From Octopus vulgaris (Eukaryota): 64,000 nt of DNA. The notes below the pieces were generated by a model. The model was given only the letters and a program-made list of their open reading frames with translations, ran no database searches and was not told the DNA's origin. The stretch lies in NCBI GenBank assembly GCA_951406725.2, contig OX597820.1, forward strand, positions 11,470,001 through 11,534,000. Direction: 5' to 3'. Below are positions 1 to 64,000 of the stretch, piece after piece. Both the position numbers and the translations under genes were made by a program. The number at the start of each line of letters is the position of its first letter. Positions within the stretch are counted from its first letter, which is position 1.

Positions 1-575
1 ATCTAGCTGTAAACAGGAACCAGACTGAGGCACAAATGTAGAAATTATAAATGCTTTATAATTATTTTCTACTCTAATCATAGGGCCCGAAATTTGGGGG
101 GAGGGGCCAGTCGATTGGATCGGCGCCAGTATGCAACTGGTGCTTGATTTATCGGCTCCGAGGGGATGAAGGGCAAAGTCGATCTCGGCGGAATGTATTT
201 CTTACACATACATATAAACGTGTCTATAGACGAGATTTTCAAATATAACCTGTTGTATGTTGGGAGGGTCATTATGCCAATAATAAACACACGCATTGGT
301 TCTATTTCACTGGGAATCTGCACTTCAGAAATACTATAGAAGGTGCGCTTATAAAAGGTACATGTCTGAAATACCAAGAGCCGATATCTTCACTAAGCTG
401 GGTTGCGTTGTTTGCACACACAACTGGAATATTAGGTACAAACACCTCTACACGGAGTCTTGATATTCACCAGTCAAATAATATTGTTGGGCAGTACGGA
501 CTGTACCGAACTGGCAAGGGGCCTTAATTTAAGGACCTAATTCAAATTAATCTTAATTATATTTTATATATTCAT

Positions 576-606
<31 letters not shown>

Positions 607-664
607 CTACGGAGAAGTACTTGCATAGCAAGTGACTTGATCTGAGATCGTGTGCTGAAAGGAA

Positions 665-841
665 AACGATTGCAGCATGGAAGATGTTTGTAACCACTTC
701 AGAGCACGTTATTTTCACTTCAACATTTAAATTTCTCGACGAAACTATTTTCACACAAATTTTATTTAAATGATGAAGTGAAACTAACGGTTTTTGTATG
801 TTCTTAAATGGCTTACAAACATCTTCCACGCTGCAATTGTT
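665..841. mobile_element. Foldback/MITE-like long inverted repeat
   Basis: aacgattgcagcatggaagatgtttgtaacca (665-) is inverted to tggcttacaaacatcttccacgctgcaattgtt (-841); inner arms tttcact..caacatttaaa / tttaaatgatgaagtgaaa. Confidence 0.6.
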
Positions 842-850
842 CATATATAT

Positions 851-976
851 AGGCACAGGAGTGGCTGTGTGGTAAGTAGCTTGTTTACCAGCCACATGGT
901 TCCGGGTTCAGTCCCACTGCGTGGCATTTTGGGCAAGTGTCTTCTACTATAGCCTCGGGCCGACCAAAGCCTTGTG
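851..976 (+). mobile_element. tRNA-derived SINE family B, 5' part
   Basis: ggcacaggagtggctgtgtggtaagtag (A box)...gggttcagtccc (B box)...gggcaagtgtcttc; many copies in window. Confidence 0.85.
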
Positions 977-996
977 CCGACCACAAACACATACAC

Positions 997-1119
997 AAGA
1001 GCGTAGGCTCGAAATGTAAAAGACTTGTTTTATTTATATTCCTGAGCGCCATACTAATACAATTGTTTGTTTGTACTCCACCTGCCTTCGTCTTTTGTTT
1101 ATTTTCATAAAGCTTCCCG

Positions 1120-1120
<1 letters not shown>
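997..1120 (+). mobile_element. Penelope-like terminal repeat fragment (family P2) with 5'-truncated hammerhead
   Basis: gagcgtaggctc-gaaa-tgta-aaagac; homologous to 12975-13148 and 24265-24415; ends in (TA)n. Confidence 0.6.
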
Positions 1121-1178
<58 letters not shown>

Positions 1179-1180
1179 TA

Positions 1181-1342
1181 CGACGGGCTTCTTTCAGTTT
1201 CCGTCTACCAAATCCACTCACAAGGCTTTGGTCGGCCCGAGCTATAGTAGAAGACACTTGCCCAAGGTGCCACGCAGTGGGACTGAACCCGCAACCATGT
1301 GGTTGGTAAGCAAGCTACTTACCACACAGCCACTCCTGCACC
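1181..1342 (-). mobile_element. SINE family B, 5' half (inverted relative to 851-976)
   Basis: reverse complement of the family B head. Confidence 0.85.
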
Positions 1343-1629
1343 TATATATATATATATATATATTAATCAAGAGGCGTTAAGATATATAGGATACATAAGC
1401 GTATATAATTGTAAGGGTGTGTGTTTGTGTATGCATCTTTTATCGTTTATTTCTTTCAGTCATTGGACTGCGACCAAGCTGGGGCACCGTCTTGAAGAGC
1501 TTAATCGTATTTCTTTGGGGTTTTTTTTTTGAAAGATTGCTACTTAATCTATCAGTTTCTTTTGTCGATCTGCGAATATACAAGAGCGTAAACAAACCAG
1601 CACAGTATATTGTCAAGCGATAAGGGAAC

Positions 1630-1662
<33 letters not shown>

Positions 1663-1869
1663 ATGACACCATATATATATGTCAGGCTTAAACACAGTTT
1701 CTGTCAACCAAATCCACTCAAACGACATTGGTCTGCCTGGGTTTATAATAGAGTAGACTTGTCCAAAATGCTTCACAGTGGGACTGAACAAGAAACCACG
1801 TTTATTAGTAGTGGACTAGCTCACTTCTCGCCTGGGGACGTCCATCACAACAGTTATAAGTGATCTTAA

Positions 1870-2197
1870 TCATATCCTGGAGGACTTATCCCATCACGAA
1901 ACAGCAGTTTGGAGATCTGCCTTTTTTCCGCCATTATAAGGGGAAAGCACATGCGCTTTGCAGGACAACGCTGGCGAGCTAAACATGAGCTGGCAAGTGG
2001 TCTACTGCTATGGATGCCAAAGCATGGCCGTACTCTTAGCAGGTCGTCCGAACACAATGTATTGTAGATCAATCACCACAGACACTGGATGCCACCCGGA
2101 AGACCTCCGTCAATGCAGGGCCGAGGCGGATGACGTGTGCGGATGACGTGTGCGGATTTAAAATGTCCGAACAAATTTTACCGGATGATGACGATGA
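1870..2197 (+). pseudogene. RTE-type LINE 3' end remnant (C-terminus of RT ORF)
   Basis: frameshifted RGKHMRFAGQRWRAKHELASGLLLWMPKHGRT..GRPNTMY..TDTGCHPEDL, matching the RxRFAGHxWR..LLWxP..GRP C-terminal motif of RTE-type elements; GAT-repeat tail. Confidence 0.65.
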
Positions 2198-2741
2198 GAG
2201 GACGATCTTTATCTTCTGGTTCTGTTAATTTGACTAGACTCTGTGTGTGTGTGTGTGTGAGTGTGAGTGGGCGTCAGTGTGAGTGTGAGTGTGAGTGTCT
2301 GTTTATCAGTTGTGCTACTCGTTTATGAAATGCAACGGATTGAATTTCAATTTTATGACATTTCGTCTTTTATTCCAATAACTCAAAGAAATAAAATGTT
2401 TGAAGACCGATCAACTCCAATTCACCCACGCACGCACGCAAAGCATATAGCTCGCACACGCACAATGCATACAGATATGAGAGCTTAACACGCTAGTGTG
2501 GTAGTGATGATGGTGGTGGTGGTGGCGGCGGCAGCGGCGGTGATGAGGTCTTTAACTTTTAAGCTGTGCTTTATGTTTTGTTTTTAACTAAGGGATGTCT
2601 TCCATTCATTTCTAAGTGTGGTCTTCCGTCTCCTTCGTAAAGACACGTCACATGGCTGAATCGGAAACATCCGTATGCCTATGTTGTTCAGCATGACGTC
2701 AGGTTTATCTTTAGCAAGTTAATAGAGTACCGTGTAGCACT

Positions 2742-2982
2742 AAGCATGGCTTAGTGGTTAGAGTGTTGGACTCATAATCGTAAGAATGCGATTTCGATTC
2801 CAGGACCGGATGGTGCGTTGTGTTCTTGAGCAAGGCACTTCATTTCACGTTGCTCCAGACCATTCAGCTTCTAAAATTGAGCTATCATGTGACGGACCAG
2901 CGTCCCATCCACTGGGGAACATACGCGCCACAGAACCTGGGAAACCGGCCCTATGAGTCAGTATGACTCGGAGAGGATCTTA
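2742..2982 (+). mobile_element. tRNA-derived SINE family C
   Basis: tggcttagtggttaga A box, ttcgattcc B box, gttcttgagcaaggcacttcatttcacgttgctcc central domain. Confidence 0.75.
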
Positions 2983-3418
2983 ATAGAATACCGATGTAGG
3001 TTTCTTATCAAAGGATTTATTCCAGTGATAGCTAAAGTTTGCATTGTCGATCATTAGAAACATTTAATATATTTTTTTGTTAAGCAATATGTGTTGCATT
3101 GTGTAGCAATATTTCATGAATACATGTGAGTGTGTATGCATCTGTACATACATACATACATTTATGTATTTGTATATACATATACATATATATAAATATC
3201 AAATATAAATTAAAAACAGAACACAAAGGATATCGCCGTACACGTGTTTCAAGCTTTATAAACAATCCGTCATTACGTAATAACGGATATATACTCTCTC
3301 ACCTCTTCCGCTTATCTGGCATATACAGGTGCTTACACTTATCAAGTATTCACTCTAAATTTACAGTACCTACTTGATATATATATATACATATATATTT
3401 AGAGAGAGAGAGAGAGAA

Positions 3419-3459
<41 letters not shown>

Positions 3460-3501
3460 TCGAGACAGAGACAGAAGCAGAGAGAGGCTTGAAGTTTTTA
3501 G

Positions 3502-3586
3502 TTCCTGGCACTCACCGGATTCGAGCAGTCTCGAGGAGAAGGAGTGCGAAACTGCAAGGACTTTCCGGACACCGACTGAAGAGGAA
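3502..3586 (+). ncRNA. Candidate non-circularly permuted hammerhead ribozyme, family X1 copy A
   Basis: GCACTC(3508-13)/GAGTGC(3542-47)-GAAA; GCAGT-C(3525-30)/ACTGC(3551-55); TCG/CGA-CTGAAGA(3576-82); CCGGA/TCCGG; TTCC/GGAA. Confidence 0.6.
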
Positions 3587-3709
3587 ATCAGCTGTGAATG
3601 ATCCGCGTATCTTGTTTTTGTCCTGTTTTGCCGTCTGTTATGTTATCGTCTGTTTTGCTGCATGCTCTGTTTTGTTGATTTCCGCTTGTTGTGTTCTTTC
3701 TGTCCGACC

Positions 3710-3745
<36 letters not shown>

Positions 3746-3804
3746 GTGTGTATGTGTGTGTATGTATATATGTATATATATATATGTGTGTGTATGTATG
3801 TATG

Positions 3805-3836
<32 letters not shown>

Positions 3837-3841
3837 TATAT

Positions 3842-3890
<49 letters not shown>

Positions 3891-3939
3891 CATACATACA
3901 CACACATACACACACACACGCACACACACACACATATAT

Positions 3940-4280
3940 GCTGCAAAGGCGGACAAGAGAGACCACAATTAGGACAGGCAAAAAAAAGACGGGTCATTCG
4001 TGGCTTTCTTTCCTCAGTCAAGTTCCAGAAGTCACGACCATTTCGGCAGTTACACTTGAGATGGGTCGATCTGGTGCCCCCCCCCCCTCCTTTTGAAGAA
4101 AAAGTCTAAGCTAAGAGCATTAGACCCTTTTGTAAGAAAGCTAGCGAATGTGTACGGTAACAAAGACAAAAAACAAACGAACAAAAAAACGGAGAACATG
4201 ATACACAATTACGAATACAAACAATAAGAAATAACAACAGGCGTCTTTCGATTGAAAACGATTCAAATTGAGCAGGCATG
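3940..4280 (-). mobile_element. Penelope-like repeat family X1 unit
   Basis: homologous over about 280 bp to 36857-37222 and to 21960-22172; abuts microsatellite. Confidence 0.6.
4004..4078 (-). ncRNA. Candidate non-circularly permuted hammerhead ribozyme, family X1 copy C
   Basis: minus strand: GGCA-c-CCAGA-tc-GACCCAT-C-TCAAGT-gtaac-TGCC-GAA-ATGGTC-gtgact-TCTGG-a-ACTTGA-CTGAGGA-aagaaag; intact core. Confidence 0.7.
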
Positions 4281-4647
4281 TATGAAATAAAAGCCTAAAG
4301 GCAAGAAGATAGGAGATGGACATAAGAGGTGTTGGCGGTCGGCAGTCAGACAAAGAAAGAAAGATCGTGGCTGGCCGGACACCGGTCATGTGGAAGGAGG
4401 AGAGATGGGTCGGGGACAGGGGGATTCAAGGATTGGACAAAATCAGAGACAAAGAGAAAGGTACAGGGGAGATAAAAGAGTGGGAAATAGTGGGAGTGAA
4501 AGAAAGCGAGGGCCAAGAAATGAGAGAGAGGGAGAGCGAGAAAAAGGAAGATAAAATGAGAGGGGGAATAAAAGATAGAGTAAGAGTCGTACAAAAAATT
4601 AGATACATACCTACTATAAGGTGAGCACAAGGGTGTACGTACGCCGC

Positions 4648-4679
<32 letters not shown>

Positions 4680-4699
4680 TATTCATATATATATATATC

Positions 4700-4925
4700 T
4701 CTTTACTCTTTACTCTTACTCTTTTACTTGTTTCAGTCATTTGACTGCGGCCATGCTGGAGCACCGCCTTTAGTCGAGCAAATCGAACCCGGGACTTATT
4801 CTTTGTAAGCCCAGTACTTATTCTATCGGTCTCTTTTGCCGAACCGCTAAGTTACGGGGACGTAAACACACCAGCATCGGTTGTCAAGCAATGCTAGAGG
4901 GACAAACACACAAACATATACACAC

Positions 4926-4958
<33 letters not shown>

Positions 4959-5109
4959 CATATATACGACAGGCTTCTTTCAGTTTCCGTCTGCCAAATC
5001 CACTCACAAGGCTTTGGTTGGCCCGAGGCTATAGTAGAAGACACTTGCCCAAGATGCCACGCAGTGAGACTGAACCCGTAACCATGTGGCTAGATAGCAA
5101 GCTACTTAC

Positions 5110-5114
<5 letters not shown>
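4700..5114 (-). mobile_element. SINE family B, near full length, with internal (TA)/(CA) microsatellite
   Basis: head, internal microsatellite and 3' part ending ...cagtcaaatgactgaaacaagtaaaag(agtaaa)n. Confidence 0.9.
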
Positions 5115-5152
<38 letters not shown>

Positions 5153-5306
5153 AACAAAAACGCAATAGAGGACAATAAAACATTCGGACAGATAGACGAT
5201 ACAAGGTGGACAAGCGAAACAGCAATTTGAAGGGCAGGCAAAAAAAAAAGATCATTCGTGGCTTTCTTCTCAGTTAAGTTCCATAATATAATATAACATA
5301 GTATAA

Positions 5307-5699
5307 TCTTTATATATAAAAGTGAGGTTGTGTGCTGTCTGTCTCCTACGATTTAGATTCCTAACTACTCCCACATTTTGCGGTGCAGAGTAACCAAAAC
5401 CGAGTATCTTATAGTCGTGATTCATATCGAGCCCTTCTGGGTATTAGCGCGCGTCTACGATGAGTCTACGATTATAAAAATAATTTACCATCATTTTTTC
5501 CATTTTAATGCATATTTTTAAATAAAGGGAAGTAACTCTCTAAAAATGTCTACGATGAGTCAACGATTTTTTAAAAAAATTACCATCATTTTTTTCCATT
5601 TTTAATGCATTTTTTGCTATCTTTTGGCTATAACTCTCTAAAAATGCTTATATAGTTATTTCCCTTACAAACCCGAGCAACGCCGGGCGATACTGCTTG
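5307..5699 (+). mobile_element. Non-autonomous Helitron
   Basis: A|TC 5' end (tctttatatataaaa); subterminal hairpin cccgagcaacgccggg (5672-5687); CTTG|T end (CTAG variant); no TSD; inserted in an ATAAT repeat; internal ~100-bp duplication. Confidence 0.7.
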
Positions 5700-5735
5700 T
5701 ATAATATAATATAATATAATATATATGGGTACAGA

Positions 5736-6060
5736 CCCCCTTCGGTCAGGAATAACCTTGGGATTGCGCCTAGAAAGTTCCCCTCCAAGGCACAAGTCCG
5801 GGAAAACTTGTTTATGGAAGACCAGCAGTCGCCCACGCATATCAGCCTCCTCTCCACGCCATCAGTGTTACCCAAGGGAAAACAAAAGCCGATACAGCTT
5901 GGCACCAGTGACGTCACAACTCATTTCTATGGCTGAGTGAACTGGAGCTGCGCGAAATAAAGTACCTTGCTCAAGAACACAACACAGAGCCAGGTAGGAG
6001 AATCGAACTCACAACCTCGCGATTGCGAACCCGACGCTCTAACCACTGGATCAATGCGCC
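5736..6060 (-). mobile_element. SINE family C with alternative 3' tail
   Basis: family C head at ~5940-6060; same tail recurs at 20245-20400. Confidence 0.75.
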
Positions 6061-6094
6061 ATCTACACATACATATGCACACGCACATAAATAA

Positions 6095-6167
<73 letters not shown>

Positions 6168-6438
6168 GAACTCTCGCCTCGTTAGATGATTTGTTTATCA
6201 AATGTTTGTGCCGCACGTTAGCTCACTCCTTCCATCAAATCAATAGTGCCTCGACCGGTGCACAAATGTGCCGCGCATACTCTGTTAAAATGGTTGCCCA
6301 ACAAACGTGAAATAAAGTGTTTTGTTCAACAACACAAAGAATCGCCTGCCCCGGGAATCGAACCCACGATCTAGCGGTCGTGAGTGTGACACCCTCACCA
6401 CCTTCACGTACACAAACGCGCGGCGCGCACACGAGCAC

Positions 6439-6512
<74 letters not shown>

Positions 6513-6553
6513 ACAAACGTGTATATGTGTGTATATCTATGTACGTACTTGTG

Positions 6554-6589
<36 letters not shown>

Positions 6590-7206
6590 CGTGCGTGGGT
6601 GTGTCTGAATAATGAATAGGGACGACTCACTTTGTCAGACAGATAATTTCGGAAACAGTTATCTCATCGGAACGCGGCAAACATTAGCCTGTGTTTCCGC
6701 TTCATATTCCTACGTGCTACACTTTAAATATATACATATATATGTAAATATATATATATGTGTGTGTGCGTGTGTGTATGAATGAGAGAAAATCACTTCT
6801 AGCTGTTGGTTTGTCGAAAAAGCTTTTTATCTCCTACATGGAGAATTCTGAATGTATGCTAGTTAGCTGCTCCAGCTGCTGCTGCTACTGCTGCAGTTGT
6901 TGTTCTTCTTCTCCTTCCAATCAGGACTCATACCATTAGCCAAAAAGAATAATCTCTAATTCGAGCCTACTCTAAGCTACTAAGAAGGCGTGTGGCAACT
7001 TGAAGATCCATCCACCACACGCGATAGACTGGCGGTTGCACGGGCGCGAATGCTACGCTGTTATCCTCATTCCGTAAACGGAGGCTTCTAACGGGTGGAG
7101 AGCTGAACCATCCTGGGATACAGAGGATTCGCAATCTAGACTAGGGACTGAAAGTTTACCACACCAATGTGGGTTACACCATGGTTCCTCTGCTTTGTGG
7201 CAGAAG

Positions 7207-7393
7207 TAGGAAGAAAGAGTGAGAGAAAGTTGTGGTGAAAGAGTACAGCGGGGTTCACCACAACCTCCGCCGGAGCCTCGTGGAGCTTAGGTGTTTTTGC
7301 TCAATGAACACTCACAATGCCCGGTCTGGGAATCGAAACTGCGTTCTTACGACCACGAGTCCGCTGCCCTAACCACTAGGCCATTGCGCCTTC
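7207..7393 (-). mobile_element. tRNA-derived SINE family D
   Basis: ggcgcaatggcctagtggttagggcagcggactcgtggtcg...gtttcgattccc; also at 18722-19080 and 58730-59040. Confidence 0.8.
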
Positions 7394-7502
7394 ACTGTAG
7401 TTGTTGTTGCCGTCGTTATTTGACGCCTGTTCAGTCTTCATCTGACTGATTTTTAAACAAAGGTCTTCTCACCATGACCGTCCTGTTTTTTAGTGTATAT
7501 TA

Positions 7503-7890
7503 AAGTCCACATTCCACCACACGGGCCCGCCCTTGTTGCGGTGATGTGACCTCTGTGCCTCAAATACCCTGACAGTTATGCCACCGGAGTAGAAGCAGTT
7601 AGTATGGTCTCCCTTGCCGGACAAGTCAATGAATATAAACCACCTCTTCCCAGCGGTAAAAATGGGTTTGCGTAGGGCCAACACCTCCACCTAGTTTAAA
7701 AGCAAGGTTATAGAAGCATCGATAACAATTCAGAACCAGCAGGACCGAGAATGGATATCATCCACTCAGGGAAATACGTGGTTCCCTCTTTATTGAAGAG
7801 AAGCCGAAAAGATCATCCGGAGCCGAAAACAGTGGAGAAAAAATTATCAAAAGCTTATGCTCCACTGAGAGCTAAGGGTTTAAGCAAGAA
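7503..7890 (+). mobile_element. Internally deleted RTE-type LINE (5' UTR joined to 3' end)
   Basis: 5'UTR-type motifs ccttgttgcggtg, gggtttgcgtagggccaacacctccacct; 3' end gcttatgctccactgagagctaagggtttaagcaag. Confidence 0.45.
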
Positions 7891-7950
7891 AAGGCCATAT
7901 TGTCCATTATTTTCACCTCTTTTTAAAATGTCTTAACATGACTTGAGGGA

Positions 7951-8044
7951 TTATTTACATTATTTACATTTGACGAATATTTGTCCGCATTTTGTTTGCT
8001 GTTAATACAACGTTTCGGCTGATATACACCCCAGCCTTCATCAG
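7951..8044 (-). mobile_element. Penelope-like repeat family P1 with minimal hammerhead core (5' stem I lost)
   Basis: minus: CTGATGA-a-ggctg..cagcc-GAAA-CGTT-gtatt; homologous to 15301-15675 and 43286-43432. Confidence 0.7.
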
Positions 8045-8111
8045 TTTGTAAACTTATACTTCGGAGTCTCTCAATAAGAATTGAGAGACTCCGAAGTATA
8101 AGTTTACAAAC
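8044..8111. repeat. Perfect 32-bp inverted repeat with 4-nt loop
   Basis: gtttgtaaacttatacttcggagtctctcaat-aaga-attgagagactccgaagtataagtttacaaac. Confidence 0.95.
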
Positions 8112-8527
8112 AGTTAAATAACGTGTTCAGAGAATCGTTAGCTTTTCAATCAGGGTAACAACGAAGTTTCGGATACTTATTAGGTATTTAAACCGCGTAG
8201 TTACATCTGGTTATATAACCAAATAGACAGACTCTGCGTTGCATTTCAGATCCTAGATATAGAAATCATAATTTGTTTAAACCACGGTATTCTGTAAGTG
8301 TGTGTGTATCTTTTGTGTTTCTGTTTGTTTGTTTTTTTTCTCCATTTTGTTTCCGCTCCCGTAACTCAGCGTCACAGTAAAAAGAGAACGATAGAATAAG
8401 CACCAGACAGATTTTTAAACAATAAAAACTTGGGAACGGAGTCGACTAACTTCAAAGAGTAAAAGGTAAAGAAAGTAGAAATTTAATTTCGTACCTTTTA
8501 GTGGAGAAGGGGAGAGAGGCATATTCT

Positions 8528-8603
<76 letters not shown>

Positions 8604-9146
8604 CAGACAGACAGAGATTTTAATACAGAAGTATTTTGTAAATTCCTGTATTATGCGGATAACGGTAAAAAGCACCTAATGCAAAATTTGATTACATAAG
8701 TAGCAAAGGCAACAATAAGGAAAGGTCATCGCTGTTTTGGAATGATTGATATATCTTCTTTCTGTTTGACGTCAAGTTAAAGAATCTACAGAGTAGTGCC
8801 TGCCTATATATAGCTTTCTACACTCGCAGCATGCTAATACCTGGCTGTAGTTGCATGTGGCGGAAGAACCATAAATACATGTACGCGCGCTCGCACACCA
8901 ACACACACAAATATGTTTACGTAAATAAATAGATAGATAGGTAAGTAGGTAGAGAGAGAGTATGTACGATTACATGTAGTTAAATGAACATATACACATG
9001 ATTTTGAACGTATATGTGTATATGAGTGTGTGTGTTAATAGATAGATAGAGATAGAGAGAGAGAGAGATAGATAGGTATACATGCATATATGTATATTTA
9101 CATACATATGTGTGCGCATATATATATATATGTATATATATATGTG

Positions 9147-9191
<45 letters not shown>

Positions 9192-9342
9192 ATATCTGTC
9201 TCGCGAGACTCCATTTTCAACGGTCGTGCTCCAGCATGACCGCAGCTTTGAGGTTGAAACAATTTAAAGATTTCAATATATGCACACACACACACACACG
9301 CACACACACACAAACACATACACACACACACACACATATGCT

Positions 9343-9500
9343 GAGGAGTAGCTGTGTGATAAGTAGCTTGCTTCCCAACCACATAGTTCTGGGTTCATTC
9401 CCACTGCGTGGCACTTTGGGCAAATGTCTTCCACTATAGCCTCGGGCCGACTAAAGACTTGTGAGTGGATTGGGTAAACGGAAACTGAAAGAAGCTCATT

Positions 9501-9561
<61 letters not shown>

Positions 9562-9742
9562 TGTGTGTTTGTGTGTCTGTGTTTACCCGACGTCTCTGTA
9601 ACTTAGTGTTTCGACCTAAGAGACCGATAGAATAAGTAACAGGCTTACAAAGACTAAGTCCTGGGGTCGATTTGCTCGACTGAAGGCGGTGCTCCTGCAT
9701 GGCCGCTGTCAAATGACTGAAACAAGTAAAAGAGTAAAAGAG
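9343..9742 (+). mobile_element. SINE family B with internal (GT)n
   Basis: head, microsatellite and 3' part. Confidence 0.85.
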
Positions 9743-10049
9743 TCTATGTATATATACATACGTATACATAAACATGTGTGTATGTATTTATACATGTGTG
9801 TGTATGTATGTATGTGCAATGTGTGTGTGTGTCTGTGTATGTGTCTGTATGTGTATACGTACGTATGTACGAGTGTGCAAGCATGTTCGCTTCAGTTGGT
9901 AATTATTTGGACTCTTCCACTGAGGGAGGAACTAATTTCTAACAAAGATACAAAACTCCATCGTTGGAAAGTAGATAATAAAAAAAAAGAAAACATCAGA
10001 TTTTGATCTTGAGAAAAAGTTTTGCGCATTTTTACTGTTCAACTCACAG

Positions 10050-10247
10050 CTGAATACACGTCATTGGTTGGTTGAAATTACCGCAATACGACAACTTTAA
10101 CACGAAATAATTCGTAAATATAAACTTTTCTCAAAAACGCTAAGAGTAAAAGATGTTTTATGGCACATTCTACCAGTATACGAAGTTTGAAAGTGTTTAG
10201 TTACAAAAAATTATTTTCTAAATCTGCCAGTCAAAAGGTAAAGATCC
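10050..10247. mobile_element. One-ended copy of the MITE at 61497-61767
   Basis: ends ...aattattttctaaatctgccagtcaaaaggtaaagatcc; internal homology to 61500-61690. Confidence 0.65.
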
Positions 10248-10728
10248 TATGTATATATATTTGTGTGCGTCTGTTTGTTCCACCCTACCACCATCGCTTG
10301 ACAACCGATGTGGGTGTATTTACGTCCCCGTAGCTTAGCGGATCGGCAAAAGAGAGCGATAGAATAAGTACTAGGCTTACAAAAAATATGTCCTGGGGTC
10401 AATCTGCTCGACTAAAGGCGATGTTCCAGCATAACTGCAGTCAAATGACTAAAACATTTAAAAGAATAAAAGAATATATGTCACGGAATGGTTACCAGAA
10501 TGTAACGTCGAAGATGATAATATTGGCTCCTAGAAAGAAAGACGGTTCTCATCCAGTGTCTTGTATTCAAGATCCTCTGCATGGCATTCTGCTAGTTCAA
10601 AGCCAGGAATCTGATCTGTTAGGTCTTACCAATAACGAAATTCACGTCCTGCTAACGACGCTTCGATTTATTGTCGTTAAGGCTTTGTCTGTCTCCTACC
10701 CTTCGACCAGTCTGGCCTGGTAAGACAA

Positions 10729-11006
10729 GCCTGAAGATTTCCCTCACTCCAGCATAGCTCTTCGGGTCAATGGAGCACACAGGCACTTCACGGCGACAAG
10801 GTACTTGTTGAATTGGCCGTTGACTACACAGTAGTTCTTCCGCTCTTTGACGGGTCTTATTTTTCGTCCCGCAGGGTGTCCAACAATCACCTTCCTCACC
10901 AAGCAAGCTTGATGGGGTTGCCAGTTTAATCGCCGACGACCCGACCATGCGACAAGTTGTACCGGGTTACATGTTACCAGTGGCGCCCAAGCGCGACCTG
11001 ACACGG
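10729..11006 (-). repeat. Dispersed GC-rich repeat (possible LINE 5' end); second copy 27217-27414
   Basis: both copies begin tgtcaggtcgc..cttgggcgc.actggtaacatgtaacc and share taaactggcaacccca. Confidence 0.6.
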
Positions 11007-11716
11007 ACATGTAAAGCAGAGGACGGGCAAAAGCTTAAAATGAAGAAAGGACACGTTACATAATGTACTGTAATGTAGAATAATTCTGAAAATAAGATGG
11101 GTTGGGCATTGCTGGAATGCCTTTGATGATGGATCAGGATTATTAGACTGAACCTCATAAGACGCAGGACTTTATGCCTAGCAGAGAATTCTTATCATTC
11201 TTTCCGTTTTCCTATTTACACCTGTCATAATTATAAATATATATTAATTATAATTAATATATATAATAATTACTATATACACAAGATTACTTGCCCTTAC
11301 TTTCTCTCTCTCTCTCTCTCTCTCTCTCCCTCTTTCTAACTATCTATCTATCTTTCTTTCTTTCTCTATTTTTCTTGCTTTTCACGTCAGCGTTCCATCT
11401 ACTCATTCTTCCCCCTATTTTGTTACGTCAAGCAAGCTATCATTTCATTTTCCCCCTCTCCTCCTTTATTTATTCCTTATTGCTTTCCGCCCTTTTCTTC
11501 TCTTATCACGAGACTTAAGTTTCATTCAATGGAATTACTCAATGAAAACAATGTAACAAAGGAAATCAGCTAAATACGGTCAATGTTAATTTCAAGCTAA
11601 TTCTAAACTAACCATTATACGTTTACGTCTGTATATTAATGTGTTTTTATATCGTCATTAATTCCCCCTTTTTCTATCTCTCTGTGTACACAACGTCACA
11701 GATGTATGTATGTTTG

Positions 11717-11755
<39 letters not shown>

Positions 11756-11776
11756 CATCCATACATATATATAAGT

Positions 11777-11821
<45 letters not shown>

Positions 11822-12108
11822 AGTACATGTTAACATATACGCACACATGTATGGGTTCATACACACAGACCCATATATATATAAATATATACACGCAAAC
11901 ACAAACACACATATATATATATATTCATAGAGTGAGAGGGTGGAAAGGGGCGTAGGAAGAAAGGGTGGGGAAAGAGAGAGGCATGTGTGTGCGTATGTAG
12001 GCGTCCGCGCAAATACGCGCTTACAATATATATATATAACCGTGTATTTGTATCTCTCTAGACAGTTTACTGTTTTTTTTAATTTTCATCTTTTCTGTCA
12101 CTTTCTAC

Positions 12109-12196
<88 letters not shown>

Positions 12197-12565
12197 CAAA
12201 TGAAAGACAGAAGATGGAATATACGAGAATTTATTATTAATCACGACAATTAATTCAACACACCTAGCATCGATTCCTCTTGGGTGGGACACTCAACAAC
12301 TGGTTCAGGAGCAGCCGTTGGAACACGTATATATATATATATATATATATATAAAAAGAGAGATTTTCTTTAAGTATTAGAAATAGTTTTAGAGAGATTT
12401 TTTTTAGCTGCTATTTCTAATGAGTTCAGTATGTGGCAAAGTAATTTATTTTACTAAGCCCTTTTATATAATGTAATAATTTGAATTCGCCTTAAATGGT
12501 CCCTTTGCATACTGAATACTTGGTGAAATTGATTAATAATTAATTAATTTTACCCTCAATTGTTG

Positions 12566-12632
<67 letters not shown>

Positions 12633-12654
12633 CATACATACATACATACATACA

Positions 12655-12687
<33 letters not shown>

Positions 12688-12997
12688 TCATACAAATACA
12701 AGGCTTTGGTTGGCCTGAAGCTATAGTAGAAGACACTGGCTCAAAGTGTCACGCAGTCGGACTGAACCCAGAATCATGTGGTTGGTAAGCAAGCTACCTA
12801 CCACACTGCCACTCCTGCTCCTATATATATAGGTAGCTTGCTTACCAACCACATGGTCCTGGGTTCAGTCCCACTGCGTGACACCTTGAGCAAGTGTCGT
12901 CTACTGTGACCTCGGGCCGACTAAAGCCTTGTAAGTGGATTTGGTAGGCGGAAACTGATCACTAGGCACTATACATTCTTTATTTTCTCTCCCTGTT

Positions 12998-13035
12998 TCT
13001 TTCTGTGGAAGAGCGTAGGCTCGAAACGTTAAAGA
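12998..13035 (+). ncRNA. Minimal type-I hammerhead-like motif, family P2 (core CUGUGGA)
   Basis: TCTTT-CTGTGGA-A-GAGC gtag GCTC-GAAA-CG-TT-AAAGA. Confidence 0.55.
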
Positions 13036-13630
13036 CTTTTTCACTTCCCGAGCGTTAAACTAATACATCTATTCGTTATCTACACCACCTGTCTTCTTCG
13101 TCTTTTGTTTGTTTGTTTTGGGGGGTTTTTTTGGGTGAATTCTTCCCTATGTATGTATGTATGTATGTATGTATGTATGTATGTATGTATGTATGTATGT
13201 ATGTATGTATGTCCACAGTCAAATGACTGAAACAAGCAAAGGGATAAAGGAATATATATACATATATACACGACGAGCCTCTTTCAGTTTCCGTCTACCA
13301 AATCCACTCACAAGGCTTTATTCGGCCCAAGGCTATAGCAGACGATATTTACCCAGTGGGACTGAACACGGAACAATGTGGTTGAGAAGCAACCTTTCTT
13401 TATAACGGAGTCGTTAGCGCGTCGCACAAAATCCTTAGCGGCATTTCGTCCGTCTTTACGTTCTGACTACCGATTCTGCCGAGGTCGGCTTTGCCATTTA
13501 TCCCTTTTGGGGTCGTGGAAATAAGTAGAAGTCAAATCCTGGAGCCTCCTCTTCCCCAAATTTCAGACCTTATACTTGTAGTAAAAAGGATTATATTATA
13601 TTTAGTCTTATTTGAAACATTTTATGTGTA

Positions 13631-14142
13631 CCGTAAATCCTCGAGTATAACCCGCATTTTTCCCCCAAAATTTAAAGGTGAAAATCCCTTGTGCGTACTA
13701 TATACCAGGTTAAAAATGAAAATTATTTTCTAAGCAATGTCCGAGTCTCTATTTGCTGTCCGGCAATGTTTATTCAGACGCATTTTGTGATGTCAGGCGC
13801 GAAAATACCTTAAGCTAAGCCTGAAAGCAATGAAGTCATAAAAGAAATATCCATAACTTGCAGTAAGCAACATTTATTAAACGCTATTACTGCTATTCCT
13901 TTATTTTCTGCAAACAAAATGCACAAAAAAGCTACACGTTTGCATTATGTTATATATACAATAATAATAAAGGACGTTACCGTATACAGTTTTACAAACC
14001 AAGGACGTTATGTAGACCTCCTTGACTCGAGTTAGAGAAGGGGTGCGTATTATACACAAGGTTTAAGTTTTTCAGAGGTACAGCCCCCTAAAAATCCCCT
14101 GCGTATTATACTCAAGGGCGAACTATACTCGAGGATTTACTG
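13631..14142. mobile_element. Tc1/mariner-superfamily (pogo/Tc2-like) MITE
   Basis: TIRs ccgtaaatcctcgagtata / tatactcgaggatttactg; TA on both sides; subterminal tgcgtattatac repeats. Confidence 0.8.
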
Positions 14143-14402
14143 TATATCTGTTCGTTCACCCACTGCCTCCATCATCGTCACCCCCACAGTACTAAATCTC
14201 TTTGTTTTAAAATCCCGCCTCTCTTTCTCTCTTTCTCTCGCTTTCTCTCTCTCGCTCTCTCTCTATTATTAACAAACTCTTTCACTGTTTCCCCCTCACT
14301 CTCACTCTATTTATCCCATTCTTGCTATGTCCCATACATCAACGACTCCTTATTTCACCCTTACATTCCCATTGTTCTCCTTCACTCTCCCACTATGATA
14401 CC

Positions 14403-14815
14403 TATTTCTTTACTACCTACAAGGGGCTAAACACAGATGGGACAAACAAGGACAGACAAACGGATTAAGTCGATTATATCGACTCCAGTGCGTAACTGGT
14501 ACTTAATTTATCGACCCCGAAAGGATGAAAGGCAAAGTCGACCTCGGCAGAATTTCAACTCAGAACGTAGCGGCAGACGAAATACCTATTTCTTTACCAC
14601 CCACAAAGGGATAAACACAGAGAGGACAAACAAGGACAGACAAGGGCATTAAGTCAATTATATCGACCCCAGTGCATAACTGATACTAAATTAATCGACC
14701 CCGAAAGGATGAAAGGCAAAGTCGACCATGGCGGAATTTGAACTCAGAACGTAGCGGCAGACGAAATACCGCTAAGCATTTCGCCCGGCGTGCTAACGTG
14801 TCTGCCAGCTCGCCG
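14403..14815 (-). mobile_element. SINE family A dimer with TSD
   Basis: head gcggcgagctggcaga..cgttagcacgccgggcgaaatgc, B box gagttcaaattcc; TSD ctatgatacc (14393-402/14816-25); internal junction aaagaaata|ggtatttc. Confidence 0.9.
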
Positions 14816-15300
14816 CTATGATACCAACAGCATATTTCTTTTTTCTCCCTCCCTCTCGTCATACCAAAAGCAAAATTTAAAAAATCGGAGTCCTAAGAAT
14901 GAAAGAGTGAATCCATAATTCTAGTGGAAGTCTAGTTACAGAAGCTGATGACGATGCTGATGCGAGACATCAATCAAAGAAAATGGTTTATCAGGTGGCG
15001 TTAATTAATATTAGCGGAAATTAAATTCCAAGATGCTCGTTTAAACTGCGTTCGTGAGCAAATGTGGTCTTTCCTTTGATACGTGATTTGCTAAACACCA
15101 ACTTTCCATCAATAATGTCGCGCTAAACGATTTCCTAAACTTATAGTTTTTCTGTTGTCAAATACAAATGAGCTTCGAAGGCAGAAAAAAACAAAACAAA
15201 TTAATGATAATAAAATCTGCAATGTAATGCTACAAGGAATGTAGCTTGCTGAAAACTTGAGACTACTTTTGAACATGGAGGTCGCCTTGAACAGAATATA

Positions 15301-15675
15301 TTTATACATTATTTACATTTGACGGATATTTGTCCTCATCTTGTTTTTTGTTAACACAACGTTTCGGCTGATATACCCTCCAGCCTTCATCAGGTGTCTT
15401 GGGGAAATTTCGAACCTGGGTTCTCATTCCTAAGGATTATTATTACTATTTACATTATTTATATTTGACGGATATTTGTCCTTATCTTGTTTTTTGTTAA
15501 CACAACGTTTCGGCTGATATACCCTCCAGCCTTCATCAGGTGTCATGGGGAAATTTCGAACCTGGGTTCCCAAAGACACCTGATGAAGGCTGGAGGGTAT
15601 ACCAGCCGAAACGTTCTGTTAACAACAAACAAGATGAGGACAAATATCCATCAAATATAAATAATGTAAATAATG
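15301..15675. mobile_element. Penelope-like P1 locus: two tandem minus copies and one inverted plus copy, each with a minimal hammerhead
   Basis: HHR GACAC-CTGATGA-A-GGCTG..CAGCC-GAAA-CG-TT-GTGTT at 15353-15398(-), 15499-15544(-) and 15575-15620(+, CTGTT variant); 146-bp period. Confidence 0.8.
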
Positions 15676-15809
15676 TGCCTTATACAATGTATATCGCCAC
15701 TCTATTCTAATGATGACTGATTGTGAATTGATGGGGCATTTGGCTGTTGTTACTAGCATGTCGGACCCTGAAAGTAGCCTGCATTACATCGCTAATAAGA
15801 AGCTTGGAA

Positions 15810-15996
15810 AAGGCGGCGAACTGGCAGAAACGTTAGCACGCCGGGCGAAATGCTTAGCAGTATTTCGTCTGTCGCTACGTTCTGAGTTCAAATCCCGCCG
15901 AGGTCGACTTTGCATTTCATTCTTTTGGAGTCGATAAATTAAGTACCACTTGCATACTGGGGTCGATCTAATCGACTGGCCTCCTCTTCAAAAATT
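15810..15996 (+). mobile_element. SINE family A
   Basis: aggcggcgaactggcagaaacgttagc...gaggtcgactttgc..tcgataaattaagtacc. Confidence 0.85.
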
Positions 15997-16073
15997 ATTG
16001 TATGTATGTATGTATTTATGTATGTATGTATGTATGTATGCATGCATGCATGTATGTATGTATGTATGTATGA

Positions 16074-16395
16074 AGGCGCGTGGCTTAGTGGTTAGGGCAT
16101 TCGGCTCACGATCGTATGGTTGTGAGTTCGTTTCCTGGCGACGCGTTGTGTCCTTGAGCAAGACACTTTATTTCACGTTGCTCCAGTCCACTCAGCTGGC
16201 AAAAATGAGTAGCACCTGTATTTCAAAGGGGCCAGCCTTGTCACACTCTGTGTCACGCTGAATGTTACTTAGAACTACGTGAAGGCTACAATTGTCTGTG
16301 GAGTGCTCAGCCACTTGCACGTTAATTTCACGAGCAAGCTGTTCCATTGATCGTATCAGCTGCGACCCTCGTAGTCGTAACCCACGGAGTGCTCC
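16074..16395 (+). mobile_element. SINE family C, full length
   Basis: ggcgcgtggcttagtggttaggg head; tail ...cgtagtcgtaacccacggagtgc; other copies 30126-30413, 34685-35000, 55450-55717, 56988-57270. Confidence 0.85.
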
Positions 16396-16969
16396 TGATG
16401 TATGTATATACATATGTATGTACGTACGTATGTGTGTATGCAAATTGGCTAGTTAGGGAAGGAGGTATGTGTGTGTGTGAAAGAGAGAGAGAGAGAGAGA
16501 GTAGGAGTGAGGGGTGGTAATGGCGAGTGAAGCATGTATATACACGTGAAGTAATTAGCCTTCAACTAATATAGATTATATAATCAACTCCCTTTTAACA
16601 GTTTGGATTCTTTACATAGTTTGCAGTCTGCTTTGATCTTTGAATAAACATAAACAAAATTACACATACACACACTCTAACAAATAAATACACACACACA
16701 CACACACATGCAATAATACATACATATACATGAAGAGAGGGAGAGTGAGTGTGTGTGAGAGAGAGTTGTTTGCGTTCAGCCAAAGAACAAAGCAGACCAC
16801 AATTTGTGCATAGAAGTCTTTACAATGATAAGCCGAGAGGATTATGTAACGTATATGAGCGAAGGTCTAATTGGTTGCTGTACGTGTGCGTAACATTTCA
16901 CTGAAAGTCACGATGGATTCCCAAGTACTTGCACACTTGCGAAGTAATTAGTTGTCAATCAATCAATCA

Positions 16970-17002
16970 ACACACAACACACACACACACACACACGAAG
17001 AT

Positions 17003-17067
<65 letters not shown>

Positions 17068-17470
17068 AAGATACATACATACATACATACATACATACAT
17101 ACATACATACACACATACACACATACATACATACATACACACATACATACACACATACGTACATACATACATAAATACGTACATACATGCACACATACAT
17201 ACATACATACATACATACATACATACATACATACATACATACACACATACATACATACATACATAAATACGTACATACATGCACACACACACACATACAT
17301 ACACACACACATACATACATACACACATACACACATACATACATACACACACACACACACATATATATACATACACACATAAACACATACATACATACAT
17401 ACATACATACATACATACATACATACATACATACATAGACTTGCAGGCAGGCAAGCAGGAAGGCAGGAAG
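16970..17470. repeat. Compound microsatellite (CA)n/(AGAT)n/(ACAT)n
   Basis: direct reading. Confidence 0.95.
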
Positions 17471-17677
17471 GCAGACAGCAAAATACAGGAGGATCAGTTA
17501 TTTTATTCAACATATTCCCCCTCTCAGATTCCTGCAGTTATTGCAGTGGCCCTTCAGTTATTCTAAGCCTTGTAAAAGAACTCGGAAGGTTTGGCTTCCA
17601 GCCAGGTCTTTCACGCTACCCTTAAAGCCAGGAGCTTTTCAGAACCCACACGTATATATACATAAGTAGGTATACAA

Positions 17678-17731
<54 letters not shown>

Positions 17732-17856
17732 ATATACATACATACATACATACATACATGCATGCATAGTGTTAAACAATTTCGGTATGCAAACTAGGGA
17801 CTCCTTCATAGAGTAACTGCTGCATTTGTTGAGTATATAAACAGTTTGTTTGCTTG

Positions 17857-17934
17857 TTTCTCAGAATGATGTGGACGCCTCTGATGAGATCCCAATAAGG
17901 TTCGAAAATCGATTGAGGTTGTTCATCTGAGAAA
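17857..17934 (+). ncRNA. Decayed type-I hammerhead with extended stem I
   Basis: tttctcaga..GCCT-CTGATGA-gatcc caataa ggttc-GAAA-ATCGAT-T-G-AGGT..tctgagaaa; position 17 is G. Confidence 0.55.
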
Positions 17935-17969
17935 TGGCTAAAATTTGCCCTCTTTATAATTATACCATT

Positions 17970-18102
<133 letters not shown>

Positions 18103-18590
18103 AGATAATGGTGTCATTGAGACCCAAGTGCTATAGACAGGCCAAAGTTAAGTTCCAGAAGCGGTAATATTGCGAAGGCTGTATAGATATGAGAGCATTT
18201 ATACGTGTGTATGCGTTTGTCTGTCTGACTGTATGTAAGTATGTATTTTAAGTCTGATTGCTCATTATATCCATGTTGTGATAGCGTTAAAGTCATACCA
18301 ATGATGGACGTAATATTTATGAACTAATTTGCAAAACTCTTGTATCAACCAATTAAAACCTTTCTTGTGTATAAGACAGATATGTTTTAATGACAGCATT
18401 TTTTTCTAATTAGTTTCTAAATTGTGTATTTAATGAAAATGGTCTTTATGTTACAAATTAGAGATCAAACACAAATCTTCACACACACAAACATACACTC
18501 AAGCACATACACACACACACACACATACACACATACACGCAAATACACACACAAATATACACACATACGCATACACATGAAAGTATGCAC

Positions 18591-19296
18591 CAGTGTTTCT
18601 CAACCATTATGGACCCCTTTGATTATTCCTTTATTCTGGTGGACCCCTATAAACATTCGATGTTTAAAAACAAGTGTTATAGATACTTCTAAAATTCCCA
18701 TTCTGTTATTCCTACATTCGTGGCACTCCGCCGGTTACGACGACGAGGGTTCAATTGATCCGATCAACAGAACAGCCTGCTCGTGAAATTAACGTGCAAG
18801 TGGTTGAGTACTCCACAGACACATGTACCCTTAACGTAGTTCTCGGGGAGATTCAGCGTGACACAATGTGTGACAAGGCTGGCCCTTTGAAATACAGGTA
18901 CAACAGAAACAGGAAGAAAGAGTGAGAGAAAGTTGTGATGAAAAAGTACAGTAGGGTTCGCCACCACCCCCTGCCGGAGCCTCGTGGAGCTTTAGGCGTT
19001 TTCGCTCAATAAACACTTACAACGCCCGGCCTGGCAATCGAAACTGCGATCCTACTCTAACCACTGGGCCATTGCGCCTCTACATTCACACGTTAACTTG
19101 CGTAGATTGGACCATGTAAAATATTAGAGAAAGAAATCAAGGTGCTTCTTGCAATACATATATTTAAATCCATATTTTACATGAACCCTTTATTACTATT
19201 GTGGATCCACAATTTACCATTTTGCTAACATGAACCCTCAAATCTACTTTGTAAGGACCCCAAGGGATCATCTGGAATGCGGTTAAGGACCACTTG
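18591..19296. mobile_element. hAT(Charlie)-like MITE interrupted by a family D SINE (18720-19080, TSD ctacattc)
   Basis: ends cagtgtttctcaacc / ggttaaggaccacttg; repeated tggaccc subterminal motifs. Confidence 0.5.
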
Positions 19297-19608
19297 TATA
19301 GATAAACAAAGAGGTTGTCGCACATTTTCGTATGCTCATGTCGACCCGTGTGTCCATTTGTATATTGTTTTATTGTTTTATGCTTTACTAATTAAAATCA
19401 ATCATTGGGCTGCAACCATACTAGACCACCGACTTGAAAGGCTTGAATCGATTATATCGATCACATTAAAATTCTGGTATATGCAACTGTCATAGAATTA
19501 GCAAAACCACGGCCGTATTCCACAGAATGTGCGCTATCTGGTTCTCCGAGTTACACATAGAGATCCGGCTCTATAAGAGCATAGTTCCATCAACAGTTCT
19601 CTCTGCTA

Positions 19609-19838
19609 GGTGAGTTGGCAGAAACGTTAGGATGCCGGGCGTAATGCGTAGCCGTATTTCGTCTGCCTTTATGTTCTGAGTTCAAATTCCACCGAGGTCG
19701 ACTTTGCCTTTCATCCTTTCGGGTTCGATAAATTAAGTACCAGTTACGCACTGGGGTCTATATAATCGACTTAATCCGTTTGTCTGTCCTTGTTTGTCCT
19801 CTCTGTGTTTAGCCCCTTGTGGGTAGTAAAGAAATAGG
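19609..19838 (+). mobile_element. SINE family A (tail type 1)
   Basis: full head, body and tail ending gtagtaaagaaata. Confidence 0.85.
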
Positions 19839-19854
19839 AGACATGTAAGAGCAC

Positions 19855-20172
19855 CGTGAAAATAGACAGAAAGCTAGATGTGTTCCGCTAAAGACACTTG
19901 TCAAAGATTCTGAGAACGCATTGGCAAAAACCACGTAATCAAATAAAGACGTTCTAGAGAGCCAGTACAAACCACTTAGCGAAATCATCACAGAACAAAG
20001 ATTAGAACTATAGCATGTTACATATGCCGGGTACCAGCACAACGCCCATCCTACAGCAGCTTTTAAATGGACACTACGGGGGGCGCAGGGAGTAGAGAAA
20101 GACCGAAATCAGCATGGCACGGAGCATTAATAACAGACATCATAGAGGCTAATATCCCATGGTTGGACGCAG
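19855..20172 (+). pseudogene. RTE-clade LINE C-terminal remnant
   Basis: IDRKLDVFR*RHLSKILRTHWQ..KPLSEIITEQRL..RERPKSAW. Confidence 0.55.
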
Positions 20173-20244
20173 GAACCCCCCCCCCCTAGCCAACAGAAGC
20201 CAGTGGCATTAACTTGCTGCCTAATGGGCTCGAGAACAGAGATA

Positions 20245-20765
20245 AAGATCCTCTTTCGTCATAAATGACCATGGGATGGCACGTAGAAAGTTCCCTTCCA
20301 AGGCACAAGTCTGGGCAAGGTTGTTTATGGAAAACCAGTAGTAGGCCATGCATACCAGCCTCCCTCTCCAGGCCATCACTGTTATCCGAGGGAAAGGAAA
20401 AGACCGTTACAGCTTGGCGGCGAGCTGGCAGAAGCCTTAGCACGCCGGGCGAAATGCTTTGTGGTATTTCGTCTGCCGCTACATTCTGAGTTCAAATTCT
20501 GCCGAGTTCGACTTTGCCTTTTATCCTTTCGGGGTCGATTAAATAAGTACCAGTTACGCACTGGGGTCGATATAATCGACTTAATCAGTTTGTCTGTCCT
20601 TGTTTGTCCTCTCTGTGTTTAGCCCCTTGTGGGTAGTAAAGAAATAAAAGGCCGTTACAGCTTGGCACCAGTGGCGTCGCATCTCATTTCTACAGCTGAG
20701 TGAACTGGAGCAACGTGAAGTAAAACGCCTTGCTCAAGAACACGACACACAGCCCGGTCCGGGAA
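20245..20765 (-). mobile_element. SINE family C interrupted by a family A SINE (20419-20646, +)
   Basis: TSD aaa.g.ccgttacagcttggc on both sides of the family A copy. Confidence 0.8.
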
Positions 20766-21675
20766 TTGGTATAGATACGCAACTGTGGAACTTGCAAGAC
20801 GGTTTAGTTAAACAATTAGGGTCAAGAAAGAAAAGAATGGCGCAATCAAGACAAAATCGGAAGCGCATCGTGACCAGTGATGAATAACAACATCTGATGG
20901 TCAGGTTGATACTGTGATACTATTTCATTCGCCACTCTCGTGTGCGATAAACGGTACCGAAAATTAAATATGTTCTGCGTGTTATTGACTTCACAACTAC
21001 CCTAGAACAACGAAAAGAAATTAGTAAATAGCTTTGGGTGTGGATTTTAAAAATGAAGAAGTAGAAGAAAATCAAATATCTTAAAATAGTTAACTCGACT
21101 CCATTGTCCTTGAAAATAGCATTAGCGCTGAATTCTATTTAACTGACTTAAACACGATATGTTTTAAATAGAATAAAATGCCAAACAATTATCACAGAAC
21201 AATCGATATTTCGGTTATTTTCATGAAAACCAAAATGAAAGAATTAATAAATAAAATATAAAAAGTTATTCCCACACACACACAAAAAAATTGTTATTGA
21301 TTTATTAAATGGGTCGTCATTAAAGATGCTATTTCTGTGTGTATTCTAATGACGCGTGTATACGGAGTGAGCGCCGTTGGGCAGACGTCATATTTCAGCG
21401 CGTTCGGCTTCAAGTTGGTTTCTATTTTGGACAACATGTTTCACATCACATGTTTCGCCTAAACCATTGGACACGACTTACATTCACATCACTTGTAATA
21501 ACGCAATAGTGTGAGCATGAATTTGAGACCAGCCTTTTGCTAATGAACAATAAGATGTCACGAAACCCTGAGAACCGTTCGTTATGTTCTTCAATAGATC
21601 TTTGGCTATATTCAGTTAAAACTGTTTGAGTTTAAATCCTGAATGAATGAATGTGTGTGCGTTTATGTGTATATG

Positions 21676-21711
<36 letters not shown>

Positions 21712-21838
21712 TGTATGTATGTATGTATGTATGTATGTATGTATGTATGTATATATATATGTGTATATATGTATGTTTATACTTATATATATGTATATAT
21801 ATGTATATATATATACATACATATACATATATATATAT

Positions 21839-21930
<92 letters not shown>

Positions 21931-22058
21931 CCAAAAGTTACGTACGCCGCTATATGTATACTGAAAAATGGAACAAGGACGTAACAGGCGACAACAAAAC
22001 ATCTGGACAGTTGGATGATCTAAAAAAAGACAGGAAAAAATAAGGACGGCATTCAGAG

Positions 22059-22147
22059 CTTTCTATCGTCAGTCGAGTTCCAGATCGTCGTTTCAATTTC
22101 GGTCGGTTACACTCGAGACTGCTCCAATCTGGCCGGCCCCAAGAAAA
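22059..22147 (-). ncRNA. Candidate non-circularly permuted hammerhead ribozyme, family X1 copy D
   Basis: minus: TTTTCTT-gg-GGCCGG-CCAGAT-tgga-GCAGT-C-TCGAGT-gtaa-CCGACC-GAA-ATTG-aaacgacg-ATCTGG-a-ACTCGA-CTGACGA-tAGAAAG. Confidence 0.7.
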
Positions 22148-22176
22148 TCTAAACTAAGAGCACTAGATTCTTTAGA

Positions 22177-22239
<63 letters not shown>

Positions 22240-22275
22240 AGTGTATAAAGATATATATACAATCAATAAATTAGA

Positions 22276-22928
22276 AAGTTTTACTGTGTAAATCATAAGG
22301 GTAAAAAAGAAATCCTGCCATGGGTGTTCTCTTTGTGTATATTTCTTTATGCACCCTTATATATGAAAAAATGTCATATGACTTTTATTACGCCTACGAA
22401 ACATTGGTAATAAATTATTGTAATTTTTTACCCTTATGATTTACTCAGTAAAACTTCCAAAATCTGAGGCTTAGAGTACGCAGTTTCGAAATTAATTATT
22501 TTCTGTTTGTTATGTGAATGCACCTGCGCACTAGATTTTGAATCCATAATATTATAAGGATGCAGCTCACACATATTTCTTCGGTACATATTAAGCTACA
22601 TAATTAGGCATTGTTTTAGCGATCCCACTGATGAACTACGGATAACAAAATAATTCCTTTGCTCATTGATAATGAAACTCAAGTATGGGATTAACTAAAA
22701 ATAATACCTTTCATTCTAGTGCTTTATCGGTGTGACTTTAGAATTATTCTTTCATGGTTTGGATTTAACTGCACTTTTTAGCATGTAAAAAATCCTGTCA
22801 TAGGCCTTCTCTTTGTGTATATATCTTTATACACTCTTATATATGAAAAATGTTTCTTATGACTTTTATTACGCATGCAAACCGCTGGTAATAAATTATT
22901 CTAATTTTTGGCCCTTATGATTTACACA

Positions 22929-22931
<3 letters not shown>
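22276..22931 (+). mobile_element. Penelope-like structure: ~145-bp direct repeats plus an inverted 30-bp piece, enclosing a hammerhead
   Basis: repeats ~22309-22452 and ~22789-22931; ttttactgtgtaaatcataagggtaaaaaa (22279-308) inverted to ~22424-453. Confidence 0.6.
22621..22692 (+). ncRNA. Type-I hammerhead ribozyme motif (stem II decayed)
   Basis: GATCCCA-CTGATGA-[39 nt]-GAAA-CT ca AG-TA-TGGGATT. Confidence 0.65.
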
Positions 22932-22973
<42 letters not shown>

Positions 22974-23007
22974 TATATATATAGGGTATAGGATCATAGA
23001 GTTCTTT

Positions 23008-23597
23008 TTTAATCTAAAATATACTCTCCTTCGTTTTCTACAATGCTCTTGCATCTCTCTGGTAGACTTCCAAGGCCCCTCTTCTAAAATTCCCTGGTCC
23101 GTGACGAAAAGGCCTCATCCACTACTGTTCTGATCTTATCTACAGAATTCATATTTTTTCTGTCCGAATGAATTTGAAGACTGCAGAATAAATGATAATC
23201 AGATAGGGCAATGTCTGGCGACTATGGTAGGTGGGACATCGTTTCCCATTCAAACTGCTCCAGCCTTTGGAATGTCATCTTCACTGTATGTGGCCGAGCA
23301 TTATCCTTTTTTTTTTGGATCGAATAGTGACTGGTGATGAGAAATATGTTCCGTATAAAAATGTCAAGCGCCGAAGACAGGGGGAAAGAAAAGGGAAACA
23401 CCGGCACCCACTTAAGGTGTTGTTATCTGTTTGGTGAGATATGAAAGGTCTAGTCCACTTAGAACTCTTAAACCCAAACAAAATGATAACAAAGGAAATC
23501 TACTAGAGTGGCTTAAGTAAGCACTAGAAGAAAATCGACCATCTTTGGTTTGAAGATGAAAGGTGTTCTTCCATTAGGATAATGCTTGGCCACACTC
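23008..23597. pseudogene. Rearranged mariner (DD34D) transposase remnant
   Basis: plus 23310-23597: FLDRIVTGDEKYV..HPLKVLLSVW..FH*DNAWPH; minus 23307-23008: DNARPHT..W..*SPDIALSDYHLF (34 aa between the two D residues). Confidence 0.85.
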
Positions 23598-24222
23598 CTT
23601 TCATCCTTTCATTAAATTCTTTCATCAAATCGATACTGCTTGTCGAAATCGATACTGCTTGTACAGGTGCATGGTGTACCACACGCCAGATGTCGAAGTG
23701 ATTGCACAACGATGTAAAATGAAGTGTTTTGCTCAAGGACACAACGCACAACCCGGTCCGAGAATCGAAGACACCATCTCGCGATCGTGAGTGCAACACC
23801 CTAACCACTAGTGTGCATGCACACACAGACACACAACACACACACACACACAAAACACGCACACACAATACACACAACGCGTGCGCGCACGGACACACGC
23901 ATACATACACACACACATGTACTTCGTCGACAAACAAGATATTGTGGTTGCGAGTACATGTCACTGACAAGACCTAAGAACGCTGAAATGCATCCAGCGT
24001 TCTCACTAACTGCTGCCGGAAGGAGTAGCTGTCTCACTCCGATGTACTGACAACCAGTACTTAACACAACAAAGCTTATACAAAACTTTACATTTTACTT
24101 TTGACAATCTTTTTCTAAATAAGTAAAACCGGTCAAGTGAACAAACATCTTTAAAACTGCATTTTCAAACCTTCTTTCATATATATATTTCCACTCGTGC
24201 GGTACCTTACAACTACACTTTG

Positions 24223-24268
<46 letters not shown>

Positions 24269-24354
24269 AGAGTTTACGAAAAAAACAAAAGACGAAGACA
24301 AGTGGTGTACAAAACAAACAGATGTATTAGTATAACGCTCAGGAATAGAAAAAG

Positions 24355-24392
24355 TATTTTACGTTTCGAGCCTACGCTCTTCTACAGAAAGG
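24355..24392 (-). ncRNA. Minimal hammerhead-like motif, family P2 (core CUGUAGA)
   Basis: minus: cTTT-CTGTAGA-A-GAGC gtag GCTC-GAAA-CG-TA-AAA; element 24265-24415 flanked by (TA)n on both sides. Confidence 0.55.
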
Positions 24393-24413
24393 GACACAGA
24401 CAAAACAAGGAGA

Positions 24414-24455
<42 letters not shown>

Positions 24456-24999
24456 TTTTTAGCGTACCTTAACAACTTACATTTCACTGTTAAGCACCTG
24501 TGCCTGCGCCAGTAAGCTTCGTTTATGAAGGAAAAAAATATGCTGTTCTGCCTAATAAAATCAATCGTCAAAAATTGCACCGTAAATAATGATATCAACA
24601 ACCCAGTAGAAATTTCCCCTGAGAAAAGTGCTAAAACCATGAATTGTTGCCATCAAAAGAAAATCAATTGCAACAGTGTTAACAGACAAAGAACTCAACA
24701 TAACTCACCACAAGATTCAAAGAGAGAGAAGTTAATTCACTTCTGAAATCAACAAGCTACTAAATGAAAGAACGATTATAATATGAGCCAATAGAAAAAC
24801 CTTCTGAGATTGATGTTTACTGTGATCGATGAATTTACTAAAGAACATCTACCACAAATTGTAGCTTCCACATTTCGGACATGGGAATGTCTTAATGTAT
24901 TGTTTGGCAATTGCCGTTTGTAACAGACAGGAGTATCTGAAATCGATGGGAATGATAACAACTAAAATGGATTAACTTTATCGAAAAGACATCGATAGG

Positions 25000-25615
25000 C
25001 TACTGAAAAATAACAGTGAATTGAATACTATCATTTGAGGAAAAGTTGGTTATATATTCACGAACCGGCAACTACGGTTTTTCTGACAGACTATCCAAAA
25101 TCTACGAGACCTGATGATAGGAAATACAACATGTAAACTAATACCTCTTAAACACAAACTACTGGCGGTAAGTCAAAAACTTTGCAGTCGAAGTTATACA
25201 GTATAAACTGTAAACACGTTGCGTGAATGAGTTTCTTGAAGATCGCTGAGAAACAAAAGATGTGATGGCTGATGAACAAGCAGGAAGAAAGAGGGCAGTA
25301 AGGGGCTGTGTTGAAAAAGCTACTCATTGACGAAAGTGCTCTTTAAAATGTTAATCAGCGTAGCCATAAACGACAGAAAGTAGGGTTAGACTATAAGAAG
25401 GCATTTGACTCTGTCTCTTACTAATGGCTACTAGAGTTACGGCGCTTTGCCAAAGTTCTAGTACTGATGCTATTAAATAAACTGCAGTGTGGTCCATTCA
25501 ATTACGAAGTAAAATAAGCACGATAGTCATGAACAGAGTAAGATTATCAGTGGTAATATTTCATTGTGATGTCTTGTCTGTAGTGTTCTATGTCCTTACA
25601 ATGAACTCCTTGTGA
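25000..25615 (+). pseudogene. R4/Dong-like non-LTR retrotransposon RT remnant
   Basis: EQAGRKRAVRGCVEK..LLID..GLDYKKAFDSVSY*WLLE; IFHCDVLSVVFYVLTMNSL (resembles GIFQGDSLSPLLF). Confidence 0.7.
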
Positions 25616-27787
25616 GGAAAAGTTAAAACTACCAATTTTTGCAGAGGAAGGGAAAGGCAACGATACATTTTTTATGACTCCAAGACATATACAGGTTACA
25701 TTGACTTTTTACATAGACACATGGTCAGAAATTTAAGAGTAGGGGACAATCCACAATATGGATTTCATTCCTTGATCGATACTTTATTTTATCGACCTCG
25801 GAATGACAAGCGAGAAAATATTACCAATTGCAACTCAGAAAATAAAAAATTGATATTCAGGACACCAAGGGACAGTTAGAGAAATGGGGTTTCCTCGAGA
25901 TAAATGTTCATGTTCGGTATTAAATCGAGAAGATATTAAAGAAAAAAATGAATGTAGATATTCATGGTCTATCCTCCTTGTCTCTAACGATGAATGCTAC
26001 AAATTATATCACCAATTTGCTTTAAATGCCATATATTTGGAAGAAAAGATAAGGAGACAAAGCTATAGATAAAACTGTATCCCATAACGCTTCAGTTGTA
26101 CAAATGTCGGTACCAACAATGGACCCTAGCAGCTATTAATTATCCCTAGAAAATTTCCACATCAACAGTGAACAGTAAAAATATGCAAGACTTTTCACAA
26201 GTTTAAGACGTGACATTGTTTTTGTTATCTATATTCCAACGATGGAGCTTCGTATCTTTGTTAGAAACCAGTTCTTTCTTCGAACGAAGAATTTAAATAA
26301 CTTAAAACAGAAGGGAACATACGTATATACACAGAGACATAATACGTATATAGATACATATATGCACATATACATACATACATTCATATATACAAACATG
26401 CAGGAATAACACACATACACACACACACTCACGTACACACATACACGCATACACACATACATACATGCATGTATACAAACGTACATACACACACATACAT
26501 ACATAAATACATATATACACACATACATACATAAATACATTCATATATACAAACATGTATGAATGCGCACACACACTCACATGCACACATACATACATGT
26601 ATGCATACATACATACATACATACATAAATACATACATACATACATACATACATACATACATACATACATAAATACATGTATACATACATACATACATAC
26701 ATACATACACACATACATACATGCATACATACATACATGCATGCATACATACATACATACATACATACATACATACATACATACATACATACATACATAC
26801 ATACATACACATGCATGATGGATGCAAACTCGGGTTCGAGTATTGGCATCGCCTGGTCGAAAGTCCCACAGATGCGAAGTCTACGACCAGCCATTTTCAT
26901 GATAGGCCTTACCTTTCTTTCAAGCGATGCCTGTGCATGATGATTATTTTAGGATTTGCATAAATCCAATCCCACCCTCTAAACATGGAGAACATCAACT
27001 CAAAAAGAAGAACTAATCTACATCATCGAATATTGTCAGTTTCACAGGTTTTCTCTCAGAGTTTCCTTCTCCTAGAGACAGTATGTGACAACACAGAAGG
27101 GCTTCCCAATCCCAGTGGGCCGACCGTGCGCCTGGACACCAACCCAGATATTTCCATATCCCTGCGCACACATACATAAATACATGCATACATGCATACA
27201 AACACATGTACTCATATTGTTGGATGGCCGTTGACTGGTCATGAGCTCTTTCGCCTTTTGACTGGTCTTATTTTTTGTTCTGCTAAGTATCCAACAATCA
27301 CCCTTCCTCAACAAGCAAGCTAAATGGGGTTGCCAGTTTAGTGGCTGATAACCCGACCATGCAACGAGTTGCACTCGGTTACATGTTACCAGTAGCGCCC
27401 AAGAGCGACCTGACATACATACATACATACACACATGTACACGTGTATACACAAAAATACATACATACATACACACATACATACATACATACATACACAC
27501 ATGCACACGTGTATACACAAAATACATACATACATACACACATACATACATACATACATACATACATACATACACAACATACATACATAAATACATACAT
27601 ACATGCATACATACACACATTCATACATACATACATACATACATACATACATGCATGCATGCATACATACATACATACATACATACATGCATGCATGCAT
27701 ACATACATACATACATACATGCATGCATGCATACATACATACATACATACATACATACATACATACATACATACATACATACATACA

Positions 27788-27818
<31 letters not shown>

Positions 27819-28789
27819 GTGTCTACGTTGTTGATGTGTTTCTGATTGGGGTTTCTGTAAAACCAGAAAACCTACATCAATCCACATAAAAATATGGAAT
27901 TTTCTTTCTGAAAATAATTGCTTTTATGTTTTCCCTATTTCATATTTATGTATTTAAATGTCCAAATTGCAGTTTTCAAAGATTCAGTGCAGCATAACAA
28001 TGAAATAAACCGTTCTAACCAAGCAATTTCAGCTTTAAACTGTAAATTAGTTCGGAAGGCAATCAACATGTTACGCGATTTGTATGGATTTCCATTAATA
28101 TCCGTTCTTCTGTGTAACATACGCTGTAGAGAAAAATATGAAACACCTGGCATTACATTTAACAGAGCAGGGTTTTTTTTTTGGTTGCTTGTTTGGGTTT
28201 TTGTCTTTTTTTTTCCTTATTCAAGGTCAATGTTTTATGAATGACTTATGAATGCTGTGTGCTGATTCAGGCATAGATTTAGCGTCGAGTGAAACTTGAA
28301 ACAGGATCTTGCGGATTAATGAGAAGAAAGCACTCTCGAATTACCTTGACGAATGCGTATGTATGTACGTACGTATATATGTATATATGTATGTACACAT
28401 ACATGCATATATTTCTTGTAAGTTTTTTTTTTCTGTATGTCATAATCGGTAATACTATTGACTAAATGAAGGTCGGCTGGTTGATGATACTCTACATGGA
28501 GGTCGAAACTCTACATGGAGGTCGTAGCAGTCGTACGTACACACAAGATATGTGAGTGCGTAGATCCATGTGCGTGTGCGTCAGCGTGTACGTACATGTG
28601 TGTCTGTGTGTGTGTGTGTGTGTCTCGTATTTTGTGTGAGGTCTATATTCTTTATAGAAGATGCAACCGGGTCGCAACTAAAATTGATCTAAACAGGAAT
28701 GCAAACTAGATCAGTTCACCAGAAACACATTAACTCTGCAGCTGTCGCCTCATCAGTATGCTAATTAATTCATTTGCAGTTTACACGCG

Positions 28790-28850
<61 letters not shown>

Positions 28851-29011
28851 CATATATATATATGCATATATACACATATACGTGTATACACACACACACA
28901 CACATATATATATACGTATATACATATATATACATACATGCATAGATATATGTATGTATTATGTATATATGTACATATATATATATATACATATATATAC
29001 GTATGTCTATG

Positions 29012-29042
<31 letters not shown>

Positions 29043-29241
29043 GTATCTATCTATCTATCTATCTCTATATATATATACATACATACACATACGTATATAC
29101 ACATATATACATGTATACATACGCACACACACACACACACACACATACATATACATATACATATATATATATACACACACGTATATACATATACACATAC
29201 ATACATATACATGTAAGTAAGTATGTATGTATGTATGTATG

Positions 29242-29296
<55 letters not shown>

Positions 29297-29599
29297 CGAT
29301 TAAGTAGGCTTTTTTCCTTTTTCCCTTCAAAGTACTTTGAGTCGATTATTTGTAAGGAAATCTGTACTATTAAATACGATTCTTTCTTAGAATTTGTGAC
29401 ACGCTTTGCTGCTATGCTATTTTTTTAATACAATTTAGAAAGAGAAAAAAAAATGAAAGCCATGCGCCGATATTGACTTTTAGCTGCCCAAAGCATTTTC
29501 AGAAGTTTATCCTAACGTCTGCCCTTTCTTTCAGCCTATTAGTTAATCTTTGTTTCATGCGTTTTTAGTAATATGAAGCTTTCCTCTCATGTAGTTAGT

Positions 29600-30073
29600 C
29601 TTTTACTCTATTATACGTTCAGTCATTTGACAGCGGCCATGCTGGAGCACCACCTTTCGTGGAACAAATCGACCCCATGACTTATTCTTTGTAAGCCTAG
29701 TTCTTATTTTATCGGGGTCTTTTGCCGAACCACTAAGTTACAGGAACGTTAACACTCCAACATCGGTTGTCAAGTGATGATGAAGGGACAAACACAGACA
29801 CAAAGACACAGAAACATATATATACATACATACATACATATATATATGTGTATATATATATATATATATGTGGTGTGTGTGTGTGTGTGCGTAAATATAT
29901 ATATATCACGACGAGCTTCTTTCAGTTTCCCTCTACCAAATCCACTCGCAAGGCTCTGGTCGGCTCGAGGCTATAGTAGGAGACACTTGCCCAAAGTGTC
30001 ACGCAGTGGGATTGAACCCGGAACCATGTGGTTGGGAAACAAGCGTCTTACCACACAGCCACGCCAGCGCCTG
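29600..30073 (-). mobile_element. SINE family B, full length
   Basis: head, internal microsatellite and 3' part. Confidence 0.85.
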
Positions 30074-30579
30074 TAAGAATGTGTATAATATATGATGTAT
30101 GGATGTCAGGAAAACGTTTTGCGTAGGCGCGTGACTTAGTAGTTATAGTATTCGTCCCACGATCGTAAGGTTGTGAGTTCGATTCACGGCAGCACGTTGT
30201 GTCCTTAATTTATTTCACGTTGATTCAGTCAACACAACTGGTAAAAATGAATTGTACATGCAATTCAAAGGGCCAGTCTTTGTTACGTTCTGTACCACGC
30301 TGAATCTCCCCGAGTCAGTGGAGTGCTCAGCCACTTGATTGTTAATTTCACGAGTAGACTGTTTCGTTGATCGATTCAACTGGAACCCGCGTCCTCGTAA
30401 CCGACGGAGTGCTATTGCTAGTTTATCACGTGTGATACACAGGAGAGCCAAAGGGTGAATAGGAAGTTCCGAAAACGAAAAGAATACAATCGAAATAGAA
30501 TACTGCGATGTTTTGTCATTTATGTATTTGATTATCATTTGTTGGGACTGGAGGAACGGTAAGTGCCCTTCACTTTGGC

Positions 30580-31360
30580 AATATCTCCAAGATCCCGAAA
30601 TGCTTAGCGGTATTTCTTCTGTCTTTACGTTCTGAGTTCAAATTCCGCTGAGGTCGACTTTGCCTTTCATCCTTTCGGGGTCGATAATTTAAGTACCAGT
30701 TGCGTACTGTGCTCGATCTAATCGACTGGCTCCCTCCCAAAATATTTTGGGCCTTGTACCTAGAGTAGAAAAGAATACATCCAAGATCCCGAAATGCCTA
30801 GCGGTATTTCTTCTGCCGCTACGTTCTGAGTTCAAATTCCGCCGAGGTCGACTTTGCCTTTCATCTTTTCGGGGTCGATAAATTAAGTACCAGTTACGCA
30901 CTGGGTTTGATATAATCGAATTAATCAGTTTGTCTGTCCTTGTTTGTCCTCTCTGTGTTTAGCCCCTTGTGGGTAGTAAAGAAATAGGTATTTCGTCTGC
31001 CACTACGTTCTGAGTTCAAATTCCGCCGAGGTCGACTTTGCCTTTCATCCTTTCGGGGTCGATAAATTAAGTACCAGTTGTGTACTGGTGTCGATCTAAT
31101 CAACTGACCCCACCCCCAAAATATTTTGGGCCTTGTGCCTAGAGTAGAAAAGAATATCTCCAAGATCCCGAAATGCTTAGCGGTATTTCTTGTCTTTATG
31201 TTCTGAGTTCAAATTCCGCCGAGATTGACTTTGCCTTTCATCCTTTCGGGGTCGATAAATTAAGCACCAGTTGCGTACTGGAGTCGATCTAATCGACTGG
31301 CTCCCTCCCAAAATATTTTGGGCCTTGTGCCTAGAGTAGAAGAGAATATCTCCAAGATCC
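30580..31360 (+). repeat. Tandem triplication of a 5'-truncated family A SINE through its 16-bp TSD; middle unit has an extra SINE segment
   Basis: aatatctccaagatcc (one variant) at 30580, 30774, 31153 and 31345. Confidence 0.85.
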
Positions 31361-31364
31361 ATAA

Positions 31365-31714
31365 GATTGATGTTATAATTGTTCCTCTTGAACCTTTGCA
31401 GGTCAACACTGTCAAAAGCTTTGAACAGAGAAAGAATTTGCTAAAGGCCCATGATTTATGAAGAAAGTCGTTAGTGTAATGGTTAGTTTGGGGTTTGTGG
31501 ATTTGGACAAACGAAGCCGGTGACTGGCAAAATAGCATTACTATTACATTAAGGTGGTGTTCTCGTTTTCCCACGACTTAAGACGAGACATTGACGTCAG
31601 CTGGTTAACTGACCTCTGCAATAATGCCGGTCTTTTAATATCTGATTTGTTGAACAATATCAGTTGCATTTCATTCACAGCAGATTACTATTCTGTTGGA
31701 GTGTTTCAACAATG
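31365..31714 (-). pseudogene. Highly decayed LINE RT fragment
   Basis: FKAFDSVD motif at 31425-31402. Confidence 0.4.
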
Positions 31715-31729
31715 TATATACATTAAGTA

Positions 31730-31964
31730 GAAGGCGGCGAGCTGGCAGACACGTTAGCGCACCGGGTGGAATGCTTAGCGGTATTTCGTCTGTCGTTACG
31801 TTCTGAGTTCAAATTCCGCCGAGGTCGACTTTGCCTTTCATCCTTTCGGGGTCGATAAATAAAAGTACCAGTTTCGCACTGGGGTCGATGTAATCGACTT
31901 AATCCGTTTGTTTGTCCTTGTTCGTCCTCTCTATGTTTAGCCCCTTGTGGGTAGTAAAGAAATA
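31730..31964 (+). mobile_element. SINE family A, full length with 15-bp TSD
   Basis: TSD tatatacattaagta at 31715-29 and 31965-79. Confidence 0.92.
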
Positions 31965-32699
31965 TATATACATTAAGTATGATACACACATGGCTATTTT
32001 AATTAAATAGTACTTTAATTGCGTATACCCGATTTCTATTCAGCCGGGTAGCTATTCGCAACATCAGTGAGTGTTTTATTTACTTTTCCCTATATCAGAA
32101 GCGACGAATTCTCTTCCAAGTATGTGACTGACTGCGAGTACGCGCCATTTAAAAAACGTCCACAAAGATCAAAATGCATCTTGGATATCGCTGGCTGCTC
32201 TTGAGACGTAATTTCGTCTCTCCCTGATATTTATTGTGTTTTAACACAGTACGTCCATAAGAGATCTTATCTTAGAACAAATACTATTGTAACAGTATTT
32301 GCCGAACAAATACAGCCGTAGACTATCGAAAATCTATATACATTAGATATGATCCATAAATGTCTATTTAAAGTGATACAAAACTAGGTTTCACAACCTC
32401 TGATGTTTGGTCATGGCCACAGATCCATGACGTTGCCATAACCGCATTCCAACGTCTAGACTTTTCCTTTCTAAGGTATGGAAATAGTTTAATCCAGAAC
32501 TACTGACTTACAGAACAGCTTCTCTGTCTGTGGTTTCTCTTCAGGTATCGTTTTTTGTTGAAAGAGATAAAGAAATATAGAATTCGACCTCGTCAGTTTC
32601 GGAGTTCTTCCAAAGGTCATTAGCCTCTCCAATGTCTTCGATTGAAGAGGAGGAGATGAAAGCAATAGTAAAAACAACAATAATAAAAATTGTAATGTT

Positions 32700-33695
<996 letters not shown>

Positions 33696-35245
33696 TGAGA
33701 CACAGACGAACAGAGAGAGAGGGATGAAAAGCTATGAGGAGATTCCAAGACTTAACTCCTACGAGCCACATATTGATTGCTCTCCTTGCTCTCCTTGCCA
33801 ATCCAGCTTTGATAGCAGCCGTCAAAATCATTCTCGATATGAAAACCAAATTGTAGGATAGTAGACTTCTATTATTGATTATCGATTTTAAATGCCTATT
33901 AATTTTTTGCACTAAAAAACGAAGATTCTCGATTTAATTGATTATGTGTTTGTATGGAGCTGTGTGTATGTGTATGTATGTGTGTATGCATTTGTTTGTG
34001 TGTATGTGTGTGTGTATTTGTATGTGTTTGTGTGTGTGTGTTTGTGTGATATTTATGTTCAAAATAATGTTTAAAAATCTGTAATAACGGTGTAACCATA
34101 ATGTTGATGATGATGATGATGTTGTTGATGATGATGATGATGATGATGACAATGACGATGACGATGATGATGATGAAGAGGAGGAGGAAGACGTTGATGA
34201 TGATGATGATGATGATGACAATGACGATGACGATGATGATGATGATTATGATTACGATAACGATAATGATGTTGATATTAATGCCGATGATGATGACGAT
34301 GTCGAAGAAGAAGAAGAAGAAGAAGAAGAAGAAGAAGAAGAAGAAGAAGAGAAGCGGACTGTGTAAACATTCCATCCGCCTCCCAACACAGCATCATGCG
34401 TGCACAAATATGTTCACACGTGCACGTGCATACAAGTCTTCTACAACTGAGGAAACGCATGCGCAAACGCAAACACGTACACGTACGCACATACTTGCAC
34501 GTGCGCACGCATCACATGCTTGCGCAGGACCAACCACAGGCGTTCAGGTATGCAAACCCCTGCATTCGTCCAAATACGACCGCATATACACAGTGGCACG
34601 TGCAATTAAATATAAGCAAACAGAAGCAAACGCGCAGTTAGGAGCGCTTAGCATGTGTATATATACTCATATACACACTGGTTCTCCGTCGGTTTCGACG
34701 ATGAGGGTTCCTGTCGATCCGATCAACGGAACAACCTGCTCGTGAAATTAAAGTGCAAGTGGCTGAGCACTCCACAGACACGTGTACTCTTAACGTAGTT
34801 CTCGGGGAGATTTAGAGTGACACAGAATGTGACAAGGCTTGTCCTTTTGAAATATAGGTGCTACTCATTCTTGTCAGCTGAGTGGACAGGAGCAATGAGA
34901 AATAAAGTGTCTTGCTCAAGGACATAACACACCGTCAGGAATCGAACTCACAACCTTACGACCGTGAGCCGAATGTCCTAACCACTAAGCCACGTGACTT
35001 CACTCATATCCACACGTGCACAAATCGAGTTGCGTAGCTAGTGAAATCAAGGGTGCGAGAGGGGGCGGGCCGCCGCGGGAAATGCTTTTTTACGGGACTG
35101 CACGTTTGGGTTTTCTGTATAAACCTGTATATGCTTGGGCACCCGGTTTAGAGGCACATACCGTAGCTATGTCAGTGCGCAAATATATAAGCAGGGGAGA
35201 CATACATACATTTTCAAACATCTTAACGAAGACACACGAATACAA

Positions 35246-35650
35246 ATAATTCTTTCTATTATAGGCACAAGGGCTGAAATTTGGGGGGAGGGGCCCAGTC
35301 GATGAGATCGACTCTAGTACACAACTACTACTTAATTTACCGACCCCCGAAATAATGAATGACAAAGTCGACCTCGCCAGAATTTGAACTCAGAACGTAA
35401 CGACAGGTGAAATACCTATTTCTTTAATACCTACAAGGGGTTAAACACAGAGACGACAAACAAGGACAGACAAACGGATTAAGTCGATTATATCGACTCC
35501 AGTGTGTAACTGGTGCTTATTTTATCGATCCCGAAAGGATGAAAGGCAAAGTCGATCTCGGCGGAATTTGAACTCAGAACGTAACGGCAGACGAAATACT
35601 GCTAAGCATTTCGCCCGGCGTGCTAACGATTCTGCCAACTCGTCACCCTG
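35246..35650 (-). mobile_element. SINE family A heterodimer (tail 1 + tail 2)
   Basis: junction aaatacctatttc at 35410-22. Confidence 0.85.
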
Positions 35651-35994
35651 ATATGAATACATATAACAAAGAACAGATTTCAAAACATCGATGTTTTGGA
35701 CCAGAACACATGCAAAAAACACACCTACAGCACACAAACGCACACCTCCCTACACAAACATATACACATATATCTGTTCTGTTACATACGGGCGCACCTT
35801 ACTACATACAAACACTGCGGGGCACCGCCTTGAGTCGAATGAATTGACCCCAGTACGTTTTTTAAACTGATGTTTATTCTATCTTTTTCTTTTGCCGAAC
35901 CGCTAGGTTGCGACAACGTAAACACACCAACAAGCAGTGGCGGGGACAAACGCTAGTACAAAGATACACGCACACACACACCATACATATATAC

Positions 35995-36083
<89 letters not shown>

Positions 36084-36180
36084 ATCCAAACATGAAAACA
36101 CAAAGAGAAAACACAACAACGCGAGGACGTGGAACAAATATAGTATTATTGGACGCTCAGGAAAGAAGGAAAGAAGGAGA

Positions 36181-36215
36181 GTTTAACGTTTCGAGCGGAG
36201 CTCTTCGTCGGAAAC
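36181..36215 (-). ncRNA. Minimal hammerhead-like motif, family P3 (core CCGACGA)
   Basis: minus: GTTT-CCGACGA-A-GAGC tcc GCTC-GAAA-CG-TT-AAAC; element 36080-36275 between (TA)n tracts. Confidence 0.55.
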
Positions 36216-36305
36216 ATAGGACAAGGAAAGATCCAGAGAAGGGAAGACAGAGGAAAGAAAATCGCCAACGGTACATCTATATATCTATATATATATATAT
36301 ATATA

Positions 36306-36480
36306 ATACTCGAAATACGAAAGTAGAAAAGCAGCTAGCAACTGATGAAAGGTCGTTCTTTATGTTGTTTGTCTTGTTTACCATTTGTTTCTTTCGTTGT
36401 TCGAAAAAATAGTTCATATTCCATGTACTAGTACTTCGCATTTTTTGTTGTAGACGTTTTGTGACGTCCTGTGCCCACAT
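36306..36480 (+). mobile_element. Penelope-like family X2 fragment with 3' half of permuted hammerhead
   Basis: tactc-GAAA-tac...aagcag-c-tagcaa-CTGATGA; homologous to 63317-63470. Confidence 0.5.
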
Positions 36481-37020
36481 ATGTATGTATATATACGTAT
36501 AGATGTATACGTATGCATATATATATATATGTCGTTACGTTCCGAGTTCAAATTCCACCGAGGTCGACTTTGCCTTTTATCCTTTCGGGGTCGATAAATT
36601 AAGTACCAGTTATGCACTGGGCTCGATGTAATCGACTTAATCCGTTTGTCTGTCCTTGTTTGTCCCCTCTATGTTTAGCCCCTTGTGGGTAATAAAGAAA
36701 CATTATTTATAGTATTATATGATTGAACGCCTCGCATCCTCTTCCAAGCCAGATCTTTCTTTCTTGGTCTGGCCATCGTCCGTGCAACATCGATATTCCT
36801 CCCTGTACCTGTGAAATCTTGTATCCCTGCCGTGAAATCTTGTATCCACACACGCCAGCTTAACTTAATTCGTCCTTAGTCGAAAACATCTGTTGTTATG
36901 TCCTGTTATTATTATTTTTATTGTATTTGTGTAACATTCTCCGTTTCTTTTTTTTTTCCGTCCTTGTTTTCGTATACATTCGCTGCTTTCTTCCAAGGAA
37001 TCTAATGCACTTAGCTTACT

Positions 37021-37110
37021 TTTTCCTTGGGGCTGGGCAGATTGGAGCAATCTCGAGTATAATCAGCCGAAATTGCGAAGATAGTCTGGAACTCGACAGA
37101 GGAAAGAAAA
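37021..37110 (+). ncRNA. Candidate non-circularly permuted hammerhead, family X1 copy B (core U4A)
   Basis: GGCTGG-g-CAGATT-gga-GCAAT-C-TCGAGT-ataa-TCAGCC-GAA-ATTGC-gaagat-AGTCTG-ga-ACTCGA-CAGAGGA. Confidence 0.6.
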
Positions 37111-37218
37111 CTCCGAATGACCCGTCCTTGTTTTCTTTGTATCGCCTATCTGGATGTTTTCTTGTCCCTTTTTGTATCACCTAACTGTCTGGATGTTTTG
37201 CGTTCTTGTCCCATTTTG

Positions 37219-37312
<94 letters not shown>

Positions 37313-37331
37313 CATCGTACGTACACTTTGG

Positions 37332-37383
<52 letters not shown>

Positions 37384-37688
37384 TGTATACACGCGCAGTT
37401 AAATAATATTTGTATGCAATCATATATACAACTACATACAATCACACGCATATTCTTTCGGGTATGAATGTACAATCATATCTACACAGAAACGAGAATA
37501 TTTATGGTTTCCTCTGTCTATTCTAATAGTGATGAGCAATTTATCCTCTACGCTTTCACCGTTCTAGGCTACCTTTTACCGAAGAACATTACAAGGGCAC
37601 CTGGTTCGTTTTAGCTGGCACCATCTTAGCTTCGTTCAGCAACGTTATATATAAATATATACATACATATATACATATATAAGTACTA

Positions 37689-37757
<69 letters not shown>

Positions 37758-37899
37758 CATACATGCATGCATGCATACACACATACATACTTACTTACAT
37801 ACATACACGCATATTTTCAAATGTTCAGGTAGGATATATGTATGTATGAAGAGGAGGTTAACTGAACGTACTGAATATTACTATCTCTCAGAAAGGAAA

Positions 37900-39830
<1,931 letters not shown>

Positions 39831-40944
39831 CTTATATACAGCTTAAAGATATTGCAATAGATATCCTCCAAAACCATGTGTAGGGTCTTTGATATTATTC
39901 CAACCATGAAATAATACTGCAGCGTTCCGTACAATGAGATTAAGTGCAAATACAATGACAGAATATTTAGGCCTGCAAAACAATATTTCACCTCAATTAC
40001 ATAAGCGGCCTACATTATTAACTGCGTAGTTTCCAGAATTAGGCCGTTGGCTACACGATTCGATGAGATTCTGATAGTGTTTAGAAGACGGTGAATGATG
40101 GCAAGTAGGCTTGAGTGTTTGTGTGTACGCGTATGTGTGTGTGTGTGTCTGTGTGTGTGTGTGTGTGTGTCTGTGTGTGTGTCTGTGTGTGTGTGCCTGT
40201 GTGTGTGTGTGTGTGTCTGTGTGTGTCAATGTCTGTTTTGCGTATGTGTGCGTGAAAGGGAGAGAGAGAAAGAGTCAGGAAGTATGTGTGCGTGCATTTT
40301 TTCCTCTGTGTGTGTAGGTGTATGTGTGGGTGTTTGTGCATGAGTGTGTGTATGCCTCTGTGTGTGTGTATGTGTGTGTGCGCGCGCGCTCGCGTGTGTG
40401 TATGTGTGTGTGTGTGTGTCTGTATGTGTGTGTGTATGTGTGTGTGAGTAAAATGTAAAACGAATTAAACAGGTCGATAAACATCCGTAGCACGTGTTTG
40501 GTTGTATCGAAACTGTTTATTTAGAGATTGTGATTTCAAATCTCACCACCAGGTGATCAAACGAAGGAAACGGCACATAGTTGCTTGATCTGGATGAAAA
40601 GGTAGTCAAATCTTCCTCAAATACATGATTACTGTCTCAAAAATAGTCAAATATCCCTCCATCTCCATCCGTTTTCACCACCCACAGTTCCTCGAGTAAT
40701 TGAGGCTATAGAGTCCCCTGTCACCTGCTTCGTAGAACCATATAAGAAGCAACCGTCTTTGCCCTTTCCGGGTGGATTCCGGAGTATAACTAGCTGAAAC
40801 TATGGATATCATCCAACCTTCTCGTTCTTGGTTAACCCCTAAGTCTCCAGTTTATATCTGAGATCTCCAGAGATTATCCACTGCAGGAAGATCTCAGAAA
40901 GTAGTCAAATATCCATCCATTTCCATCCGTTTTCACCACCCACA

Positions 40945-41114
40945 GGTGTGGCTGTGCGGTAAGTAGCTTGCTTACCAACCACATGGTTCCGGGTTCAGAC
41001 CCACTGCGTGGCACCTTGGGCAAGTGTCTTCTACTATAGCCTCGGGCCGACTAAAGCCTTGTGAGTGGATTTTGGTAGACGGAAACTGAAAGAAGTCCGT
41101 CTTATATATATATG

Positions 41115-41164
<50 letters not shown>

Positions 41165-41385
41165 TGTGTGTGTGTCTGTGTTTGTTCCCCCAACATCGAT
41201 TGACAACCGATGCTGATGTGTTTACGTCCCCGTAACTTAGCGGTTCCGCAAAAGAGGCCGATAGAGTAAGTACTAGCCTTACAAAAAAATAAGTCCAGGG
41301 GTCGATTTGCTCGACTAAAGGCGGTGCTCCAGCATAGACACAATCAATTGACTGAAACAAGTGAAAGAGTAAAAGAAAGAGAGAG
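40945..41385 (+). mobile_element. SINE family B, full length
   Basis: head, internal (GT)n and 3' part. Confidence 0.9.
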
Positions 41386-41691
41386 TATAAAGGATATATT
41401 CAATACACGAGAAACTTTGCCTTTCATCCTTTCGGTGTCGATACATTAAATAACAGTTGAGTAGTGGGATCAAGGTTATTCACTTACCACCTTCCCCGAA
41501 ATCGCTGGCCTTGTACCAAAATTTGAAACCAATATACCAGAAACCAAGGAGGCGTGGTCGCAGTGGCCTAGCTAGAGTGTATCGCTGGGGGTAGCGCTTG
41601 GGCTTGTCCTCCATTCATCTGGGGATCCGAAGTCTCTAAAGGGTTATACAATAAACCCTAAAATTCATTATTTACATTTATTATTATTATT

Positions 41692-42243
41692 GAGTGAGAG
41701 AGCAGTTCATGCCATCAAAGTGAACTGGGGTAAAATATACGAAGCCCAAAATACCCATCATGACTACCCATCTGATAAGGGTACACCAGGCACATGCATC
41801 ACAACCATATGTGCGCGACATGGTGATCTCATACCAAGATAAACAGCACATGACCTTGCAAGTGGGGCCCAGTTAGAATTTTCTTCAGGTTGAGTAGCCC
41901 ATCCCGCTCAAAAGGTCCCTGAAAAAGGGTTGTTTAAGGATGTTGAAAGAACCACCCATGTTTCCAGAGGTGAATTATTCAAACCCCCAAGAATCCCTCT
42001 CAACACATGGCTATGATGCTCCCCCACTACTTCTGCTCGTGATCAGAGATGCACATATCGTCAGCCACTAAGGGACATGCTCAACTGGTTAAGGTCAAAC
42101 AACTGACAAGCAAATCTGTGGTATTGAGCAGAATATTTGCTGTAACCCATCTTTTATACCAAGACAAAACAATGTACATGATAACACTTTCAATCATAAG
42201 ATCAGAAGCCATGAGAGTCACTGCCTGGTACTGCATCAGGGCA

Positions 42244-42277
<34 letters not shown>

Positions 42278-42358
42278 TTTTTTTTTTCTTCTTTCAAATT
42301 TGCTTCCATTTCTTGCCGAGTGTCTTCCCGACTCCTAGGGCAAAGAAACTCATAGTAT
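41692..42358. mobile_element. Two inserts embedded in (TTA)n; 42288-42358 resembles an R4/Dong-type 3' UTR (minus strand)
   Basis: ~550-bp and ~70-bp complex segments each flanked by ATT repeats; ccctaggagtcgggaagacactcg on minus. Confidence 0.4.
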
Positions 42359-42359
42359 A

Positions 42360-42459
<100 letters not shown>

Positions 42460-42484
42460 ATGTTGCTACTACCTTTCCTAATAA

Positions 42485-43432
<948 letters not shown>

Positions 43433-43771
43433 ATTCAAAATTATGTGAATAAATAAGCATTGGATTTGACAGAGTAATCAGAATACTGAGGGTTTAAGGG
43501 AAACCCCGCTTCATATATAGGGCTTGGGGTGAGCTGTTGTAACAATTTCTCTTGGAAAGAGCGCCAAGTATACCATGAAGTGCGTTAACTGGCTTTGATC
43601 GTTGTGTGAGCCTCGTCCCATCATTTGGTCGAATTATCAGCCACAGGGCTGGTTACTGGACAAGAATTGACCTGGGGCTAAAATATCAGTAGCAACTTAA
43701 CCTAATATTTATCCTTCTGATCGACATGAACTAACTTACCAGTAACACATTTATCTTCATGAACACACAGT

Positions 43772-43860
<89 letters not shown>

Positions 43861-43959
43861 GCGCGTATCCTGTCCCTCTTCATATCAGACTTGGCAAAGA
43901 AACCCTGATCATCATAACCATTATATCGATCATCACGATCACCATAACGGTCAACAGCA

Positions 43960-43986
43960 ACAACATTGATGATGATGATAATGATA

Positions 43987-44030
<44 letters not shown>

Positions 44031-44782
44031 AGCAATGATGATGATGATGATGATAGCAATGATGATGATGAGGATGATGATGATGAAGATGATGAAAATG
44101 ATGATGATGATGATGATGATGATTGATGATGGTGATGGTGATGATGATGATTATGATGACGGCGTCGGCGGCGTCGGCGGCTTCGGCGGCGTCGGCGGTG
44201 GTGGTGATGAGGAGGAGGAGGAGGGGGAGGATAATGATGATAACGACGATGACCATGGTGGTGGTGGTTTTGAGGATGGTGTTTGTGGTGATGATTGATG
44301 ATGATGATGATGATGACGACAACGACGACGCAACAACGGTGATGGTATTGTTGGTGGTAGTGTAGTGGTGGTGGTGGTGGTGGTGGTCATGGATGGTGAT
44401 GATGATGATGACGATGAGGATAATGATTTCTAACATTGATCCAGTGTAGAATGTTGGTGGACAGCCAGATTAAACAATAACTCAAATAGCTTATGTTGCT
44501 GTTGTTGTTAAACTTCAGATCGCTTCTGATCGAACAGGTCTATGATAAATAAAAGTATTCCAAAAGTGACCAATCCACTTGAATTTCTGTTTTTGCTTCT
44601 TCTCCCCCCCCCCCCCCGCATAGAATATCTAGGATCACAATCACCAATATGACTGTTGGCTATTATTTAGCTTCAGGTCAACCCAGTAGTGTAGCGGGGG
44701 CGGGGATGGTCACAGGAACGGTCCAGCCGTCTCTTTTATAGGGGCAGCACTTTTGGATTCCGCTGCGTAAACCTATACTTTT

Positions 44783-44818
<36 letters not shown>

Positions 44819-45051
44819 TCCATCATCCTCATCCTCATCCTCATCATCATCATCATCATCTCCATCATCCTCATCCTCTTCATCATCATCATCATCATCA
44901 TCATCCTCATCCTCATCCTCCTCCTCATCATCATCATCATCTCCATCATCCTCATCCTCTTCATCATCATCATCATCTCCATCATCCTCATCCTCATCCT
45001 CATCCTCATCATCATCATCTCCATCATCCTCTTCTTCATCATCATCATCAT

Positions 45052-45085
<34 letters not shown>

Positions 45086-45118
45086 GTCGTCGTCGTCGTC
45101 GTCGTCGTCGTCATCATC
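43960..45118. repeat. Trinucleotide microsatellites (GAT/GGT/GGC; CAT/CCT with higher-order repetition)
   Basis: direct reading. Confidence 0.9.
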
Positions 45119-45748
45119 AACCCATGGACATTACGGTCTCGACTCTTAGGACTCGTGATACCGGTTACCCCCGTTTTCATGCCGTATAAGTGAACGGAAT
45201 CACAATCTCTCACCTTAACGGGATCACCCCCTCCCCTCCACCTTAACGAGACGCCCGTCCGCTGCAGGTGCACAGTTTTGAAGGGAGTGGGGGTCAAATC
45301 GATTATTTCGATCTCAGTACTTCACTGGCACGTTATATTTCATCTACTCCGAAAAGGACGAAAGGGAAAGACGACTTCGACGGGATTTGAACTCGGAACG
45401 CAAGGCTCTTGAAGAAATGCCATTAAGCATTTTGTCCGACATACTAAGAATTTTTTCCCAGCTCGCCATCTTCGTCTATTTTATTGGCAGATTCTATTTC
45501 ACGTTTATTGCAATGTATCTCGTAACAATGCATTTTCTAGAGTCAACAGCACTGTAATTGTTTGTGGAACATTGCCCAAGGATTCGGGTTAGTAGAAGCA
45601 TCTTACATTGTAGATAGACATTCGGCTGCTGACTTAGATTTCATCTCATGAAATTCACGCTCTGTTAGCAGCTTTTATATAATTCCCATTGTCTTCTGTT
45701 CTTCTCGACAAACATTTTCCATGTTGCTGTTGGCCAAATCTGAAAAGT

Positions 45749-48700
45749 GTAGAGACCTACAATAAATGTTTCCTTAATTTTATATCACTTTTACTTGTTT
45801 CAGTCATTTGACTGTGGTCATGCTGGAGCTCCGCCTTTTTAGTCGAGCAAATGGACCCCAGGACTTATTTTTTTGTAAGCCTAGTACTTATTCTATCGGT
45901 CTCTTTTAGCCGAACCGCTAAGTTACGGGGACGGAAACACACCAGCATCGGTTGTCAAGCGATGTTGTAGAGACCTACAATCAATGTTTCGTTTATTTTA
46001 TTTTACTCTCTACTCTTTTACTTTTTCCAGTCATTTGACTGCGGCCATGCTGGAGCGCCGCCTTTAGTCAATCAAATCGACCCCAGGACTTATTTTTTTG
46101 TAAGCCTAGTACTTATTCTATCGATCTCTTTTAGCCGAACCGCTAAGTTACGGGGACGGAAACACACCAGCATCGGTTGTCAAGCGATGTTGTAGAGACC
46201 TACAATCAATGTTTCGTTTATTTTATTTTACTCTCTACTCTTTTACTTTTTCCAGTCATTTGACTGCGGCCATGCTGGAGCGCCGCCTTTAGTCAATCAA
46301 ATCGACCCCAGGACTTATTTTTTTGTAAGCCTAGTACTTATTCTATCGATCTCTTTTAGCCGAACCGCTAAGTTACGGGGACGGAAACACACCAGCATCG
46401 GTTGTCAAGCGATGTTGTAGAGACCTACAATCAATGTTTCGTTTATTTTATTTTACTCTCTACTCTTTTACTTTTTCCAGTCATTTGACTGCGGCCATGC
46501 TGGAGCGCCGCCTTTAGTCAATCAAATCGACCCCAGGACTTATTTTTTGTAAGCCTAGTACTTATTCTATCGATCTCTTTTAGCCGAACCGCTAAGTTAC
46601 GGGGACGGAAACACACCAGCATCGGTTGTCAAGCGATGTTGTAGAGACCTACGATCAATGTTTCGTTTATTTTATTTTACTCTCTACTCTTTTACTTTTT
46701 CCAGTCATTTGACTGCGGCCATGCTGGAGCGCCGCCTTTAGTCAATCAAATCGACCCCAGGAGTTATTTTTTTGTAAGCCTAGTACTTATTCTATCGATC
46801 TCTTTTAGCCGAACCGCTAAGTTACGGGGACGGAAGCACACCAGCATCGGTTGTCAAGCGATGTTGTAGAGACCTACAATCAATGTTTCGTTAATTTTAT
46901 TTTACTCTCTACTCTTTTACTTTTTCCAGTCATTTGACTGCGGCCATGCTGGAGCGCCGCCTTTAGTCAATCAAATCGACCCCAGGACTTATTTTTTTGT
47001 AAGCCTAGTACTTATTCTATCGATCTCTTTTAGCCGAACCGCTAAGTTACGGGGACGGAAGCACACCAGCATCGGTTGTCAAGCGATGTTGTAGAGACCT
47101 ACAATCAATGTTTCGTTAATTTTATTTTACTCTCTACTCTTTTACTTTTTCCAGTCATTTGACTGCGGCCATGCTGGAGCGCCGCCTTTAGTCAATCAAA
47201 TCGACCCCAGGAGTTATTTTTTTGTAAGCCTAGTACTTATTCTATCGGTCTCTTTTAGCCGAACCGCTAAGTTACGGGGACGGAAACACACCAGCATCGG
47301 TTGTCAAGCGATGTTGTAGAGACCTACAATCAATGTTTCGTTTATTTTATTTTACTCTCTACTCTTTTACTTTTTCCAGTCATTTGACTGCGGCCATGCT
47401 GGAGCGCCGCCTTTATTCAATCAAATCGACCCCAGGAGTTATTTTTTTGTAAGCCTAGTACTTATTCTATCGATCTCTTTTAGCCGAACCGCTAAGTTAC
47501 GGGGACGGAAGCACACCAGCATCGGTTGTCAAGCGATGTTGTAGAGACCTACAATCAATGTTTCGTTTATTTTATTTTACTCTCTACTCTTTTACTTTTT
47601 CCAGTCATTTGACTGCGGCCATGCTGGAGCGCCGCCTTTAGTCAATCAAATCGACCCCAGGAGTTATTTTTTTGTAAGCCTAGTACTTATTCTATCGATC
47701 TCTTTTAGCCGAACCGCTAATTACGGGGACGGAAGCACACCAGCATCGGTTGTCAAGCGATGTTGTAGAGACCTACAATCAATGTTTCGTTTATTTTATT
47801 TTACTCTCTACTCTTTTACTTTTTCCAGTCATTTGACTGCGGCCATGCTGGAGCGCCGCCTTTAGTCAATCAAATCGACCCCAGGAGTTATTTTTTTGTA
47901 AGCCTAGTACTTATTCTATCGATCTCTTTTAGCCGAACCGCTAAGTTACGGGGACGGAAGCACACCAGCATCGGTTGTCAAGCGATGTTGTAGAGACCTA
48001 CAATCAATGTTTCGTTTATTTTATTTTACTCTCTACTCTTTTACTTTTTCCAGTCATTTGACTGCGGCCATGCTGGAGCGCCGCCTTTAGTCAATCAAAT
48101 CGACCCCAGGAGTTATTTTTTTGTAAGCCTAGTACTTATTCTATCGATCTCTTTTAGCCGAACCGCTAAGTTACGGGGACGGAAGCACACCAGCATCGGT
48201 TGTCAAGCGATGTTGTAGAGACCTACAATCAATGTTTCGTTTATTTTATTTTACTCTCTACTCTTTTACTTTTTCCAGTCATTTGACTGCGGCCATGCTG
48301 GAGCGCCGCCTTTAGTCAATCAAATCGACCCCAGGAGTTATTTTTTTGTAAGCCTAGTACTTATTCTATCGATCTCTTTTAGCCGAACCGCTAAGTTACG
48401 GGGACGGAAGCACACCAGCATCGGTTGTCAAGCGATGTTGTAGAGACCTACAATCAATGTTTCGTTTATTTTATTTTACTCTCTACTCTTTTACTTTTTC
48501 CAGTCATTTGACTGCGGCCATGCTGGAGCGCCGCCTTTAGTCAATCAAATCGACCCCAGGACTTATTTTTTTGTAAGCCTAGTACTTATTCTATCGATCT
48601 CTTTTAGCCGAACCGCTAAGTTACGGGGACGGAAACACACCAGCATCGGTTGTCAAGCGATGTTGTAGAGACCTACAATCAATGTTTCGTTAATTTTATT

Positions 48701-49567
48701 TTACTCTCTACTCTTTTACTTTTTCCAGTCATTTGACTGCGGCCATGCTGGAGCGCCGCCTTTAGTCAATCAAATCGACCCCAGGACTTATTTTTTTGTA
48801 AGCCTAGTACTTATTCTATCGATCTCCTTTAGCCGACCAACCGCTAAGTTACGGGGACGGAAACACACCAGCATCGGTTGTCAAGCGATGTTGTAGAGAC
48901 CTACAATCAATGTTTCGTTTATTTTATTTTACTCTCTACTCTTTTACTTTTTCCAGTCATTTGACTGCGGCCATGCTGGAGCGCCGCCTTTAGTCAATCA
49001 AATCGACCCCAGGACTTATTTTTTTGTAAGCCTAGTACTTATTCTATCGATCTCTTTTAGCCGAACCGCTAAGTTACGGGGACGGAAACACACCAGCATC
49101 GGTTGTCAAGCGATGTTGTAGAGACCTACAATCAATGTTTCGTTTATTTTATTTTACTCTCTACTCTTTTACTTTTTCCAGTCATTTGACTGCGGCCATG
49201 CTGGAGCGCCGCCTTTAGTCAATCAAATCGACCCCAGGACTTATTTTTTTGTAAGCCTAGTACTTATTCTATCGATCTCTTTTAGCCGAACCGCTAAGTT
49301 ACGGGGACGGAAACACACCAGCATCGGTTGTCAAGCGATGTTGTAGAGACCTACAATCAATGTTTCGTTAATTTTATTTTACTCTCTACTCTTTTACTTT
49401 TTCCAGTCATTTGAGTGTGGCCATGCTGAAGCACCGCCTTTAGTCGTGCACATCGACCCCTGGACTTATTTTTTTGTAAGCTTAGTACTTATTATATCGG
49501 TATCTTTGGCCGAACCGCTAAGTTACAGGGACGTAAACACACCAGCATCGTTTGTCAAGCGATGTTG
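45749..49567 (-). repeat. Satellite array, 17 x ~225 bp; unit = short flank plus 3' half of SINE B
   Basis: unit starts (gtagagaccta) at 45749, 45967, 46192, 46417, 46641, 46866, 47091, 47316, 47541, 47765, 47990, 48215, 48440, 48665, 48893, 49118, 49343; last unit continues into the SINE head to ~49790. Confidence 0.97.
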
Positions 49568-50042
49568 GTGGGACAAACACAGACGCACAGTCATATGCAC
49601 AAACATACATATATGTATATATACAATATATACTACGGGCTTCTTTCAGTTTCCGTCTACCAAATCCACTCACAAGGCTTCGGTCGGCCCGAGGCTATAG
49701 TTGAAGACACTTGCCCAAGCTGCCACACACTGGGACTGCACCCGGAACCATGTGGTTGGTAAGCAAGCTACTTACCACACAGCCACTTCTATTTATATAT
49801 TTATCTGTTCGTTGCATAATATATCTGGGTCTACATTATCAATTTCAGGCTAAATCTGAGGATTTTTATATTTCTTTTTGTTTTCAGATAAGCAGCTTGA
49901 TTCGTTGGTGAACAGTCAACGGCGTTGATGAGCATAAAGTTATAGTTGAGAAAAATTTAACTGATATGGAAGACCGGAAACCATCTGAATATTGGAAAAG
50001 TGTTGCCTGTATCTGGAGGATTCGCGCCGGGTATCAAATACC

Positions 50043-50277
50043 TATTTCTTTACTACCCACAAGGGGCTAAACACGGAGAGGACAAACAAGGACAGACAAA
50101 CGGATTAAGTCGATTACATCGACCCCAGTGCGTAATTGGTACTTATTTAATCGACCCCGAATGGATGAAAGGCAAAGTCGACCTCGGCGGAATTTGAACT
50201 CAGAACGTAACGACAGACAAAATACCGCTAAGCATTTCGCCCGGGGTGCTAACGTTTCTGCCAGCTCGCCGCCTTCG
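50043..50277 (-). mobile_element. SINE family A with 15-bp TSD
   Basis: cgggtatcaaatacc at 50028-42 and 50278-92. Confidence 0.9.
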
Positions 50278-50498
50278 CGGGTATCAAATACCGCCATCAG
50301 GACTACTGCTCAATGTACTGTGAACACTGTAAAACTATAAGACGTTCACATGGTCAGCTGCAACGAAGACTACGAAACCGTGGTCAGCAGGAAGGACACG
50401 GCAGGTGTTTCTGACTGCATCCACCCGCCGGAATTCATTCAACAGCTGACGAACAGGGCCTTACGCTCATTTCTGATGGCTAAGTGAAATTGCTAGGT

Positions 50499-50854
50499 AC
50501 TATGGTCAATCCCTGGCTGGAGAAGGTTGCTGTTGTAAGGCCATATGTGTAGGAGCAGGATTCTGTTCCTAGCCACAACTCCAGAAAATGTCAGAAATGG
50601 TTGTCGAAAAATTTCTATGACTTCACCAACCACAATTTCTAGCCTCCTAATTGCTCCGATTATAATTCCATAGATTACTATGTGTGGGGGGATTTGAAAA
50701 AGACATCACTTGCTCTGTCAGCAAGAAGGCTAATCTGGTGGTCAAGATCGAGTTTTTCAGAGATCTACCCAGGGACACAGTGAGGGGCACACGCACCAGG
50801 TTTCGGAACCGCTTTCAGGCCGTGGTGAAATCTGAGAGCGGCTACTTTCAATAA
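50499..50854 (+). pseudogene. maT-type (DD37D) transposase C-terminal remnant
   Basis: TMVNPWLEKVAVVRPYV*EQDSVPSHNSRKCQKWLSKNFYDFTNHNF*PPNCSDYNSIDYYVWG (37 aa between the two D residues)...RFRNRFQAVVKSESGYFQ*. Confidence 0.85.
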
Positions 50855-51413
50855 ACTCTTATCTCCCAGCCATAATCTGGTTGATATTTTTTGATTTTCT
50901 AAAATACTTTTATTTCTGGTTGGGACATTGTGTTTCCTTTTCCTTCTGTGCAAATTGTCGAATTTAGAACAAACACTCTAAATGTTCTCATTTTAAGTCG
51001 GTAAGATGTGATATGAGAGAAATATGACAACCATTTCTGGCAGGGTAATCAGCTCACACTTCTCGTTAGTTTAATAGGTAAGAAAACTAAATTTTCGTCA
51101 AACGGATAGCAAATATATTTCCGTTGTAATTCGTTCTTTTTATCTCATGATACTGGGGATACATATTTGCGTGACAGCTACTTTTGCATTGAGTTCACCA
51201 TGGATGGTGAGCAGTTTACCTTTTTCTATGTATTTTGTTTGTCGTTGTGACGTGTATTTAAGTACGGAGGTATACTTGCAGGCCGAATGATTTGATATGA
51301 GATTGTGTTCTGAAACTAAAACGACTGTAGCGTAGAAAACACAAGTCAGCCATTCAGAATCACACAAATATCGCAGGGTGACGGTGTAGTGTGTGATCTG
51401 CATACATGTTTCT

Positions 51414-51863
51414 TATTTCTTTGTTTCTTTATTGCCCACAAGGGGCTTAAACATAGAGGGGACAAACAAGGACAGACAAAGGGATTAAGTCGATTACATC
51501 GACTCCAGTGCGTAACTGGTACTTAATTTACAGAACCCGAAAGGATGAAAGGCAAAGTCGACCTCGGCGAAATTTGACCTCAGGACGTAACGGCATACGA
51601 AATACCTATTTCTCTACTACCCACAAGGAGCTAAACACAGAGAGGGCAAACAAGGACAGACAACCGGATTAAGTCAATTACATCGACCCCAGTGCGTAAC
51701 TGGTACTTAATTTCCAGAACCCGAAAGGATGAAAGGCAAAGTCGACCTCGGCGAAATTTGACCTCAGGACGTAACGGCAGACGAAATACCTAACATAACG
51801 GCAAACGAAATACCGCTCAGCATTTCGCCCTGCGTGCTAACGTTTCTGCCAGCTCGCCGCCTT
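51414..51863 (-). mobile_element. SINE family A dimer
   Basis: junction at 51600-12; TSD-like catacatgtttct on both sides. Confidence 0.85.
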
Positions 51864-51892
51864 TCATATCTACATACATGTTTCTGGTATAG

Positions 51893-52352
51893 CTTGTGAT
51901 CTACACCGACTTTTTGATCTACATTTAAAATTCATCTATTTACTCGACTTCTGCTTGGTTCGGTATATAAACCAAAAAACACTTTTATGATTTAAACACT
52001 TTTAGTCCTGGGCCCATTAAAAGAAGTCGTGACACACAGGTTATTCGAGATGAAGAAGCTGCAACAGAATTTCTCCGACGCTATTTATTCCTTCATGAAC
52101 ATTGTTTCTAGTATGAAATAAAAATCAATAAAAAATTTTCTTTTTTCTTTTATTTTTTTTAAATGTTTAACTCACTCCTCTAATTACAATTGCAAATTTA
52201 TAACAAAATTTTGAATGGAGATCACAAGCTAGTCTAGATTTAAGTTGCCTTAGATCACAATTGCATGTAGAACACAACGGCATTAGATCACAACGGCATT
52301 AGATCAGAACTGCATGTAGATCACAATGGCGAGTAGATCTCATATTACACCG
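51893..52352. mobile_element. DNA-transposon-like remnant with inverted subterminal repeats
   Basis: tgatctaca x2 on the left; about five tagatcacaa-like copies at 52251-52341; ends attacaccgg. Confidence 0.35.
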
Positions 52353-52575
52353 GCACTGATTGCAGGGTTATATATTTACAGTTGAGTGGATTGGAAATGA
52401 AATGAAGTGTTTTTATCAAATCCCACAACACAGCATCCGGCCCGGGAATCGAGACCACGATCTTGTAAGCGTCAGTGCTACACCCCAACAACCAGACAGC
52501 GTGCATTCGCTAGTATTTTCATCCTTGGTTTTCAAATATATACAGATTGCTTTGACATAATATTTATCTCGCATC

Positions 52576-53352
52576 AAGGCGACGAGATGGCAAAATCACT
52601 GGCTCGCCGGTAAAAATGCTTAGCAGCATTTCGTCCGTCTTCACGTTCTGAGTTTAAATATCTGACGAGGTTGACGGTGCCTTTCATCCTTCAGGGGTCA
52701 ATAAGATAAGTACCGTTGTGCACTGGGGATCGATGTAATCGACTTCCCCCTCCCCTGAGCTTGCTGATCTAGATTCAAACTTTTCTACTCCAGGGAGTGG
52801 GGGCCAGTCGATTAGATCGACTCCAGTACGCAACTGGTACTTAATTTATCGATCTCGAAAGGATGAAAGGCAAAGTCGACTTCGGCGGAATTTGAACTCA
52901 GAACATAAAGACAGACGAAATACCTATTTCTATTTCTTTACTAGACACAGAGAGGACAAACAAGGACAGACAAACAGATTAAGTCGATTATATTGACCCT
53001 AGTGCGTAACTGGTACTTATTTAATCGACCCCGAAAGGATGAAAGGCAAAGTCGACCTCGGTAGAATTTGAAATCAGAACGTAGCGGCAGACGAAATACT
53101 GCTAAGCATTTCGCCCGGCGTGCTAACGTCTCATTTCTTTATTGCCAACAAGGGGCTAAACACAGAGAGGACAAACAAGGACAGACAAACGGATTAAGTC
53201 GATTATATCGACCCCAGTGCGTAAATGGTATTTAATATATAGACCCCGAGAGGATGAAAGGCAAAGTCGACCTCGACGGAATTTGAACTCAGAACGTAAC
53301 CGCAGACGAAATACAGCTAAGCATTTCGCCCAGCGTGCTAACGTTTCTGCCA
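52576..53352. mobile_element. Cluster of family A SINEs: one plus copy abutting three minus units
   Basis: 52576-52770 (+); 52780-53352 (-) with junction at 52918-30. Confidence 0.85.
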
Positions 53353-54665
53353 GCGTTCTGCTAACGTTTCTGCCTTTCAAAAGGTACCACTTTGACGAAC
53401 ACGTAGTGAAAAGCGACACATCAAGTATTCGAGAGTTCAGTATCCTGTTCAATGATACAATCGTACGCTAGGAACCAATCCGTGCTATTATATATATTCA
53501 CACGGTCACTGTGATACTTTGGAGTTTGGTAACACCTAAGAGAAACCTTGACTGCTGTATAGATATCAGAACTTAGAAATGCCATACGTGTTACGAGATC
53601 TGTCGAAACTGTTTTGCAGAATGTCTGATTTAATTCGTTATTTTGACAACATTACTGTAAATAGAGATCTTGGAGAACTCAGTACAGAATCAATGACCTT
53701 TGTACGGAGACAAGAAGAACGACAGTGGCGAGTGGAATGGTTCGGTTGTTTTGGTTGGTTGTGTTGTTTATTGTTATTGAAAAAGAAGTTTTGTTGAGAG
53801 GTTGTTGGTGCAAGTGGAAAGTCAACAAAAATGATTTTTTTTTTAAGAAACGTGAAGGTAGAAGGTTGGCGGCGGCGGCGGCGGCGGCGGCGCGGGATGG
53901 CTGTGGTGATGGTCATGTGGTAGCAGAGGTAACGGTGGTGGCGATAGAAGTTGTTGTCATGGAGGTCATGGAGATCGTGACAGTGGTGATGGTGGTGGCG
54001 GTGGTAGTGGTGGTGGTGGTGATGGTGGTGGTGGTGATGGTGTCGGCGGCGGCGGCGACGGTAGTGGTGGTGGAGGGGACACGCGATAATGGCGGTCATA
54101 GTGTTGGTAACTGTTGGCGGTTAGGGCTGCAATGATGGTTTGGTGTTGATGTTGGTGTTGGCAGAATTGTTACTGCGCCGGGAAAAATGCTTAGCATCCT
54201 TTCGTCCATCTTCACGTTCTGAGTTCAAATTCCACCGAGGTCGACTTTGCCTTTCATCCTTTCCGAGTCGATTAAAAAAAAAGTACCACTTAAAATATTG
54301 GAATCATCTCGGCTGAAATTGCTGGCCTTGAGCCAAAATTTGAAATCAATATTTAATTTTTTATATGAGTTCCGCACCCAATAAAGAATAATGGTTACTC
54401 AACTACATTGATATTATTTGTGGAAACACCCAACATGAAATTCGGGTTTTACAAAAGCCAAAGGACGACAGCAATTCATATTGGTAGCGGCCTCTTAAAG
54501 AAGATATTTAACAGTAGCAACGTTTTTCGTTTTTGAATAGTACTTTAATACGAGTCATGGTTTTAGTTTCGTAAATGCTCAGCAACTGAAATATTCTGAA
54601 ATAATTTCTAGCTTAAATGGAAAAAACCTTGATCTTTGTGATGTTGTTAAAATAATGCTATTATA

Positions 54666-55231
54666 TTGGGTTGTCCGGAAAGTTCGTGACGATTTTTAAA
54701 GGAAAGAAAAAGGTCAATAAATACTTGCCATTACATTTTTAGTCAACCAAATATGAACTATTTTGTTGCACAATGCGTCTCCATCTTTTCTTTCATTTGA
54801 AAATACCCTCTTCCCAGAATTGAGGTGGTTTCATGGCAAAGAATTCATCAAGGTATCTTTTTACGTCATCCAAGGAATTGAAATTTTTACCATTAAGACT
54901 ATTCTGCAGAGACCTGAATAAGTGGAAATCCGAAGGAGCAATATCTGATGAATATGGAGGGTGGGGTAACACATTCCAGCCGAGCTGCAGCAATTTTTGC
55001 CTGGTTCCCAAAGCATCAAGTGCCGATAATGAACTTTATTATCTTCCATTTTAAAGGGTTACAGAATTAACACAGGTTATAGGAACATAAACCTTCTTCC
55101 ACGAAAAGCTAGCTTAAACTGTACTCTAAATGGAGATATAGTCAAATCCTATTTTATGGACTCAATCATGTTCTAAAATAAGTCGAAAGGTAAGCTACTA
55201 TAAATCGGCACGAACTTTCCGGACAACCCAA
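54666..55231 (-). mobile_element. Internally deleted mariner element
   Basis: TIRs ttgggttgtccggaaagttcgtg.cgattt, TA TSDs; MEDNKVHYRHLML fused out of frame to TRQKLLQLGWNVLPHPPYSSDIAPSDFHLFRSL. Confidence 0.92.
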
Positions 55232-56191
55232 TATATGGGGAGTTCACGAAGAGAGGATGTCCAATAGTCTTTCAACATGGCCATCCACCCTCCAAATAGT
55301 TGTATACTCATTATCAAACGTATTTCCTAACTAGTTAAAGGAAATCATCATATACACGCCTGTCGTATACACGTGACAGTAATTAACATTTATGCATATA
55401 CATATACACTTATCTACATCTACATTTAAATACATATATGTATGAGTCTCGTTACGGCGACGAGTGTTCTAGTTGATCCACTCAGTGGAACTGATGGCTC
55501 CTGAAATTAACGTGCAAGTGGCTGAGTACTCCACAGGCACGTGTACCCTTAGCGTAGTTCTCAGGGAGATTCAGCGAGACACATCATGTGACAAGTAAAA
55601 ATTCATTTTTGCCAGCTGAGTGGACTGAGGAAACATGAAATAAAGTGTCTTGCTCAAGGACACGACATGCCGCCGAGACTCGAACTTATGACTTTATGTG
55701 AAACAAATACTCTAACCGTATATTTTATGAGCTAATATATATGTATATACAAATCTCCTCTTCTCTATATAAATGTGTATGTATATATAAATACATATAG
55801 ACATAAGTCTCATGTAAATATATATATGTGAGAGAAGGTATACCAGTATGAGTGTGTGTGTGTGTATGTGTCTGTGTGTGTGAGAGAGTATGGGTGTGTA
55901 TGGATATATAAATCTGATACGGTGTATGCTCAACCTTATCGTTTATGTAAAGTACTTATATCTTAGACATGCTCTTCAGTTTCTTGCAGCTTAAATGGCG
56001 TAATATGTGAGTGATTTCCTTTTATTACTTTCCTCTCTTCTTAGCTTTATCTTTTCGTCGAAGGATATGCTCCGCCCTTGTGATGTAATTCCGATCTGCA
56101 GCACTTGAGGCATTGCGTACACACACGTACACACACACATTTACATACGTTACACATACGCACACATTCACTCCCACACATGCCGATTAAA

Positions 56192-56239
<48 letters not shown>

Positions 56240-56266
56240 CACACACGCATGTATGTATATACATGC

Positions 56267-56383
<117 letters not shown>

Positions 56384-56460
56384 ACAAATATGTATGTGTG
56401 GATATATACATATATCTAGCAGTCAATCTATATCTCTATGTCTGTCTGTATGTATGTATG

Positions 56461-56492
<32 letters not shown>

Positions 56493-56562
56493 TGTATGTA
56501 TGTATGTAGCTATCTATCTATCTATCTATCTATCTCTCTATCTAGCCATATAAAGATATAAA

Positions 56563-57845
56563 GACTGCGGCCATGCTGGGATATAACAATGAAGAATTTT
56601 TAGTCGAATGAATCGACCCCAGTGCTTTTTTTCTTCATCCTGGTACTTATTCTATCAGTCTCTATTGCCGAACTGCTAGGTTTAGGAAGAATAAACATAC
56701 CAACGCCGGCTGTCAAGCGGTGATGGAGGACAAACATAGATACACACACACAAACACACACACACACGCTCATGTCCTCACACACACATACATACGACGA
56801 GCTTCTTTCAGTTTCTATATACGAAATCCACTCACAAGGCTTTGGTGGGCCCGGGGCTATAAAAGAAGATACTTGCCCAAGGTGCCACGCAATAGGAGTG
56901 AATCCGTAACCATGTAATTGGGAAGAAAGCTTGTGATATACGACATTATCAGCTTAAATACGAATAGTAACTAAAACGTAACTGGTAGTCCGTCGGTTAC
57001 GAAGACGAGTGTTCTAGTTGATCCATTCAGTGGAACAGCTTGCTCCTGAAATTAACGTATAAGTGGCTGAGTACTCCACAGGCACGTGTACCCTTGGCGT
57101 AGTTCTCAGGGAGATTCAGCGAGACACACAAAGTGACAAGTAAATTTCATTTTTGCCAACTGAGTGGACTGAAGAAACGTGAAATAAAGAGTCTTGTTTA
57201 AGGACACGACATGCTGTCGGGAATCGAACTTATGACCTTACGATCGTGAACAAAATACTCTAACCACTAAGATGAGATTTAAATGTAATTTCTTGGCGAA
57301 CACGATATACCGATTTATAGATAGGCGCAGGAGTGGCTGTGTGGTAAGTAGCTTGCTTACCAACCACATGGTTCTGGGTTCAGTCCCACTGCGTGGCACC
57401 TTGGGCAGGTGTCTTCTACTATAGCCTCGGCCCGACCAAAGCCTTGTGAGTAGATTTGGTAGACGGAAACTGAAAGAAGCCCGTCGTATATATGCATATG
57501 CATGTATATATGTGTGTGTGTTTGTGTGCCTGTGACACCTTGGGTAAGTGTCTTCTACAATAGCCTCGGGCCGACCAATGCCTTGAGAGTGGATTTGGTA
57601 GACGGGAACTGAAAGAAGAACGTCGTATATATATGTATATATATGTGTATGTGTATATGTTTGTGTGTCTGTGTTTGTCCCCCCAACATCACTTGACAAC
57701 CGATGCTCGTGTGTTTTCGTCCCTGTAAAAGTACTAGGCTTCCAAAGAATAAGTCCTGGGGTCGATTTGCTCGACTAAAGGCGGTGCTCCAGCTTGGCAG
57801 CAGTCAAATGACTGAAATAAGTAAAAGAGTAAAAAGAGAGTAAAG
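56563..57845. mobile_element. SINE cluster: B(-) 56563-56932, C(-) 56988-57270, B(+) 57323-57845 with internal duplication
   Basis: family motifs as above. Confidence 0.85.
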
Positions 57846-58729
57846 AGATATGGTTAAACGTAAACTAATTAAAATTTGTAACAAAATTTTAGAGTTAATT
57901 ATTTTTTAATATCAATTACGCAACCAGCATTGCATTACGCCATGACTGTGCTTCCATCATTAAATATTTTAACAGCTTTCACATTAATTCTGACAGCATA
58001 TTTACTTGGTTTTGAATTGTATGTATCGATATCTATGTAAACCTCTTCATCGAGTCTTCTAAGTATTTCGAAAGGCAATTATGTGAAGCAGTGGATAACG
58101 ACATCAACGAAATCATGCAAGCGCGAAAAGCTATTTCATTTTCAAAGGTGTTTACTGGCTCATAAAATAACGGAGAGAATCTCGGGGAAATTTTAATGGA
58201 ATCGTTTGTTCCGGGCTGATATATGTGAAATAATACAGATATATATCTTGCACTTACTGCGCAAGAGTCTCTGTTGAGTTTACACAGAGACGATAACTTC
58301 CTCATACCACGTAATATTTCTGAGCACTGATTATTCCGGTTAGAAGAAATGAAACGGTTTGCATTTTCCAAAATGCTAAACGTCTAAAACTTCGAGTTGC
58401 GAGTTTGAGATTTACTCTTTTAGATCGAAAACAACAAAATATTCCGCTTAAAGAAAACCAAAATGAAGAGTGCAATATAACAACAACATTCATATTACCC
58501 AGCGATTTTGGAGGTGGGGGCATCGATTACATCGACCCCAGTGCTCAACTGGTACTTATTTTATCGCCCCGAAAGTACGAAAAGTACAGTCGAACTCGGC
58601 GGAACTTGAACTCAGAACGTAAAGACGAAATACTGCTAATCGTTCTGTTCGATGTGTTAACGATTCTGACAGCTGGCCGCCTTATATGCACAAGTAATTA
58701 ATGGCAGATAAGACCATGTATTTATAAAT

Positions 58730-59040
58730 ATCACCGTGATCACTGTGACCGACCAGGCTATCAGATGTTGCTACACATCGCTGGTCACAATGCGCTTCGC
58801 ATTGTTTTAGCCTTCAAATGACGCCACCCCGCTGGCTAAGCGAGCAGGCCAACAGAAGAAAGAGTGAGAGAAAGTTGTGGAGAAGGAGTACAGCAGGGAT
58901 CACCACCACCCCCTGCCGGGGCCTCGTAGTGCTTTAGGTGTTTTTCGCTCAATAAACACTCACAACGTTCGGTCTGGGAATCGAAACCGCGATCCTACGA
59001 CCACGAGTCCGCTGCCCTAACCAATGGGCCATTGCGCCTC
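58730..59040 (-). mobile_element. SINE family D with LINE-like tail (homolog at 20830-20920)
   Basis: gaagcgcattgtgaccagcgatgtgtagcaacatctgatagcctggtcggtcacagtgat vs gaagcgcatcgtgaccagtgatgaataacaacatctgatggtcaggttgatactgtgat. Confidence 0.75.
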
Positions 59041-59089
59041 CACATTTATAAATATACGCAGCTTACATACGAACCTACAAACATTTCCC

Positions 59090-61014
<1,925 letters not shown>

Positions 61015-61496
61015 TTCACAGCAAGTTCTTTCAAACATCGTAAACAAAGAAGAATGAAACGAGGCGACTTTTGTGAAATAACGAACACTTTTTTTTTTCT
61101 CTTTTACTTTCAGACAGAAAGAAAGTCTTCTTGGAAGTGTCTAAGTTAGTATTTTGTTTTTTGCACTTTCAAAGACAGAGGTTATTTCCATGACAGACTG
61201 TTGCTGAGATGGTTTCATTAAGTTTGAGGAGGCGCGTGGCCGAGTGGTTAAGGTGTTGCACCTCACTATTGCAAGATTGTGGGTTCCGTTCTCGGGTTGG
61301 CTGTTGCGTTCTGTCCTTGATCATAACTCAGCATAGGTGCGATGTGGCTGCGTAGCAGGCAGCTTGCTTCCCAACCACATGGTTCCGGGGGTTCACAGTC
61401 ACTGCGCGGGAACTTGGACAAGCGTTTTTTAGTGGGAGTGGATGGTATCACATGGGACCAATCAGAGAACCACACAGATCATGGATTACCCATACT

Positions 61497-61767
61497 GGAT
61501 CTTTTCACTTTGACCGGCACATTTTTAAAATAATTTTTTTGTAACTAAACACTTTTAAACTTCGTATACTGGTAGAATGTGTTTATAAAACATCTTTTTC
61601 TCTTGGCTTTCTTGAGAAAATTCTGTAGTTTGTAAGCTATTTGTTCTTTAATTTCTTGCATTTCGGCAATTTCAACCAATCAATGACGTCTATTGAGGCG
61701 AATCCAATTTGTCCGGATCGTCAACAACAATTATTTTAAAAATCTGCCGGTCAAAGCGAAAAGATCC
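61497..61767. mobile_element. MITE with ~40-bp TIRs
   Basis: ggatcttttcactttgaccggcacatttttaaaataatt / aattattttaaaaatctgccggtcaaagcgaaaagatcc. Confidence 0.8.
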
Positions 61768-62684
61768 CCCATATTTCCAAAGACAAGTGCCTTATCTAGG
61801 TGGTGTTCTGCTGTCTGTATGTACAGGTTGAGTGTAGGCTCGTCCATTTGAGTCATACTCGCTATGAGTCACACTCACAGTTTAGTAAATTTATTGGGGA
61901 GCAACACTTACCTCTGACCCCTCATCGTTTTTCTCTAAATGGATCATAATGACAGGTCAGGTATCAGAGTCTTTTGACACTCTGCTGTGCCTATTAAAAT
62001 GAACGATCACAAAGTTCAATATAAGGAAAACATCAACAAGGAAGAGAAAAGGAAAACAGAGGCATGGAATAAGAAAGGAAAAGAGAAACGAATCGAAGAA
62101 GAGAGAAAAAGAGAAGCAAAGAGAAAGAATATCAAAGAAATATATTCAAATGACTCCACAGCATTTGGCAGAAAGATACGCACGGTATCGTTCCGTTTCT
62201 CGTTTCTTTTATCTCGCTTCTTATTCTACTTTGATAAAGAGTTCAGTCGGAAAGCCAGTCTTCTTCTCTTCCTCCCCCCCCCACCTTTTAAGCATACAAT
62301 TCACTGAGCGCAAATTTTCTTGCTTTGTTTGAGTGTGTTTAAATTTTGTCATCACTTTTCAAATTTTTGTCTATCCGTTTCCAACCTCACACGTTATCCG
62401 CCTCATATTTCCCTCGATCTATTTGTGCTAATTCACCACTGAATTCAAGATAAGCATATCAAAGCATATAAGAAGTGAACAGCATTTGATTTTAACAGTT
62501 ATGGACGAGCATCAGTGATAAGCGCAGAGGTGTATGACTGAAGACTATGGAATATATAATATATATTATTATTACAAATCCATTAAAAAGTATACTCATA
62601 CATACTATATATATATATATATATATATATAATAAATATTGAATTTTCTAAATCTCTCGTAGAGACATGTACGGTGGTGGGGCG

Positions 62685-62868
62685 ATAGAATGGTTGTATA
62701 CTGTCAATCTAACAAGAACGTGACAGTAGGGGTCACCACCGCTGGCCTAGGAAACATCGAACGCCTCCTAGCTATCAGGAGGCGTTCGATGCTTCCTAGG
62801 GCTATACAGCGGTGGTGTACCCCCTACTGTCACGTTCTTGTTAGATTGACAGTATACAACCATTCTAT
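62685..62868. mobile_element. Palindromic foldback MITE (~89-bp arms, 7-nt loop, TA ends)
   Basis: tagaatggttgtatactgtcaatctaacaagaacgtgacagtagggg...acgcctcct-agctatc-aggaggcgt...cccctactgtcacgttcttgttagattgacagtatacaaccattcta. Confidence 0.85.
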
Positions 62869-62929
62869 ATATATATATATATATGTACATACATACATAC
62901 ATACATACATACATACATACATACATACA

Positions 62930-62960
<31 letters not shown>

Positions 62961-63281
62961 GTATATATTATCTGTCTCTCCCCTCTTTCTCTTTTTCTCT
63001 CGTTGCTCACGCGTAACCATCGTCCATCTTTCTTTTCCTCACGTCGCCATCTTTCTTTCCTGCACGGACTTCTAAGGACTGAACGTCTCCTATCTCTCTC
63101 TTCTATCTTTTCTCTTTTCAAAGAAAATATTTCTCTCAGCGTTCACTAATTTTCCTCTCGTTCAGGTCTAACGTCCCTCCATGTTTGCTTCCGTTCGGTT
63201 TCCCTGTATGCCTCCACTGTCCTATTTTTGTTCCTAACTTTGAACCTCCATAAATCCAAAATATTATTTCGATATTTATGG

Positions 63282-63357
63282 GAGAAACTGTCTTCCAAGA
63301 TTCATATTGTCGTTGATTGCTCAAATGGGGAGTAGATAGACAGCCGACAACTGATGA
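63282..63357 (+). ncRNA. Candidate non-circularly permuted hammerhead, family X2 (G12 missing)
   Basis: GAGAAA-CTGTCT-tccaaga-TTCAT-A-TTGTCG-ttga-TTGCTC-AA-ATGGG-gagtagat-AGACAG-c-CGACAA-CTGATGA. Confidence 0.5.
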
Positions 63358-63489
63358 ACGGTCATTCTTTGTATTATTTCTCGTTTTTTCTCTCTCGTTA
63401 TTTGCGTATTTAACGCATTTGTTTTCGTATTCCATGTTGTTTACTGTTGGTGATGTCCTGTACCGATATATGCGCTAAGCAGTGTTTAC

Positions 63490-63773
63490 ATATAATCACA
63501 GTTTAGGTTAGTTGAAGTATGTTTGTCACATATTTCAACTGCTAAAGGCAAACACACTGCAGTTAGCGTAGAGAAAAAAATCCCTCTTATGGTAAGAAGG
63601 TGTGTGTCGCTCTCGAGAGAGGGCGACGAGGGCGACACTGAACGAACGGGGTTGTTTTCACACCCTTTTACCATAAGAGAGGATTTTTTCTCCCCGGTAA
63701 CTGCAGTGTATTTGCCTTTAGCAGTTGAAATACGAGATAAACATACTTCAACTAACCTAAACTGGGATTATAT
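63490..63773. mobile_element. Foldback MITE (~115-bp arms)
   Basis: atataatcacagtttaggttagttgaagtatgttt...tcttatggtaa / ttaccataaga...aaacatacttcaactaacctaaactgggattatat. Confidence 0.85.
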
Positions 63774-64000
63774 ATATGTGTGTATGTGTGTGTGGTGTGT
63801 ATACATATGTGTATATATATATATATATATTTAATAATATCAAAGGGTAATCAGAAATATTAGAAATTGCCATTACCAGTGGCCTAGTGTGTAAAAATTT
63901 AGTCAATAGATTATATATTATTTATATAAATGTTTTTATTTTCATTCCCTTCGAAATTTTATCCCTAATAGTGGTTGGGAATTTAACTGTTCTCTCTAGC

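What the first reader, a model, noticed from the sequence alone, without database searches (positions are those of the whole stretch)
3500..4105. Scrambled (non-circularly permuted, pseudoknotted) hammerhead ribozyme in a dispersed repeat, with covariation in several helices
Seen: four diverged copies (3502-3586 +, 4004-4078 -, 22059-22147 -, 37021-37110 +) share the order e - a - d - b-U-C - c - short linker - a'-GAA-b' - d' - c'-CUGANGA - e'. Helices keep pairing while their sequence changes. a/a': GCACTC/GAGTGC, GGCA/TGCC, GGCCGG/CCGACC, GGCTGG/TCAGCC. b/b': GCAGT/ACTGC, CCAT/ATGG, CAGT/ATTG, GCAAT/ATTGC. c/c': TCG/CGA, TCAAGT/ACTTGA, TCGAGT/ACTCGA (twice). d/d': CCGGA/TCCGG versus (C)CAGA/TCTG(G). 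e/e': TTCC/GGAA versus TTTTC(TT)/(AA)GAAA. The conserved residues match the hammerhead core: NUC, C-GAAA and CUGANGA (CAGAGGA in one copy). Established: in types I-III the order is always a rotation of CUGANGA-II-GAAA-III-NUH-I. Inference: a = stem II, b = stem III, c = stem I, but NUH precedes GAAA, which precedes CUGANGA. The chain opens between A9 and G10.1 (closed by extra helix e), stem I links directly to stem II (plausible because their tips are adjacent in the 3D fold), and helix d braces the two long connectors. Non-circular hammerhead permutations have been reported before (my recollection), so whether this topology and host are new needs checking. These two copies face tail-to-tail across a microsatellite.
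Basis: partly seen in the sequence, partly recalled or inferred. Interest (0 to 1): 0.93.

Follow-up and report, generated by a model that had tools for sequence, protein, structure and literature searches.

The report
Split-core scrambled hammerhead ribozyme in retroelements
Thousands of small mobile repeats in this animal genome carry what looks like a self-cutting hammerhead RNA assembled in a strand order not found in the papers searched, and many copies of the youngest family begin right at the predicted cut.

Summary
The four copies and predicted cut sites are real. The order cut site–GAAA–CUGANGA is the type-SGC non-circular hammerhead of Eckert et al. 2023, which was reported only from metatranscriptomes. 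This motif differs: the stem II strand that should follow A9 lies at the 5' end, so the CUGANGA block, assumed unbreakable in that paper, is split at A9/G10.1. Correctly paired, e, g, stem II and the core meet in a four-way junction, gap-free in five of seven families. Seven families with different sequences keep the helices, with G10.1-C11.1 and A15.1-U16.1 invariant and position 17 never G. The motif sits in 710–850 bp non-coding, (TA)n-associated, Penelope-like repeats with thousands of copies. In young family D, 11 of 30 copies reaching the site begin 1–9 nt after it (0.6 expected), suggesting cleavage in vivo. Family A gave no such asymmetry, and three families keep a weak standard SGC pairing. 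Cleavage itself was not assayed. Verdict: new variant of a known kind.

The parts
36977..37119 (+). Family A ribozyme, most complete window copy: outer helix f 36977-82/37114-19; e 36987-92/37104-09; hairpin g 36993-37000/37023-30; a (stem II, G10.1 = 37031) 37031-36/37063-68; d about 37037-43/37083-89; b (stem III) 37047-51/37072-76; C17 = 37052; c (stem I) 37053-58/37091-96; GAAA 37069-72; core box 37097-37103 (U4A in this copy)
36740..37321 (+). 5'-truncated family A repeat that holds this ribozyme, ending in (AT)n and the first bases of a next unit (tail at 37312); 5' limit approximate
3935..4647 (-). Full-length family B unit (712 bp, longest ATG ORF 102 aa). Ribozyme 4150-3995: e 4141-34/4010-03; g inner arms 4125-20/4109-04; a 4078-75/4048-45; C17 = 4060; core box 4017-11. 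An insertion lies between g and a in this copy
3483..3691 (+). Family C copy, 5'-truncated inside hairpin g (true e strand absent): a 3508-13/3542-47; d 3515-19/3564-68; b 3525-29; C17 = 3530; GAAA 3548-51; core box 3576-82; e' 3583-87
3712..3935 (.). (TG)n/(TA)n microsatellite into which the 3' ends of the C and B copies both run; read as two independent insertions at one target tract (inference)
21941..22177 (-). Family A2 copy, 5'-truncated at about -60 (true e strand absent): a 22138-33/22106-01 (one mismatch); C17 = 22117; core box 22072-66; tail at 21950
5176..5286 (-). Family B 3' fragment that starts about 31 nt after the predicted cut
36305..36438 (+). Family F fragment that starts about 10 nt after the predicted cut, directly behind a (TA)n tract
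63203..63390 (+). Decayed copy of subfamily G (F-related, with compensatory changes in g, d, b and c; one base of GAAA lost)

Best explanation
The motif is a self-cleaving hammerhead in a new permutation: the C-S-G cyclic order of types SGC/CSG/GCS, opened at a fourth point, between A9 and G10.1. The 5' part supplies stem II's 10.x strand (a). Helix e staples A9 to the 5' module, and hairpin g links e to G10.1. The G12.A9 core, e, g and stem II thus form a four-way junction, probably with core on stem II and e on g (inferred). Helix d and the 2-8 nt linker tie the tips of stems I and II as in type SGC. It is the ribozyme of a non-autonomous, Penelope-like retrozyme. Tandem transcripts are cut to unit length, and the RNA (cut, re-joined or uncut) is copied into (TA)n tracts by a Penelope-type RT/GIY-YIG protein. 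Four or five helices hold the two cut products together, which could favour re-ligation into a circle (inferred). Shown here: sequence, covariation, repeat anatomy, and the pile-up of 5' ends in family D. Inferred: catalysis, junction geometry, circularisation and the helper element.
For: (1) Seven family majority sequences (30 loci each, 20 for F) keep a, d, b and c with different letters. Stem II shows 3 pair types at each of positions 2-5; G10.1-C11.1 and A15.1-U16.1 hold in 7 of 7; N7 varies; position 17 is C,C,C,C,C,U,A, never G. D and E were found beside Penelope elements by a CUGANGA scan, not by likeness to the window copies. (2) The e|g|a junction has no unpaired base in A, C, D, E and F; e and g are predicted by folding alone in A2, D, E and F (pair probability 0.89-0.99) and in window copies 2 and 4. 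(3) A, A2, B and C cannot form stem II with the strand after CUGANGA (0-1 bp), so a:a' is their only stem II. (4) Descriptor counts against shuffles and against 80 viral control loci. (5) 38 family D copies were chosen by their 3' part only. 11 of 30 that reach the site start at +1 to +9, against 0 of 19 at -9 to -1 (p = 0.003); 0.6 are expected from the upstream rate (P = 7e-11); 8 of 30 fall at the TA microhomology at +8 against 2 of 114 passes at other such sites (p = 5e-5). (6) Repeat anatomy: 712-847 bp units, no ORF over 102 aa, no tRNA gene, tandem dimers, inverted 5' pieces, tails, and (TA)5 or more within 260 nt downstream in 17-28 of 30 loci per family against 131 of 760 random stretches. 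An abundant RT + GIY-YIG element that also ends in (TA)n is in the genome. [quoted passage not shown]
Against: No cleavage assay and no raw RNA reads. In family A the same test shows no asymmetry: 4 of 31 start at +1 to +9 and 4 of 27 at -9 to -1 (p = 1.0). So the in vivo hint comes from D, one of three families (D, E, F) that can also form a weak standard SGC stem II (bulged A plus 4 bp with 2 G-U; -2 to -3 kcal/mol against -9 to -16 for a + e). Helix e is A-U rich and has rival U-tract partners in family A (pair probability 0.07) and is weak in C (0.04); A2 has a mismatch and B extra bases at the junction; the automatic e/g pick for B was spurious. Segments were chosen for pairing, so the 100% cognate figure is by construction. 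The families fall into two related groups, so about seven sequences are not seven independent tests, and R-scape was not run. Eckert et al. state that no known alignment has more than 1-2 nt inserted at this link. No autonomous element carrying this ribozyme was found; the abundant Penelope element has its own minimal type I hammerhead. 19 of 30 D copies pass the site.
Confidence: 0.7

Rival explanations
1. Switch or relic: the active fold is the ordinary type SGC (bulged A, then a 4-bp stem II from the strand after CUGANGA). The upstream e-g-a module is an inhibitory clamp that a protein or another RNA opens; the A, A2, B and C families are then inactive descendants.
For: D, E and F keep that pairing, with one pair changing G-C to U-G between D/E and F. 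The clear pile-up of 5' ends is in D and not in A. A Penelope hammerhead needed its protein to cleave in vitro (PMC11167929).
Against: The clamp is 6-14 kcal/mol more stable and is transcribed first. A, A2, B and C lack the pairing yet keep the core and covary in stems I, II, III and d. Incidental C- and A-type copies also start at +1 to +17.
Confidence: 0.12
2. A conserved but non-catalytic structure (protein-binding or packaging signal derived from a hammerhead). The 5' ends cluster because of RT stalling, TA microhomology, an internal transcription start or one truncated master copy.
For: In family A, truncations are spread over the whole motif, -26 to +17. Seven or eight of the 11 D ends sit at one TAT microhomology. 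Hammerhead mutants did not impair insertion by a Penelope element in vitro.
Against: Other microhomology sites draw 2 of 114. By +9 every 3' partner strand has already been copied, so no helix is left to stall RT there (inference). Position 17 never being G and N7 being free is the pattern expected of a catalytic hammerhead. The flanks of the +8 copies differ.
Confidence: 0.1
3. The helices form between two RNAs or two tandem units (a dimer), not within one unit, as for minimal Penelope hammerheads.
For: Metazoan Penelope hammerheads are proposed to work as dimers (PMC4209133), and tandem units exist.
Against: All partners lie within 120-135 nt with short linkers, and stem III is a full 5 bp, so one unit suffices on paper. 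A dimer would still have no A9-G10.1 bond.
Confidence: 0.08

Closest known systems
Type-SGC hammerhead (HRIMA-1; Eckert et al. 2023, PMC10085705; I read parts 1-5 of 8 of the main text, no figures or supplements)
   Same: Order cut site-GAAA-CUGANGA, short linker from stem I to stem II, an extra helix joining the other strands of stems I and II, same core residues, pseudoknotted core.
   Different: In SGC, CUGANGA runs straight into the stem II strand; the paper assumes this block cannot be interrupted and so counts six permutations. Here that strand is at the 5' end and two helices (e, g) fill the A9/G10.1 link. [quoted passage not shown]
Minimal and variant type I hammerheads of Penelope-like elements (Cervera & de la Pena 2014, PMC4209133; passages read)
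   Same: Penelope-like context, extra nucleotide after A9, invariant G10.1-C11.1, many divergent families in one genome.
   Different: Those are circular type I forms with weak stem III, proposed to act as dimers. This one has a full stem III, reversed block order and a helical insertion in place of one nucleotide.
Metazoan non-LTR retrozymes (Cervera & de la Pena 2020, PMC7229834; bioRxiv 10.64898/2026.07.22.740005; passages read)
   Same: Non-coding, low-GC tandem units with one ribozyme each, living beside autonomous Penelope elements.
   Different: Those are about 170-400 nt with type I hammerheads, often in long arrays. These are 710-850 bp, mostly single 5'-truncated copies in (TA)n. Circular RNA was not tested here.
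Pseudoknot (PK) hammerhead and pistol ribozyme (Zhan et al. 2024, PMC11300833; parts 1-2 of 6 read)
   Same: Stem II is formed by a long-range pairing in a multi-helix, pseudoknotted frame.
   Different: As I read the text, A9.G12 and G10.1-C11.1 form the stem of one loop there, with no break at A9/G10.1, and the block order is not reversed.

Membership tests
Hammerhead ribozyme | Core C3-U4-G5-A6-N7-G8-A9, G12-A13-A14, A15.1-U16.1, H17 | tested here: met
   7 of 7 family majority sequences; single copies often decayed (strict core in 5-29 of 30 loci per family)
Hammerhead ribozyme | Stems I, II and III flank the core, with covariation | tested here: met
   2-3 pair types at most positions; further compensatory changes in subfamily G; no R-scape statistic
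Hammerhead ribozyme | A9 joined to 10.1 directly or through 1-2 nt | tested here: not met
   The only stem II in A, A2, B and C, and the much stronger one in D, E and F, uses a strand at the 5' end
Hammerhead ribozyme | Site-specific self-cleavage after H17 | not testable with these tools
   Indirect only: pile-up of 5' ends at +1 to +9 in D, none in A
Type-SGC hammerhead | 5'-to-3' order S, G, C with a short stem I-II linker and a helix bracing stems I and II | tested here: met
   Linker 2-8 nt and helix d of 5-8 bp in 7 of 7 families; definition
Type-SGC hammerhead | Block C intact (stem I strand, CUGANGA, stem II strand in a row) | tested here: not met
   0-1 bp possible in A, A2, B, C; a weak 4-bp alternative in D, E, F
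Non-LTR retrozyme / non-autonomous Penelope-like element | Non-coding unit with one ribozyme, found as tandem repeats | tested here: met
   Units of 712-847 bp, longest ORF 61-102 aa; tandem pairs at about 740 and 846-851 bp spacing
Non-LTR retrozyme / non-autonomous Penelope-like element | Type I hammerhead | tested here: not met
   Block order is S-G-C
Non-LTR retrozyme / non-autonomous Penelope-like element | Expressed as linear and circular unit-length RNA | tested here: inconclusive
   No run on record as RNA was listed and only contigs were available
Non-LTR retrozyme / non-autonomous Penelope-like element | Penelope-type insertion marks (5' truncation, partial tandems, inverted 5' pieces, tail) and a helper element | tested here: inconclusive
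   Marks present; an RT + GIY-YIG element is abundant and one copy abuts a D copy, but no shared terminus was found

The most novel reading that the evidence does not exclude
A seventh natural hammerhead topology: the core block thought to be indivisible is cut at A9/G10.1 and rebuilt as a four-way junction, active as a monomer. It would be the first non-circularly permuted ribozyme from an animal genome, running a large, still young family of retrozymes whose truncated copies record the cleavage site. It may have arisen by duplication and loss from tandem SGC units, with the weak pairing in D/E/F as a relic.
Probability: 0.62. Interest if true: 0.9.

Novelty: new variant of a known kind. Interest (0 to 1): 0.82.

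Why it matters
It contradicts a stated design rule of hammerheads (three unbreakable blocks, six permutations) and moves non-circular permutations from environmental RNA of unknown origin into the germ line of an animal. It is invisible to Rfam and, by its block order, to type I-III descriptors. That raises the possibility that Penelope-like elements reported to lack hammerheads, such as Naiads, hide rearranged ones; I did not test this. The pile-up of 5' ends offers a genome-only readout of ribozyme cleavage in vivo, and so a handle on the open question of what hammerheads do in the Penelope life cycle. A new helical insertion point next to the active site, with ends clamped by four or five helices, could be useful for RNA switches and circularisation.

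Tried and rejected
Rfam scan of the window: the 150 of 423 matches shown were microsatellite-driven microRNA and snoRNA hits, with no hammerhead among them. HDV-like fold: considered from the ends of the copies and dropped by eye, because P2 and P3 do not pair across copies. tRNA-derived SINE: no tRNA gene in 4 loci. pLTR of the abundant Penelope element: its 3' end has a minimal type I hammerhead; 5 of 36 of its loci hold an A/B-type copy on the same strand, one of them the locus the query came from, which a shared (TA)n target could explain. Naiad link: not tested. Sequencing runs: no RNA holder listed; four contig sets (two guessed RNA, two under other organism labels) cover the family D ribozyme, but contigs show neither ends nor expression, so this is no evidence either way. 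Nested folding z-scores were -0.04 to -2.1 for 4 stretches, uninformative for a pseudoknotted core; two of the four stretches did not include the whole e strand. Copy number: 3 hits in 200 kb of evenly spaced sequence, about 40,000 if extrapolated, with a very wide interval; per-family candidate counts of 163-2377 are lower bounds and overlap. Earlier scan findings: none by sequence or words. Literature searches. 'Type-SGC' occurs only in PMC10085705, no paper held 'between A9 and G10.1', and passages of PMC3088659 list core insertions after A6, in GAAA and near C3 but none of this kind. Most subscription journals are not in the library, and the supplements of PMC10085705 (alignments S6-S8, search patterns), which I did not open, could hold a related form.

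Full report
Observation. The four copies are at the stated places and align. The window lies in a 2.8 Gb genome of 227 contigs. [quoted passage not shown] The size and microsatellite load resemble an octopus genome; this is recalled, not tested. Each copy has 163-1962 candidates in the genome (lower bounds) and defines a family: A (copy 4), B (copy 2), C (copy 1), A2 (copy 3).

Correction of the fold. The order is e, g, a, d, b-H17-c, linker, a'-GAA-b', d', c'-CUGANGA-e'. An invariant outer helix f closes it in A, A2, B and C. Folding alone recovers e and g in window copies 2 and 4.

Independent families. While checking Penelope loci I found the same architecture with unrelated letters: D and E (2007 and 2377 candidates), then F in evenly spaced sequence (2293 candidates), and a subfamily G with compensatory changes against F. 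Stem II reads, for example, GGCUGG/UCAGCC in A, GCACUC/GAGUGC in C, GAAGGA/UCCUUC in D and GAGCA/UGCUC in F. G10.1-C11.1 and A15.1-U16.1 hold in 7 of 7 families, N7 varies, and position 17 is C, U or A. The e|g|a junction has no unpaired base in A, C, D, E and F, one mismatch in A2, and extra bases in B (its automatic e/g choice for B was spurious, the true e is). Non-cognate strand swaps pair at 54-73% against 100% for cognate strands, the latter by construction. A descriptor gives 122 cores in 773 kb of loci against 2 in 2.32 Mb of shuffles, and 0 of 80 viral loci with both boxes in this order.

Topology. Eckert et al. (PMC10085705) define blocks S, G and C, assume each is unbroken, and derive six permutations. 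Type SGC has a short stem I-II linker and a bracing helix, cleaves in vitro, and was not found in genomes of known organisms. The present motif matches SGC in those features but has the stem II strand of block C at its 5' end. It is the same cyclic order, closed where SGC is open and opened at A9/G10.1. Taking G12.A9 as a helix end, the core, e, g and stem II make a four-way junction in which C11.1-G12 and e-to-g are continuous strands, so stem II can keep stacking on the core (inference). Penelope hammerheads carry an extra base at this link. In A, A2, B and C no other stem II is possible; in D, E and F a weak standard pairing remains, which is either a relic or a switch.

The element. Units are 712-847 bp, 39-42% U, without a long ORF or tRNA gene. 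Copies are 5'-truncated, end at an internal (AT)n with an optional tail, and occur as partial tandems and inversions. These are marks of Penelope insertions, and internal priming at RNA sites homologous to the cut DNA has been shown for one such element. Family D is young (best 40 hits 98-100% identical). The helper is inferred; the abundant autonomous element has its own minimal type I hammerhead.

Trace of cleavage. If cut RNA is sometimes the template, copies should begin just after position 17. I chose D copies by their 3' part only (38 of 40, dropping the query itself and one inverted mate; two pairs are tandem units). Their 5' junctions are at +1, +4, +5, +7, +8 (five), +9 (two), +17, +23 (two) and five at +52 to +73; 19 pass the site, the nearest ending at -30. 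That is 11 of 30 in nine bases against 0.6 expected, asymmetric about the site (p = 0.003) and above other TA microhomologies (p = 5e-5). Incidental copies of other families also cluster at +1 to +21 (some are divergent alignments). The same test in family A (38 of 39 aligned) gave ends from -26 to +17 with no asymmetry, 4 of 31 against 4 of 27. This neither supports nor excludes cleavage in A. Copies that pass the site need uncut, re-ligated or jumped templates.

Verdict. The fold is well supported (about 0.9), cleavage in vivo is likely at least in D (about 0.8), and the split fold is the likeliest active form (about 0.7). It works like a type-SGC hammerhead but fails that type's block C criterion, so I file it as a new variant. 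I found no report of it in eight literature searches, within the limits of the library. Papers seen: PMC10085705 (parts 1-5 of 8), PMC11300833 (parts 1-2 of 6), and passages of PMC4209133, PMC7229834, PMC3088659, PMC11167929, PMC6962438, PMC10886601, bioRxiv 10.1101/2021.04.23.441226 and 10.64898/2026.07.22.740005; no supplements. Hammerhead numbering and four-way junction stacking are partly from recall.

Noticed in passing
window 13003 (+), 24387 (-): Minimal type I hammerhead-like motifs of the kind found at the 3' end of the abundant Penelope element, with a variant core and an extra A after position 9.
   Followed up: partly
window 15539 and 15393 (-): Two type I hammerhead-like motifs 146 bp apart, possibly a small classical retrozyme or tandem pLTR.
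   Followed up: no
window about 36082-36280 (-): Penelope-like terminal fragment with a minimal hammerhead-like motif, head to head with the family F fragment (read by eye).
   Followed up: no
L157-L162 (e.g. G000:C16:2926500-2934500): Abundant RT + C-terminal GIY-YIG Penelope-like element, 13322 candidates, open frames up to 826 aa, ending in (TA)n; clade not determined.
   Followed up: partly
L124, about 2600-3020 (+): A Penelope 3' end runs into a 5'-truncated family D copy with no (TA)n between, which may be a template switch.
   Followed up: no
L100 (3111 +, 2850 -) and L109 (2600 +, 2183 -): Inverted pairs of type I hammerhead-like motifs of other families.
   Followed up: no
hairpin g apex, e.g. 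window 37001-37022: The apex of hairpin g is nearly invariant across A, A2, B and C while its stem varies, and is a different AU-rich loop in D, E and F; it may be a tertiary contact or protein site.
   Followed up: no
L194:2860 (-), L211:514 (+), L110:2707 (+), L015:876-1030 (+): Further subfamilies of the motif with their own helix sequences, not included in the seven-family count.
   Followed up: partly
L057:767-3 (-): 255-aa open frame that looks like a Tc1/mariner transposase (label recalled, not searched).
   Followed up: no

Follow-up and report, generated by a model that had tools for sequence, protein, structure and literature searches.

The stretch of Octopus vulgaris DNA at 22059..22147 of the window, by which we mean the whole 64,000-nt stretch analysed, is a decayed, 5'-truncated copy of a Penelope-like repeat without an open reading frame (ORF), designated X1. 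Very likely, the repeat carries a hammerhead of block order S-G-C with two helices, IV and V, at the A9/G10.1 position, and the intact motif likely self-cleaves, while the 22059..22147 copy would cleave poorly or not at all.

Read 5' to 3', the strands of the fold are arranged as IV5'-V-II5'-d5'-III3'/NUH-I-linker-II3'/GAAA/III5'-d3'-I/CUGAnGA-IV3'. All 12 hammerhead core positions are present in the 22059..22147 copy (12/12), and its elements, all on the minus strand, follow this order. Hairpin V (22139..22174), supported by covariation and present in unrelated motifs, ends directly before G10.1, where the 5' strand of stem II (22133..22138) starts, detached from CUGAnGA. The next strands are the 5' strand of helix d (22125..22132), which connects stems I and II at their distal ends, and the 3' strand of stem III with the GUC triplet (22117..22122), located by the descriptor and the reading of the core; C17 is at 22117 and the predicted cut at 22117/22116. 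The stem I strand 3' of the cut (22111..22116) is connected by a 4-nt linker to the 3' strand of stem II (22101..22106), after which come the GAAA core with the 5' strand of stem III (22093..22100), the 3' strand of helix d (22080..22087), the stem I strand 5' of CUGAnGA (22073..22078) and the CUGACGA core (C3-A9; 22066..22072). The 3' strand of helix IV, proximal and distal, closes the series (22050..22065). Both strands of stem I and of helix d and the 5' strand of stem II are backed by covariation, the stem II 3' strand and the GAAA-stem III segment by the pair tally, the helix IV strand by both, and CUGACGA by its sequence.

Many details that a preliminary description had read from the letters alone are seen in this arrangement. 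The GUC triplet is on the minus strand, stem I has 6 bp (6/6 pairs, 22116-22111 with 22078-22073), CTGACGA lies at 22072-22066 and C-GAAA at 22101-22097, and helix d is extendable to 8 bp (22132-22125 with 22087-22080, one G-U included). The single mismatch claimed for stem II is a C-A at the third pair from the core (22136/22103), which leaves 5/6 pairs. The proposed 6-bp helix e, matched here by its end coordinates, can be drawn between 22147-22142 and 22064-22059 with one G-U, and the host unit lies between microsatellite tracts as described, flanked by (TA)n/(CA)n.

Other parts of that description did not stand. The 22059-22147 segment is not the whole fold, which is larger and needs the upstream hairpin V and helix IV. 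Nor is the copy well preserved: 8 of its 35 pairs are broken, tying it for the worst of 30 subfamily-A copies. Stem I (6/6), helix d (5/5) and hairpin V are intact and stem II keeps 5/6 pairs; stem III is weakened to 4/5, with its last pair lost and a U-G adjoining A15.1-U16.1. The element copy that holds 22059..22147 is 5'-truncated at ~22177, where (TA)n adjoins it; helix IV has therefore lost its 5' strand, and its 3' strand is orphaned. In predicted folding, stem III pairs at 0.24, and its 3' strand is taken at 0.67 by a competing pairing, with the orphaned helix IV strand. When folded with nested pairs only, ten comparison copies split evenly, five with stem III at 0.80-0.99 and five at 0-0.39, so that folding is a weak guide to this stem, which is not favoured in every intact copy (0.0-0.99). 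Cleavage of the 22059..22147 copy is probably poor or absent, and activity of this copy seems unlikely. With stem III damaged and the helix IV 5' strand gone, the proposed test candidate is among the worst available; if it failed to cleave in an assay, even after repair of stem II, this would not refute a ribozyme in the family. The copy itself adds little beyond one further family member.

The reading as a permuted hammerhead is upheld by comparison of subfamilies: stems I, II, III and d covary, N7 is free while the core is held, and the cut site fits. Our alignment comprises 39 full-length natural copies, 10 each of subfamilies A, C and D and nine of B, picked from 110 loci for completeness. 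In this alignment 88.4% of the cells are paired vs 80.4 after shuffling, and two-sided change occurs in 25 of the 43 pairs, including 5/6 pairs of stem I, 5/6 of stem II and 4/5 of stem III. Cells with two-sided change number 167 vs 56 in shuffled alignments, with 0/500 shuffles as high; the relatedness of the copies inflates this test, so the cross-family evidence given below weighs more. Slid registers pair just 24-47% of the cells. Covariation is undercounted, since stems II and IV of the subfamily-B rows are shifted by one alignment column. Among the 30 subfamily-A copies, N7 is C in 12, A in 9, G in 6, T in 2 and a gap in 1. The core is intact in 15/30 A, 16/25 C and 21/25 D copies, and the core together with all helices in 2/30, 3/25 and 7/25, respectively, by slightly different criteria.

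The block order is non-circular, and the 5' strand of stem II has moved upstream of CUGAnGA. Stems I and II cross stem III, which is not the circular, pseudoknot-free three-way junction of types I, II and III. The motif has the S-G-C order, the short I-II linker and the helix joining stems I and II of type SGC. Its block C is broken. In type SGC the stem II 5' strand lies no more than 2 nt from CUGAnGA; here it begins at 22138, 72 nt before A9 at 22066, a pairing backed by covariation, and helices IV and V enter between A9 and G10.1. Two other arrangements were discarded. A type III reading with the second GAAA after the core brings neither stem II nor stem III into register. A helix between the stem III 3' strand and the strand after the core is 74% paired, with 431/500 shuffles as high, and is merely a misfolding competitor.

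X1 is a high-copy, ORF-less Penelope-like repeat of ~800 nt in a genome of 2.8 Gb. A query of the genome gave 2292 candidates, of which 40 were scored (81-89% identity); candidate counts overlap among subfamilies and are not copy numbers. Copies end at a fixed 3' position, and their 5' ends vary; the farthest lie ~570-630 nt before the motif, where the unit begins after the tail of a preceding truncated copy. The fixed 3' end, variable 5' truncation, partial tandems, short tail and microsatellite target are those of a non-autonomous Penelope-like element in (TA)n, and an inverted adjacent copy is found at locus L014. No ORF and no reverse transcriptase (RT) match was found in 110 X1 loci or in the window; X1 thus lacks the ORF with N-terminal GIY-YIG and C-terminal RT that marks an autonomous Naiad. 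It also differs from non-LTR retrozymes, whose long tandem arrays carry type I hammerheads and give circular RNA: X1 shows partial tandems only, and its ribozyme is not type I. The element around 22059..22147 is the 3' end of a subfamily-A unit (21927..22177, minus strand) in (TA)n, with 86% identity to the last 233 nt of the natural unit L013; by unit anatomy, the ~25-nt tail after its terminal (TA)n (21927..21951, minus strand) corresponds to the start of the next tandem unit.

Three other copies in the window seeded subfamilies B, C and D. Comparison of copies identifies the subfamily-B copy (3506..3630, plus strand), in which stems II and d have covaried, and the subfamily-C copy (36745..37335, plus strand), in which U4 is changed; the descriptor marks the subfamily-D near-full-length unit (3971..4661, minus strand), with its predicted cut after 4060. 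Further X1-related subfamilies, E and G, have stem sequences of their own (L137, minus strand, cut after 3181; L295-L315). The window also holds a decayed element with CUGAUGA near its start at 63290-63380 (plus strand), by eye another worn copy of the X1-type fold, and a similar decayed element at 36342-36530 (plus strand), which matches the unit of a different repeat, family F, described below. Circular-order Penelope-type hammerheads of a family distinct from X1 occur at 15305-15620 (both strands) and 8044 (minus strand), arranged as partial tandems and inverted copies, and a 225-nt SINE-derived unit is repeated head-to-tail in 16.8 copies with 98% identity at 45788-49567.

The same split fold occurs in sequences unrelated to X1. 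Family F is a second ORF-less repeat of this genome (3635 candidates), and all of its helices form in sequence unrelated to X1. The 5' parts of the units L013 (X1) and L193 (family F), otherwise unrelated in sequence, share a splice-donor-like GTAAGT close to the start of the unit, a long pyrimidine tract and the CACGTGACC motif, possibly an intron and an internal promoter. At the natural locus L121 of the same genome, a Naiad RT is joined to the split motif, and a motif taken from the 3' end of the published octopus Naiad has 187 exact matches in this genome.

Relatives of the Naiad RT were a second source of unrelated motifs, collected from metagenomes as the best 80 of 459 loci; an N-terminal GIY-YIG domain was confirmed for one of the relatives, P0004. 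The strict descriptor detects the split motif at 13/80 loci, each time 3' of the ORF and in sense orientation. It gives no such match on either strand of 200 kb of ORF and upstream sequence, nor in reversed sequence; its other matches are one CSG motif, likewise downstream and in sense orientation, and a weak SGC on the antisense strand. Helices V, IV (0-1 nt from V) and d form in 13/13 of the split motifs, though they are absent from the descriptor, and shuffled flanks lead one to expect adjoining IV and V in 0.43 vs the 13/13 observed. Two further loci, L263 (core at 2351) and L273 (core at 3028), have a closed form of order CSG, in which A9 and G10.1 are separated by two 4-bp hairpins that abut, so that the open form is its circular permutation, cut in loop IV. 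In a quick tree of the RTs, two deep branches carry the open form, and a third, distant branch carries the closed form.

A complete motif is lacking at 64/80 loci, one of which, L262 (core at 2059), has the closed form cut by the contig end. At 59/80 loci there is no CUGAnGA downstream within their DNA, some having >1 kb and some contigs simply ending there. In 27 of the 66 loci without a motif, a relaxed search for the core found nothing, and the closed form was later found in 2 of them; no Naiad-type RT was found in viral contigs. The core of L215 (at 3480) was computed to be a plain type-CSG hammerhead behind a Naiad-type RT, and two nematode Naiads in the portion of the PMC8557442 supplement read by eye (CTGATGA sites 1-55 of 62) likewise have plain CSG. 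Such hammerheads behind Naiad-type RTs may give Eckert's orphan CSG type a host.

By eye, the Naiad 3' ends of octopus, ctenophore, coral, box jellyfish and ostracod in that portion of the supplement show the split fold. The sections of PMC8557442 used here describe Naiads as having no canonical hammerhead, some of them, including the octopus Naiad, being flagged HHR_half_core. The split fold at the tail of elements reported without a hammerhead is likely their missing ribozyme, though the 64/80 loci lacking a complete motif speak against its generality.

That the motif is chance complementarity within a repeat is hardly credible. An unremarkable minimum free energy (MFE) of the 22059..22147 region (z-score +0.96) and the absence of a matching family in an Rfam search of the element agree with such an origin, yet the free energy is expected to be unremarkable because two of the stems are pseudoknots. 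The Rfam search of the whole window was dominated by miRNA matches to microsatellites (best 150 of 299), and Rfam searches of 15 motif loci and 20 motif-less loci gave nothing relevant. Chance is contradicted by the descriptor counts: with one mismatch allowed per helix, the descriptor for this strand order finds two sites in the window, this copy and the one at 4060, while 40 dinucleotide-shuffled windows gave no strict and two relaxed matches, or 0.05 expected per window. It is contradicted as well by the covariation among X1 subfamilies and by the three helices that lie outside the descriptor and are nevertheless found in 13/13 unrelated motifs.

The cross-family motifs also bear on helix e. 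Were the 89-nt unit the ribozyme by itself, helix e, formed by the 3' strand of V and the strand after A9, would close the A9/G10.1 gap and the 22059..22147 copy would be active. Its complete core, its stem I (6/6) and helix d (5/5) are compatible with this, as is the X1 alignment, in which helix e is 87.9% paired with 13 two-sided changes vs 4.9 shuffled (0/500 shuffles as high); helix e fits X1 because the 3' strand of V resembles the 5' strand of IV. Moreover, forcing helix e in this copy costs 0.7 kcal/mol relative to keeping V (-19.7 vs -20.4), so that the two are nearly isoenergetic, e could partly replace the lost IV, and a partial rescue is possible. Helix e is mutually exclusive with V and IV, however. 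These two form in 13/13 of the unrelated motifs and, as closed hairpins, in L263 and L273, and in the 13 motifs the analogue of e has a length of just 1-5 bp (median 3). In addition, e leaves spacers of 1+3 nt vs 0-1 nt with IV/V, and stem III of this copy is weak (predicted 0.24), its 3' strand being captured at 0.67. We thus regard an active 89-nt unit as improbable, and prefer the larger fold with IV and V.

Indirect evidence for cleavage of the larger fold comes from the 5' junctions of element copies. We tallied 24 distinct loci, among the matches listed (first 100 of 4413), in which (TA)3 ends within -22..+8 of the predicted cut. Among these listed matches, seven of the 24 elements start exactly at the cut (six without the doubtful L296), 13 start downstream and four upstream, at -11 to -16. 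Counted by interval, again among the matches listed, 11-12 of the 24 junctions fall in 0..+4 vs none in -5..-1, a pile-up with p = 8e-6 for the seven at the cut and p = 2e-4 for twelve in 0..+4. The tally is small, its offsets were read by eye and its loci are of subfamilies C and G, not A. In family F (21 loci) one copy starts exactly at the cut, none upstream and most at TA microhomology at +7/+8; the search pattern was biased against upstream starts, and this test is weak. The pile-up suggests cleavage at the predicted site in vivo, and it is likely, judging from these sequences, that the intact motif of the X1 family self-cleaves the element RNA.

The fold could also be conserved and yet no longer catalytic, serving as a hammerhead-derived binding or priming signal for the Naiad protein. 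The motif is indeed absent from many Naiad-type loci, and the insertion seen here at A9/G10.1 is unprecedented. Against such a signal stand the retention of all catalytic positions and the NUH triplet while N7, H17 and every helix change, and the sharp fall of 5' junctions, among the matches listed, at the predicted scissile bond; we rate it as quite improbable and retain the catalytic reading.

From ribozyme type and insertion anatomy only, we infer that X1 is a non-autonomous passenger of the Naiad-type RT/GIY-YIG machinery. The two share the ribozyme type, while their 3' end sequences are not similar and their ages differ: the median identity of Naiad 3' ends is 88% vs 92-94% for X1-C, X1-D and F, by which the Naiad 3' ends look older. 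The Naiad ORFs in this genome are decayed, and no second, intact Naiad family appeared among the 150 scored candidates of each RT search; scoring covered 150 of ~3100-3400 RT candidates, so a younger Naiad could have escaped notice. No RT remnant was seen beside the X1 loci (110 loci and the window).

A less likely but serious possibility is that the ribozyme is as described and that X1 is moved by intact C-terminal-endonuclease (Neptune-type) Penelope elements instead of Naiads. Intact 753-782-aa ORFs of this kind are present in the genome, X1-C, X1-D and F look younger than the Naiad 3' ends, and (TA)n is favoured by both groups according to the sections of PMC8557442 used here. On the other side, the motif was found only behind RTs of the N-terminal-endonuclease type, a scan of four C-terminal-endonuclease loci did not detect it in their 3' regions, and no ends common to X1 and these elements were seen. 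With Naiads decayed and older and C-terminal-endonuclease ORFs intact, the driver of X1 is uncertain. The four loci that carry the intact RT plus C-terminal GIY-YIG ORFs (L169-L172; 753-782 aa, many near-identical copies) have 3' regions in which scanning found no hammerhead of any order and which contain CUGAAGA with a possible stem I.

The fold suggests how a hammerhead core could accommodate such an insertion. IV and V abut, separated by 0-1 nt, and would form a single stacked helix; A9 and G10.1 would lie on opposite sides of its nick, in a four-way crossover that mimics their direct linkage. In place of the loop I/II contact, helix d and the linker of 1-5 nt would hold stems I and II together, as they do in SGC/CSG ribozymes that have been tested. 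Cleavage would trim read-through, upstream or partial-tandem transcripts and thereby set the 5' end of the template, which a Naiad-type RT/GIY-YIG protein would copy into (TA)n sites. We consider it probable that this undescribed architecture, with a non-circularly permuted core, a four-way junction at A9/G10.1 and open and closed forms, serves as the working ribozyme in many retroelements of the Naiad clade, in hosts ranging from ctenophores to cephalopods, with thousands of non-autonomous copies in this genome, and that it cuts in vivo and sets the template 5' end; the ~30 bp clamping the products could allow unit-length RNA to be re-ligated into circles.

If true, this would overturn the statement that Naiads lack hammerheads, which has been used to argue that the hammerheads of Penelope-like elements (PLEs) may be dispensable passengers. 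It would also overturn the assumed 1-2-nt limit on what can lie between CUGAnGA and the adjoining stems, on which the six-permutation scheme is based. Non-circularly permuted ribozymes would shift from anonymous metagenome contigs to abundant animal retroelements, in which their function is testable, and the hammerhead core would have a natural docking site for two helices, of relevance to ribozyme structure and switch design.

The split fold is new as a variant of the non-circularly permuted (type SGC/CSG) hammerhead; no description of its strand order was found in the open-access literature. In the sections of PMC10085705 used here, insertions at A9/G10.1 are taken as at most 1-2 nt, and no tested hammerhead with more was found there. 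One extra base at this position is tolerated in viroid and PLE hammerheads, as stated in parts of PMC3705267 and PMC4209133, and the portion of PMC3088659 consulted lists core insertions of just 1-2 nt.

The closest known systems are the SGC and CSG hammerheads, both of which cleave in vitro at 0.004-0.19 per minute (PMC10085705, in the sections used). Like X1, they have the same circular class of block order, the full core, a short linker between stems I and II, and a helix that connects these stems at their distal ends; unlike in X1, where IV and V split it at A9/G10.1, their block C is unbroken. Their examples in these sections come from metatranscriptomes and metagenomes, none of a known organism, whereas X1 is an animal retroelement with thousands of copies. 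The Naiads of PMC8557442, as far as its sections used here go, resemble X1 in (TA)n target, 5' truncation, partial tandems, an inverted adjacent copy (L014 in X1) and a 30-40-nt tail; unlike X1 they carry an ORF, and X1 has no similarity to the Naiad 3' end. The minimal type I hammerheads of Penelope pLTRs and retrozymes (PMC4209133 and bioRxiv 10.64898/2026.07.22.740005, each in part) also lie in a PLE repeat end or non-autonomous tandem unit, and processing of tandem RNA has been proposed for them, as here for X1; the relevant part of the bioRxiv study used type I models only. According to the same sections, these type I motifs have the circular order and a weak stem III and work as dimers, whereas the split motif has a stem III of 4-6 bp and would fold as a monomer.
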